Of a stretch of DNA of 10,351 nucleotides, positions 1-10,351 are shown piece by piece (positions within the stretch are counted from its first letter, which is position 1; the number at the start of each line of letters is the position of its first letter). The notes under the pieces were generated by a model that did no database searches, was not told the DNA's origin, and saw nothing but the letters and a program-made list of their open reading frames with translations. The stretch lies in the IMG/VR virus record IMGVR_UViG_2778261165_000022, positions 1-10,351 of that record, one strand, 5' to 3'. The DNA comes from a virus. Its lineage: Duplodnaviria > Heunggongvirae > Uroviricota > Caudoviricetes. Made by a program: the position numbers and the translations under genes.

Positions 1-1254
1 ATGCTGGAACAAATGGGCATTGCCGCGAAGCAAGCCTCGTATAAATTAGCGCAACTCTCCAGCCGCGAAAAAAATCGCGTGCTGGAAAAAATCGCCGATG
101 AACTGGAAGCACAAAGCGAAATCATCCTCAACGCTAACGCCCAGGATGTTGCTGACGCGCGAGCCAATGGCCTTAGCGAAGCGATGCTTGACCGTCTGGC
201 ACTGACGCCCGCACGGCTGAAAGGCATTGCCGACGATGTACGTCAGGTGTGCAACCTCGCCGATCCGGTGGGGCAGGTAATCGATGGCGGCGTACTGGAC
301 AGCGGCCTGCGTCTTGAGCGTCGTCGCGTACCGCTGGGGGTTATTGGCGTGATTTATGAAGCGCGCCCGAACGTGACGGTTGATGTCGCTTCGCTGTGCC
401 TGAAAACCGGTAATGCGGTGATCCTGCGCGGTGGCAAAGAAACGTGTCGCACTAACGCTGCAACGGTGGCGGTGATTCAGGACGCCCTGAAATCCTGCGG
501 CTTACCGGCGGGTGCCGTGCAGGCGATTGATAATCCTGACCGTGCGCTGGTCAGTGAAATGCTGCGTATGGATAAATACATCGACATGCTGATCCCGCGT
601 GGTGGCGCTGGTTTGCATAAACTGTGCCGCGAACAGTCGACGATCCCGGTGATCACAGGTGGTATAGGCGTATGCCATATTTATGTTGATGAAAGTGTAG
701 AGATTGCTGAAGCATTAAAAGTGATCGTCAACGCGAAAACTCAGCGTCCGAGCACATGTAATACGGTAGAAACGTTGCTGGTGAATAAAAACATCGCCGA
801 TAGCTTCCTGCCCGCATTAAGCAAACAAATGGAGGAAAGCGGCGTGGCATTACACGCAGATGCAGCTGCGCTGGCGCAGTTGCAGACAGGCCCCGCGAAG
901 GTGGTGGCTGTTAAAGCGGAAGAGTATGACGATGAGTTTCTGTCATTAGATTTGAACGTCAAAATCGTCAGTGATCTTGACGATGCCATCGCCCATATTC
1001 GTGAACACGGCACACAACACTCCGATGCGATCCTGACCCGCGATATGCGCAACGCCCAGCGTTTTGTTAACGAAGTGGATTCGTCCGCTGTTTACGTTAA
1101 CGCCTCTACGCGTTTTACCGACGGCGGCCAGTTTGGACTGGGTGCGGAAGTGGCGGTAAGCACACAAAAACTCCACGCGCGTGGCCCAATGGGGCTGGAA
1201 GCACTGACCACTTACAAGTGGATCGGCATTGGTGATTACACCATTCGTGCGTAA
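1..1254 (+). CDS. proA: gamma-glutamyl phosphate reductase (glutamate-5-semialdehyde dehydrogenase)
   Basis: 417-aa ORF from the track with TAA stop at 1252..1254. Length and sequence match enterobacterial ProA as I recall it. Window begins at its ATG. Confidence 0.95.
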
Positions 1255-1368
1255 ATAAAACCGGGTGATGCAAAAGTAGCCATTTGATTCACAAGGCCAT
1301 TGACGCATCGCCCGGTTAGTTTTAACCTTGTCCACCGTGATTCACGTTCGTGAACATGTCCTTTCAGG

Positions 1369-1444
1369 GCCGATATAGCTCAGTTGGTAGAGCAGCGCAT
1401 TCGTAATGCGAAGGTCGTAGGTTCGACTCCTATTATCGGCACCA
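1369..1444 (+). tRNA. thrW: tRNA-Thr (anticodon CGU), thrW-like
   Basis: 76 nt GCCGATATAGCTCAGTTGGTAGAGCAGCGCATTCGTAATGCGAAGGTCGTAGGTTCGACTCCTATTATCGGCACCA folds as a cloverleaf: acceptor stem GCCGATA/TATCGGC, D stem GCTC/GAGC, anticodon loop TTCGTAA (U33, CGT at 34-36, A37), T loop TTCGACT, discriminator A and encoded CCA. Sits directly downstream of proA, as thrW does in E. coli. Confidence 0.93.
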
Positions 1445-1460
1445 TTAAAATCAAGTAGTT
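1400..1460. other. probable prophage attL / integration junction at the tRNA 3' end
   Basis: The integrase stop codon (1459..1461) is 15 bp from the tRNA 3' end. tRNA-targeting integrases recombine within the 3' part of the tRNA and regenerate it. The second junction (attR) is outside the window, so core boundaries are not determinable. Confidence 0.4.
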
Positions 1461-2619
1461 ACCCCATATTTAAATACACCACGTTCTCCTCTTGTGCCGT
1501 ATTTGTGCCATTGCGACTTATAATCGCATCGATTTTGCTTGCGTGCTCGGTGAGATGCCCGGCTGAAAGGTGGGCGTATCTTTGAACCATTTCGAGAGTT
1601 TCCCATCCTCCCATCTCTTTAAGTGCAAGAAGAGAGACACCGGACTGAACCAGCCAGCTTGCCCAGGTATGCCTCAGATCATGGAAGCGGAAGTTACTAA
1701 TGCCTGCCCGCTTTAACGCTCCCTTCCATGCCTTGTTGCTGTCGGTTCTCATCTTCCTTACCGCTGCTGTTTTTGTTCCGTCGCTTCGGTAGGCAGGTTT
1801 GGTGTGGACAAATACCCATCTCTTATGGAGCCCCTGCTGTTTTCTTAATATCTGGCATGCGGTTTCGTTAAGAGGAACTCCGATCGCATTGCCAGCTTTT
1901 GTTTCATCAGGGTGTATCCATGCCATTTTCTTATCCAGATCGACCTGTGACCACTCAAGGTCTGTAACGTTGGAACGGCGAAGGCCTGTCGTGATTGCAA
2001 ACATGACCACAGGGAAGAAGTGAGGAGCAATTTCTGCAAACAGGCGCTTCGATTCCTCCTCTGTAAGCCATCTGATGCGTCCATTCTTAACGCGTGGTGT
2101 TGATATTTTGGGTGCCCTGTCAAGCCATCCCCATTCAACAGCCATATTGAGAATGGCGCGAAGTATTGCCAGATGCCTCGTCTTCGTTCCTTTGCTTGCA
2201 AGCTTTGGTTTATACTCCGGCACCGGATTGCCAAGTCGCAAACACCTGTCCCGGCTCATCTCCCAGTTCAGGCGATGGCGGCGGTTTTCCATCCCATCTA
2301 CCGCCTCCATTATTTTTTCTGTTGTTATGTCAGAGAGAATGGCTTCTCTGAAGTGCAACATCCAGAACGATATAATGCTCTTGTCATCATCAATGGACTT
2401 CTTATCCGATTTCTCACGCAGCCACCGTATGCAGGCTTCCTTGAATAGCTTTTTCGGTGATTCCCCGAGATTTTTTACTCTCCACGCTTCTGCTTTCAGA
2501 CGATCGTGAAGTTCTTGCGCTTGCCTTTTGTCCGATGTTTCAAGAGAGCGTCTAACTCTTGATCCATCTGGCGCGACGAAATCGCAGTGCCACGTGCCAC
2601 CGCGTAGTTTGATTGACAT
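1459..2619 (-). CDS. int: phage integrase, tyrosine recombinase (P22/lambda-like)
   Basis: 386-aa ORF with ATG at 2619 preceded by AGGAGG. C-terminal catalytic signature HDLRHTWASW ... VQRYAHL (His-x-x-Arg and catalytic Tyr). Placement next to a tRNA gene with xis overlapping upstream. Confidence 0.93.
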   Translation of the reverse strand: MSIKLRGGTWHCDFVAPDGSRVRRSLETSDKRQAQELHDRLKAEAWRVKNLGESPKKLFKEACIRWLREKSDKKSIDDDKSIISFWMLHFREAILSDITTEKIMEAVDGMENRRHRLNWEMSRDRCLRLGNPVPEYKPKLASKGTKTRHLAILRAILNMAVEWGWLDRAPKISTPRVKNGRIRWLTEEESKRLFAEIAPHFFPVVMFAITTGLRRSNVTDLEWSQVDLDKKMAWIHPDETKAGNAIGVPLNETACQILRKQQGLHKRWVFVHTKPAYRSDGTKTAAVRKMRTDSNKAWKGALKRAGISNFRFHDLRHTWASWLVQSGVSLLALKEMGGWETLEMVQRYAHLSAGHLTEHASKIDAIISRNGTNTAQEENVVYLNMG

Positions 2620-2843
2620 GCTTTAACCTCCTGCACATCAACCGCATTCACCGCGCTATTGTGTCTCACAGACTTAAGCGCCGCAATGCAGTCTGACTTG
2701 CAAATGCGATATGGGCTTTTAGGTTTATCTGGATTTATCTTTGCGGCCTGAAGTCGTCCACTTCGTATCCACTGCGTGATAGTGCCTTTGTCTACCTTCA
2801 GATACGACGCTGCCTCTTCACGAGTGAAGATTTCTTCTTCCAC
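2496..2843 (-). CDS. xis: excisionase-family DNA-binding protein
   Basis: 115-aa ORF whose N-terminus (EIFTREEAASYLKVDKGTITQWIRSGRL) looks like an excisionase/HTH_17 helix-turn-helix. Apparent GTG start at 2843 with GGAGA about 6 nt upstream. 3' end overlaps int by 124 nt, as is usual for xis-int pairs. Confidence 0.75.
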   Translation of the reverse strand: MEEEIFTREEAASYLKVDKGTITQWIRSGRLQAAKINPDKPKSPYRICKSDCIAALKSVRHNSAVNAVDVQEVKACQSNYAVARGTAISSRQMDQELDALLKHRTKGKRKNFTIV

Positions 2844-2933
2844 CTGGAATCTCCATTTATTGGATTGGTATTATTGCGGTAGGTCTGGATATCATTGAGC
2901 AATGAACAGGCCTCATCGAGTATGAGGCTGTGG

Positions 2934-3278
2934 TTAGTCCTTGCGTAGCTCGATGATTCTTCTGTAAGTCTCTGGTGCTTTGTTTCCGTGTATCTTCATT
3001 TCAGACTTCAACAGAGCAACGAGAGAATCCCATTCGTTGAGGATGCCTTTGAATGCCGGAACGCGCTTTGCAACCTTGTCGAATGAATCCCTGATTTCTG
3101 GAATCTGCTCGACAAGCGCAACGCATCGTCGGAAATCGGCTACATCATGTGGAGCGCCGAAGTGATGACCATAGATATTCTTTTTCAGTCCACATGCGAT
3201 TGAGGCAAGAGTTGCGCTACTGATGCCAACATCGCCAGTCGATTGCCATTTCAAAACCTTCATAGCCAAATCTGACAT
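2934..3278 (-). CDS. hypothetical phage protein (114 aa)
   Basis: Track ORF 2934..3305, but the first ATG lies inside a terminator hairpin. The ATG at 3278 (MSDLAMKVLKW...) is preceded by GGAGA at good spacing. No family recognised. Confidence 0.55.
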   Translation of the reverse strand: MSDLAMKVLKWQSTGDVGISSATLASIACGLKKNIYGHHFGAPHDVADFRRCVALVEQIPEIRDSFDKVAKRVPAFKGILNEWDSLVALLKSEMKIHGNKAPETYRRIIELRKD

Positions 3279-3290
3279 TTCTTGTCTCCA

Positions 3291-3312
3291 ATAAAAAACC
3301 GCCATCAGGCGG
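3291..3312 (-). terminator. intrinsic terminator (minus strand)
   Basis: Minus-strand reading GCCGCC-TGAT-GGCGG followed by TTTTTTAT. The hairpin contains the stop codon of the 55-aa ORF. Confidence 0.55.
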
Positions 3313-3472
3313 CTTGGTGTTCTTTCAGTTCTTCAATTCGAATATTGGTTACGTCTGCATGTGCTATCTGCGCCCATATCATCCAGTGGTCGTAGCAGTC
3401 GTTGATGTTCTCCGCTTCGATAACTCTGTTGAATGGCTCTCCATTCCATTCACCTGTGACTTTGAATTTCAT
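3305..3472 (-). CDS. hypothetical small protein (55 aa)
   Basis: Hand-translated ORF not in the track: MKFKVTGEWNGEPFNRVIEAENINDCYDHWMIWAQIAHADVTNIRIEELKEHQAA. ATG preceded by AGGTGA. Bracketed by intrinsic terminators on both sides. Coordinates approximate. Confidence 0.4.
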   Translation of the reverse strand: MKFKVTGEWNGEPFNRVIEAENINDCYDHWMIWAQIAHADVTNIRIEELKEHQAA

Positions 3473-3483
3473 TAAGTTTCACC

Positions 3484-3510
3484 TGTAAAAAAAGGAGCCG
3501 AAGCTCCTTT
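3484..3510 (-). terminator. intrinsic terminator (minus strand)
   Basis: Minus-strand AAAGGAGC-TTCG-GCTCCTTT followed by a T run, immediately after the TAA stop of the AntA-like gene (3515..3517). 8-bp stem with a UUCG tetraloop. Confidence 0.65.
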
Positions 3511-3514
3511 GATA

Positions 3515-4138
3515 TTAAAATTCGAATTGTCTCGCCCGAAGGCTTTTTAACATTGGTCTTGCCCGTTCGAAAATGGCGCTTGTCTGGTCAATTCGTGTTG
3601 CCTCCCTGAGCAATGCGTCTCTGTTTTTCGTCACCGTGTAGAAAGTCTCAAACGCGATGTCATACAGCTTGCTCGCGTATGATGAGTTCAGTTCCTTCAA
3701 TATCGGATACAGGCGTTTGCTGATGTCCTGTGCTTTCTCCATCTGTACCTGCATGTAGCAGAGGAGGATGATTTCCTCGTCTGTGAATTGCTGCGCTGGT
3801 TGCATGCTGCGAAGTTTCTTTTCACACTCGATGAAGTATCGGCGTATCTGGCGACCTTTTTCGTTACGCTCGACCATTGCCAGCTCTTTGGCTGTGTCGA
3901 GGGTGAGGTGATAGTCTTTGCTACGGCGATCGCCTCCTCGACCTTTGATTTCCCTATTTGGGGAAACCAAAATATAGTCCTGATTTTCAACGAATCCATA
4001 TTCAGCAATGCGTTCTGTAATCCACGATGCAAAGCGTTTACCTACCCCAAGAAAAGTATGTAAATCTCGAGCATTAACGAGAAGAGTGATTTCGTTGGCG
4101 ATAGTGCCGTTGAATACGGGGATGAGTTGACTGGTCAT
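3515..4138 (-). CDS. AntA/AntB-like antirepressor-domain protein
   Basis: 207-aa ORF, ATG at 4138 preceded by AAAGGA. The N-terminal segment ARDLHTFLGVGKRFASWITERIAEYGFVENQDY resembles the AntA/AntB antirepressor N-terminal domain as I recall it. The C-terminal half is unassigned. Confidence 0.6.
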   Translation of the reverse strand: MTSQLIPVFNGTIANEITLLVNARDLHTFLGVGKRFASWITERIAEYGFVENQDYILVSPNREIKGRGGDRRSKDYHLTLDTAKELAMVERNEKGRQIRRYFIECEKKLRSMQPAQQFTDEEIILLCYMQVQMEKAQDISKRLYPILKELNSSYASKLYDIAFETFYTVTKNRDALLREATRIDQTSAIFERARPMLKSLRARQFEF

Positions 4139-4462
4139 TTTTATGTCCTTTCGATTCGTTCAGATTACCCTGTGTTCAGCAGGGTGGTCAGGTACTTGAA
4201 CACCGTCGAAAGTTCGGCCCGCATCCTTAGCCTTGCGGCTGTTTTTCGGTATACGCGCTACCCGACCATATCTGAAAAATGGACATAAAAAATCCGCATG
4301 ACTGACGGGTGCGGTTTCCGCTTTCGAAGGTGTGTTCAGCACCATGAAGCGGAATATAGCCCCGTTAATGCGGATTTGTCAAATCATGTGGTCTTTATCT
4401 TGCTGTAAGCCGCGCCATTCGGTCTTTTCCCCCCAGATTTGGGGAAAACTATCTTGTCAAAA
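4139..4462. promoter_or_regulatory. structured intergenic region (candidate promoter/operator or small RNA locus)
   Basis: 324 bp without a convincing ORF. Two palindromes share a 7-nt centre with different arms: CCCTG-TGTTCAG-CAGGG (about 4168..4184) and GGTG-TGTTCAG-CACC (about 4327..4341). Two hairpins share the stem CCGCA/TGCGG, one followed by a T run on the plus strand (about 4219..4246), one followed by a T run on the minus strand (about 4287..4314). Inverted repeat TTTTCCCC-N8-GGGGAAAA at about 4425..4448. Confidence 0.4.
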
Positions 4463-5206
4463 TCATGCAGCCTTTCGTTCTCCTTCGATGAGTTCCTCGA
4501 TCTTGTGCACTCCCGCCTCGTTGTAGCGAAATGTCTCGACCTGCTTGTCACTGTGCGCCGATTTGTCGATGAACCACTTCCCGTACTTTTCTGTTTTGAG
4601 CATGTAGGTGTTGGCAATGCGCCCTACCTTGTTGGCTGAAATGCCAAGCATGGTGCCAACCTCCGACGCAGAGTAGTGATGTTCATCAATGACCGGAAGA
4701 GGGATTGCACTAAAGCCGACGACGGGATTAATCAGGCTGGCGGCAACGACCTGTTTAGCTTCCGGTGCGAGGTGAGGGAGGAAGTCGAAGAGGTCTTTCA
4801 TTGTGTCGACGGTCATTTTCAATGCGCGTGCCTTACGGAATTCTTCAAGGCCATCCGGTGATTTCTTCGTGGTCGTTTTTTGTTGCAACTGCTGTTGCAT
4901 TGATTCAAGTTTGTCGACCAGCGAACGACGGACGGCTTTCGACTCACGTGCGGCGACGCGCAGGGCTTGCTTGTAGGTCATCACTATAACCACCTGATCC
5001 GCTCCGCCTTTTTTCTTATCCATGGGGGTTACGAAAATTTCGTAACCCTCCCCCTCAAGCTCATCTTTGATGCGTGCAATGAAGTCGTTGTTGCGTACTT
5101 CTTTTTCGCCTCGCAGTCTCCGCGCCTCATTAACCATTTTCAACAGCATCTGGCTGTCAATTGTTGCAGCCGGAAACGAAGACTGATTTGCAATATTGTT
5201 AATCAT
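4463..5206 (-). CDS. hypothetical phage protein (247 aa), possible C-terminal HTH/KilA-C-like region
   Basis: Track ORF 4463..5263. The in-frame ATG at 5206 (MINNIANQ...) has AAGGA upstream; the ATG at 5263 has no Shine-Dalgarno. C-terminal SASEVGTMLGISANKVGRIAN looks helix-turn-helix-like. No confident family. Confidence 0.6.
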   Translation of the reverse strand: MINNIANQSSFPAATIDSQMLLKMVNEARRLRGEKEVRNNDFIARIKDELEGEGYEIFVTPMDKKKGGADQVVIVMTYKQALRVAARESKAVRRSLVDKLESMQQQLQQKTTTKKSPDGLEEFRKARALKMTVDTMKDLFDFLPHLAPEAKQVVAASLINPVVGFSAIPLPVIDEHHYSASEVGTMLGISANKVGRIANTYMLKTEKYGKWFIDKSAHSDKQVETFRYNEAGVHKIEELIEGERKAA

Positions 5207-5301
5207 GTATTCTGTCCTTTTCAGATAAAAGAAATCCCCGCGAGTGCGAGGATTGTTATTCATTGCCGATATTCACCTTTATCGCGAACACCTTTACCGG
5301 T

Positions 5302-5544
5302 TTATCTCCTTTGCATGGCGCGTAATTTTTTCAGATGGTTCTCCTGCTCTGTTTCAGCCAGAATTTGTCGGTATTCCTGGTGATCGATCCGTTCAAACAG
5401 TTCATTAAAATCGTTTATTTTTACCGACTGTGTTCGCCCATCCATTCTTCTGTACAACACAGTGTTGTTTATGCAGCGAAGAATTTTTATCGGGTAGCCG
5501 GCGCTATCGGTGTATATCTGACCACGTTGAATCAGAGCGAACAT
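5302..5544 (-). CDS. hypothetical small phage protein (80 aa)
   Basis: The track ORF begins with a TTG at 5598. The first ATG (MFALIQRGQIYTDSAG...) at 5544 has GGGGATAAAGGA upstream. No family recognised. Confidence 0.45.
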   Translation of the reverse strand: MFALIQRGQIYTDSAGYPIKILRCINNTVLYRRMDGRTQSVKINDFNELFERIDHQEYRQILAETEQENHLKKLRAMQRR

Positions 5545-5618
5545 TCCTTTATCCCCAGCGGAAAAGCGAATACAGAATAAATGCCACCGCGATTGCAACT
5601 CCTACAGCGGTGAATGCT

Positions 5619-6281
5619 TCAGGCCAATTCATCATTCACTCCCTGCGGCGGTTCTGGTAGCAGCATCCAGTACAAGGCGTTCCCTAACCACGATAAAGTG
5701 CCGTCGCTCAACTCCACGTATTCCCCTTGTACCTGTCCTGCCATATACTCGCCGTGCTTTGAATAAATTAAAACCCAATCGTCTTGAGCGGGAATTCGCT
5801 CACTACAGCTTATCCAACCATCCGGAATTACCGGAGAGTTGGTTGACGTTTCCGAGGTTTCCCGAAAATTATTGGTTGACGAATCCTTATTTTCCCGAAA
5901 GTTTCCAGCCTGAAGCATTGCGGCGCGGCAGGCGTTCCAGCCTCTCACCTCTGCAATAGCGGCAACAGCATCAACCGCGTACATGCTAAGAGGATTAGGC
6001 ATTGGTTTTTCTTCCGGTACTACTGGAACGGGTGGAGCGGCGTAGACTTCAATAATCCCATTATCAATAGGCCATTCTCCATCCTTGAGGTAGTCACTTG
6101 TGCCGTCAACTTTCTGTTCTGCAATGTGGAATGCACCTATTGGTTTTGCTTCCAGCGATACCAGTGCAATTCGTGCCAGTTCCTCCGCTTCTTCTGCTGG
6201 CAGTACAACGTTGCTACCCGGTCCGTATGTTTCGCGCCACTGCTTGATTGTCAGCAGTCGCTCTTTGGTTATAGTGGTCAT
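5619..6281 (-). CDS. DUF551-domain phage protein
   Basis: 220-aa ORF. C-terminal IPDGWISCSERIPAQDDWVLIYSKHGEYMAGQVQ...LSWLGNALYWMLLPEPP resembles the DUF551 domain common in lambdoid prophages. Its ATG overlaps the upstream gene's stop (ATGA), implying translational coupling. Confidence 0.7.
   Translation of the reverse strand: MTTITKERLLTIKQWRETYGPGSNVVLPAEEAEELARIALVSLEAKPIGAFHIAEQKVDGTSDYLKDGEWPIDNGIIEVYAAPPVPVVPEEKPMPNPLSMYAVDAVAAIAEVRGWNACRAAMLQAGNFRENKDSSTNNFRETSETSTNSPVIPDGWISCSERIPAQDDWVLIYSKHGEYMAGQVQGEYVELSDGTLSWLGNALYWMLLPEPPQGVNDELA
5839..5901. repeat. 33-bp imperfect tandem direct repeat inside the DUF551 CDS
   Basis: TTGGTTGACGTTTCCGAGGTTTCCCGAAAA and TTGGTTGACGAATCCTTATTTTCCCGAAAG, about 23/30 identical and 33 bp apart. 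Encodes the 11-aa repeat NFRENKDSSTN / NFRETSETSTN in the linker before the DUF551 domain. Confidence 0.6.
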
Positions 6282-6487
6282 TTGTTAATCCTCAAAACTT
6301 TATGCCCGGGCGCAAAAGCACGCGTTTTGTCTTTGCTTATTCGCCAGCCATCCTTGCGCGCCTCTTTTGCACAGCCAGCCCATGACGTACCGATATATTC
6401 ACCGAAGTCTGGCGTTTGATATTTACCATTTGTACACTGGCGACAATCACAGTAGAGATGCATGGTGTAACTTGCGGCAATAGCCAT
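6278..6487 (-). CDS. small Cys-rich protein (69 aa), possible zinc-binding
   Basis: Track ORF 6278..6649 begins with a TTG. The in-frame ATG at 6487 (MAIAASYTMHLYCDCRQCTNGKYQ...) has AAGGAG 7 nt upstream and lies 1 nt after the Ea22-like stop. Cys at positions 13, 15, 18 and 39. Confidence 0.5.
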   Translation of the reverse strand: MAIAASYTMHLYCDCRQCTNGKYQTPDFGEYIGTSWAGCAKEARKDGWRISKDKTRAFAPGHKVLRINK

Positions 6488-6488
6488 A

Positions 6489-7259
6489 TCACTCTCCTTT
6501 GATGCGAATACCAGCAGCGCGCTCGGCTTCACTTTGTTCCCAAAACCACTTGTGAAGCGCCATAAGCTTTTCGTCAATCGGTGCATATTTGCGATTAAAG
6601 TAGGCCTGAGCATCTTTCTCAGATTCGTCCGGTAATTCGCCAGGGCCAAACAGTGTGTTATAAATCCATGCTAGTCCGCTCTTAGCGTCGCCAGTTGCCT
6701 GCCATTCGATAATGGCAGCCTGCATGACCAGAATGTTTTTCCCGATTAATAGGTCCAGTTCTTTGTACCGGTTGCGGATGTATGCATTCTCGCTTTGTAA
6801 TTTTGCGTTGCGCTTTTCTGAGGCTTCAAGTAACGCCTGCTTATCGCGTAGCGCTTCTTCCAGTTCAGCAACATGGCATTCACTATCAATAAGGTTGTTC
6901 TCTGCTGCTTCAAGCTCAACACGCAGCTTCCCAACCGTAAGCGCAATCTCCTCGTTCTCCTGGTCGCGGCGTTTGATGTATTGCTGGTTTCTTTCCCGTT
7001 CATCCAGCAGGGCCAGCGCAACATTTGGATTAAAAGCAGCAATAAATTCAGCGTTTGCATAAGCCTGAACATCTGTTTCAACTAGGCAGTTAACATGACA
7101 TTCCGCAATCACACCACCGGGTTCTCCTTTCCATTTTTGGCAAACAAAAACTCCTGTTAAATTGCCGTGCTGGTTAACAGATGTATGCCCTACGATGTAG
7201 CTTCCTTTAGTTGCTTTCTCTGCCTTTTCACGCAGTGCCTGATAATCAATCTTGCTCAC
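6489..7259 (-). CDS. Ead/Ea22-like family protein (coiled-coil)
   Basis: 256-aa ORF, GTG start with AGGAGG 6 nt upstream. N-terminal [14 protein letters not shown] and a long Glu/Leu/Arg-rich central helix resemble the Ead/Ea22-like proteins of lambdoid prophages as I recall them. Confidence 0.65.
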
Positions 7260-7423
7260 TGGTTGCCTCCTTTGCGCAACATCGCATTCAGATATTTGTT
7301 GTCATTAACAGAACCGAAACTATTTCCCTTAAGCAATTCCTCTCTCGATGGCATTGGCTTTACGCGTTGGCGAATAATCATTTCTGCTGGAAGAATGCCG
7401 GGATTGTATGCAAGTCCTCTCAT
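7256..7423 (-). CDS. hypothetical small protein (55 aa)
   Basis: Hand-translated: [58 protein letters not shown] preceded by AGAGGA. Its stop overlaps the Ea22-like GTG start (GTGA). Coordinates approximate. Confidence 0.4.
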
Positions 7424-7439
7424 GGTAAATTCCTCTTTG

Positions 7440-7754
7440 TTAATTTATTCGTATGCCTTCTCTTTCTTCATCGAGTTTTTTTAGCTTGTATCGCATAGCT
7501 CTTACTGAATAAATTGAGCGGCAGGTTGCAATTGCTATTTCTTCTGCGGAGAACTTACCGAAAAGTGATACTTCGGCTCTTGTCCAGCGTCTTCCACGAA
7601 GTCGGCTAACAATGTCAGCGCCAATCCTTGTTGCTTTCGCCATTACTGCTTTCTCAGTCCTTTCCAGTTTTTCAGCGATAACTTCAACTGGCATTGTTGC
7701 CGCTACTTCGCGCAAGAAATCTACTTCCCATTTCTCCCAAGGAGTCTTTTTCAT
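7440..7754 (-). CDS. hypothetical protein (104 aa) with two internal HTH-like repeats
   Basis: Track ORF with ATG at 7754. Two similar segments, [32 protein letters not shown] and [32 protein letters not shown], share a W-x-x-E-x-x-L...IA pattern reminiscent of GcrA-type helix-turn-helix repeats. Confidence 0.5.
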
Positions 7755-7765
7755 AGGCGATACCG

Positions 7766-8248
7766 TTATTTGATAAGAAGTGAAGGTTTCCCAACCTTGA
7801 GTTGAGCGCCTGGGATATTTATTCCTGCTTTTAGTTGGTGCTTGATTGCCAACTTGTCGGCTTTAATTGTCGTTTCAAACTCAACGTATTCAGGAGGAAG
7901 GGCGCTTGAGTCGATGATTTCTACAGTTTCTGACGGTTTGCGGATTGTTACCTGGTGAATACCTGCTCGAATCTTTTTCTTGCCAACCATTTCAAGCGAT
8001 GACGCTATATATGATTTGATGCTGTCAATCTTATTTTGAATTACTGCGGCTCGCTCATTCAGCGACTTTGCCTCTTCCTTGAGGCGTTCAGCATAACCAG
8101 ATTCATTTTTAATAATGGCGAGAAGTTGCTCTATTTTATCGGTAAATTCTCCTTCCATGCCTTCTATTGTGTCAGCAATCATCTCTGGATCTAAATCTGA
8201 ATCCATCAATTTTGCGTATTCATTGGCTATTTCATATAGTTTGCTCAC
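7766..8248 (-). CDS. Siphovirus Gp157-like protein
   Basis: Track ORF 7766..8254 begins with a TTG. The GTG at 8248 has GGAGG 6 nt upstream. Sequence pattern (LYEIANEY..., DTIEGMEGEF, GKKKI, VTIRKPSETVEIID, LPPEYVEF, AIKHQLKAG, PGAQL) matches my recollection of the Gp157 family that often accompanies RecT. Confidence 0.65.
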   Translation of the reverse strand: MSKLYEIANEYAKLMDSDLDPEMIADTIEGMEGEFTDKIEQLLAIIKNESGYAERLKEEAKSLNERAAVIQNKIDSIKSYIASSLEMVGKKKIRAGIHQVTIRKPSETVEIIDSSALPPEYVEFETTIKADKLAIKHQLKAGINIPGAQLKVGKPSLLIK

Positions 8249-9143
8249 TGGCAACCTCCAGTTTCGCTTTGCATTCTATGTAAATGGCTTGTACGTTCTG
8301 CTGTAATTTCATTCCAGATGTTAGGCGATATGCTTCTGCAAAATATCGCTTCAAATCATCCATGTTTTCTGCCTGAGCCATTTCATCGCAAAGAAGTTGT
8401 ACTTTATCCATTATTTCCTGCTGGCGTTTCCGTTCATCTTCGCGGATATCTTCCTCTGATTTGTGCGGCATAACTGGTTCAGTCCACACACCTTCTTCTT
8501 CGTTTAGTACGTGAATAGCACTATCAAGACGTGATGCCTTAGGCCAATACTTGCTTGCACGCTTTACGACCGTCTTTCGCGCCATCTCATTCCAGTGATT
8601 TACCCATGGTCCTTTATCGCTGAATGCTGCCTTGCTTGTTTTCCTTACAGCCTCAATTTCAGCCAGACTCATCTCTTCCGTTAGATAATCACCTGCTGGC
8701 GTCTTAACTGTGCAGTAAACGCCAACGATATCACCACGATCACCGAAGGCGTTGTATTTATGGGTTGGTGCTTTATCAAGCCCGTTTGACTCATAGGTAT
8801 CGTTAGCATGAACAAGTTTTGCCTGACCCCATGAGATAACACCAGACTCCATTGCAATATGGAGCAATCCCATATAACTGATATCAAGGCAAACCATGCC
8901 GTCGCGCGGAACCAGATAAGCCAGTTTGCTGGCCGGGTTTAAGGTGATGCCGATCGCCGCAACATTGATGATGGCGTTCTGTGCGCTGGTTGGATTTGCC
9001 AGTGCCGTTTTAGCCAGGTAATCGTTTTTCTGGAAATACTGAATTGCAAACTGGCTTTCCTTAGCCCATGTCACCGTCTGTTCAGTCAATGCTCCGCAGA
9101 ATAACTGCTCTTGCTGTTTAACGAATTCAACGATATTGCTCAT
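8232..9143 (-). CDS. recT: RecT-family single-strand annealing recombinase
   Basis: 303-aa ORF, ATG at 9143 with GGAG 8 nt upstream. The motif GPWVNHWNEMARKTVVKRASKYWP closely parallels GPWVTHWEEMAKKTAIRRLFKYLP of Rac RecT. ATGA overlap with the upstream gene. Confidence 0.85.
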   Translation of the reverse strand: MSNIVEFVKQQEQLFCGALTEQTVTWAKESQFAIQYFQKNDYLAKTALANPTSAQNAIINVAAIGITLNPASKLAYLVPRDGMVCLDISYMGLLHIAMESGVISWGQAKLVHANDTYESNGLDKAPTHKYNAFGDRGDIVGVYCTVKTPAGDYLTEEMSLAEIEAVRKTSKAAFSDKGPWVNHWNEMARKTVVKRASKYWPKASRLDSAIHVLNEEEGVWTEPVMPHKSEEDIREDERKRQQEIMDKVQLLCDEMAQAENMDDLKRYFAEAYRLTSGMKLQQNVQAIYIECKAKLEVASEQTI

Positions 9144-9451
9144 GCAGCTTCTCCAAAAATGTGTCTGCGTTTGAATATTGCGAAGGCATATTCAGCCTTA
9201 ACTCTTTCGGTTATTGCATCCCAGAACCATTCAGCGGCTTTTTCCTGATAGTTACAATCATCATCTTCCAGCCAGTCGATAGCATCCTTAGTATGTTCAT
9301 CTGGTTTATATGAGCGAAGCATTTCGCTTATTGGGTCGCAACGTTTGCAGAGGCGATCAACTTCACTGTTGATTCGTTCGTAATCTTCATCAGTAAAACT
9401 TGCGATAATTTGCGATATTTCACGCTTATCATTCAGAGTCAGAATCATCAT
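9140..9451 (-). CDS. hypothetical acidic phage protein (103 aa)
   Basis: Track ORF with tandem ATG ATG at 9451 and GGAGA upstream. Rich in Asp/Glu. Translationally coupled to recT. Confidence 0.55.
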   Translation of the reverse strand: MMILTLNDKREISQIIASFTDEDYERINSEVDRLCKRCDPISEMLRSYKPDEHTKDAIDWLEDDDCNYQEKAAEWFWDAITERVKAEYAFAIFKRRHIFGEAA

Positions 9452-9532
9452 CTTTCTCCTGTTCTTTGTGCTGATTGAGCATTTTGTTCATCTGACGAAT
9501 GAATTCTTCGTCTGACCAGTTATCTGTAAAAC

Positions 9533-9685
9533 TCATTTCCTGCGATACCACGGAAGGTTGATAGCTGATTTCATCGCTTTATTTGCTTCAAGCCACATTT
9601 TTGAATCACCAATAAATCTGGCTATTACTGCTTTGTTTTGTGCAGCACGAAGCATCTGGTGATTGATGGCTATTTCATTGCGCAT
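9533..9685 (-). CDS. hypothetical small protein (50 aa)
   Basis: Hand-translated: MRNEIAINHQMLRAAQNKAVIARFIGDSKMWLEANKAMKSAINLPWYRRK. ATG preceded by GGAGG at 5 nt. Coordinates approximate. Confidence 0.4.
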   Translation of the reverse strand: MRNEIAINHQMLRAAQNKAVIARFIGDSKMWLEANKAMKSAINLPWYRRK

Positions 9686-9804
9686 AACGCCTCCAGTTGT
9701 TTCTTTGCTGCTCTGATTAATTGTTTAACTCGGCGTGATAATTCAGATTCGTGCGGGTAGAAAGCGGACATGACGCCGCTACCCGCGAGCTGAAAGTGCA
9801 TCAT
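9670..9804 (-). CDS. hypothetical small protein (44 aa)
   Basis: Track ORF 9670..9855. The in-frame ATG at 9804 (MMHFQLAGSG...) has AAGGAG about 7 nt upstream. 3' end overlaps the next ORF's start by 16 nt. Confidence 0.4.
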   Translation of the reverse strand: MMHFQLAGSGVMSAFYPHESELSRRVKQLIRAAKKQLEALCAMK

Positions 9805-9887
9805 GGGTAACTCCTTATATTTGATTGCATAACGAAAACGCCTCAAGTGAAGCATTATTGGTATGCGGTAAAGCCGCGCTTGGCGGC

Positions 9888-10225
9888 TTATTTGAAGACT
9901 TCTATGAAATCAAGAACTGATGATATTTCGTGGTTGAATGATTTTCTTTTATATCTTTCTATCGCAGAATCTACCTGGTGTTTATAGTCATCGTCGTTTG
10001 AGTATTTAACGAAGCATTCTATTGTCTCAGGCGTTACAGCCATAAGGCTCCACCAACCTTCATCAGATTGATATTCAAATCCCATGCTTTCAAGCCATCC
10101 AGCATATTTCCCTCCAGCATCTTGCCAGTGAGTCTTTTCTGCAAGAAAACTGTTAACCGTCATATGTGCATCAAGGCATTTATCCAACTGTTTACCATTA
10201 AGCAGCCATGCGCTGACAGTTGCAC
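9888..10225 (-). pseudogene. prophage early gene, probably truncated at its 5' end by IS2
   Basis: Track ORF 9888..10253 begins with a TTG inside the IS2 terminal repeat. The first native ATG (MTVNSF..., 10163) has no Shine-Dalgarno. The frame stays open up to the IS2 boundary, consistent with loss of the true N-terminus. Confidence 0.45.
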
Positions 10226-10351
10226 TAGACTGGCCCCATGAATCTCCAGACAACCAATATCACTTAAATAAGTGATAGTCTTAATACTAGTTTTTAGACT
10301 AGTCATTGGAGAGCAGATGATTGATGTCTTAGGACCGGAGAAACGCAGACG
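10226..10351 (+). mobile_element. IS2 (IS3 family) left end, partial; continues beyond the window
   Basis: TAGACTGGCCCC.TGAATCTCCAGACAACCAATATCACTTAAATAAGTGATAGTCTTAATACTAGTTTTTAGACTAGTCATTGGAG matches the IS2 left terminal region as I remember it, followed by the insC start. Confidence 0.8.
10317..10351 (+). CDS. insC: IS2 OrfA transposase (InsC), N-terminal 11 codons only
   Basis: ATG at 10317 preceded by GGAGAG. Translation MIDVLGPEKRR matches the InsC N-terminus (MIDVLGPEKRRRRTTQEK...) from memory. Confidence 0.75.
   Translation, partial: MIDVLGPEKRR

Follow-up and report, generated by a model that had tools for sequence, protein, structure and literature searches.

The int-xis-attP module of a group of plaque-forming temperate coliphages (HK542, HK446, HK75, mEp213, mEp043, mEpX2 and ECP1) is already known, and the records of these seven phages annotate an attP 'similar to thrW'. 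The module is hosted by HK97-like siphoviruses (HK542, HK446 and HK75) and by lambda-like mEp phages. The 46-base core that we describe below has been published, base for base, as the core of SfI, SfII, SfV, SfX and P22 (PMC3636060). For P22, a published table gives an attP of 260 bp, a Xis of 116 aa, and IHF sites that are present and not essential (PMC4111918). In K-12, the same thrW site is occupied by CP4-6, which has this core repeat at both of its ends, once within thrW and once within a partial thrW copy, ptwF. There, the toxin-antitoxin pair ykfI/yafW with related genes, and not int, adjoins thrW, while the 466-aa IntF is encoded 34 kb away at the far end, beside ptwF.

Here, we analysed a stretch of viral DNA of 10,351 nucleotides (the window). 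We are highly confident that positions 1255-2843 are the attL of a lambdoid prophage carrying an SfX/HK446-type int-xis-attP cassette at thrW. Since its int and xis hardly differ from the genes of well-known coliphages, the arrangement is a familiar one and not new.

The proA-thrW-int-xis locus

The features of the window are listed in Table 1. All E. coli genomes that match annotate the chromosomal flank as proA, and positions 1-1462 are 98.9% identical to the K-12 proA-thrW region. ARAGORN found a single tRNA in the window, a tRNA-Thr(CGU) that equals K-12 thrW at every base (Rfam tRNA score of 71.8 bits), which bears out the intact tRNA gene of the preliminary description. Its reading of a prophage in thrW beside proA also stands, with the tRNA, int and xis lying where it had placed them. 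The spacing between int and the tRNA, given there as 15 bp, is 14 nt (1445-1458) by our count because the TAA stop of int occupies 1459-1461; this is the same fact, counted differently. A change of composition at the tRNA had also been proposed, and it is real though modest, with a G+C content of 54.4% in proA (GC3 57.2%) versus 46.0% over 1445-10351, int itself having 49.1% (GC3 51.2%). Moreover, the coding strand flips at the tRNA.

Table 1. Features located in the window, with strand and basis of assignment.
Feature	Position	Strand	Basis
proA (glutamate-5-semialdehyde dehydrogenase), chromosomal flank	1-1254	+	417-aa ORF
thrW, intact tRNA-Thr(CGU)	1369-1444	+	ARAGORN; Rfam
att core, 46 nt, ATTCGTAATGCGAAGGTCGTAGGTTCGACTCCTATTATCGGCACCA	1399-1444	+	common to thrW and phage attP
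Candidate IHF site (H'-like), AATCAAGTAGTTA, fits WATCAANNNNTTR	1449-1461	+	consensus match
Candidate P' arm-type Int-binding site, TTGTGCCGT	1492-1500	+	repeat motif
Candidate P' arm-type Int-binding site, TTGTGCCAT	1503-1511	+	repeat motif
int, 386-aa heterobivalent tyrosine integrase	1459-2619	-	PF00589; SfX/HK446 type, P22 Int family
xis, 115-aa excisionase (recombination directionality factor)	2496-2843	-	PF12728 HTH_17
Lambdoid early-left (pL-operon) genes, with phrog_1229 and phrog_676 proteins	2934-9855	-	Pfam, PHROG
AntA/B antirepressor	3515-4138	-	Pfam/PHROG
phrog_1726 anti-repressor	4463-5263	-	Pfam/PHROG
DUF551	5619-6281	-	Pfam/PHROG
Ead/Ea22	6489-7259	-	Pfam/PHROG
Gp157	7766-8254	-	Pfam/PHROG
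RecT	8232-9143	-	Pfam/PHROG
Kil	9533-9685	-	Pfam/PHROG
cIII-like gene	9670-9855	-	Pfam/PHROG
IS2-like left terminus and transposase gene start	10226-10351	+	95.2% to IS2 bases 1-126, SfX record U82084.1

The int gene starts with ATG, 7 nt downstream of an AGGAGG motif. Residues 184-353 of its product match Phage_integrase (PF00589) with an E-value of 1.3e-35 (123.2 bits, cut-off 27.1). The catalytic signature, which the preliminary description had called intact, is indeed complete: R214, K241, H313, R316, W339 and Y348 are all present, and these six residues are invariant across the window Int, four coliphage Ints and P22 Int. In an alignment, W339 falls opposite the second His of a XerC-like recombinase (chain 4a8e_A). 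At the amino acid level, the window Int is 99.2% identical to that of HK446, 96.1% to that of SfX and 54.5% to that of P22; it is 98-99% identical to the four aligned HK/mEp Ints and equal to the Int of E. coli ET650. Compared with a consensus of these four phages (HK542, HK446, HK75 and mEp213), it carries the substitutions A93 (T in the phages), N131 (K) and I235 (M), together with M385 (A) and G386 (R) at the C-terminus. Residue 131 is K in the HK phages and P22 alike.

The overlap of xis with int and its GTG start, both reported before, were confirmed. The ORF is intact, is preceded by GGAG and overlaps int by 124 nt. The HK542, HK446, HK75 and mEp213 records annotate the identical GTG start and overlap, GGAG is found upstream of xis in the phages too, and the overlap is likewise 124 nt in P22 and the HK phages. 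It should be noted that xis of P22 starts with ATG, and not with GTG as in the window. Residues 6-51 of Xis match HTH_17 (PF12728; E=1.4e-8). The protein is 100% identical to the HK446 excisionase and 99% identical to those of HK542, HK75 and mEp213, whereas it shares 42% of its residues with the 116-aa P22 Xis in an end-to-end alignment.

At the DNA level, the seven coliphage modules are 97.4-97.7% identical to the window over 1399-2900. Their gene lengths, the 14-nt gap from the core to the int stop and the arm-type repeats equal those of the window. Two differences were observed: the cassette in the window is integrated, and the P arm is missing because it is in the attL form, unlike the attP of the coliphages; and the early genes beside it form another mosaic than in the HK/mEp phages.

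A pI-like promoter for int within xis, or shortly upstream of it, would be recognisable from a lambda-type CII box (TTGC-N6-TTGC). With at most one mismatch allowed, no match was found on either strand of 1903-5252, and CII-box matches in total were fewer than expected by chance. Consensus scans for promoters and terminators yielded no dependable signal. The promoter scan of 1200-3400 gave one promoter-like site versus 2.8 expected; a terminator scan of the same interval gave eight hairpins versus 1.9 expected, none of them positioned to explain int regulation.

Attachment core, arm sites and relatives in complete genomes

Identity with the attP of HK542, HK446, HK75, mEp213 and P22 begins at 1399, the first base of the core. 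The candidate IHF site, which ends with the three bases of the int stop codon, is the sole match to the consensus in the window. Such a match occurred at least once in 95 of 200 shuffles and is not significant alone; the weight of this site comes only from its conservation and its position. Its ATCAA and TTA positions do not vary among the window, the HK phages, P22, three E. coli prophages and the two K-12 junctions.

The two candidate arm-type sites lie 11 nt apart within the C-terminal coding part of int, and their motif has three matches in the window versus 0.53 expected. In the attP of HK542, the motif occurs five times, at -125, -114, -73, +93 and +104 from the start of the core. P22 has five arm-type repeats and an IHF-like site at the offsets of the SfX/HK446-type cassette, but its repeat reads TGGGACA(A/T) whereas that of the window reads TTGTGCC(G/A)T. 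This map of the P22 arm sites combines our own repeat analysis with the review table (PMC4111918). The IHF-like site and the arm-type repeats of the window thus stand at offsets equal to those in both HK542 and P22, and IHF and Int, respectively, are predicted to bind there.

In the mechanism that we propose, Int would recombine attP with the chromosomal thrW inside the common 46-nt stretch, with strand exchange falling somewhere within 1399-1444. The last 46 nt of thrW would have been re-formed by the phage att core, restoring an intact tRNA gene and placing the P' arm right after it. This arm would comprise the IHF-like site, the int stop and the two arm-type sites in the end of int, which points to the tRNA. 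Xis, encoded upstream of int from its GTG start, would direct Int to attL and a distant attR, leading to excision. With the prophage in place, thrW remains intact, a point of practical value.

To look for a further core in the window, we used a 45-nt probe (the 46-nt core minus its first base) with up to three mismatches, and the thrW copy alone was recovered; general repeat finding in the window gave nothing relevant to att. The scope of this search is set by the window, which stops 1 base short of the end of draft contig NTPJ01000052.1. An attR junction of the HK542 type would consist of the P arm AATGCTTGCTAAAACAGATAGTTATGATTGGTGCTACAG, followed by the core ATTCGTAATGCG...GGCACCA.

Such junctions were found in complete genomes. 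Using the DNA of 1399-2900 as query, 120 of 5426 complete genomes were matched with at least 80% query cover, always beside tRNA-Thr. Over 1255-2900, the window is 100% identical to E. coli ET650 and GDSC2BY4G, and the order proA-thrW-int-xis is the same in these two, in HS, in TUM9803 and in ~116 other complete genomes. In ET650, TUM9803 and HS, a whole lambdoid prophage has int-xis at thrW as one of its ends. The 45-nt core probe matches perfectly a second time at a distance of 41.6 kb (ET650), 39.4 kb (TUM9803) and 41.9 kb (HS), and this copy is preceded in each case by an HK542-type P arm; these prophages show the attR, and the window ends before any.

The prophage in ET650, which has this cassette, carries baseplate-type tail genes. 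Since the cassette is found in phages with different virions, it is uninformative on the type of virion; it moves among lambdoid phages and is unusable for phage typing.

Possible activity of the prophage and its separation from P22 and CP4-6

The early-left DNA is a mosaic, with matches of 90-97% to Gally, Kapi1, HK140, mEp213 and Stx phages. An exact look-up of the RecT protein returned prophages at other att sites only. At most 66% of the whole window is covered by any one record, and this early-left gene set is therefore a new mosaic. The IS2-like end, the terminal inverted repeat of which was found in L019, separates xis/int from the expected pL promoter.

The preliminary description had suggested that the excision module could still work, a view that fits the Int and Xis protein sequences. 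Both genes may be expressed, and the prophage may be able to excise. As a separate observation that counts against excision, the IS2-like element is on the promoter side of xis/int in the early-left operon, so inducible excision is only a candidate property. The five Int substitutions, the missing CII box at xis and the lack of an attR in the window also weigh against our reading.

It is quite possible, and we hold this tentatively, that the prophage whose left end the window shows is defective (grounded), its int and xis ORFs being intact but its excision no longer inducible. This could result from an IS2-like block of pL transcription toward xis/int, or the remainder of the prophage, attR with it, could have been lost or rearranged. 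Consistent with such a state, the IS2-like terminus lies within the early-left operon and cuts short the gene at 9888-10253, the draft contig breaks off at this terminus, and the relatives at thrW contain IS elements and pseudogenes (two IS3-family copies in HS and several frameshifted genes in ET650). However, all reading frames from xis to the IS are open and match phage families, and int may be transcribed from a promoter of its own. Moreover, viable temperate phages have Int and Xis proteins at least 99% identical to these, an identity from which recombination activity (integration and Xis-dependent excision) is predicted. The question concerns activity alone; the identification as an SfX/HK446-type attL is the same in either case. 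Given that the prophage is split at the IS2-like copy in the draft assembly, statements on its completeness or inducibility need a better assembly.

It is improbable that the occupant is a prophage of P22, or of Lederbergvirus, in the strict sense. P22 uses the identical thrW target and 46-nt core, and has the matching int-stop position, arm-site geometry and overlapping long Xis, and two relatives at thrW, in TUM9803 and HS, carry P22-type virion genes. Nevertheless, DNA identity with P22 spans no more than 64 nt around the core (93.8%), the two proteins are as distant as indicated above, and neither int-xis nor the genome shows the nucleotide similarity that membership of Lederbergvirus P22 entails. 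The same cassette is, besides, at home in HK97-like siphoviruses, in mEp phages and in the ET650 prophage with its different tail. The term 'P22-like', applied earlier to the integrase, therefore holds at the level of the family and fails at any closer level; the closest relatives of Int and Xis are SfX and the HK/mEp coliphages (Int 96-99%, Xis 99-100%). The arrangement is not unusual, and follows the layout typical of this int family, P22 included.

That the occupant differs from K-12 CP4-6, as had been proposed, was confirmed: Int and IntF are unrelated by BLASTP (E=0.26) and the gene content is other. Similarity of the window to the K-12 locus ends at 1462, save for the att core and a 69-nt fossil described below, and neither an IntF-type integrase nor CP4-6 genes were found beside thrW. 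A non-phage genomic island or satellite using a phage-type integrase (CP4-6-like, a pathogenicity island or P4-like) is hardly credible, even though such islands have a hotspot at thrW (PMC7545054), K-12 carries CP4-6 there, and ET650, TUM9803 and HS have islands with their own integrases right after attR, since the 7 kb past xis consist of typical lambdoid early-left genes (antirepressors, Ea22, Gp157, RecT, kil and cIII) and the nearest relatives of the cassette are complete phages. The appropriate annotation of the locus is attL of a lambdoid prophage that carries an SfX/HK446-type thrW cassette, and neither P22 nor CP4-6; beyond this correct annotation, the finding is of little importance.

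A fossil of the int 3' end behind thrW

A 69-nt fossil of the int 3' end directly follows thrW in 948 of 5426 complete genomes. Within it lie the IHF-like site, the int stop and the two P' arm-type repeats; the fossil terminates just past the second of these repeats and is joined to yagP in at least 3234 genomes. The int ORF of the window was considered as a remnant of this kind and rejected, as it is full length.

In the first 35 nt past the tRNA, the int of the window has two differences from the fossil versus eight from the phage alleles. This fossil-like segment turns the C-terminus of Int from AR to MG. Since the int allele is closer to the fossil than to the phages here, it could be a recombinant between a phage and a resident fossil. 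An 'unoccupied' thrW of E. coli would not be naive, and the P' arm of the fossil might influence integration or excision; we regard this set of ideas as rather unlikely, though conceivable. The fossil P' arm at E. coli thrW is a small evolutionary curiosity.

Gene order and att anatomy at thrW

The locus had been described beforehand as a prophage integrated at thrW beside proA, with int followed by an overlapping, GTG-started xis, and the coordinates obtained with ARAGORN, Rfam, ORF analysis and Pfam agree with this (Table). The thrW gene, the single tRNA gene detected by ARAGORN in the window, is identical to that of K-12, whose proA-thrW stretch is 98.9% identical to positions 1-1462. The interval of 15 bp reported between the tRNA and int is the same fact as the 14 nt that we count between the tRNA end and the int stop; apart from this count, the preliminary description was right in every particular of what it observed. 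The composition indeed changes at the tRNA: G+C is 54.4% in proA but 46.0% past the tRNA, and the coding strand also switches. GGAG precedes the xis GTG, and xis and int overlap by 124 nt. RefSeq gives identical copies of Int as 384 aa, beginning 6 nt further inside at an ATC codon (window 2611-2619); a product of 386 aa is more likely, since AGGAGG lies 7 nt upstream of the ATG at 2619 and phage records use the same start.

Table. Coordinates of the features in the window
Feature	Position	Strand	Description
proA	1-1254	+	417-aa ORF; opens the window
thrW, tRNA-Thr(CGU)	1369-1444	+	ARAGORN; Rfam 71.8 bits
att core	1399-1444		46 nt; identity with phage attP starts at 1399 and ends with the tRNA
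Candidate IHF site	1449-1461		AATCAAGTAGTTA; directly past the core
int	1459-2619	-	386-aa ORF; ATG at 2619, TAA stop 1459-1461; Pfam Phage_integrase, E=1.3e-35
P' repeat copies (two)	1492-1500, 1503-1511		inside the int coding end
xis	2496-2843	-	115-aa ORF; GTG at 2843; Pfam HTH_17 helix-turn-helix, E=1.4e-8
Antirepressor-type gene	3515-4138		AntA/B with P22AR C-terminal domain; between xis and the Ea22/DUF551 genes
14-nt inverted repeat	4138-4151 / 4278-4291		flanks the sRNA-Xcc1 match
sRNA-Xcc1 match (RF02221)	4178-4267	-	Rfam, 64.3 bits (gathering score 53); full model length
Anti-repressor gene	4463-5263		phrog_1726; between xis and the Ea22/DUF551 genes
DUF551 gene	5619-6281		imperfect tandem pair at 5839-5903 (32-33 nt, 78% identical)
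RecT	8232-9143		303 aa
ORF	9888-10253		121 aa; begins inside the IS2-like end
IS2-like element	10226-10351		terminus and transposase start; last 126 bases; 95.2% identity to IS2 in SfX record U82084.1

The bases of the core are exactly those of the att core reported for SfI, SfII, SfV, SfX and P22 (PMC3636060). The window matches the IHF consensus WATCAANNNNTTR once, at the candidate IHF site that follows the core, and the positions that define this site are invariant among the window, the HK phages, P22, three E. coli prophages and both K-12 junctions. Given that the int stop codon forms the last three bases of this match, the int-tRNA distance is fixed in this integrase family. Repeat analysis of the HK542 attP revealed five copies of TTGTG(C/A)C(G/A)T in one orientation, at -125, -114, -73, +93 and +104 from the core start; P22 carries TGGGACA(A/T) at the corresponding offsets. 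Repeats of the HK542 type are matched three times in the window, against 0.53 expected; following the lambda and P22 scheme, we read them as candidate arm-type Int sites. The attP of P22 measures 260 bp, and its IHF sites are present but not essential (table in PMC4111918).

On these features, a circular phage genome would have recombined with thrW inside the common 46 nt, re-forming the tRNA gene and leaving the order thrW, P' arm, int and xis at this end. Excision would require Int and Xis to act on attL and on attR, the latter consisting of the P arm and the core. No second core copy was found in the window, which is the reverse complement of the last 10.35 kb of the draft contig NTPJ01000052.1 (GCA_002463735.1) and ends 1 base short of its end.

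A known SfX/HK446-type cassette

Int is a heterobivalent tyrosine recombinase, and its catalytic signature is intact, as had been proposed, with R214, K241, H313, R316, W339 and Y348 all kept. Its sequence has five substitutions relative to the consensus Int of the four phages HK542, HK446, HK75 and mEp213, namely A93 for T, N131 for K, I235 for M, M385 for A and G386 for R; position 131 is K in the HK phages and in P22 alike. The Int of E. coli ET650 is identical to that of the window.

At the DNA level, positions 1399-2900 are 97.4-97.7% identical to the int-xis-attP region of the temperate coliphages HK542, HK446, HK75, mEp213, mEp043, mEpX2 and ECP1, and an int fragment of SfX also matches. 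GenBank records of the matching coliphages list an integrase, an excisionase placed as here relative to int, and an attP 'similar to thrW'. Amino acid identity of Int reaches 99.2% with HK446, 98-99% with HK542, HK75 and mEp213, and 96.1% with SfX, but only 54.5% with P22; that of Xis is 100% with HK446, 99% with HK542, HK75 and mEp213, and 42% with P22. Since DNA likeness to P22 is limited to 64 nt around the core, the label 'P22-like' given to the integrase holds at the family level and not as close kinship, the module being, by sequence comparison, of the SfX/HK446 type.

At least 80% of positions 1255-2900 is present in 120 of the 5426 complete E. coli genomes, each time with an adjoining tRNA-Thr, and two of these (ET650 and GDSC2BY4G) are 100% identical. 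The int-xis of a prophage at thrW is what the preliminary description took it to be. The cassette is a known one and has its usual arrangement here, and annotated genomes already contain identical copies.

Other occupants and an int remnant at thrW

Integration of prophages and islands at the thrW hotspot is well documented (PMC7545054; PMC2629481), and a convergent thrW-int pair was catalogued earlier in O157 strain EDL933 (PMC2951348). The layout differs, as the preliminary description had it, from that of CP4-6 in K-12, where ykfI/yafW and other CP4-6 genes come after thrW, while intF (466 aa) lies 34 kb away, adjoining a partial second thrW copy with the core (ptwF in phage records); IntF showed no significant similarity to the window Int. 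At the left CP4-6 junction (2448-2475 of the K-12 locus, L007), the first ~26 nt past thrW keep the same IHF-consensus block, AAATCAAATTGTTA, and resemble P22 at the same position, though CP4-6 has no int there.

The arrangement is complete in the relatives E. coli ET650, TUM9803 and HS: past the junction lies an entire lambdoid prophage, and a perfect copy of a 45-nt core probe, preceded by an HK542-type P arm, is found 41.6, 39.4 and 41.9 kb away, respectively. Directly past the attR core, all three carry a second element that encodes a tyrosine integrase of its own (ET650, L006 3816-6017; TUM9803, L008 7596-9020; HS, L009 43330-44746), so that integrated elements form tandem arrays at thrW; the second integrase of ET650 is split by IS1.

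Moreover, the 'empty' E. coli thrW site bears a fossil of the 3' end of this int gene. After ptwF, K-12 carries a 69-nt remnant (L007 36756-36823; window counterpart 1445-1513). This remnant keeps the IHF-like site and both P' arm-type repeats, has the MG-stop ending and a deletion of 1 nt, and stops just past the second repeat. The reconstructed empty site (thrW, remnant and yagP) is contiguous in 948 of the 5426 complete genomes, and the core-remnant-yagP junction in at least 3234. Over the first 35 nt past the tRNA, the window/ET650 allele, whose Int ends in MG, shows 2 differences from the remnant and 8 from the alleles of the HK phages. These counts fit descent of the remnant from a phage with the window/ET650 int allele; they fit equally an origin of this allele in which a phage recombined with the remnant already resident at the site.

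The early-left region and its IS2-like end

The 7 kb past xis hold typical lambdoid early-left genes, namely two of antirepressor type, DUF551, Ead/Ea22, Gp157, RecT, kil and a cIII-like gene. Their matches are mosaic across many lambdoid phages, the best single record covering at most 66% of the window. A search around xis gave no lambda-type CII box. The antirepressor region is closest to Stx2a-converting phages (90-94% DNA identity), and the sRNA-Xcc1 match sits in the 324-nt gap between its two genes. The tandem pair in the DUF551 gene is probably an internal protein repeat. The exact RecT protein is shared by prophages that occupy several other sites in the chromosome (L010-L018), whose integrases are lambda-type (Arm-DNA-bind_1) or others; thus, the early-left region and the integration cassette assort independently as modules.

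The match to IS2 begins at base 1 of IS2, and the source contig breaks off where the element lies. The 121-aa ORF is a truncated gene, as it starts in the IS end. Its insertion into the early-left operon separates xis/int from the expected pL promoter, so that pL transcription may fail to reach the excision genes. The same IS2-like junction is found in a prophage of strain Z1323CEC0002, which has a lambda-type integrase and occupies another site.

Follow-up and report, generated by a model that had tools for sequence, protein, structure and literature searches.

The interval between xis and the DUF551/Ea22 genes of this lambdoid prophage of E. coli, integrated at thrW, lies in the leftward early operon and is not one system but a mosaic of accessory cassettes that are independent of one another. 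We put at roughly 0.7 the probability that the core of this mosaic is a self-contained antirepressor cassette controlled by an antisense switch of the sRNA-Xcc1 family. On the minus strand of the window (the whole stretch of 10,351 nucleotides that was analysed), the cassette consists, in this order, of its own promoter, a terminated leader RNA, an sRNA-Xcc1 RNA, antA and a terminator. No published description of this sRNA-Xcc1 antirepressor switch was found in the literature.

The five minus-strand genes that the earlier note had placed in this block were all found, namely those for a 114-aa protein (2934-3278, with a longer 123-aa ORF extending to 3305), a 55-aa protein (3305-3472), the 207-aa AntA protein (3515-4138), a 247-aa protein (4463-5206; an alternative 266-aa ORF from 5263 would cross a terminator) and an 80-aa protein (5302-5544). 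The three intrinsic terminators and the spacer, which measures exactly 324 bp (4139-4462), were located as well. The terminator after the 80-aa gene (5254-5233, minus strand) has a 9-bp stem followed by UUCUUUUAU (-13.1 kcal/mol), that closing the antA cassette (3510-3487, minus) reads AAAGGAGC-UUCG-GCUCCUUU and then U4 (-11.5 kcal/mol), and that after the 55-aa gene (3315-3296, minus) has an 8-bp stem followed by UUUAUU (-13.4 kcal/mol) and holds the stop codon of this gene in its loop. The last two thus flank the 55-aa gene on both sides, as had been proposed. The antA terminator was missed by the scanner because the basal A-U pairs of its stem consume part of the T run. Past the 114-aa gene there is a fourth hairpin (2928-2910) without a good U-tract. 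The idea that terminators make the block a single insulated unit fits poorly with general lambdoid biology: the pL transcript modified by N reads through terminators on its way to xis and int, and would have to cross all of those described here. More plausibly, they stop unmodified transcripts, notably those from the cassette promoter heading into xis and int.

An alternative reading is that the block holds one undescribed defence or anti-defence system, with genes acting together and insulated by terminators. This position in lambdoid prophages is a site of accessory cargo, the block varies among related prophages, three of its proteins have no known function, and a prophage with a different integrase carries it whole at 99.8% identity, all of which would suit such a system. 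Against it, the parts of the block assort independently. In three related thrW prophages, the 114-aa and 55-aa genes are retained along with int and xis, the 55-aa gene staying beside xis, and what follows the 55-aa gene as far as DUF551/Ea22 differs from one prophage to the next; this agrees with the earlier note in so far as the interval is accessory, mosaic and punctuated by terminators. Of the block, many Stx2a phages carry no more than the 247-aa gene, the spacer and the beginning of antA. Among 5426 complete E. coli genomes, 3072 had pieces of the block but only 13 carried it entire. None of the five proteins matched a PADLOC-DB 2.0 model at E <= 0.1, each falls in a known PHROG family, and domain searches disclosed no enzymatic domain in any of them, as had been noted from the sequence. 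Moreover, two of the five are antirepressor-family proteins, which records of Stx2a phages already label that way, and come with a dedicated regulatory RNA. We therefore regard a single defence system as very improbable.

Nothing marks the four proteins other than AntA as a system. The 80-aa protein is a DUF4222 protein (PF13973; E = 1.2e-15, 57.2 bits against a Pfam cut-off of 27) that falls in phrog_285, and PGAP gives the DUF4222 label to an identical gene. The 55-aa protein belongs to phrog_676 (E = 4.5e-39) and the 114-aa protein is all-helical. The 247-aa protein is a predicted antirepressor-family protein in which fold comparison supports a C-terminal winged HTH of the MerR/RacA/excisionase type, in agreement with the HTH suspected earlier; this domain of about 60 residues alone was matched, the N-terminal half giving no informative fold match. 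Sequence searches of solved structures with the 247-aa, 114-aa and AntA proteins returned nothing significant. The product of antA is a putative AntA-type antirepressor, with matches to AntA (PF08346; E = 2.3e-28, 99 bits against a Pfam cut-off of 27), to P22AR_C (PF10548; E = 2.4e-08, 34.4 bits with the cut-off at 22.4) and to phrog_377, "anti-repressor Ant" (E = 8.5e-95). In phage Phi24B, an ant gene adjoining int promotes induction (PMC3064807).

The spacer had been recognized as structured, and in this the earlier note was right: a 222-nt stretch of it folds at -71.3 kcal/mol, compared with -56.0 kcal/mol for shuffled sequences (z = -3.3), and it contains an Rfam match above the gathering score. 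What had been overlooked is that the spacer appears to be the functional core of the block, with promoter, leader and sRNA-Xcc1. The predicted promoter (4353..4382, minus; TTGACA, 18 nt, TATATT) is sigma-70-like, coincides with the consensus at 11 of 12 positions, is the best match in the window, and its -35 TTGACA is retained in the other leader class of the related loci. The spacer contains no LexA site (CTGT-N8-ACAG), even with one mismatch allowed, and LexA control of the antirepressor promoter was thus rejected. Taking its 5' end from the promoter, the leader RNA would span 4287..4345 (minus). It begins with a hairpin (4343-4329) that includes a site a1, UGAACAC (4338-4332), continues with a site b1, UCGAAAG (4327-4321), followed by CGG, and finishes in a CCGCA/UGCGG terminator hairpin (4314-4294) and U6 (4292-4287). 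This terminator is weak (5-bp stem, -5.8 kcal/mol). An antiterminator GCGG-N-CCGC opposing it was considered, but this pairing, which fits the E. coli classes, fails for others, such as the CCCACC class, and is not claimed.

Downstream of the leader, positions 4178..4267 (minus) match the sRNA-Xcc1 family (RF02221) over the full length of the model (positions 1-87 of 87) with 64.3 bits, the gathering score being 53, and its 3' end lies at a distance of 40 nt from the start codon of antA. Two of its segments would serve as addresses, b2 (CUUUCGA, 4212-4206) in the loop of hairpin 2 and a2 (GUGUUCA, 4203-4197) in the 3' junction, and their complements occur twice on the transcript: in the leader, as b1 and a1, and in the target region just 5' of antA (4139..4178, minus). 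There, a2 can pair with a' (UGAACAC, 4178-4172) and b2 with b' (UCGAAAG, 4154-4148), a site that ends 9 nt ahead of the ATG and overlaps the antA Shine-Dalgarno sequence (AAGGA, 4150-4146). The predicted duplex energies are -54.8 kcal/mol for the sRNA with the leader and -26.3 kcal/mol for the sRNA with the target. In the window, no ORF separates b' from antA. A 61-aa ORF (4160-4345) covering the leader and the sRNA was taken as spurious because sequence variation in this region follows the pairing of RNA stems.

We then compared this arrangement with that of other AntA loci from viral contigs. In 78 of 80 loci, the end of sRNA-Xcc1 was found some 40 nt ahead of the start codon of AntA, and the two exceptions had Rfam isrK and C4 at the same position (in locus L071, the C4 model scored 61.2 bits, with a gathering score of 45, and isrK 67.7 bits) before an AntA 80% identical over the first 144 residues. 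When 78 distinct sRNA sequences were aligned by covariance model (MAFFT plus RNAalifold had given a poor consensus), a closing stem around two hairpins was obtained in which 90.7% of the cells were paired, as compared to 42-54% in slid controls, and 21 of the 23 pairs displayed compensatory changes. The AntA loci fell into 12 specificity classes, CUUUCGA (that of the window) and CUUUGAAG among them, in which the hairpin-2 loop, the Shine-Dalgarno site and the leader site change together. One class preserves its downstream pairing by means of a G-U pair, an argument that the sites pair as RNA. The window-type leader was present in 122 of the 5426 complete E. coli genomes; 12 records among the matches listed lacked any RNA annotation at this place. 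VT2-Sakai appears to have the module too. With its sRNA-Xcc1 and a leader not described before, the spacer is read as a conserved RNA switch that most likely controls antA translation in the manner of c4 in P1.

The same relationships were found in a more distant set of 77 distinct loci from several phyla. The loop formed a Watson-Crick run of at least 7 pairs with its own downstream region in 53% of the loci (2.6% with mismatched partners) and with its own upstream region in 82% (5% with mismatched partners), and the observed mean was not attained in any of 2000 permutations. The downstream site ended 7-11 nt ahead of an ATG in 32 of 41 distant loci. The 47% with no run of at least 7 pairs between the loop and the downstream region may use gapped or G-U pairing, or have a different target. 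As to the genes immediately downstream, 35 of 64 were of antirepressor type (Bro-N, Rha, P22_AR_N, AntA, ORF6N or KilA-N) and five of 64 coded for SymE toxins. In some Pseudomonas loci a short ORF lies between the downstream site and the main gene.

These data bear on the possibility that sRNA-Xcc1 is a trans-acting regulator of host or other phage genes, its position before antA being incidental. The literature calls it trans-acting and links it to virulence and to HrpG/HrpX, leaving the mechanism unresolved, and some genomes, such as those of Xylella, have several copies. However, changes in the loop go together with changes in the ribosome-binding region of the next gene, both in the 12 AntA classes and across phyla, the distance to the start codon is fixed, and C4 substitutes for the RNA at the same site. 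An incidental position is thus improbable in our view, although sRNA-Xcc1 may have a trans role alongside the local one.

On the preferred reading, that of a local antisense switch, read-through transcripts would be the source of the sRNA, as in P1 c4/immI, P4 CI and Gifsy-1 IsrK/STnc1160, an analogy from which we infer both its processing and the direction of control. By binding a' and b', the sRNA would block antirepressor translation and keep the prophage quiet. Since the same sites are present in the leader, the latter would compete for the sRNA, either in cis or as a short terminated RNA in trans, and would thereby set a threshold for AntA synthesis and prophage induction. The analysis shows the architecture of the cassette, the structure of the RNA and the joint variation of the three sites; the choice between cis and trans action is inferred, and so is the target of AntA, the prophage repressor being absent from the window.

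A spacer working purely in cis, as an attenuator or translational switch of alternative folds and without any trans-acting RNA, would account for the whole-leader minimum-free-energy fold, in which the a1/b1 segment pairs with the 3' half of the sRNA; all the elements are on one transcript, and the co-variation is equally compatible with action in cis or in trans. Nevertheless, 52 of 64 distant loci have a leader of the same layout, in which the stems covary, the loop CCCG(A/U)NAG is conserved, and a terminator plus U-run stands between the leader sites and the sRNA; such a conserved terminator predicts a separate short RNA. In addition, a conserved tail, N-C-C-(C/A), comes after the closing stem of the sRNA and resembles the 3' ends of the c4 and CI RNAs processed by RNase P. 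In the analogous Gifsy-1 system, IsrK acts in trans (PMC4825925). On balance, we find an exclusively cis-acting spacer unlikely.

If the proposed mechanism is true, a Rfam family known as a "virulence" trans-acting sRNA would gain a concrete, testable role, and the presence of sRNA-Xcc1 before SymE toxins in Xanthomonas integrons and before ORF6N genes in APSE phages would be explained. The principle of c4, CI and IsrK would reach beyond a few model phages and apply to several phyla, and the b site would represent a simple sequence code predicting prophage cross-talk. This matters because antirepressors decide when prophages, Shiga-toxin phages included, exit lysogeny. More tentatively, and with clearly less than even odds, sRNA-Xcc1 and its leader could be a widespread re-addressable RNA switch on mobile elements, guarding antirepressor and toxin genes in several bacterial phyla, with the b and a sites as an address code and a channel for conflict or communication between prophages. 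Co-resident prophages with different addresses would then be independent of each other, an incoming element that shares the address of a resident could titrate the antisense RNA of that prophage and so trigger or block induction of the resident, and the leader would constitute a new RNA family, marked by the conserved motif in the loop of its terminator.

The closest likeness is to immI of P1 and P7. There too, an antisense RNA is located upstream of its target on one transcript with an antirepressor gene downstream, its address sites (a2, b2) have complements upstream (a1, b1) and downstream (a', b'), and b' covers a ribosome-binding site. The RNA of the window has the topology of C4: a closing stem surrounds two hairpins, the second of which carries b2 in its loop, a2 occupies the 3' junction, and the 3' tail is CC-rich. 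C4 itself precedes a homologous AntA gene at the same place, and the existence of specificity variants is reminiscent of P1 and P7, which are heteroimmune. It differs from C4 in that the closing stem is of 9 bp instead of 17 bp and hairpin 1 is longer and has an internal loop. Unlike P1 immI, the cassette belongs to a lambdoid prophage and is near int and xis, and b' abuts the antA Shine-Dalgarno sequence directly, no short leader ORF of the P1 icd or Gifsy-1 orf45 type being found in the window. Neither the Rfam C4 (RF01695) nor the isrK (RF01394) model matched positions 2800-5700 of the window at E <= 1, which ruled out membership in either family; the relation to them is therefore one of topology and logic and not of demonstrated homology.

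With Gifsy-1 isrK the cassette shares a promoter followed by a short RNA ending at a terminator, read-through of which leads to a structured RNA and the antirepressor mRNA, as well as complementarity common to the short RNA and the downstream RNA, and a leader in which a hairpin carrying a1 in the loop is followed by b1 and, after it, the terminator. In Gifsy-1, the short IsrK activates anrP translation and is required for induction (PMC4825925). The window lacks the coupling ORF of orf45 type, its leader is not matched by the isrK model, and the loop of the leader terminator has its own motif, CCCG(A/U)NAG. The CI RNA of P4 (seqA, seqB, seqC), likened here by description only, is also a processed RNA that pairs upstream and downstream on its own transcript to give immunity, but it controls premature transcription termination of replication genes and not antirepressor translation. 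Finally, by its curated score the window RNA is a member of the sRNA-Xcc1 family of Xanthomonas, where integron cassettes carry it upstream of symE. The rule that the loop matches a ribosome-binding site is common to both: in locus L140, the loop CUUCGAG pairs with a CUCGAAG ending 9 nt before a SymE-type ORF. In contrast to its published role, we read the window RNA as a probable local antisense regulator of the next gene, and we conclude from these parallels that the switch would be of the P1 immI and Gifsy-1 IsrK type, built on a different RNA family.

The prophage is lambdoid and read on the minus strand. It is separated by the tRNA-Thr gene thrW (1369-1444) from proA (1-1254), at the start of the window, and its integrase (1459-2619) is followed by an HTH_17 excisionase (2496-2843), the flagged block (2934-5544) and then the genes for a DUF551 protein, an Ea22-like protein and RecT. 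The excisionase and integrase ORFs overlap by 124 nt (2496-2619), an overlap that PGAP also gives in related prophages. The five genes, the 324-bp spacer and the three intrinsic terminators reported in the earlier note were all located, the proteins having 114, 55, 207, 247 and 80 residues with the PGAP start codons of an identical block copy. The suggestion that they might form a single undescribed defence system was not borne out, as none of the five matched a PADLOC model and the block consists of several cassettes; all five fall in existing PHROG families. The 207-aa protein carries AntA and P22AR_C domains, the 80-aa protein is DUF4222, and the 55-aa protein belongs to phrog_676, a family without assigned function. 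The 114-aa protein gave a confident all-helical predicted model (pLDDT 93.7) that matched no solved fold, the only matches being uncharacterised viral proteins. Its family is narrow and its members are often fused to unrelated early-region proteins: relatives of the gene product (2934-3278) such as P0135, P0137, P0152, P0156 and P0171 are fusions to dATP/dGTP pyrophosphohydrolase, ERF, Ea22 and Kil, which look like frequent recombination with junctions inside the gene or like assembly chimeras. Outside the block, residues 145-243 of the Ea22-like protein (6489-7259, minus strand) matched the PADLOC model 'DpdH' (PDLC02890; E = 1.8e-36, model positions 13-111 of 127), and the sole Pfam match was Ead_Ea22, to the N-terminal half. 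A hitch-hiking phage domain may have gone into the building of the PADLOC model, or a module may be genuinely common to both.

Since no complete E. coli genome of the collection had 80% of the window at a single place, this exact combination is rare, although each piece is common. Of 5426 complete E. coli genomes, 3072 had pieces of the block and only 13 the entire block. A copy 99.8% identical was found in a prophage adjoining sbcB with a different integrase and an AlpA-type excisionase, and the Stx2a phage WGPS6 carries four of the genes, two of them annotated there as anti-repressors. In the comparison of thrW prophages that the earlier note had proposed, int, xis and the 114-aa and 55-aa genes were common to three related prophages, but the interval from the 55-aa gene to DUF551/Ea22 differed in every one. 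This mosaic distribution and variable interval show that the block is several cassettes and not one unit. As a candidate new defence system it is ordinary, and the real finding is the spacer.

The spacer (4139-4462) folds more stably than shuffled sequence (z = -3.3) and contains a full-length sRNA-Xcc1 (RF02221; 4267-4178, minus strand; 64.3 bits against an Rfam gathering score of 53), whose end is followed 40 nt later by the antA start codon. Upstream of the sRNA is the best sigma-70 promoter match of the window (TTGACA, 18 nt, TATATT; 4382-4353), and the leader between the two is made up of a small hairpin, a single-stranded segment and a second hairpin, CCGCA/UGCGG, with U6 after it. CUUUCGA, in the loop of sRNA hairpin 2, has its complement UCGAAAG at two places: at 4327-4321, in the leader, and at 4154-4148, where the site overlaps the antA Shine-Dalgarno and ends 9 nt before the ATG. 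For a second sRNA segment, GUGUUCA, the complement UGAACAC likewise occurs twice, in the leader and directly 3' of the sRNA. After AntA there is a textbook terminator hairpin and U-run (3510-3487), overlooked by the consensus scanner. A further 9-bp hairpin (4425-4448; UUUUCCCC(C)-loop-GGGGGGAAAA, -11.4 kcal/mol) sits between the stop codon of the 247-aa gene, which it directly follows, and the cassette promoter, which is close by downstream; it has no U-run on the minus strand.

When 80 AntA loci were taken from viral contigs, the AntA start in 78 of them came about 40 nt after the end of an sRNA-Xcc1. The remaining two had Rfam isrK and C4 antisense RNA in its place, their AntA proteins showing 80% identity across the first 144 residues. 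The sRNA-Xcc1 loci displayed 12 loop variants, each with the matching complement at both the leader and the Shine-Dalgarno-proximal site (for example, CUUUGAAG/CUUCAAAG, CUUAUUUG/CAAAUAAG, CCUAUAUU/AAUAUAGG and CUGUUUGU/ACAAACAG). In one loop class a G-U pair preserves the pairing with the downstream site, as would be expected of RNA pairing and not of a DNA repeat. Different loop classes occurred in prophage contigs of one host genome and in tandem modules, in a small sample of three genomes plus the tandem loci. Some phage contigs bear two complete promoter-leader-sRNA modules about 535 nt apart, always of different b-site classes (comparison loci L052-L054, L056 and L062, at about 838-1460; L048, L049, L057, L064 and L066-L069); in L053, only a 94-aa AntA N-terminal fragment is downstream of the first module. 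In one viral contig, the AntA gene is directly followed by group II intron domains (L059, 2246-2532; Rfam D1-D4-3, 135 bits; D1-D4-1). The module is also present in a 60,942-bp contig (L040) that appears to be VT2-Sakai.

Distant loci, found with a conserved 21-nt sRNA pattern, were from Pseudomonas, Xanthomonas, Pasteurellaceae, Bartonella, Azospirillum, Neisseria and Desulfovibrio, as well as from MAGs of Acidobacteria, Bacteroidota and Planctomycetota. A covariance model recovered 81 sRNA copies, with compensatory changes in 21 of 23 pairs and 90.7% of cells paired, versus 73% in shuffles and 42-54% with slid pairing; judged by this covariation, the consensus structure is well supported. 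Among 77 distinct loci, a Watson-Crick run of at least 7 linked the loop to its own downstream region in 53% (2.6% with those of other loci) and to its own upstream region in 82% (5% with those of others), and the mean loop pairing observed was higher than in any of 2000 permutations. The downstream site ended 7-11 nt before an ATG in 32 of 41 loci. Of 64 next genes downstream, 35 encoded Bro-N, Rha, P22_AR_N, AntA, ORF6N or KilA-N domains and five SymE toxins; in some loci of Pseudomonas, a short ORF precedes a Bro-N gene and it is the ribosome-binding site of this ORF that the downstream site overlaps, recalling P1 icd and Gifsy-1 orf45. Xylella fastidiosa Temecula1 has five sRNA-Xcc1 in a row in a genomic island (1,313,466-1,315,082, spaced by about 381 nt), and strain De Donno has sRNA-Xcc1, isrK and C4 adjoining within 400 nt (PMC12189769), which suggests arrays of switches and the joint use of two RNA types.

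The leader was matched by no family in the Rfam search of the window. Its layout, which parallels that of IsrK, recurred in 52 of 64 distant loci, with CGG, a hairpin and a U-run coming after the upstream site and about 40 nt ahead of the sRNA. The terminator arms covary (CCGCA/UGCGG, CCCACC/GGUGGG, CCAAC/GUUGG, UCAC/GUGA, GCCUU/AAGGC), and their loop motif CCCG(A/U)NAG (4309-4299 in the window; alignment A8) is kept across phyla, suggesting a further contact with protein or RNA. The 5' hairpin, which holds the leader site a1 in its loop, also has covarying stems (GGUG/CACC, GGAG/CUCC, GGCG/CGCC, GAGG/CCUC).

Both the sRNA-Xcc1 family and the c4/IsrK principle are already known, and one GenBank Stx phage record labels sRNA-Xcc1 beside an antirepressor gene. 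We found no literature linking the two in a search mostly outside subscription journals, so that an earlier description is possible. Published accounts treat sRNA-Xcc1 as a trans-acting, virulence-linked sRNA, or give its position upstream of a symE/ORF6N gene without explanation, and it is absent from the antirepressor-controlling sRNAs of a 2025 review of phage sRNAs. The antA cassette matches in architecture P1 immI, P4 CI with seqA and seqC, and Gifsy-1, and it is on this match that we base the proposal that sRNA-Xcc1 would occlude the antA ribosome-binding site while the leader, by competing for the sRNA, would set the switch point. At -54.8 kcal/mol, the duplex predicted for sRNA and leader is far stronger than that for sRNA and target (-26.3 kcal/mol). 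The terminator after antA would bar cassette-promoter transcripts from xis and int. In Phi24B, where ant adjoins int, ant deletion impairs induction (PMC3064807). In P1 immI, c4 RNA acts upstream of ant by blocking a ribosome-binding site (2025 review of phage sRNAs), and in Gifsy-1 the short IsrK, which is required for prophage induction, turns on antirepressor translation in trans on a read-through transcript (PMC4825925).

Follow-up and report, generated by a model that had tools for sequence, protein, structure and literature searches.

Both the mechanism of the c4/IsrK class of phage regulatory RNAs and the sRNA-Xcc1 family, as an entry of Rfam, are already known. In the immI region of phages P1 and P7 the elements a1b1 - c4 - a2b2 - icd/ant follow one another on a single strand, from upstream copies of the target sites to the antirepressor gene; besides its closing stem and two hairpins, c4 RNA has two antisense elements, one of them partly covering the ribosome-binding site (RBS), and RNase P generates its 5' end by cleavage at GGW (PMC5320573). 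In the Gifsy-1 prophage (IsrK/STnc1160/orf45-anrP) a promoter-proximal RNA ends at a leaky terminator and is complementary to a downstream processed RNA; read-through of the terminator makes a translationally silent antirepressor mRNA, and the short IsrK acts in trans on this read-through transcript (PMC4825925). The CI RNA of P4 (seqA/seqC) and the CA RNA of N15, which control lytic or anti-immunity genes, are processed small RNAs with complementary sites both up- and downstream in the same transcript (PMC4825925, PMC3632133); in P22 immI, finally, a small RNA, sar, restrains the antirepressor gene.

The sRNA-Xcc1 family (RF02221) has been described as an integron-borne, trans-acting sRNA of Xanthomonas; in Xanthomonas campestris 8004, Northern blotting and end mapping identified a discrete, stable RNA of 88 nt (PMC2996969), and the presence of Xcc1 in STEC genomes has already been listed. 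In the papers that could be searched, neither self-targets flanking sRNA-Xcc1 nor a c4-type role of this RNA was described, and a link between the family and the c4/IsrK mechanism class appears to be unreported. The analysis of a spacer in an E. coli-type prophage leads us to consider it quite probable that this spacer forms on its minus strand an RNA switch complete in itself, of the type of P1 c4, Gifsy-1 IsrK and P4 CI, built on sRNA-Xcc1.

The spacer and its elements

The whole stretch of DNA analysed (the window, 10,351 nt) is an E. coli-type lambdoid prophage integrated beside proA and tRNA-Thr(CGU) (1369-1444), with the integrase at 1459-2619 and the early-left region genes RecT, Gp157, Ea22-like and DUF551 on the minus strand. 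The spacer, at 4139-4462, is the gap separating two minus-strand genes of antirepressor families. The downstream one (3515..4138, minus strand; 207 aa) is an AntA-like gene with an AntA/AntB N-terminal domain and P22_AR_C, encoding a putative antirepressor (Pfam AntA, 2.3e-28, and P22_AR_C, 2.4e-8; PHROG phrog_377 'anti-repressor Ant', 8.5e-95), and is proposed to be the gene regulated by the spacer module. The upstream one, an ORF of 266 aa (4463..5263, minus strand), matches phrog_1726 'anti-repressor' (1.7e-96) over residues 20-265 and has a counterpart in phage F451 carrying an antirepressor annotation; its start is probably M20, hence a protein of 247 aa, and in the region 5' of this gene (5150-5750) no Rfam element was found. 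The spacer is 95-97% identical across ~30 Stx2a-converting phages; of 5426 complete E. coli genomes 350 carry it, RefSeq annotating no feature beneath it in any of them.

All functional features of the spacer sit on the minus strand, that of both flanking genes, in the order predicted promoter, leader with a first set of target sites, weak candidate terminator, Xcc1, second set of target sites at the RBS and antirepressor gene. The central element was returned by an Rfam scan, one of the checks suggested in an earlier, sequence-only reading of this DNA: sRNA-Xcc1 is matched over its full length (model positions 1-87 of 87) at 4267..4178 of the minus strand, with 64.3 bits against the Rfam cut-off of 53 (E = 3e-11). 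This RNA of 90 nt, 100% identical in phage Stx2a_F451, ends 40 nt 5' of the AntA-like start codon (AUG, 4138..4136); in its stem P1, 4267..4259 pairs with 4194..4186, and the 3' tail ACCC follows at 4185..4182. Two of its segments constitute the antisense elements, namely CUUUCGA in the P3 loop (4212..4206) and GUGUUCA at the 3' junction (4203..4197). As a single sequence Xcc1 does not fold much better than its shuffles (z -1.85).

Transcription of the module is predicted to start at ~4347-4345, from a putative sigma-70-type promoter (4353..4382, minus strand) with a -35 box TTGACA (4382..4377), an 18-nt spacer and a -10 box TATATT (4358..4353). According to a consensus scan it matches at 11 of 12 positions and is the only strong sigma-70-like promoter found, the scan returning nothing on the convergent plus strand; at the family level, 99 of 141 loci carry TTGAC at a distance of 42-44 nt 5' of their first target site, as compared with 2 of the 80 background windows. 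A promoter/operator cluster for the AntA-like gene had been envisaged by the sequence-only reading; its first half is retained as a prediction, the operators are not (see below). Two other candidates were rejected: a separate promoter immediately 5' of Xcc1 (4268-4290), where neither eye nor scan gave a convincing -10/-35 pair, and a 61-aa ORF running across the module (4345..4160), considered spurious because the equivalent frame of Nil2 stops after 6 codons.

The leader contains hairpin B (GGUG-CUGAACA-CACC, 4329..4343, minus strand), which forms in the minimum free energy (MFE) fold and displays the first junction target, UGAACAC (4338..4332), an exact complement of Xcc1 4203..4197; just 3' of it lies, single-stranded, the first P3-loop target UCGAAAG (4321..4327, minus strand), an exact complement of the P3 loop, and the complementarity includes a 13-nt inverted repeat (4200-4212 / 4321-4333). 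A candidate terminator follows (4287..4314, minus strand), composed of CCGCA (4314..4310), the 11-nt loop CCCGUCAGUCA, UGCGG (4298..4294), an A and six U (4292..4287). With its 5-bp stem and 11-nt loop it was missed by a simple terminator scan, and the stem is so short that termination would probably be leaky; the stem nevertheless covaries, reading CCACA/UGUGG in one homologous locus (L005) and CCAAC/GUUGG in F451 copy 2, and in 126 of 141 loci a U run separates the upstream target sites from Xcc1. The leader as a whole (4285-4346) has no match, up to E = 10, to the Rfam models isrK (RF01394) and c4-a1b1 (RF03163), and its single-sequence fold is not much better than those of shuffles (z -0.56).

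Two CCGCA/TGCGG pairs (4220-4224/4235-4239 and 4294-4298/4310-4314) had been taken by the sequence-only reading for terminators acting on both strands. Both pairs are present, and the second forms the minus-strand hairpin with its U6 described above; the plus-strand terminator at 4220-4239 was discarded, its arms lying within the minus-strand Xcc1, where they are unpaired with each other in the Rfam structure. Stem P2 of Xcc1 has an A-rich internal loop, to which the T run of the plus strand is complementary; a plus-strand small RNA was rejected as well, the plus-strand hairpin with its T run being simply the reverse complement of P2 and this loop. The inverted repeat TTTTCCCC-N8-GGGGAAAA, said to abut the stop of the 247-aa gene, does exist (4425-4448), separated by 14 nt from the stop codon (4463-4465); neither strand gives it a U tail, its fold does not surpass those of shuffled sequences (z -1.0 to -1.15), and it is missing from Nil2-type loci and falls outside the conserved module. 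Its interpretation as a terminator of the upstream gene was abandoned on the first two of these grounds.

On the other side of Xcc1, hairpin A (CCCUG-CUGAACA-CAGGG, 4168..4184, minus strand), whose 5' arm and the 3' tail of the Rfam Xcc1 model overlap, displays the second junction target UGAACAC (4178..4172), again an exact complement of 4203..4197; in homologues its stem covaries (CCCU/GGGG, CCCAU/GUGGG, CCCUAA/UUAGGG). A weaker second junction site, UGAACG (4157..4162, minus strand), would form five Watson-Crick pairs and one G-U as read from the sequence, and its equivalent is a better match in two homologous loci (L022 and L163). The second P3-loop target (4146..4154, minus strand) consists of UCGAAAG (4154..4148), an exact complement of Xcc1 4212..4206, overlapping the Shine-Dalgarno (SD) sequence AAGGA (4150..4146). 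Four exact 7-nt complements are thus found between Xcc1 and its flanks, and for each of the two 7-mers (UGAACAC and UCGAAAG) three of the four occurrences in the window fall in the spacer. Paired with the leader, the Xcc1 antisense segment has a calculated duplex energy of -17.9 kcal/mol (4 of 1000 shuffles are as good), and paired with the 5' UTR one of -14.9 kcal/mol (23 of 1000); because two bases of the junction and one of the target are in predicted stems, pairing would need these to open in part.

Comparison with phage immunity RNAs

With immI of P1 and P7 the spacer shares the one-strand order of its elements, from upstream target copies to antirepressor gene, and Xcc1 shares with c4 the two antisense elements, the presence of one downstream target at the RBS and a specificity that varies between phages. 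The likeness extends to the topology of the RNA, in which a closing stem and two hairpins are combined with an antisense loop, an antisense 3' junction and an ACC tail; the Rfam C4 model has this closing stem, the pair of hairpins, the 3' junction and the ACC tail, with AU|GG at the 5' boundary, to be compared with UAU|GGU in Xcc1, which starts with GGU after UAU, and in Xcc1 loci NCC follows the closing stem P1 in ~91% of cases. The differences are that P1 of Xcc1 is 9 bp rather than 17 bp, that P2 is long and carries a conserved AUACAA/GGAA internal loop, that the spacer is devoid of an icd-like upstream ORF and that it has a candidate intrinsic terminator between the first target set and Xcc1. 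The Rfam C4 model (RF01695, clan CL00128) finds no match in 3900-4700 up to E = 10, while the same search detects C4 in Nil2 and P13374 with 66.7-77.4 bits; because of this missing match homology between Xcc1 and c4 is unproven, and Xcc1 is to be regarded as an analogue of c4, possibly a distant homologue, and not as a member of C4. With RF02221 as described, the present RNA has in common the stems P1-P3, the A-rich internal loop and the NCC tail, but not the setting: here it precedes an antirepressor gene in a lambdoid prophage of E. coli.

The resemblance to Gifsy-1 concerns the predicted promoter-proximal RNA, the candidate leaky terminator, the complementarity to a downstream RNA that would be processed, and the translationally silent antirepressor mRNA that read-through would give. 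In the Rfam isrK model a terminator comes after target hairpins, and the leader shares these parts; it differs in having one target hairpin and a single-stranded site, not two hairpins, and no orf45-type coupling ORF was detected. By analogy with this system an activating role of the leader may be envisaged. As in P4 and N15, the complementary sites lie on both sides of the small RNA in one predicted transcript; the CI and CA RNAs, however, act mainly through premature transcription termination, whereas in the spacer one target overlaps the SD, which points to translational control. What the spacer has in common with the c4/IsrK-type class as a whole is the pair of antisense elements directed against two 5'-UTR sites, one of them at the RBS, the second copy of both sites upstream on the same strand, and a downstream gene that is antirepressor-type by its domains.

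As to P22, the sequence-only reading had invoked sar as a precedent for a small or antisense RNA encoded in the spacer. RNA control of an antirepressor is supported as a theme, and a small RNA locus is indeed present; the comparison with sar itself does not hold, because sar is encoded on the opposite strand, across the start of ant, whereas the RNA, the promoter, the terminator and the targets of the spacer are all on the gene strand, and nothing points towards a sar-type plus-strand antisense transcript.

Covariation across the sRNA-Xcc1 family

Pattern scans of viral contigs and of bacterial genome contigs provided a set of 175 non-redundant Xcc1 loci, in which every 6-mer of the RNA was tested for its reverse complement in the flanks, RNAs swapped between loci serving as control. 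In the 88 viral loci flank complementarity is confined to two offsets of Xcc1, corresponding to the junction and the P3 loop, and is at background elsewhere; at these offsets matches are found downstream in 53-64% and upstream in 58-70% of cases, against 3-11% with swapped RNAs, and in both flanks simultaneously in 47-57%, against 1-5%, it being understood that such swap tests overstate independence because many loci are related by descent. The result was reproduced in the independent set of bacterial genome contigs. Both upstream sites are present in 141 of the 175 loci, the junction target lying 5' of the P3-loop target in 134 of these 141, and all four target sites in 89 loci.

Given that single-sequence MFE folding was too noisy for locating the P3 loops, offset scans and anchored tests were used instead. 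In a non-circular test on 146 loci, where the position of the downstream site was set by the SD, the P3 loop forms at least six of seven Watson-Crick pairs in 56% of the loci, against 2.4% with swapped RNAs, while the junction, taken as control, gives 1% in both cases. Covariation was counted in 13 clean loci, from segments cut at sequence anchors. For the leader sites 97.4% of cells are paired (73% when shuffled, 25-43% when slid) and 9 of 15 pairs have changed on both sides; in particular, the first P3-loop target has all its cells paired (100%) and 7 of 7 pairs changed on both sides, and the first junction target has 95% of cells paired and two compensatory pairs. For the SD site the corresponding values are 83.5% of cells and five compensatory pairs out of seven. 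The comparison of homologous spacers, also suggested by the sequence-only reading, showed complementarity to the flanks with many compensatory changes.

The same behaviour can be followed in single phages. Nil2 has hairpin loops CUCAAAA with a junction UUUUGAG, and a P3 loop CUACUUG with targets CAAGUAG; F451 copy 2 has hairpin loops CUCGAAA with a junction UUUCGAG, and a P3 loop CUUUUGG with targets CCAAAAG / CCAAAGGA; in both of them the loop, junction and P3-loop sites all change together. In Nil2 and P13374 the promoter-leader-Xcc1 unit precedes antB (Xcc1, 79 bits), and a canonical unit of isrK, C4 and c4-a1b1 lies 5' of the adjacent antA/Rha gene; phage F451 carries two Xcc1 units, each 5' of an antirepressor gene.

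Two palindromes with the common centre TGTTCAG and differing arms, CCCTG-TGTTCAG-CAGGG (4168-4184) and GGTG-TGTTCAG-CACC (4329-4343), had been singled out by the sequence-only reading, and both contain the identical 11-nt repeat TGTGTTCAGCA (4171-4181; 4331-4341). Their clustering exceeds chance, three of the four occurrences of TGAACAC on both strands of the 10.3-kb window being inside 4172-4338. Of the explanations then offered, that of RNA stem-loops with a conserved loop agrees with the family data, the loop changing across homologous loci together with a third site, inside Xcc1. The 90-nt sRNA-Xcc1 located between the two palindromes had escaped that reading. A reading of the palindromes as LexA boxes was rejected, given the spacing CTG-N7-CAG rather than N10, the variable arms and the constant centre.

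The ORFs downstream of Xcc1 begin 38-66 nt past its end, on the same strand, and mostly encode antirepressor-type modular regulators: in 86 of them Pfam recognizes P22_AR_C (17), KilA-N (14), Rha (11), AntA (9), Bro-N (9), ORF6N (9) and P22_AR_N (8), in agreement with the remark that in APSE phages Xcc1 lies upstream of an ORF6N gene. A group of 24 Xanthomonadaceae-type loci, which represent the integron/symE context of bioRxiv 10.1101/2025.06.18.660453, has the upstream sites in 96% of cases and no downstream sites, so that translational repression at the RBS is not universal; the interaction between leader and Xcc1 may be the core function, and RBS control a phage-specific addition.

Proposed switch, alternatives and implications

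In the switch that we propose, the promoter at 4382..4353 would start a leader carrying the UGAACAC hairpin, the single-stranded UCGAAAG and the short U6 terminator (4314..4287), where most transcripts would probably end, giving a small RNA of ~60 nt; read-through would add Xcc1 (4267..4178), the second UGAACAC hairpin and the second UCGAAAG, overlapping the antirepressor SD. The antisense elements exposed by Xcc1 would be CUUUCGA, in the P3 loop, and GUGUUCA, at the 3' junction; their pairing with the downstream sites, in cis or, once Xcc1 has been excised, in trans, would prevent ribosomes from binding and so hold the antirepressor in the off state, the P3 loop covering the 5' edge of the SD and the junction kissing the loop of hairpin A. 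Pairing of the segment 4291..4278 with the SD-to-AUG region would provide an additional cis lock. The leader, in which both sites recur in unchanged order, would most plausibly be a target mimic that competes for Xcc1, as the short IsrK does, and acts as a decoy, so that the ratio of leader to Xcc1 would set the antirepressor output. Given that the 7-nt elements differ between phages, each module would have its own specificity, much as in the heteroimmunity of P1 and P7, and the two modules of F451 would each be separately addressed through their variable 7-mers.

The segment 4278..4291 (minus strand; UUUUUAUGUCCAUU) is also the starting point of an alternative that we regard as unlikely, according to which Xcc1 is a purely cis-acting 5'-UTR structure of the AntA-like gene, a riboswitch-like or protein-binding leader in which the repeats are alternative partners and from which no free trans-acting sRNA derives. 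This anti-SD segment is complementary to the SD-to-start region 4151..4138 (inverted repeat of 14 nt, 93% complementary; duplex -17.3 kcal/mol), and its helix appears when the 217-nt transcript is folded to its MFE (z = -3.0), where it closes at long range around Xcc1 and sequesters the SD; at the level of the family its support is modest, matched duplexes reaching -13.6 kcal/mol and swapped ones -11.4 kcal/mol (p = 2e-5). The constant position of Xcc1, always 38-66 nt 5' of a same-strand start codon, would also be accounted for. The conserved terminator between the first target set and Xcc1 (126/141) would instead produce a separate short RNA, as in the case of isrK; moreover, a discrete 88-nt Xcc1 accumulates in Xanthomonas (PMC2996969), and the Xanthomonadaceae loci lack any downstream site. 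Action in cis and in trans is, in any case, not mutually exclusive, the RNAs of P1 and Gifsy-1 acting both ways.

That Xcc1 is a trans-acting sRNA against host (virulence) mRNAs, the antirepressor neighbourhood being incidental cargo, is very improbable. Chen et al. 2011 are cited as reporting HrpG/HrpX control in Xanthomonas, and many host genes figure in target predictions (PMC2996969, PMC12189769), but the published targets are predictions only, and in most loci the variable elements match and covary with sites no more than 130 nt away on either side; the 111 element combinations among the 132 parsed loci, furthermore, fit self-targeting and not a conserved host target. The view that the palindromes are repeated DNA operators of a phage repressor or antirepressor, and the spacer a protein-controlled promoter region, deserves hardly any credence, for although the two palindromes are similar, 160 bp apart and near a promoter, and both flanking genes encode DNA-binding-type regulators, the outer arms differ around a kept centre which across phages changes with an RNA segment 25-135 nt away, the reverse of what is expected of protein operators, and neither palindrome overlaps the -35/-10 boxes, one lying downstream of the predicted start and the other beside the RBS.

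Extended from this spacer to the sRNA-Xcc1 family, the self-targeting switch suggests a broader proposal, which we hold to be probable: the whole family would consist of immunity RNAs of the c4 type, self-targeting and widespread among proteobacterial prophages, with two freely reprogrammable 7-nt addresses, gating antirepressor-type genes (KilA-N, Bro-N, AntA, ORF6N, Rha, P22-Ant) and paired with an unannotated, IsrK-like target-mimic leader sRNA. Matched pairs of RNA and target would then be a possible source of orthogonal translational repressors. If the proposal is true, a concrete and testable role would be assigned to a widespread and poorly understood sRNA, and the interpretation of Xcc1 in studies of Xanthomonas, Xylella, Hamiltonella APSE and STEC would be corrected. 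The class of RNA-only immunity systems represented by c4, IsrK and CI would gain a second scaffold, present in many lambdoid and Stx-converting prophages; antirepressors influence the induction of such prophages and, therefore, the release of toxin.

Proposed tandem RNA switches and their downstream genes

Two sRNA-Xcc1 modules are present in a single phage, Stx2a_F451, at 1004-1089 and 1540-1629, and their address sequences (the two variable 7-nt antisense elements of the RNA with the flanking complements) differ, being of the CUGAACA type in one module versus the CUCGAAA type in the other; the copy identical to that of the window is followed by a truncated antirepressor gene, annotated as a pseudogene. 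In phages Nil2 and P13374, the Rha-like antA is preceded by isrK, c4-a1b1 and C4 (2436-2634 and 2327-2514, respectively), and antB, the next gene, has an Xcc1 module in front; two different RNA switches therefore lie in tandem before consecutive antirepressor genes. In one Xcc1 subgroup, comprising the viral contigs L013, L017, L018, L040, L051, L057, L058, L063 and others, the place of the antirepressor-type gene is taken by an ORF coding for a protein of about 80 aa, for which no Pfam match was found.

Sequence elements around the module and the prophage attachment site

In the leader terminator, the loop (CCCGNCAG..., 4299-4309, minus strand) has equivalents in Nil2 (L001) and in the loci L005, L022 and L104; across these loci and the window the loop sequence is conserved and the stem covaries. 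The same loop is similar to the 3' arm of stem P1 of Xcc1, and it might compete for the 5' arm of that stem. A minus-strand ATG ORF of 61 aa (4160-4345), covering the leader, Xcc1 and hairpin A, was considered as a gene; it is not conserved, being interrupted in Nil2 by a stop after 6 codons, and is probably spurious.

The hairpin at 4425-4448 is bracketed by the direct repeats CATGATTT(T)GACAA, located at 4376-4396 and 4454-4475, 79 nt apart; the upstream gene's stop codon is thus followed by a second copy of the -35 region, apparently non-functional. Compared with Nil2-type loci, this arrangement has the appearance of a small duplication or insertion. As for the insertion site, a tRNA-Thr(CGU) gene (1369-1444) adjoins proA and is followed by the gene of a tyrosine integrase (1459-2619): the window belongs to a prophage integrated at the attachment site proA/thrW.

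Xanthomonadaceae-type and Xylella loci

Among the Xanthomonadaceae-type Xcc1 loci (L126, L151, L174, L185, L191 and some 20 more from genomes; Xanthomonas, Rhodanobacter and Dyella), both upstream target sites are kept in 96%, but the downstream sites are lacking (0-4%). In Xylella fastidiosa Temecula1, a genomic island (1,313,466-1,315,082) carries five tandem copies of sRNA-Xcc1, spaced by about 381-386 bp, and strain De Donno has Xcc1, isrK and C4 side by side on one strand (PMC12189769); both arrangements would fit the reading of Xcc1 as a c4/IsrK-type RNA switch acting on antirepressor genes.

Follow-up and report, generated by a model that had tools for sequence, protein, structure and literature searches.

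Four consecutive genes on the minus strand of an E. coli prophage are joined by stop and start codons that overlap or abut, an arrangement picked out by the first-pass annotation and present at all four genes. This raises the question of whether such packing reflects a bond between the gene products, with coupled translation giving fixed ratios and possibly a complex, or the way in which genes are assembled in this part of a phage genome. We examined the junctions and their genes in the window (the whole stretch of DNA analysed, 10,351 nucleotides) and in related loci. In our judgement, the genes are probably mosaic modules connected by portable junction cassettes, with no dedicated complex of these proteins.

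Four catalogued genes of an early operon

The four genes sit in one minus-strand operon, the early-left (pL) operon of a lambda-like prophage located at tRNA-Thr(CGT), adjoining proA. The order on this strand is proA, tRNA-Thr, int, xis, antirepressor-like genes, the four genes, Gp157, RecT, kil, and cIII. Each of the four can be assigned to a catalogued family, and the same four CDSs are found in the RefSeq/PGAP annotation of a 100% identical copy (L001). Promoter-like and terminator-like sites between 5200 and 8300 showed no excess over shuffled sequences, giving no sign of internal promoters or terminators that would split the four genes. In DNA comparisons, none of the phage records covered at least 80% of positions 5619-7754, at least 80% of 6278-7423 was present in just 141 of 5426 E. 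coli genomes, and none of the complete E. coli genomes covered at least 80% of the whole window. These coverage counts are a sign of mosaicism in both intervals. The region is likely to be the ordinary accessory (“exo-xis” or ea), hyper-mosaic part of a lambdoid prophage's pL operon. The locus as a whole is a routine piece of such a prophage, where tight gene packing is normal.

The DUF2737 gene (7256..7423, minus strand; 55 residues) was assigned to Pfam PF10930 (E=3.7e-30; 104 bits against a gathering cut-off of 25, residues 1-51 of 55) and to PHROG 1117, and is a PGAP CDS on the identical copy. It starts 16 nt past the stop of the preceding 104-residue gene and has its own SD sequence, GAGGA, 7 nt before the ATG. 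It is followed by an Ead/Ea22-like gene with a GTG start (6489..7259, minus strand; 256 residues), whose product matches PF13935 over residues 2-141 (E=4e-36; 125 bits against a cut-off of 27). This protein consists of an N-terminal head, a coiled coil, and a C-terminal domain. BLASTP against lambda Ea22 aligned only residues 72-123, the coiled coil, at 73% identity, and found no homology in the C-terminal domain, which likewise had no PDB sequence match. Rather, this domain is of the 933W or “enterohemolysin-2-associated” type, in a family whose C-terminal domains are known to vary (PMC10834534). Ea22 of lambda and Stx phages is reported to be tetrameric, with pro-lysogenic activity (PMC10834534, PMC7093339). 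The third gene encodes a basic protein of 69 residues (6278..6487, minus strand; pI 9.4). The fourth encodes a modular EaA-like protein of 220 residues (5619..6281, minus strand; PHROG 60 and others). Its N-terminal EaA module, MTTITKERL…ALVSLEAKP (6141-6281, minus strand), is followed by variable middle modules and a C-terminal DUF551 domain (5643-5819, minus strand; PF04448, E=4.5e-9, residues 155-213, 37.5 bits against a gathering cut-off of 22). We found no functional work on DUF2737 or DUF551 in the literature.

The exo-xis region of lambda and Stx phages (orf60a, orf63, orf61, orf73, ea22, and ea8.5) occupies the same slot of the pL operon, from the recombination genes to xis/int, and there, too, an Ead/Ea22 gene (the one with the 73% identical coiled coil) is directly followed by a gene for a small Cys-rich protein. 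The two regions differ, however, in their recombination module (RecT and Gp157 here, exo/bet/gam in lambda), in the head and C-terminal domain of Ea22, and in the presence here of DUF2737 and EaA-like/DUF551 genes in place of lambda orf73 and orf55. Published work describes the exo-xis region as expressed early and as influencing the choice between lysis and lysogeny (PMC10834534, PMC7093339). As this region affects lysogeny and Stx-prophage induction, the genes are reasonable, though not urgent, candidates for study.

Junction cassettes and exchange of partners

The stop codon of the DUF2737 gene overlaps the GTG of the Ea22-like gene as GTGA (7259-7256, minus strand). This overlap is part of cassette A, AAAGGAGGCAACCAGTGA (7256..7273, minus strand), which encodes the tail …KGGNQ and carries the SD sequence AGGAGG. 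The stop of the Ea22-like gene (TGA, 6491-6489) is separated by one base (6488) from the ATG of the 69-residue ORF (6487-6485). The corresponding cassette B, AAAGGAGAGTGATATG (6485..6500, minus strand), contains the tail …KGE, its stop, the SD sequence AAGGAG, the spacer base, and the ATG. At junction C, GAGGATTAACAAATGA (6278..6293, minus strand), an SD sequence GAGGA and a 7-nt spacer precede the ATG of the DUF551 gene, which shares ATGA with the stop of the 69-residue ORF (6281-6278). Such geometry is common in the surroundings. Of the 17 junctions of the minus-strand operon in the window, about 8 have genes that overlap or lie at most 1 nt apart, and the related regions L096 and L098 have tight junctions at like density, so that the packing of the trio does not stand out above the local background.

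The downstream genes each have a strong SD sequence of their own (AGGAGG, AAGGAG, and GAGGA) at a spacing of 6-7 nt. Predicted RNA folds of the four junctions were no more stable than shuffles (z-scores +0.3 to +0.45) and hid none of the SD sequences, giving no sign of obligatory coupling through SD sequestration. The classical translationally coupled pair trpB-trpA has fixed partners that form a complex. ATGA/GTGA pairs of this type resemble the present junctions in their four-base stop/start overlap and in the position of the SD sequence inside the upstream coding sequence. Here, however, the partners vary freely, and no RNA structure ties the downstream start to upstream translation.

This variation was evident in a comparative set of 252 related loci, in which junction sequences were kept while the partner genes changed. 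The locus sets had been picked by similarity to the 69-residue gene or to DUF2737 and are thus biased towards close relatives. In the 173 sources in which cassettes were counted, cassette A occurred 113 times, in 17 different combinations of 3 protein families upstream with 11 downstream. Cassette B, the …KGE junction (AAAGGAGAGTGAtATG), occurred 125 times, linking 6 families upstream with 12 downstream in 19 combinations. An obligately coupled set should retain its partners wherever it retains its junction; the 17 and 19 family pairs show the opposite. Following DUF2737 alone, at least 11 unrelated gene families were found after the same GTGA cassette, and only about 6 of 80 DUF2737-anchored loci contained the 69-residue gene. 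The two cassettes impose common C-terminal tails, …KGGNQ and …KGE, on unrelated proteins.

The ends of homology also fall at or near the junctions. In 78 of 83 loci, the block of homology that spans the 69-residue gene had its left edge 12-34 nt ahead of the ATG. The right edge lay 0-31 nt past the stop in 41 loci and where the EaA N-module finishes in a further 28. These data are best explained by a model in which four separately exchangeable modules (DUF2737, Ead/Ea22, the zinc-type 69-residue protein, and EaA-like/DUF551) would be carried on one long transcript. Each junction would be a short conserved cassette, with a strong SD sequence in the last codons of the upstream gene followed by a stop and the next start, which would allow genes to be packed without spacers and ribosomes to start or re-start efficiently on whichever gene comes next. 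Since many unrelated genes end in the same 15-18 nt cassette, it would also mark where phages exchange modules, with recombination probably taking place within the cassette itself. If the cassettes are portable in this way, the junctions would reflect operon packing and mosaic syntax, and not a dedicated stoichiometric complex.

Mosaic gene boundaries and modular evolution in lambdoid phages were reportedly described by Juhala et al. in 2000 and Clark et al. in 2001. The present locus is alike in having novel joints at gene boundaries, short shared joint sequences, and a RecT/Red-type recombinase nearby; it differs in that the shared joint is specifically a cassette of SD sequence, stop, and start. 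A shallow literature search found no earlier description of such SD-stop-start cassettes. Relaxed recombination by RecT/Red-type enzymes has been documented (PMC2327257, PMC3945230). The coincidence of two portable cassettes with breakpoints bears on how phage mosaics keep swapped genes expressible.

The 69-residue protein and the gene after it

The protein of 69 residues belongs over its full length (1-69 of 69) to PHROG 926 (E=4.5e-37), an uncharacterised phage family with 403 representatives at 50% identity and no Pfam family. Pfam, NCBIfam, and PDB sequence searches with the family gave no match. The gene is under purifying selection: 53 third codon positions were variable, compared with 20 first and 16 second positions, codon differences were synonymous in 226 cases and non-synonymous in 108, and the 33 alleles contained no internal stops. 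Together with the 403 distant representatives, these figures rule out a spurious ORF.

A C13-x-C15-x-x-C18 cluster and a distal cysteine at position 39 had been noted in this protein and taken as consistent with a small zinc ribbon. Both features are present, and the protein carries the family motif Y-C-D-C-x-x-C … A-R-x-x-G-W … A-P-x-H. Within the family, C13 and G47 are invariant, and Y7, Y12, A43, and W48 are kept in at least 90% of members. Of 57 members, 55 have H or C at position 62 but only 28 have Cys39, and members without other cysteines retain C13, C15, C18, and H62. Conservation thus identifies H62, and not Cys39, as the fourth conserved ligand of the putative metal site; a Cys/His site of this kind is plausible. 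The predicted fold is ββαββ, with a C-terminal tail of pLDDT ~62-66. Foldseek searches of the PDB with both models gave no match at E<=0.001, to a zinc ribbon or otherwise; the best PDB TM, ~0.4, was to protein G B1-type folds, and a BFVD fold search returned uncharacterised phage proteins only. On the grounds of conservation and predicted fold, we rejected a classical zinc ribbon in which Cys39 would supply the fourth ligand. The protein shares with zinc ribbons its small size, a clustered Cys motif, and a probable structural zinc, but has one CxCxxC cluster and a C-terminal His where zinc ribbons have two CxxC knuckles on beta-hairpins. Lambda Ea8.5, a homeodomain/zinc-finger hybrid, is a positional analogue only, as homology was ruled out by an hhalign probability of 0.5%. 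Most likely, the 69-residue product is a small basic protein, zinc-stapled through a Cys3-His site, and acts alone or with the EaA-like product that almost always follows it.

Among the four genes, only the 69-residue gene and the gene after it stay paired across distant phages. In the E. coli clade, the ATGA overlap follows the 69-residue gene in 75 of 86 loci, and the next gene is EaA-like (M[TI]T[ILF]T…) in 69 of 86. In the Klebsiella clade, identity of the 69-residue homologue drops to 45%, yet in 76 of 79 loci it overlaps a following EaA-like gene (MT[SK]…) by 4 nt. The order Ea22-like, 69-residue, EaA-like/DUF551 recurs across the 79 Klebsiella-clade loci, and is also found, with tight junctions, in Klebsiella phage Chronis (gp52/53/54) and in a Kosakonia prophage, at identities of 45-60%. 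In these two, the triad belongs to another operon, being placed in the nin region downstream of dnaB. The 69-residue gene followed by an EaA-like/DUF551 gene is therefore a deeply conserved adjacency. Such persistence amid mosaicism is what a functional pair would show, and counts against the mosaic-module reading. In addition, proteins upstream of the 69-residue gene share a similar AAGI[KR]…E end (AAGIRIKGE in the present Ea22) in several clades though their DNA differs, which a pure DNA-cassette model does not predict.

These observations suggest a functional unit of the 69-residue and EaA-like/DUF551 proteins, possibly with the Ea22-like protein, in which a constant small subunit would serve a modular partner and the ATGA overlap would ensure co-production. 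Single proteins that combine an Ea22 head with a DUF551 domain (PHROG 60; PMC10834534; loci L149, L168, and L178) point in the same direction. We regard this possibility as tentative and somewhat unlikely, however. EaA-like modules are shuffled among 69 distinct proteins downstream of the 69-residue gene, and a near-invariant 69-residue protein (93-100% identity) occurs with at least six very different N-modules (26-95% identity). Half of the right-hand breakpoints lie within 31 nt of its stop. Pairs of Ea22 and EaA-like genes are far commoner without the 69-residue gene than with it, and in 933W-type prophages, a DUF4014 membrane ORF comes next instead. Virulent Ackermannviridae and Drexlerviridae carry members of the family with neighbours other than Ea22 or DUF551. 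Finally, none of the longer representatives examined was a fusion to an EaA-like or DUF551 domain; they included one eukaryotic metalloprotease false positive, one tandem duplicate, and one HTH fusion. The comparisons define a widespread, unstudied family of small Cys3-His phage proteins with no structural relative. Its one stable neighbour, the EaA-like/DUF551 family, is just as unstudied.

Less probable readings of the locus

A more far-reaching version of the mosaic-module reading is that the cassettes are selected “universal adaptors” for in-register shuffling of early accessory genes by RecT/Red-type enzymes. The 69-residue protein, with a new zinc-stapled ββαββ fold, would then be the constant partner of hyper-modular Ea22/EaA/DUF551 proteins, for example in a diversifying host-takeover or counter-defence module. 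We consider this unlikely; if true, it would mean that early accessory genes are shuffled in register to yield combinatorial diversity.

The complex proposed in the first-pass annotation, in which coupled translation of the DUF2737, Ea22-like, 69-residue, and DUF551 genes would set fixed ratios, is very unlikely. Three consecutive tight junctions and the co-transcription of all four as early genes are compatible with it, but the same cassettes link many unrelated gene pairs, and every gene has a strong, unsequestered SD sequence. Upstream of Ea22 in 933W-type prophages, a TraR/DksA-like gene takes the place of DUF2737 with the same 4-nt overlap, and a 62-residue ORF lies between Ea22 and the 69-residue gene in 49 of 80 relatives. 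The observation named beforehand as telling against the coupled set was made as well: close relatives with conserved flanks lack the 69-residue ORF. In loci L113, L133, L135, L159, L176, and L177, it is absent although Ea22 has the C-terminal domain seen here (94-98% identity) and ends in the same cassette; what comes directly next is an EaA-like/DUF551 gene or a 63-residue ORF. As the cassettes join many partners and the 69-residue gene is optional, an obligate trio is not supported, and the comparative data largely refute the step from tight junctions to fixed stoichiometry and a complex. In accessory regions of phages, overlapping stop and start codons are, as such, poor evidence for complexes.

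Equally improbable is an anti-defence decoy, in which the C-terminal domain of Ea22 would imitate one component of Dpd, a 7-deazaguanine defence system, with the small neighbours as accessories: the PADLOC model “DpdH” (PDLC02890) matches Ea22 residues 145-243 (E=1.8e-36), but it spans only 127 positions whereas DpdH/DpdI are described as BrxC-like, large ATPases (bioRxiv 10.1101/2025.09.15.676423), NCBIfam gave no match, the genomic neighbourhood is a prophage early operon, and Ea22-like prophage proteins made up 120 of 120 among the matches listed, of 3465 homologues. The model was probably seeded with prophage ORFs, and the match is a probable model artefact.

Prophage setting and junction geometry

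The four study genes form part of a lambdoid prophage, within its early-left (pL) operon. The window opens with E. coli proA (1-1254, plus strand), tRNA-Thr(CGT) (1369-1444), and a tyrosine integrase gene (1459-2619, minus strand), and all prophage genes from 1459 onward lie on the minus strand. The integrase gene is followed by an excisionase-like HTH gene, two antirepressor-like genes plus a DUF4222 gene, the four study genes, and then a 104-aa gene, Gp157, RecT, a 103-aa gene, kil, and cIII. The study genes sit within an accessory stretch flanked by recombination genes on one side and xis/int on the other; its counterpart in lambda and Stx phages goes by the name of exo-xis region (PMC10834534, PMC8614690).

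Integration is at tRNA-Thr(CGT), directly downstream of proA, and 15 nt separate the tRNA gene's 3' end from the integrase stop. The two antirepressor-like genes (AntA/P22_AR_C, 3515-4138, and PHROG 1726, 4463-5263, both minus strand) are separated by 324 nt without a convincing ORF (4139-4462), the largest intergenic gap of the operon. A 7.5-kb block (2878-10351) is 99.6% identical to a prophage in NZ_CP148483.1 that adjoins mdtA/mdtB and whose integrase and excisionase are different, showing that the same early-left region occurs on two integration modules. Among complete E. coli genomes, none had 80% or more of the window at a single locus.

The first-pass annotation had described a GTGA overlap, a 1-nt gap, and an ATGA overlap between the study genes, all of which were borne out on the minus strand. 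The TGA of the DUF2737 gene (55 aa, 7256-7423) overlaps the GTG of the Ead/Ea22 gene (256 aa, 6489-7259); the 69-aa gene (6278-6487; PHROG 926, without a Pfam family) begins with an ATG one base past the Ea22 stop (TGA, 6491-6489), and its own stop overlaps the ATG of the DUF551 gene (220 aa, 5619-6281). PGAP calls the same four CDSs in strain Z1323CEC0004, whose copy is 100% identical, and GTG is the sole plausible Ea22 start, as the Pfam profile alignment begins at residue 2. This tightness does not stand out from the operon background: read from the gene calls, about 8 of its 17 junctions show an overlap or a gap of at most 1 nt, and the 933W-type region and that of Klebsiella phage Chronis are packed equally densely. 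Each downstream start is preceded at 6-7 nt by a strong SD (AGGAGG, AAGGAG, and GAGGA), and the junction RNAs are no more stable than shuffled sequences (z-scores +0.3 to +0.45), so that there is no sign that downstream initiation depends on upstream translation. Promoter-like or terminator-like sites were not in excess.

Portable cassettes and changing partners

We compared 92 loci encoding a relative of the 69-aa protein, 80 anchored on DUF2737, 79 anchored on a Klebsiella-type homologue, and single annotated records. Across these loci the junction sequences are strongly kept, while the flanking genes are not. The cassette following DUF2737, AGGAGGCAACCAGTGA, is retained regardless of the next gene, which is either Ea22-like or from one of at least 10 unrelated families, all beginning V-S/T at that GTG. 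In a count over 173 sources, 17 distinct pairs of families were joined by cassette A, AAAGGAGGCAACCAGTGA (…KGGNQ*), with 3 families on the upstream and 11 on the downstream side; for cassette B, AAAGGAGAGTGAtATG (…KGE*), which ends Ea22 in the window, there were 19 pairs, from 6 upstream and 12 downstream families. Unrelated proteins thus have C-terminal tails in common only because they have the cassette in common.

Homology breakpoints cluster at these cassettes. For blocks shared with the window that span the 69-aa gene, mapped across 83 loci, the left end fell 12-34 nt upstream of its ATG in 78; the right end fell 0-31 nt beyond its stop in 41 and at the end of the next gene's N-module in 28. 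The clustering on both sides marks off the 69-aa gene as a separate module, about 230 nt long. This module is optional: in six loci with the same cassette and the same Ea22 C-terminal domain (94-98% identity), it is missing, and the next gene is either of the EaA-like/DUF551 kind (L135, L159, and L177) or a 63-aa ORF (L113, L133, and L176). The first-pass annotation had named such an absence, in close relatives, as grounds for refuting its reading. DUF2737 is optional as well, being replaced before Ea22 in 933W-type prophages by a TraR/DksA-like gene with the 4-nt overlap unchanged. In these prophages, a 62-aa ORF separates Ea22 from the 69-aa gene, whose next downstream neighbour is a DUF4014 membrane ORF. 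The 62-aa ORF, a candidate gene, occupies this interval in 49 of 80 relatives and is missing from the window; its product (L098, a 933W-type prophage, 2709-2897; MKNRKAK…HLRTKGE, WP_000797281) is very basic and ends in the same KGE cassette. Of 5426 complete E. coli genomes, just 141 contained at least 80% of 6278-7423, and no phage record covered at least 80% of 5619-7754.

The genes on either side of the 69-aa ORF are themselves composite. Ea22 has been described as a tetrameric, pro-lysogenic protein that combines a coiled coil with a head that varies and C-terminal domains that can be exchanged, including a DUF551 variant (PMC10834534). The window protein has only the coiled coil in common with lambda Ea22 (residues 72-123, 73% identity); its C-terminal domain is of the 933W or 'enterohemolysin-2-associated' type and is found, 100% identical, attached to many different heads. 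In related loci the same modules move between Ea22-type and EaA-type genes, making both flankers members of one hyper-modular superfamily. In some relatives the two are fused, with a single ORF combining an Ea22 head (VSEINYQ… or VSKIDYQ…) with a DUF551 end (…WMPLPEPPQE; L149, L168, and L178). One NCBI record labels the window-type C-terminal domain 'enterohemolysin 2'. The PADLOC model 'DpdH' (PDLC02890, 127 positions) matches Ea22 residues 145-243 (E=1.8e-36; window 6531-6827, minus strand). DpdH/I proteins are described as large and BrxC-like (bioRxiv 10.1101/2025.09.15.676423), the homologues listed for the Ea22 domain are all prophage Ea22 proteins, and the label is probably artefactual, coming from a model that is short and mis-seeded.

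We therefore consider it likely that the four-gene region is an ordinary mosaic operon whose junction cassettes are portable. The cassettes would act as efficient initiation or re-initiation sites for any following gene, and would also provide short homologies at which RecT/Red-type enzymes, known for relaxed recombination (PMC2327257, PMC3945230), could swap modules. Every part is a catalogued family and the architecture is of a known kind; cassettes that impose protein tails may merit a short note for researchers of phage mosaicism or the exo-xis region.

The 69-aa protein family

Judging from its substitution pattern, the 69-aa ORF is a real gene: variable sites number 20, 16, and 53 at codon positions 1, 2, and 3, codon differences are more often synonymous than non-synonymous (226 versus 108), and all 33 alleles are free of internal stops. 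A profile search (E<=0.001) yielded 403 family representatives, nearly all of 60-80 aa; Pfam, NCBIfam, and the PDB held no sequence relatives. In an alignment of 57 sequences, C13 and G47 are invariant, Y7, Y12, A43, and W48 are kept in at least 90%, and C15 and C18 occur in 39 and 49, respectively. At position 62, 45 sequences have His and 10 have Cys, and extra Cys residues are frequent at positions 57 and 59, giving C-x-C-P-x-C/H variants. As C13, C15, C18, and H62 are retained in members without any other Cys, Cys3-His is the most economical metal site. Through these residues the protein may bind zinc, and the putative site would anchor the C-terminal tail at the turn that follows strand 1. 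This family definition is a second by-product that possibly deserves a short note for the same readers.

AlphaFold2 predicted a ββαββ topology (mean pLDDT 80 and 83). Foldseek searches of the models against the PDB gave nothing at E<=0.001, the best TM-scores being about 0.4 to protein G B1-like folds, and matches in BFVD were uncharacterised phage proteins only. A classical zinc ribbon with the distal Cys suggested earlier is ruled out by the predicted fold and by the conservation of that residue, Cys39, which is present in only 28 of the 57 sequences. Lambda Ea8.5 is likewise encoded after ea22, yet it is unrelated, and kinship was rejected. A tandem duplicate of the domain (134 aa) and a fusion with a C-terminal excisionase-like HTH were also seen (P0048 and P0173, family representatives). 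The basic pI of 9.4 and the HTH fusion in one relative might fit a nucleic-acid-related or regulatory role.

Association with the EaA-like/DUF551 gene

In most loci the next gene after the 69-aa gene is modular, with an M[TI]T[ILF]T… start, an N-module whose last residues are …ALASLEAEP, and, in many cases, a DUF551 end. Among 86 loci, the ATGA overlap is found in 75, the M[TI]T[ILF]T… start in 69, and a DUF551-type end in 40. The same syntax recurs in 76 of 79 Klebsiella-clade loci, with about 45% identity in the 69-aa homologue and different junction DNA; the upstream partner there is variable, mostly ending …AAGIKVEAE with a 1-nt TGATG overlap. Triads are found in phage Chronis (Ead_Ea22 gp52, 69-aa homologue gp53, DUF551 gp54) and in a Kosakonia prophage (a weak Ea22-like gene, a homologue of 60% identity, DUF551), both in another operon, the nin region after dnaB.

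A functional link finds its strongest support in this persistence; from gene order it would involve the 69-aa and EaA-like/DUF551 proteins and not DUF2737. A real functional pairing of the two, compatible with a mosaic operon and favoured by an adjacency deeply conserved into Klebsiella and Kosakonia phages, is nonetheless somewhat doubtful. Against a specific interface, the nearly invariant 69-aa protein stands beside at least six very different N-modules, Ea22 and EaA-like pairs without the 69-aa gene are much commoner, and no domain fusion joins the two families among the longer representatives examined. In addition, the 69-aa family has unrelated neighbours in virulent Ackermannviridae and Drexlerviridae. 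A complex of all four gene products in fixed stoichiometry, as the first-pass annotation had read from the tight coupling, is very improbable, since the junctions are kept while the partners vary and the 69-aa gene is optional.

The mosaic-operon reading in its pure DNA-cassette form does not explain one feature: unrelated proteins upstream of the 69-aa homologue end in similar peptides across clades although the DNA differs (e.g., AAGINLTVEG; comparison of L003-L094, L096, L182, and L186-L264). The relatives in Ackermannviridae and Drexlerviridae, at 30-50% identity, have no Ea22 or DUF551 neighbours (L095, 2504-2704; L100, 1998-2207); those of Ackermannviridae, 312 of 433 phage records, adjoin genes for dCMP deaminase and a bPH_2 membrane protein.

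Follow-up and report, generated by a model that had tools for sequence, protein, structure and literature searches.

A lambdoid prophage recombination module in which RecT is paired with a Gp157-family protein and no exonuclease

Introduction

Must a RecT annealase encoded next to a Gp157-family gene have an exonuclease somewhere else, or might the Gp157 protein be its partner? The question arises from the window, the whole 10,351-nucleotide stretch of DNA analysed here. A sequence-only reading of the window had taken RecT-family annealases to sit usually beside a cognate 5'-3' exonuclease and, seeing none next to this recT, had proposed that the exonuclease lies beyond an IS2 insertion, that it is absent, or that the Gp157-like protein is the functional partner. 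Such annealase-exonuclease pairs do exist, but as a rule the premise is overstated for lambdoid phages: a 2025 survey of their Rec modules counted 84 of 246 without a nuclease, and lists that of phage HK140 as a RecT-type annealase (SAP-4) with MuGam, and with neither nuclease nor SSB (PMC12315714). The combination of RecT and Gp157 without an exonuclease is real, and since HK140 and other cultured phages are already on record with it, it is not new; its presence in the window therefore changes nothing. The new point of the present analysis is that Gp157 and exonuclease genes occupy equivalent slots, and that the C-terminal tail of RecT co-varies with the partner found there.

Results

The Rec module and its prophage

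The region lies within the pL operon of a lambdoid prophage that has thrW as its integration site, and is the recombination (Rec) module of that prophage. A tRNA-Thr(CGT) attachment site (1369-1444, plus strand; ARAGORN) and the prophage integrase (1459-2619, minus strand; tyrosine recombinase matches) form the prophage boundary (1369-2619), with proA adjoining. The context markers kil (9533-9685, minus strand; Pfam Lambda_Kil, 1.7e-20) and cIII (9670-9855, minus strand; Pfam cIII, 4.6e-30) place the module in the early-left operon. The gene string reads cIII - kil - orf40 - orf103 - recT - gp157 - orf104 - ea22, the module itself being orf103 - recT - gp157 - orf104, between kil/cIII and the ea genes. 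Other window ORFs specify the integrase, an excisionase, two antirepressor-like proteins, DUF4222 and DUF551 proteins, Ea22, Kil and cIII. The recT and Gp157-like genes of the earlier reading were confirmed, as was the absence of an exonuclease from view, all genes of the module being on the minus strand.

RecT (8232-9143, minus strand; 303 aa) is the predicted single-strand annealing protein of the module, of the sequence type named SAP-4 in the 2025 survey. It matches Pfam, PHROG and TIGR profiles, with scores above the curated cutoffs across the annealase core: PF03837 at 3.3e-32 (112 bits, cutoff 24; aa 31-216), phrog_148 at 6e-92, and TIGR00616 at 82.4 bits against 52.65. The product of gp157 (7766-8248, minus strand, GTG start; 160 aa) matches PF05565, Siphovirus Gp157, over the full profile (positions 1-162 of 162; 1.8e-38, 132.5 bits against a gathering score of 28.6), a family that all 130 diverse homologues match too, and aligns by tblastn with the founding member, gp157 of Streptococcus thermophilus phage Sfi19, at 29.6% identity over 150 aa (3e-10). 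Both Pfam assignments, RecT and Sipho_Gp157, are thus upheld by profile search.

The gp157 start does overlap the recT 3' end, as had been proposed, but not from position 8254, which corresponds to an in-frame TTG two codons upstream of the GTG. The GTG is preceded by GGAGG at 8255-8259, and RefSeq annotates the 160-aa GTG form in a twin locus; the overlap is then 17 nt (8232-8248), or 23 nt with the TTG. This junction as read from the sequence (8232-8259, minus strand), with its overlap and a Shine-Dalgarno motif within the recT 3' end, suggests translational coupling; a tight or overlapping junction of recT with its partner is common to all related loci. Upstream, the stop of orf103 (9140-9451, minus strand; phrog_3486, 3.7e-59) overlaps the recT start (ATGA). 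Its 103-aa product is the small acidic protein noted earlier (pI 4.65; 24 acidic and 15 basic residues) and has no match in Pfam or NCBIfam.

The block has counterparts of about 98% nucleotide identity in the complete genomes of the cultured phages HK140, mEpX1, Kapi1, Gally, Dewey and Louie. The RecT core (aa 1-218) is identical to that of HK140 RecT, and the C-terminal tail is 97.6% identical. In the neighbourhood survey that had been proposed as a check, RecT lies upstream of Gp157 in all 79 close viral loci, with orf103 directly upstream of recT in 75 of them; RecT holds the same position in nine of ten loci whose Gp157 shares only about 45% identity with that of the window.

No exonuclease beyond the IS2 insertion

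The neighbours of recT are gp157 and orf103, not a 5'-3' exonuclease gene, and the window ORFs scanned gave no match to nuclease families or to the SSB family; an SSB is likewise not annotated anywhere in the HK140 genome. The pairing might nevertheless be an artefact of a damaged element, its exonuclease lying outside the window, past IS2, or having been lost as the prophage decayed. The operon is indeed damaged upstream of the module. The left end of IS2 (IS3 family), with the terminal sequence TAGACTGGCCCC, was read at 10226-10351, the window end, on the plus strand; the insertion site is a phrog_8967 gene, whose truncation by IS2 is seen in the ORF at 9888-10253, where the PHROG match lacks the first 20 profile positions. 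Because IS2 interrupts the pL operon upstream, expression of the module on induction is doubtful. The twin locus is 100% identical over 7440-10351, IS2 junction included, and RefSeq annotates an IS3-family transposase at the IS2 site; past it come small hypothetical genes, a second IS, the cI/cro/cII region and replication genes. The second IS stands close to the N region.

Both insertions would fit a history of decay, but the twin locus is nuclease-free beyond IS2, and intact, plaque-forming phages carry the identical module in a complete pL operon, again with no nuclease. The operon of uninterrupted relatives runs N - sieB - ral - cIII - orf103 - recT - gp157 - ... - xis - int and is nuclease-free; no exonuclease is annotated in this operon in the cultured phages inspected, and no nuclease among all 82 features of the whole 40.7-kb HK140 genome, which the literature also classes as nuclease-less (PMC12315714). 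We regard loss or displacement of an exonuclease as extremely improbable. The suggestion that it lies beyond IS2 fails, and the simpler one, that it is absent, is supported.

The RecT tail changes with the partner

The gene that overlaps the recT stop encodes an exonuclease in Vibrio phage 1.198.A, Aeromonas phage 51, Pseudoalteromonas phage SL25 and TL-2011c, and Gp157 in KO-TP1, HK639, HK140 and Dewey. The C-terminal region of Red-beta is partner-specific, working with lambda Exo. The corresponding part of the window RecT, an acidic tail (aa 219-303; 8235-8489, minus strand) outside the Pfam RecT domain, would likewise be a partner-specific domain. In every diverged RecT with Gp157 downstream the tail is 46-52% identical to that of the window RecT, whereas RecTs with an exonuclease downstream have equally similar cores (66-76%) and unrelated tails (5-13% identity). 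The window-type tail accompanies a downstream Gp157 in 249 loci (146 unique RecTs) and an unrelated tail accompanies a downstream exonuclease in ten; there are no crossovers among these 259 informative loci, which represent few independent lineages, three diverged groups linked to Gp157 and about four linked to an exonuclease. Physical linkage may account for part of the association. That the tail switches with the partner, and that Gp157 occupies the exonuclease slot, suggests that Gp157 is the cognate partner of RecT; the earlier proposal of Gp157 as functional partner is to this extent plausible, on indirect grounds. Gp157 is not strictly a substitute for the exonuclease, since in one metagenomic contig (L007) the gene just upstream of a Gp157 is a PHROG 'exonuclease'.

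A protein lodged exactly in the exonuclease slot, and predicted to be translationally coupled to recT, could itself be a novel 5'-3' exonuclease or a nuclease-recruiting subunit that directly replaces Exo or RecE. The AF2 model of Gp157 (pLDDT 96) argues otherwise: it consists of one long helix of 68 residues (21-88) and a small C-terminal domain, with no PD-(D/E)XK, DEDD or HNH features. The near-invariant residues among the 130 diverse homologues are L4, Y5, K38, Y80, K132, G142 and G147; no acidic or histidine residue that could serve in catalysis is conserved among them, and there is no match to a nuclease family. The L007 contig, where an exonuclease accompanies Gp157, also speaks against direct replacement. 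Judged by sequence and model, Gp157 is not a nuclease, and we consider a nuclease or nuclease-recruiting role very unlikely.

Gp157 and Mu Gam

To call the function of Gp157 unknown is no longer up to date, since PHROG, RefSeq and the 2025 paper all assign it to Mu Gam-like end protection or anti-RecBCD function, the match to phrog_253, 'Mu Gam-like end protection', being at 1.1e-54. Phage Mu Gam is a Ku-like protein of double-stranded DNA ends that blocks RecBCD. In the 2025 survey MuGam is said to bind DNA ends and to inhibit every RecBCD activity (PMC12315714). Sequence-level kinship of the two families is seen in the Pfam profile Phage_Mu_Gam (PF07352), which 30 of the 130 diverse Gp157 representatives also match; one of the 30, P0252, does so above threshold (6e-7, 29.9 bits against 28.3), its residues 28-158 aligning to profile positions 6-147 of 149. 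The homology is at superfamily level, transitive through other family members, the window Gp157 itself having no match to PF07352 even at E<=1. When its profile was aligned by hhalign to thin Mu Gam alignments, with or without the 2P2U fragment, the matches were collinear at 5-12% probability, and a thin Mu Gam HMM gave weak collinear matches to Gp157.

The AF2 models of Gp157 and Mu Gam (160 and 174 aa) share a helix of about 60-68 residues, a beta hairpin and a small alpha/beta domain. Sequence and profile searches of Gp157 against PDB chains returned coiled-coil noise only; Foldseek with the Gp157 model found no PDB match and, in BFVD, other Gp157 proteins only, but the control Mu Gam model also missed 2P2U, which is found by sequence search from Mu Gam. 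Both genes also adjoin a gene for a phrog_323 'D5-like' small protein. They differ in the company they keep: Mu Gam has no annealase as partner, whereas Gp157 is nearly always next to RecT, Sak4 or Erf. Gp157 is probably a distant relative in the Mu Gam superfamily, to judge from the family-level cross-matches and the matching order of secondary-structure elements.

Gp157 could instead be a general replication or recombination accessory, for example a coiled-coil factor acting at origins or forks, whose adjacency to RecT is mere membership of the same early module; the origin-derived resistance phenotype of Sfi21 is a hint of this, and the Pfam family description is itself derived from a resistance phenotype. 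Gp157 flanks Sak4 in 76 Firmicute-type loci, there as the first gene of a replication cassette that continues with Sak4, helicase, DUF669 and primase genes; ZF40 has Gp157 without any annealase, and the link of the window protein itself to Mu Gam is weak. Against this, a bona fide Gp157 member matches Phage_Mu_Gam over its full length and above threshold, Gp157 genes are found beside Erf and Sak4 genes, with Mu gam interchangeable in the position upstream of erf and sak4 (PMC8093625), and the association of RecT tail and partner is perfect. A general accessory role is a minority possibility, though one that carries appreciable weight.

Discussion

The reading that we favour, as somewhat the most probable, is that the window holds an exonuclease-less Rec module in which Gp157 acts as a Mu Gam-like partner that binds ends, blocks RecBCD and hands the ends to RecT. 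Gp157, as a dimeric coiled-coil protein, would bind double-stranded DNA ends and so keep RecBCD off them, and would then pass the end to RecT by contact with its partner-specific C-terminal tail. Resection by host enzymes, RecBCD excepted, would supply RecT with single-stranded DNA, or else replication forks and rolling-circle tails would. Functionally the module belongs with P22, the prototype of the class 'anti-RecBCD + annealase, no nuclease, no SSB': the window has an early-left cluster with an annealase and a predicted anti-RecBCD-type gene, and it has neither nuclease nor SSB genes. The literature searched yielded no biochemistry on any Gp157 protein.

The anti-RecBCD component could be orf103 rather than Gp157, leaving Gp157 purely as a RecT loader or mediator. 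The slot of orf103 holds a lambda-Gam-like gene in Dewey and GamL in KO-TP1, HK639 and TL-2011c; the orf103 product is acidic and aligns locally, over 23 residues, with the Gam-like protein of Dewey (1e-4 in a pairwise comparison). This match is short and uncorroborated, orf103 matches no Pfam or NCBIfam family, and in SEN22 an orf103 homologue precedes a DUF3799 nuclease. We think a Gam-like role for orf103 improbable. Dewey, KO-TP1 and HK639 have a lambda-Gam-like or GamL gene as well as Gp157, which would be unexpected if the role of Gp157 were purely a redundant anti-RecBCD one. More tentatively, Gp157 could be a dedicated annealase loader that binds DNA ends, docks on the RecT tail (on Sak4 or Erf elsewhere) and delivers the annealase to double-strand ends. 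If so, there would be an exonuclease-independent route of single-strand annealing, with a Ku-like protein taking the place of the nuclease as cognate partner.

Among known systems the closest is HK140 (also mEpX1, Kapi1 and Gally), with the same four genes in the same order and pL position, no nuclease or SSB, and the P22 functional class; the window element is a thrW prophage with IS2 inserted in its pL operon, and otherwise does not differ in any way that matters. The lambda Red (Gam-Bet-Exo) and Rac RecET systems share with the window the operon position, an annealase with a translationally coupled partner, sometimes a Gam-like gene upstream, and an annealase C-terminal region that appears partner-specific; they differ in their defining exonuclease, the window partner not being a nuclease. 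Like the Erf-Abc1-Abc2-Arf system of P22, the window combines an annealase with a putative anti-RecBCD function and no phage nuclease, leaving resection to the host, and the small ORF that follows kil resembles Arf at its N terminus. The annealase is RecT and not Erf, however, the candidate end binder is not homologous to the RecC-binding Abc2, and orf104 has no detectable relation to Abc1. The Sfi21-type replication modules of Firmicute phages (gp157 - Sak4 - helicase - DUF669 - primase) also place a Gp157-family gene beside a recombinase, but the recombinase is the RecA-like Sak4, Gp157 lies upstream of it and not downstream, and an SSB-like DUF669 protein and replication genes are present.

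In Gally, a deletion of recT-gam-abc1 with a KanR cassette in its place still allowed virions and lysogens to form (PMC9928086), so that the module is dispensable under those conditions. The Gp157 family is large (8,248 cluster representatives at 50% identity; 605 phage records) and nearly always adjoins a phage recombinase. The partnership of the RecT tail with Gp157, if real, would account for the nuclease-free working of about a third of lambdoid Rec modules and could make compact two-gene recombineering cassettes possible; Gp157 would also add a class to the end-binding proteins that Gabija and other defence systems probably sense (PMC12407980).

The last gene of the module, orf104 (7440-7754, minus strand; phrog_323/11492, 'D5-like regulator'), encodes a basic protein of 104 aa (pI 9.9) with two HTH-like repeats. 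Its annotation in Gally as P22 Abc1 was rejected, tblastn giving no P22 match and pairwise BLASTP nothing. It lies downstream of Gp157 in 77 of 78 close loci and in all ten of those with a Gp157 of about 45% identity, and resembles Mu gp9, the product of the gene immediately upstream of Mu gam (BLASTP, 5e-5).

Gene content of the window

The window opens with proA (1-1254, +) and tRNA-Thr(CGT) (1369-1444, +), to the right of which lies a lambdoid prophage's left arm, transcribed from the minus strand: integrase (1459-2619), excisionase (2496-2843), two antirepressor-like genes (AntA/P22_AR_C, 3515-4138; phrog_1726, 4463-5263), a DUF4222 gene (5302-5598), a DUF551 gene (5619-6281), an Ea22-like gene (6489-7259), the basic 104-aa orf104 (7440-7754), the Gp157-like gene (7766-8248), recT (8232-9143), the acidic 103-aa orf103 (9140-9451), a 40-aa ORF (9429-9551), kil (9533-9685), cIII (9670-9855) and a phrog_8967 gene (9888-10253), its 5' end replaced by the left end of IS2 (10226-10351), which runs to the window end.

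The sequence-only reading of this region, a recT followed by a Gp157-like gene that starts within its 3' end and preceded by a small acidic gene, was borne out. Profile searches supported both assignments: RecT scores far over all curated cutoffs, and Gp157 gives a full-length match to Pfam Sipho_Gp157 (132.5 bits, cutoff 28.6) and reaches the founding Sfi19 gp157 directly by tblastn (3e-10). Gp157 most likely starts at the GTG at 8248, which has GGAGG six bases ahead of it and is the start given by RefSeq in an identical locus; from there it overlaps recT by 17 nt. The orf103 product has a pI of 4.65, and its stop codon overlaps the recT start.

Absence of an exonuclease

That RecT usually sits beside an exonuclease, the starting premise of that reading, is overstated for lambdoid phages. 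A 2025 survey in Genome Research covered 325 of them and defined Rec modules by SSB, nuclease, annealase and anti-RecBCD functions; of the 246 Enterobacteriales panel phages in which a Rec module could be recognized, 84 have no nuclease, and the "anti-RecBCD + annealase only" class numbers 46 (PMC12315714). RecT with Gp157 and without exonuclease is an arrangement already known; interest is limited to the biochemistry of the very large Gp157 family and to the tail/partner association described below. A Gally prophage in which three genes were swapped for a KanR cassette (ΔrecT-gam-abc1::KanR) retains virion production and lysogenisation (PMC9928086).

An exonuclease might still have been hidden past IS2, as had been proposed, or lost. 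Both possibilities are countered by a chicken E. coli chromosome 100% identical to window 7440-10351, IS2 junction included, and by complete cultured phages (HK140, mEpX1, Kapi1, Gally, Dewey, Louie) carrying the recT-gp157 block at ~98% nucleotide identity. Past IS2 the E. coli locus contains nothing but small hypotheticals, another IS, the cI/cro/cII region and replication genes, with no exonuclease; in the phages inspected the gene order of the uninterrupted operon is N - sieB - ral - cIII - orf103 - recT - gp157 - orf104 - ea genes - xis - int. Inspection of all 82 annotated features of HK140 revealed NinB/Orf and RusA as the only other recombination functions, and among the larger unannotated proteins, all DUF551 or antirepressor-like, none is a nuclease. 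The exonuclease is genuinely absent from this Rec module.

The RecT tail follows the partner gene

The proposed survey of Gp157-RecT neighbourhoods, once run, showed RecT immediately upstream of Gp157 in 79/79 close viral-contig loci, orf103 upstream of RecT in 75/79 and orf104 downstream of Gp157 in 77/78. Of ten loci with Gp157 ~45% identical, nine have RecT upstream and all have orf104 downstream. At 76 Firmicute-type loci Gp157 instead comes first in a cassette that continues with Sak4 (AAA_24), helicase, DUF669 and primase. With 8,248 representatives at 50% identity and 605 phage records, the family is very large.

RecTs whose cores (aa 1-218) are 66-80% identical to that of the window form two groups defined by the gene overlapping the recT stop codon: an exonuclease, then SSB, in Vibrio phage 1.198.A, Aeromonas phage 51, Pseudoalteromonas phage SL25 and TL-2011c; Gp157 in KO-TP1, HK639, HK140, Dewey and the 45%-identity group. 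The C-terminal 85 residues of RecT (aa 219-303) track this partner gene, not the core, being 46-52% identical among Gp157-linked RecTs, with a conserved GMKLQQNVQAIY motif, and 5-13% identical in exonuclease-linked ones. Among all loci fetched, the window-type tail is paired with Gp157 in 249 (146 distinct RecT sequences) and a different tail with an exonuclease in 10, with no crossovers, an association to be read in the light of the physical adjacency of tail and downstream gene and the few independent lineages. [quoted passage not shown]

The idea that Gp157 is the functional partner of RecT gains plausibility from its position in the exonuclease slot and from the tail/partner association. 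C-terminal domains of annealases are known to bind the cognate exonuclease, as Red-beta does lambda Exo. On the simplest reading, the RecT tail would bind Gp157, a putative cognate partner in the exonuclease's place.

In the Stx2a phage Stx2a_JNE110649, RecT (2450-3352) has a core 70% identical and unrelated sequence after about residue 230, and downstream of it is neither exonuclease nor Gp157; this Rec module looks disrupted.

Gp157 as a probable distant relative of Mu Gam

An AlphaFold model of Gp157 (130 diverse homologues; pLDDT 96) consists of a short helix, one 68-residue helix, a beta hairpin and a small C-terminal domain. The near-invariant residues among these homologues (L4, Y5, K38, Y80, K132, G142, G147) do not suggest a metal-dependent nuclease signature. 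"Mu Gam-like end protection" is the PHROG and RefSeq label for gp157, and a 2021 survey of Firmicute annealases found gp157-like, Mu-gam-like, DUF1351 and DUF2483 genes sharing a position beside erf and sak4, "implying analogous function" (PMC8093625). The window Gp157 has no scoring match to Pfam Phage_Mu_Gam; 30 of 130 family representatives do match, one of them over the gathering threshold, and because its alignment spans profile positions 6-147 of 149 the match is more than coiled-coil. Our model of Mu Gam has the same order of secondary-structure elements as that of Gp157. Foldseek linked neither model to the Gam-like structure 2P2U or to Ku; sequence search does link Mu Gam to 2P2U, so the Foldseek miss carries no weight for or against the relationship. 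We consider a distant kinship of Gp157 with Mu Gam probable. Given what is established for Mu Gam (PMC12315714, PMC12407980), its putative activity would most likely be DNA-end binding and exclusion of RecBCD. Pfam DUF7307 (Pam3 gp33-like) is matched by 38/130 representatives (best 1e-5), which suggests that Gp157, Mu Gam and DUF7307 may belong to a wider superfamily.

In Dewey, KO-TP1 and HK639, Gp157 co-occurs with a lambda-Gam-like or GamL gene located upstream of recT; in one metagenomic phage the gene directly upstream of gp157 encodes an exonuclease; and ZF40 has Gp157 without annealase. An end-binding accessory with several possible partners therefore fits better than strict replacement of Gam or Exo.

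Neighbouring genes

The orf104 product (7440-7754) has two internal HTH-like repeats and belongs to phrog_323, with weak similarity to Mu gp9 (BLASTP 5e-5), encoded immediately upstream of Mu gam (phage Mu locus, 5482-6325); a "small D5-like + Gam-like" pair thus recurs, in opposite order, in Mu and the window. It has no detectable relation to P22 Abc1, its annotation in Gally.

In related modules the slot of orf103 (9140-9451) is filled by lambda-Gam-like or GamL genes. Over 23 residues its product aligns locally with the Gam-like protein of Dewey (48% identity, pairwise E 1e-4). Three versions of it that have diverged (26-38% identity) all end (Y/F)(D/G)E(V/A)A, with an overlap at the recT start. 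The comparison took in related loci L003 (6710-7135) and L176 (2201-2482). From sequence, orf103 could encode an unrecognised anti-RecBCD protein.

In Salmonella phage SEN22 (3001-5013) a DUF3799 PD-(D/E)XK nuclease and a 189-aa phrog_11517 protein replace recT and gp157, flanked as in the window (7440-9451) by orf104 and orf103, 91% identical, so that two genes have been swapped cleanly as a cassette.

The 40-aa ORF that follows kil (9429-9551) aligns with positions 1-20 of phrog_2123, whose annotation is "recombinase", and with the N-terminal end of P22 Arf (WSDEEFI here, FSDEEFI in Arf); it could be either an Arf-like cofactor or what is left of an earlier Erf-type module.

IS2 and the prophage backbone

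IS2 (10226-10351) interrupts the phrog_8967 gene (9888-10253), which lies between pL/N and the Rec module. The insertion probably compromises recT-gp157 expression, making transcription from pL polar or abolishing it, and the prophage may therefore be defective. Window 2878-10351 is 99.6-100% identical, exact IS2 junction included, to a prophage in NZ_CP148483.1 (1757488-1763055), which has a different integrase and adjoins mdtABC, not proA/thrW. The right 7.5 kb being common to both, the IS2-bearing early region therefore occurs in two backbones or integration sites.

Follow-up and report, generated by a model that had tools for sequence, protein, structure and literature searches.

The early-left operon of phage lambda carries the anti-defence genes ral and gam. 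Two other small products of lambdoid phages are cIII, an inhibitor of FtsH, and Kil, which blocks FtsZ. In P22, the gene for Arf, a cofactor of Erf recombination, is located between kil and erf.

Lambda Gam inhibits the host nuclease RecBCD by mimicking DNA. [quoted passage not shown] A different sequence type of anti-RecBCD protein with a predicted Gam-like fold, GamL, is described by Zheng et al. 2025 (PMC12315714), who apply the name 'MuGam' to a protein of the Sipho_Gp157 type and report both GamL and MuGam for phage HK639, given there as the only phage with two anti-RecBCD genes. Lambdoid phages that have a RecBCD inhibitor are reported to avoid Chi (GCTGGTGG), and Chi is reported as over-represented in phages that are recombinase-positive and inhibitor-negative (Bobay et al. 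2013, PMC3784561; Zheng et al. 2025, PMC12315714).

Genes and Organization of the Early-Left Operon

The window, that is, the whole 10,351-nucleotide stretch of DNA analysed here, covers the middle section of an early-left (pL) operon; the operon belongs to a lambdoid/P22-like prophage integrated at thrW. Four overlapping ORFs lie on the minus strand at 9140-9804, with stop/start overlaps between neighbours; the initial annotation had described small overlapping minus-strand ORFs upstream of recT, and all four are found there. The arrangement follows the canonical order cIII, kil, Arf-like ORF, X and SSAP and would be read as a single translationally coupled unit, in which X is the 102-aa acidic helical protein referred to here as p103. 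Most of this finding is ordinary: cIII, kil and the architecture of the operon have been familiar since lambda.

The first gene, cIII (9670..9804, minus strand; 44 aa), encodes the FtsH-inhibitor lysogeny regulator and matches Pfam PF08134 (E 4.6e-30; 103.5 bits against a gathering cutoff of 25; residues 19-55 of a 61-aa ORF) and phrog_550. Its ATG is preceded by TAAGGAG 6 nt upstream. The 61-aa version, which reaches 9855, was rejected in favour of the 44-aa protein, being a mechanical extension in which the Pfam profile begins at residue 19. Furthermore, a consensus scan places a terminator-like hairpin at 9837..9856 on the minus strand, in the untranslated leader of cIII, and its position inside the extension argues that the additional codons are not coding. 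The 135-nt coding sequence is 'hypothetical' in RefSeq and is annotated as cIII in phage Kapi1. The second gene, kil (9533..9685, minus strand; 50 aa), encodes the FtsZ (cell-division) inhibitor peptide, with matches to Pfam PF06301 Lambda_Kil (E 1.7e-20; 72.6 bits against a gathering cutoff of 27.6) and phrog_2055 (E 1.2e-35); it is so named in RefSeq, and the Kapi1 annotation agrees. It has a GGAGG Shine-Dalgarno (SD) sequence, and its first 16 nt are shared with the end of cIII. Both proteins are basic, with pI values of 9.9 for cIII and 11.0 for Kil. Each resembles its lambda counterpart over the full length, with a score above the Pfam gathering threshold, and the genes overlap and stand in the same order as in lambda; the only difference is a sequence divergence typical of lambdoid alleles. 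Judging from family membership, cIII would inhibit FtsH, with stabilisation of CII as the result, and Kil would block FtsZ. The assignment of two ORFs to kil and cIII by Pfam bears out the earlier proposal that this operon position is one of host takeover in lambdoid phages; the initial annotation cited kil and cIII as examples of such genes and did not recognise them among the ORFs of the window.

On the downstream side of p103, recT (8232..9143, minus strand; 303 aa) encodes a single-strand annealing protein (Pfam RecT, E 3.3e-32; phrog_148) with 67.7% identity to the RecT of HK639. It is followed by a gene for a Sipho_Gp157 protein (7766..8248, minus strand, with the RefSeq start at 8248; Pfam PF05565, E 1.8e-38; phrog_253), which is 61.9% identical to HK639_38 and is labelled 'Mu Gam-like end protection' in PHROGs. 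Next comes a gene for a 104-aa protein (7440..7754, minus strand; phrog_11492 and phrog_323). The latter is called 'Abc1-like' in the annotation of phage Gally and 'D5-like regulator' in PHROGs; its similarity to P22 Abc1 is limited to a short helix-turn-helix-like stretch.

On the upstream side, the operon is interrupted. Positions 9888..10225 (minus strand) retain about 111 codons from the 3' end of a phrog_8967 gene for 138 aa (profile positions 21-138 of 138, E 8.4e-69), the 5' end of which was lost to an insertion sequence of the IS3 family (IS2-like). The left end of this element occupies 10226..10351 (plus strand), where the RefSeq feature 'IS3 family transposase' begins. The IS part is multi-copy, with 22,845 occurrences in E. 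coli genomes, and uninterrupted relatives match the window only up to 10225; E. coli EC28 carries the intact gene of 417 nt. The insertion removed about 26 codons of the phrog_8967 gene and parted the operon from pL, and a second IS is present further upstream in the source genome, so that expression of the operon in this strain is doubtful. The truncated product has 16% Asp/Glu and a pI of 4.8, belongs to a PHROG of 'unknown function' and gave no Pfam or PDB sequence match. No particular role of this product is supported. The initial annotation described both it and the 103-aa form of p103 as rich in Asp/Glu; the content is moderate here, compared with 24 of 103 residues in p103.

The 35-Residue Arf-like ORF

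Between kil and p103 lies a 35-aa ORF (9429..9536, minus strand), the product of which is the most acidic of the set (31% Asp/Glu). It matches phrog_17766 (E 7.6e-16) and, over its first 20 residues, phrog_2123 ('recombinase', E 5.3e-10). The start codon of the ORF and the stop codon of kil share ATGA. The good SD sequences attributed to all of these small ORFs are present for cIII, kil and p103, but not here, where the SD is a poor one (AGGA, 1 nt upstream); translation would therefore depend on coupling. Conservation of the first 21-28 aa extends to ORFs downstream of kil or cIII in HK97 (gp42.1), HK022, Sf6, SEN22 and many others; in SEN22 the ORF follows cIII directly. In the Cronobacter phage ENT47670, a diverged version of the ORF separates kil from the gene for the p103 homologue. 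Like P22 Arf, its product is a short and strongly acidic peptide whose gene stands between kil and the genes for recombination, and the two have the motif [FW]SDEEFI in common. For this candidate member of the Arf-like group, the match (phrog_2123 at the above E value, and alignment of the motif) spans the N-terminal ~20 residues only, and the C-terminal half is unrelated to those of Arf and gp42.1. The ORF probably encodes a genuine accessory peptide of the Arf/gp42.1 type.

It is very improbable that, apart from cIII and kil, the small ORFs are chance occurrences or decaying remnants within a defective prophage. Such a reading would fit the separation of this operon copy from pL by the IS, the omission of the 35-aa ORF from the RefSeq annotation (it is annotated as Kapi1_014 in Kapi1), its poor SD and the predominance of non-synonymous over synonymous differences among close variants, in which dN/dS-style counting gave no evident purifying selection. 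It is opposed by the fact that the 35-aa ORF is unbroken in 21 of the 21 DNA variants collected and has a diverged counterpart in ENT47670. For p103, it is opposed by a family of 54 clusters from four host genera with constant length, by a confident AlphaFold2 (AF2) model (pLDDT 92.8) and by the occurrence of the protein in the functional phages Kapi1, HK140, mEpX1 and Gally.

Gene, Composition and Family of p103

The p103 gene is located on the minus strand at 9140..9448 when read from its second ATG (102 aa), or to 9451 when read from the first (103 aa). The second ATG has AGGAG 7 nt before it, is the RefSeq start and fits the N-terminus of the family, M-[RKN]-L. The gene overlaps the 35-aa ORF by 23 nt. 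With 24 Asp and Glu residues, the 103-aa form has a net charge of -9 and a pI of 4.65, and the family is acidic throughout, with a median net charge of -9. In the PHROGs scan, p103 falls into phrog_3486 ('unknown function'), and the Pfam scan returned no relevant family.

A word-indexed search retrieved 27 close relatives, and an exhaustive HMMER search extended the family to 54 representative clusters at 50% identity, of which about 30 are full-length proteins of ~100 aa with 24-52% identity. They come from phages of Escherichia, Salmonella, Cronobacter and Erwinia. Besides the four phages named above, isolated phage SEN22 carries the gene, with 95% identity to the product of the window, and the ENT47670 homologue is 49% identical. 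Among 5,426 complete E. coli genomes, p103 is present in 265, annotated throughout as a 'hypothetical protein' beside recT; the same designation was found in all annotation records seen, and literature searches by accession, PHROG number and phage name (HK140, mEpX1) turned up no account of its function.

The initial annotation had proposed, from the acidic composition and the operon position, a DNA mimic of the anti-restriction kind. An acidic DNA mimic directed against restriction enzymes, a different nuclease of the host (SbcCD, for example) or a defence system would agree with the acidic and helical character of p103 and with the early-left operon as a known home of anti-defence genes. However, p103 resembles no anti-restriction family, Ocr, ArdA and Ral included, in the Pfam scan, in the PHROG scan or among the fold matches, and its genes are strictly linked to recombination modules, not to the ral/sieB region. 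This alternative is improbable, and the anti-restriction part of the earlier proposal is unsupported; the notion of a mimic as such gains support in the form of a mimic of the Gam type, from the predicted fold, motif, size, charge, position and Chi data presented below.

Genomic Context of p103

At all loci examined, the end of p103 and the beginning of the first recombination gene overlap, in the form ATGA or TAATG; in the window, the stop of p103 and the start of recT share ATGA, an arrangement that points to translational coupling. In more than 80 IMG/VR loci recT follows directly, and these loci, all at least 98% identical, are suited to counting ATGA junctions and not to estimating diversity. 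Elsewhere, p103 is followed by RecT and a YqaJ/Exo nuclease (ENT47670, Midgardsormr38 and the loci L004 and L096), by RecT (L094) or by a DUF3799 PD-(D/E)XK nuclease (SEN22 and L095). The genes before p103 are cIII and kil or kil-like ORFs, which matches the lambda order cIII-kil-gam-bet-exo. In the window and in all related loci examined, p103 thus occupies the position of Gam, between kil/cIII and the recombination genes.

The intimate junction with recT could also be taken as the mark of an accessory or mediator of the phage recombinase, that is, a loader or partner of RecT comparable to P22 Arf or T4 UvsY and not inhibiting a host enzyme. The ATGA overlap in more than 80 loci is in favour of this, as is the C-terminal E-[AV]-A of the p103 family, which is dual-coded with the GGAG/GAGG SD sequence of the next gene and would imply stoichiometric co-expression. 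Nevertheless, p103 is joined to varied types of recombinase and nuclease and so behaves as a component of a host-directed module and not as a dedicated partner of RecT. A mediator role is unlikely.

The closest parallel to the module is that of HK639, in which RecT is 68% and Gp157 62% identical to the proteins of the window and GamL stands in the slot of p103. The order GamL-RecT-Gp157 hence parallels p103-RecT-Gp157, and the GamL proteins of phi80 and HK639 are also similar in size and charge (93-94 aa and net -7 or -8, compared with 102 aa and -9). In contrast to p103, GamL keeps the N-terminal MNAYLTYDRIE of Gam, and it has no DDDxxFQE motif, which p103 and Gam have in common. An identification of p103 as a GamL of the phi80 type was ruled out, as hhalign against HK639 GamL gave E 0.38 and no shared motif was found. 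A second end-protection or anti-RecBCD function in the window looks redundant with Gp157/'MuGam'; yet HK639 reportedly has both GamL and MuGam. The same Gp157/'MuGam' gene could leave p103 free for another target, which would suit an acidic mimic aimed at something other than RecBCD.

Sequence Comparison of p103 with Gam

The p103 family alignment was compared with an alignment of 19 Gam proteins by hhalign. In local mode, p103 residues 52-80 align with GamS residues 57-85 (P 7e-4, score 23.8, 34% identity), at an hhalign probability of only 26% and over 29 columns. When the Gam columns were shuffled, the mean score was 11.1 (sd 2.1) and none of 300 shuffles reached 23.8; reversed alignments score about 12. 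The whole-length comparison is not significant (E 0.13), and the local block alone stands out. This block contains the best-conserved positions of both families; its sequence is A56-x3-L60-x3-D64-[CVI]-[DE]-[YF]67-Q68-[ED]69 in p103 and A61-x4-F66-D-D-D69-V-[ED]-F72-Q73-E74 in Gam. The most conserved column of p103, Q68, corresponds to the invariant Q73 of Gam, and D64, Y/F67 and E/D69 correspond to D69, F72 and E74. Outside the block, an N-terminal pattern (D7..E10...I14...[LF]18 in p103, D8..E11...W15...Y19 in Gam) and a proline (P39 and P40, respectively) are collinear. The conserved core motif of Gam, FDDDV[ED]FQE, is therefore recognisable in p103 together with collinear landmarks, as a local match only. 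With D-x-[DE]-[FY]-Q-E, a motif is obtained that connects very divergent Gam proteins.

The profile of the Gam family, PF06064 (gathering score 25 bits), did not match p103 even at E<=1; with the same Pfam library, the scores are 215 bits for lambda Gam and 13-14 bits for GamL. HMMER profile searches of the PDB sequences with p103 alignments of 5 and of 33 sequences likewise did not return Gam. In overall terms, p103 and lambda Gam (GamS; PF06064; PDB 2UUZ, 5MBV) are about 15% identical, and they are alike in size and charge (98 aa and net -10 for GamS, 102 aa and net -9 for p103). Two further differences are evident. The p103 gene has no long isoform overlapping kil, and a separate 35-aa ORF lies upstream instead; the invariant W15/H18/Y19 of Gam are I/x/[LF] in p103.

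The missing N-terminal W/H/Y is compatible with a changed binding site. On this basis, p103 could keep the Gam fold and, in modules with Gp157/'MuGam', be retargeted to another host enzyme or to a defence system whose role is to sense or guard DNA ends or RecBCD, a reading that is quite improbable. If true, it would represent a new anti-defence specificity on the Gam scaffold.

Structure Prediction

The AlphaFold2 model of p103 built from 33 sequences is confident (pLDDT 92.8, pTM 0.79) and comprises five helices. This predicted model has the helical fold of GamS, the structural evidence being one predicted monomer from one program. A first model, built from 5 close homologues, was poor (pLDDT 75). 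Foldseek with that first model gave weak matches to UvsY (E about 5), which would speak for a recombinase mediator; the lead was dropped, because these matches came from the poor model and lay among PDB noise at E>1. Gam was not recovered by Foldseek, either from the PDB with the low-confidence first model or from BFVD with the good one, and the search of BFVD with the good model returned one likely family member only.

Chi Sites and Proposed Function

Three phages that carry p103, namely ENT47670, Midgardsormr38 and SEN22, contain no lambda Gam, GamL, Abc2 or Gp157 detectable by tblastn. Their genomes, 139 kb in total, are devoid of Chi sites, where an order-2 Markov model predicts 8.15 (Poisson P 3e-4); the sample is three genomes with low expected counts. 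Such an absence of Chi is what would be expected if p103 were the inhibitor of these three phages. It points specifically to RecBCD and in this respect argues against an acidic mimic directed at a different target.

Collectively, the predicted fold, the motif, the size and charge, the gene position and the absence of Chi in the host phages link p103 to lambda Gam. With moderate confidence, we regard p103 as a Gam-fold RecBCD inhibitor and a remote homologue of lambda Gam. From the same features we infer that it may dimerise, bind RecBCD and inhibit it. The Gam trait of a homodimer sitting at the DNA site of RecBCD and blocking all its activities is a candidate mode of action for p103 as well, with indirect support from the Chi count of 0 versus 8.15. 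A block of RecBCD by p103 would shield the linear and rolling-circle DNA ends of the phage and would leave recombination to the phage RecT.

Conclusions

We conclude that cIII and kil are already known genes and that p103 is a very divergent addition to the Gam kind, failing membership of the Pfam family but sharing the predicted fold, the motif, the position and the physical properties. Among the four anti-RecBCD types that the 2025 census of lambdoid Rec modules distinguishes in its main text, p103 does not appear, and HK140 is described there as SAP-4 plus MuGam with no nuclease (PMC12315714). HK140 carries the same module as the window, p103 included. With HK140 listed for MuGam only and HK639 as the sole two-gene case, p103 seems to have gone unrecognised in that main text.

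If p103 indeed represents a third lineage, by sequence, of RecBCD inhibitors with the Gam fold, some phages scored as inhibitor-free would be reclassified and the rule of Chi avoidance would be sharpened. Moreover, new RecBCD inhibitors would become available for recombineering and for probing the defence systems that monitor RecBCD.

State of the prophage copy

A tRNA-Thr(CGT) gene (1369-1444) sits directly downstream of proA, and the prophage integrase gene (1459-2619) comes next; the prophage therefore appears to have integrated at this tRNA-Thr gene next to proA. At the other end, the phrog_8967 gene (9888-10225) is interrupted by an IS3-family (IS2-like) element, oriented against the operon (10226-10351), which cuts cIII-kil-p103-recT off from the early-left promoter region and antiterminator gene N (pL/N). 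A second insertion sequence, ISVsa5, lies about 1 kb upstream of the first in the source genome; in locus L001 this interrupted region is covered by 4218-5446 and 6523-7252. Consequently, with the IS2-like element between the operon and pL/N and ISVsa5 beyond it, this copy is probably defective.

The annotation of phage Gally names the 104-aa protein encoded at 7440-7754 "Anti-RecBCD protein 1 (Abc1-like)"; PHROGs gives it the label "D5-like transcriptional regulator". The Abc1 label looks weak, because the similarity to P22 Abc1 is confined to a short helix-turn-helix-like stretch and the HTH_12 match falls below threshold.

The cIII leader and the small ORFs

The cIII leader (9805-9887), which separates the stop codon of phrog_8967 from the start codon of cIII, contains two hairpins. 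One (9837-9856) is terminator-like; the other, at about 9870-9887, is a short GC hairpin with TTT behind it. Both may be tL-type (early-left) terminators that are read through by N antitermination. The cIII allele itself (9670-9804) is clear (Pfam E 4.6e-30); in E. coli genomes RefSeq calls it "hypothetical protein" and leaves the 35-aa ORF wholly unannotated.

This 35-aa ORF also occurs in P0025, a 69-aa E. coli protein. It is a natural in-frame fusion in which the ORF is joined to the last 40% of p103, the acidic 103-aa protein, with the joint reading …EQEKDDD|CNYQEK…. Two GATGATGAT (DDD) repeats are present in the window, at 9429-9451 and about 9253-9264, and a deletion between them apparently created the fusion. 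Directly upstream of the distant p103 homologues lie 38-40-aa ORFs, Midgardsormr38 ORF50 (L007 3388-3504) and its counterpart at L004 152-274, which resemble each other. Both are loosely similar to Kil (…A..E.....D..W..A…) and may be unrecognised kil analogues.

Coupling of p103 to the downstream gene

In SEN22 (L005 3498-5196), p103 is 95% identical to that of the window. In contrast to the window, where RecT and Gp157 follow, p103 of SEN22 is followed by a DUF3799 PD-(D/E)XK nuclease, which the annotation calls "exonuclease VIII", together with a protein of 189 aa without a Pfam family. The mosaic joint falls exactly at the ATGA junction after p103. SEN22 lacks kil, and the start of its 35-aa ORF is overlapped by the cIII stop.

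The p103 family (alignment A3) ends in a conserved E-[AV]-A, whose bases (9140-9151 in the window) also supply the GGAG/GAGG Shine-Dalgarno sequence of the downstream gene and form the ATGA/TAATG junction with it. The C-terminal codons of p103 are thus dual coding, which implies that translational coupling to the downstream gene is conserved across the family.

What the first reader, a model, noticed from the sequence alone, without database searches (positions are those of the whole stretch)
9888..10351. IS2 inserted in the prophage early-left operon
The window ends in the left terminus of IS2 with insC on the plus strand. The adjacent minus-strand prophage ORF runs open into the IS2 end with no credible native start, so IS2 probably split that gene and separated the recombination module, xis and int from their upstream early promoter. 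IS2 is known to be polar or activating depending on orientation, so the element may be rewiring or silencing this arm.
Basis: partly seen in the sequence, partly recalled or inferred. Interest (0 to 1): 0.5.

Follow-up and report, generated by a model that had tools for sequence, protein, structure and literature searches.

The report
IS2 insertion splitting a prophage gene
The window ends in a copy of the common E. coli jumping gene IS2 that has landed inside a small prophage gene of unknown function; this is a real but ordinary kind of event.

Summary
Window 10226-10351 is the left end of an IS2 isoform: a 42-bp IRL from 10226 and the insC start at 10317 on the + strand. It is 126/126 identical to copies in many E. 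coli genomes and 123/126 identical to K-12 IS2A.

The window is the end of a draft contig that stops one base later, so the rest of the element cannot be seen in this genome. Two complete E. coli genomes (Z1323CEC0004/0002) carry the same junction on a 5.1-kb flank with one mismatch. There the element is a complete 1,331-bp IS2 flanked by a 5-bp duplication (TGCAC). Removing it restores a 138-aa ORF.

The gene's native start lies 79 nt beyond the insertion point and has a GGAGG ribosome-binding site. Full-length homologues (phrog_8967, and 115 phage records) show that the internal ATG at 10163 is not the start.

IS2 lies antisense to the leftward operon, with its IRL next to cIII-kil-recT. No outward promoter is apparent there, so activation is unlikely. 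Rho-dependent polarity on un-antiterminated transcripts is plausible but untested, and N-type antitermination would probably override it.

This is an ordinary IS insertion in a prophage and is already annotated in RefSeq. Interest is low.

The parts
10226..10351 (+). Left end of an IS2 isoform (first 126 of 1,331 bp). It holds the 42-bp IRL at 10226-10267, the region of the inward promoter PIRL, and the first 11 codons of insC/orfA from the ATG at 10317.
   Evidence: 100% over 126 nt to many E. coli IS2 copies. 123/126 to K-12 IS2A, and identical to the full 1,331-bp copy in L001. IRL length and PIRL position are from PMC3299598.
10221..10225 (.). IRL-side copy of the 5-bp target-site duplication TGCAC.
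   Evidence: In L001, TGCAC directly flanks both ends of the IS (12822-12826 and 14158-14162). It occurs once at the empty site in strain C4, L002 6822-6826.
9888..10225 (-). 3' remnant (338 nt: codon 27 in part, through the stop) of a 138-aa lambdoid early-left gene of unknown function (phrog_8967). The first 79 nt and the ribosome-binding site are displaced to the far side of IS2.
   Evidence: The intact 417-nt homologue is in strain C4. phrog_8967 match over 1-138/138, E = 2.7e-87. Reconstruction from L001 gives a 138-aa ORF that is 136/138 identical to C4. No Pfam, NCBIfam, PADLOC or PDB match.
9888..10253 (-). Chimeric 121-aa ORF. It starts at a TTG inside the IS2 IRL, so its first 9 codons are IS-derived. 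RefSeq annotates it as a hypothetical protein (WP_201794216.1). It is most likely an annotation artefact.
   Evidence: ORF list, annotation in L001. No Shine-Dalgarno-like sequence upstream of the TTG (read). Only 3 contigs in the gene-position index carry this protein.
9670..9804 (-). cIII gene, the first intact gene downstream of the insertion in the leftward operon.
   Evidence: Pfam PF08134 cIII, E = 4.6e-30. Annotated CDS in L001 at 12271-12405.
9533..9685 (-). kil gene (host cell-division inhibitor).
   Evidence: Pfam PF06301 Lambda_Kil, E = 1.7e-20. phrog_2055. Annotated as kil.
8232..9143 (-). recT recombinase gene (recombination module downstream of the insertion).
   Evidence: Pfam PF03837 RecT, E = 3.3e-32. 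Annotated as recombinase RecT.
1459..2619 (-). Tyrosine integrase at the distal end of the leftward arm, next to tRNA-Thr(CGT) at 1369-1444 and proA at 1-1254.
   Evidence: Pfam PF00589, E = 1.3e-35. tRNA from ARAGORN. proA annotation in related genomes.

Best explanation
A complete 1,331-bp IS2 isoform transposed by the normal IS3-family copy-and-paste route into codon 27 of a 138-aa gene of unknown function. That gene lies in the leftward (pL-type) early operon of a lambdoid prophage, between the N-like antiterminator region and cIII-kil-recT. The insertion duplicated the 5-bp target TGCAC.

The gene is inactivated. Its promoter-proximal 79 nt and ribosome-binding site are now 1.3 kb away, and translation from the native start would end after 56 residues, 28 codons into the IS.

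IS2 is oriented with insCD antisense to the operon and with its IRL abutting the downstream genes. It therefore offers no known outward promoter towards cIII/kil/recT/xis/int.

The inferred regulatory effect is as follows. Ordinary leftward transcripts must now cross about 1.7 kb of untranslated, C-rich RNA, so they should suffer Rho-dependent polarity. N-antiterminated transcripts made after induction should largely read through. The expected net effect is loss of one accessory gene and at most a dampening of the arm, not a rewiring of it.

The window stops where it does only because the short-read assembly broke in the IS2 repeat.
For: Shown:
- IS2 identity of the end.
- The identical junction and a 5,132-bp flank with 1 mismatch in complete genomes Z1323CEC0004/0002.
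- There the IS is 1,331 bp, 95.5% identical to K-12 IS2A with no gaps, with an identical InsC and the A6G slippery site. InsC exceeds the NCBIfam IS2 TnpA cut-off.
- 5-bp TSD TGCAC, against a single copy in the empty site of strain C4.
- Removing the IS and one TGCAC copy restores a 138-aa ORF that is 136/138 identical to C4.
- Full-length family phrog_8967 and phage homologues covering residues 1-137.
- 35 complete E. coli genomes have the uninterrupted site; 2 have the IS.
- Gene order beyond the IS in L001 runs 156-aa gene, N-like gene, repressor/cro.
- The window equals a contig end.
- The 56-aa truncated product, 1,666 untranslated nt to the cIII start, and antisense IS RNA with 387 C against 315 G.
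- No promoter-like site reading out of the IRL on the minus strand. Total promoter-like hits are at chance level, 3 against 2.9 expected.

From the literature: PIRL faces inward at the IRL, and Pjunc is assembled when IRR and IRL are abutted (PMC3299598).

From my own knowledge: the outward -35 of Pjunc lies in the IRR. N-modified pL transcription overrides the polarity of IS insertions (Adhya, Gottesman and de Crombrugghe 1974 PNAS 71:2534; reference seen, paper not held).
Against: For this particular genome, nothing beyond 126 nt of the IS is visible. Completeness of the IS, the second TSD copy and the 5' gene fragment are inferred from sister genomes that differ from the window in the int-proximal half of the arm.

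No expression data exist, so polarity and N read-through are inferences from classical lambda/gal work that I could not re-read here.

Whether this prophage has a working N-like antiterminator is unknown. In the sister genome the N-like gene is itself split by an IS10, in which case the arm would be silent for that reason and not because of IS2.
Confidence: 0.88

Rival explanations
1. In this genome the IS2 end marks a rearrangement endpoint and not a simple insertion. Examples are an IS2-mediated adjacent deletion or inversion, or homologous recombination between two IS2 copies. The far side of the IS would then not be the rest of the prophage.
For: The source contig ends 127 nt into the IS, so the far side is unseen. 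This prophage has demonstrably been recombined: it diverges abruptly from the sister prophage at window 5220. E. coli genomes hold a median of 3 and up to 41 matches to this IS end, which gives ample substrates for recombination.
Against: The junction, the IS variant (126/126) and 5.1 kb of flank (1 mismatch) are the same as in two complete genomes, where the insertion is simple with a perfect 5-bp TSD and a restorable ORF. A contig break inside a multicopy IS is the expected behaviour of short-read assemblers and needs no rearrangement to explain it.
Confidence: 0.08
2. The IS2 insertion activates or rewires the downstream recombination/xis/int genes through an IS-borne or hybrid outward promoter at its left end.
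For: IS2 has historically been reported to turn on neighbouring genes in one orientation (references to Glansdorff et al. 1981 and Hinton and Musso 1983 are listed). IS ends can evolve outward promoters (PMC12095673).
Against: Here the IRL, not the IRR, abuts the downstream genes, and insCD is antisense to them. The characterised IRL promoter PIRL faces inward. From my own knowledge, the outward-facing -35 used by Pjunc is in the IRR. The consensus scan finds no promoter-like site leaving the IRL on the minus strand, and hits overall are at chance level. From my own knowledge, not re-verified here, the antisense arrangement corresponds to the classical polar 'orientation I'.
Confidence: 0.04
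3. The gene is not really interrupted. It naturally begins at the internal ATG (10163) or at the annotated TTG (10253), and IS2 landed in an upstream non-coding leader.
For: RefSeq annotates a 121-aa CDS from the TTG at 10253. An in-frame ATG exists at 10163.
Against: The TTG lies inside the IS2 IRL, so it cannot be native. Intact homologues are 138 aa with a GGAGG SD 6 nt before the upstream ATG. The PHROG profile is matched 1-138/138. Phage homologues only about 66% identical still align from residue 1.
Confidence: 0.01

Closest known systems
IS2 of E. coli K-12 (IS3 family, IS2 group; e.g. IS2A, insC1/insD1, NC_000913.3 381260-382590)
   Same: Both are 1,331 bp. The full sister copy is 95.5% identical in nucleotides with no indels. 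The InsC protein is identical. Both have the orfA/orfB arrangement with the A6G frameshift window, the same imperfect terminal repeats (TAGACTGG… / …CAAATCCA) and a 5-bp target duplication.
   Different: It is an isoform and not the K-12 sequence: 60 substitutions over the element, 3 of them in the 126 nt seen in the window. This variant is itself common: 1,386 records match the window's 126 nt at 99% or better.
Classical IS2 insertions in transcription units read from lambda promoters (lambda r32 in the cII region; gal::IS2 polar mutations read from pL)
   Same: An IS2 sits inside a lambdoid early operon, where polarity would depend on whether the polymerase is N-modified. This comparison rests on my own knowledge plus the Adhya et al. 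1974 reference listed.
   Different: Those are laboratory mutants with measured polarity. Here there is a natural prophage, a different target gene (phrog_8967, in the pL arm and not the pR arm) and no expression data.
IS-riddled cryptic lambdoid prophages of E. coli (IS insertions as part of prophage decay)
   Same: This is an IS insertion in a prophage accessory or regulatory gene. The sister prophage carries a second IS (IS10) that splits the N-like gene.
   Different: Whether the window's prophage is defective is unknown, because only its left arm is in the window.

Membership tests
IS2 (IS3 family insertion sequence) | Terminal sequence matches the IS2 IRL (42-bp imperfect inverted repeat beginning TAGACTGG, with a TA-3' terminus) | tested here: met
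   Window 10226-10351 is 123/126 identical to K-12 IS2A from its first base and 126/126 identical to many other copies. IRL length is from PMC3299598.
IS2 (IS3 family insertion sequence) | About 1.3-kb element with an IRR at the other end | tested here: inconclusive
   Not visible in the window or its contig, which ends in the IS. Met in the sister genome with the identical junction: 1,331 bp ending …GGGGCAAATCCA.
IS2 (IS3 family insertion sequence) | orfA (InsC) and orfB (InsD) with a programmed -1 frameshift at A6G | tested here: inconclusive
   The window holds only the first 11 codons of insC, identical to K-12 InsC residues 1-11. In L001 InsC is 121/121 identical to K-12, A6G is present at IS position 409, the CDS is annotated as a programmed frameshift, and NCBIfam 'IS2 repressor TnpA' scores 276 bits against a cut-off of 229.
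IS2 (IS3 family insertion sequence) | 5-bp direct target-site duplication flanking the element | tested here: inconclusive
   One copy (TGCAC, 10221-10225) is in the window; the second copy lies off the contig. In L001, TGCAC flanks both ends. It is single in the empty site of strain C4.
IS2 (IS3 family insertion sequence) | At least 95% nucleotide identity to the reference (the ISfinder isoform convention, from my own knowledge) | tested here: met
   97.6% over the 126 nt in the window. 95.5% over the full 1,331 bp of the sister copy.
Lambdoid early-left (pL) operon | Co-oriented genes in the order cIII, kil, recombination genes, xis and int, downstream of an N-type antiterminator and a repressor/cro switch | tested here: met
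   cIII, kil, RecT, an excisionase-like HTH protein and the integrase are all on the minus strand of the window. The N-like gene, the S24 repressor, cro and cII lie beyond the IS in L001. The promoter itself was not mapped.

The most novel reading that the evidence does not exclude
The same IS2 insertion event, on a 5.1-kb flank with one mismatch, sits in two prophages with different integrases at different chromosomal sites: thrW/proA here and next to mdtA in Z1323CEC0004. The most novel reading not excluded is that the IS2-carrying phage stayed infectious, or at least recombinationally active, after the insertion. N-type antitermination would mask the IS's polarity, so IS2 would be riding between hosts as a passenger in a functional temperate phage instead of marking a dead prophage.
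Probability: 0.2. Interest if true: 0.3.

Novelty: already known. Interest (0 to 1): 0.1.

Why it matters
It matters little beyond annotation.

- A 138-aa early-left accessory gene (phrog_8967) is knocked out in this prophage.
- The 121-aa 'hypothetical protein' that RefSeq calls at this junction is a chimera starting inside the IS.
- The window's abrupt end is an assembly break in a repeat.

For anyone studying this prophage's inducibility, the IS2 is one more obstacle in the pL arm to consider when predicting whether recT, xis and int can be expressed. In the sister strain an IS10 in the N-like gene is a second such obstacle. IS insertions in prophages and IS2 polarity are textbook phenomena.

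Tried and rejected
- I looked for the window's own genome among 5,426 complete E. coli genomes. It is not there: the best hit covers 66%.
- The source was found as a draft contig through the chimeric ORF, but the contig ends in the IS. The far side could not be read. The tools do not allow look-ups of proteins that are not encoded in the window, so the partner contig could not be fetched.
- I tried to assign a function to the interrupted gene. Pfam, NCBIfam, PADLOC and PDB sequence searches gave nothing, and only a PHROG of unknown function matched.
- I tried to document the classical orientation I/II convention for IS2 and the N-mediated relief of IS polarity. Six literature searches found only the reference entries. 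The key papers PMC388494 and PMC321474 are not held, so these points rest on my own knowledge.
- The consensus promoter/terminator scan gave only chance-level hits. I did not treat the weak hybrid site at the IRR junction (L001 14169-14140) as meaningful.
- Rejected: a natural start at ATG 10163 or TTG 10253.
- Rejected: a solo IS end or fragment, because the sister copy is complete.

Full report
OBSERVATION. The last 126 bases of the window (10226-10351) are the left end of an IS2-type insertion sequence. A megablast of these bases against 5,426 complete E. coli genomes finds matches in 4,735 of them. Many are 126/126 identical (E = 1e-58), and the hits are annotated 'IS3 family transposase'. 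Against the K-12 reference copy IS2A (NC_000913.3 381260-382590) the window shows 3 mismatches in 126, aligned from the very first base of the element. The IRL starts TAGACTGGCCCC at 10226. The insC (orfA) ATG is at 10317 on the + strand.

THE FLANKING ORF. The minus-strand frame that stops at 9888 is open right through the junction. When window 9400-10351 is searched against E. coli genomes, two genomes match over the full length at 100%. Every other relative matches only query bases 1-826 or 88-826, that is, up to window 10225 and no further. In one of those relatives (strain C4, locus L002) the gene is annotated as 417 nt (138 aa). It continues 79 nt beyond the breakpoint to an ATG preceded by GGAGG.

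The 138-aa protein matches PHROG family phrog_8967 over 1-138 of 138 profile positions, E = 2.7e-87. A tblastn against 50,697 phage records finds 115 homologues at about 66% identity that align from residue 1 to 137. The N-terminal 26 residues are therefore native. The internal ATG at 10163 is Met48 of the protein and is not its start. The TTG at 10253, which RefSeq uses for a 121-aa 'hypothetical protein', lies inside the IS2 IRL and cannot be native.

BEYOND THE WINDOW. The window's genome is not among the complete E. coli genomes; the best hit covers 66%. A look-up of the chimeric 121-aa ORF in the gene-position index found only three contigs. Two are the complete genomes Z1323CEC0004 and Z1323CEC0002 (chicken, South Korea). 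The third is draft contig NTPJ01000052.1 of GCA_002463735.1. The window is identical (0 mismatches) to the end of that contig, which stops one base after the window. The window therefore ends in IS2 because the assembly broke in a multicopy repeat.

In Z1323CEC0004 (locus L001) the junction and 5,132 bp of flank are identical to the window except for one mismatch, so this is the same insertion event. There the element is 1,331 bp and 95.5% identical to IS2A with no gaps. Its InsC is identical in protein sequence, it carries the A6G frameshift window, and it ends …GGGGCAAATCCA. InsC scores 276 bits against NCBIfam 'IS2 repressor TnpA', whose cut-off is 229. These features match the published description of IS2: 1.3 kb, IS3 family, 41/42-bp IRR/IRL, orfA/orfB with A6G, and PIRL just inside the IRL (PMC3299598).

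TGCAC flanks the element on both sides and occurs once in the empty site of strain C4. Deleting the IS plus one TGCAC in silico restores a 138-aa ORF that is 136/138 identical to the C4 protein. A search with the reconstructed empty site finds 35 complete genomes with the uninterrupted locus, against two with IS2. This is a simple, rare and fairly recent IS2 insertion into codon 27 of the gene.

CONTEXT. All downstream genes are on the minus strand: cIII (9670-9804), kil (9533-9685), a 102-aa gene, recT (8232-9143), Gp157-family, Ea22-like, DUF551, an AntA-type antirepressor, an excisionase-like HTH protein and a tyrosine integrase (1459-2619). The integrase is next to tRNA-Thr(CGT) (1369-1444) and proA. 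In L001 the far side of the IS holds, in order, the 5' gene fragment, a terminator-like hairpin, a 156-aa gene, an N-like antiterminator gene, two small genes, and then the S24-type repressor and cro.

HOW IT LIKELY WORKS. The following is shown:
- The accessory gene is destroyed. Translation from its native start would run 28 codons into the IS and stop, giving a 56-aa product.
- The IS is antisense to the operon, with the IRL next to the downstream genes.

The following is inferred:
- A leftward transcript must cross 1,666 nt without a translated frame before reaching the cIII start, and the antisense IS RNA is C-rich (387 C against 315 G). These are the conditions under which Rho causes polarity.
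- No convincing intrinsic terminator was found inside the IS on that strand.
- The terminator-like hairpin just upstream of the gene's own ribosome-binding site (L001 14282-14261) implies that this part of the arm already depends on N-type antitermination.
- From my own knowledge of the classical work (Adhya, Gottesman and de Crombrugghe 1974; reference seen, paper not held), N-modified polymerase from pL ignores the polarity of IS insertions. After induction with a working N, the arm should therefore still be expressed.
- Activation is unlikely. The only characterised promoter in the IRL (PIRL) faces into the element. Pjunc forms when IRR and IRL are abutted, and from my own knowledge its outward -35 is contributed by the IRR, which here faces away from the recombination genes. 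The consensus scan finds nothing leaving the IRL on the minus strand, and its hits overall are at chance level (3 against 2.9 expected).
- From memory, this antisense arrangement is the classical polar 'orientation I'. I could not verify the convention in the held literature.

RIVALS.
(a) The IS2 end might mark a rearrangement endpoint in this particular genome. This cannot be excluded from a contig end, but the identity with the simple insertion in two complete genomes makes it unlikely.
(b) Activation through an outward promoter is disfavoured by the orientation.
(c) A natural internal start is refuted.

COMPARISON AND NOVELTY. The element is a member of IS2 (an isoform at 95.5%). The event is an ordinary IS insertion in a lambdoid prophage, of the same kind as many described in E. 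coli. It is already annotated in RefSeq genomes as 'IS3 family transposase, programmed frameshift'. Nothing about its anatomy is unusual.

The only mildly interesting point is that the same insertion is found in two prophages whose int-proximal halves and chromosomal positions differ: thrW/proA here, next to mdtA in Z1323CEC0004, with divergence starting at window 5220. The IS2-bearing segment was therefore exchanged between prophages, or carried by a still-mobile phage, after the insertion.

VERDICT. The regulatory speculation is untested, the activating option is disfavoured, and silencing would be conditional on the absence of antitermination. Interest is low (0.1). Novelty: already known.

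Noticed in passing
window 10351 (end); L004 = NTPJ01000052.1 of GCA_002463735.1: The window is the terminal 10.35 kb of a 33-kb draft contig that ends one base after the window, so the assembly broke inside the multicopy IS2. The abrupt end is an assembly artefact, not biology.
   Followed up: yes
window 5220 (breakpoint); window 5220-10351 = L001 7821-12952: There is a sharp mosaic boundary. To the right, 5,132 bp are identical but for one base to a prophage next to mdtA in E. coli Z1323CEC0004, including the IS2 junction. To the left the two prophages are unrelated or only about 95% alike and carry different integrases and attachment sites. The same IS2 event is therefore shared by two differently integrated prophages.
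   Followed up: partly
L001 15116-16444 (beyond the window, sister genome): A second IS (IS10/ISVsa5-type, 1,329 bp, 9-bp duplication TGCTCTGCG) splits the N-like antiterminator gene. The 86-aa remnant matches only positions 74-170 of 176 in phrog_271. In that strain the left arm is probably silent because of this insertion. Whether the window's genome shares it is unknown.
   Followed up: partly
L001 14282-14261, minus strand (about 20 nt upstream of the interrupted gene's SD; beyond the window): A strong intrinsic-terminator-like hairpin (TTGCCCTCCAATGTGAGGGCAA followed by T7) lies between the 156-aa gene and the 138-aa gene. The surrounding stretch of about 85 bp matches more than 2,000 E. 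coli genomes, including O157:H7 prophages. It looks like a conserved tL-type terminator that would make the downstream arm dependent on antitermination.
   Followed up: no
window 9888-10225 (gene family phrog_8967): The interrupted gene has no Pfam, NCBIfam, PADLOC or PDB relative. It has full-length homologues at about 66% identity in 115 phage records, mostly 135-140-kb Escherichia myoviruses, one of them labelled Vequintavirinae. Sixteen records labelled 'Campylobacter phage' (143 kb) give the same hit, which is an odd host label.
   Followed up: no
window 9888-10253, minus strand: RefSeq calls a 121-aa 'hypothetical protein' (WP_201794216.1) whose TTG start and first 9 codons lie inside the IS2 inverted repeat. 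This is a chimeric ORF created by the insertion and is most likely an annotation artefact.
   Followed up: yes
window 1369-1444 (+) and 1459-2619 (-): tRNA-Thr(CGT) lies 14 nt from the end of a 386-aa tyrosine integrase gene, next to proA. This is the classic thrW attachment site used by P22-type phages (from my own knowledge). The partner att repeat is outside the window.
   Followed up: no
window 3515-4138, minus strand: An AntA/P22_AR-type antirepressor gene sits in the int-proximal part of the arm. It is in the stretch that is absent from the sister prophage L001.
   Followed up: no
window 9856-9837, minus strand (= L001 12457-12438): A weak terminator-like hairpin (8 pairs, 3 of them G-C, poor T tail) lies between the stop of the interrupted gene and cIII. 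This is at chance level in the scan.
   Followed up: no
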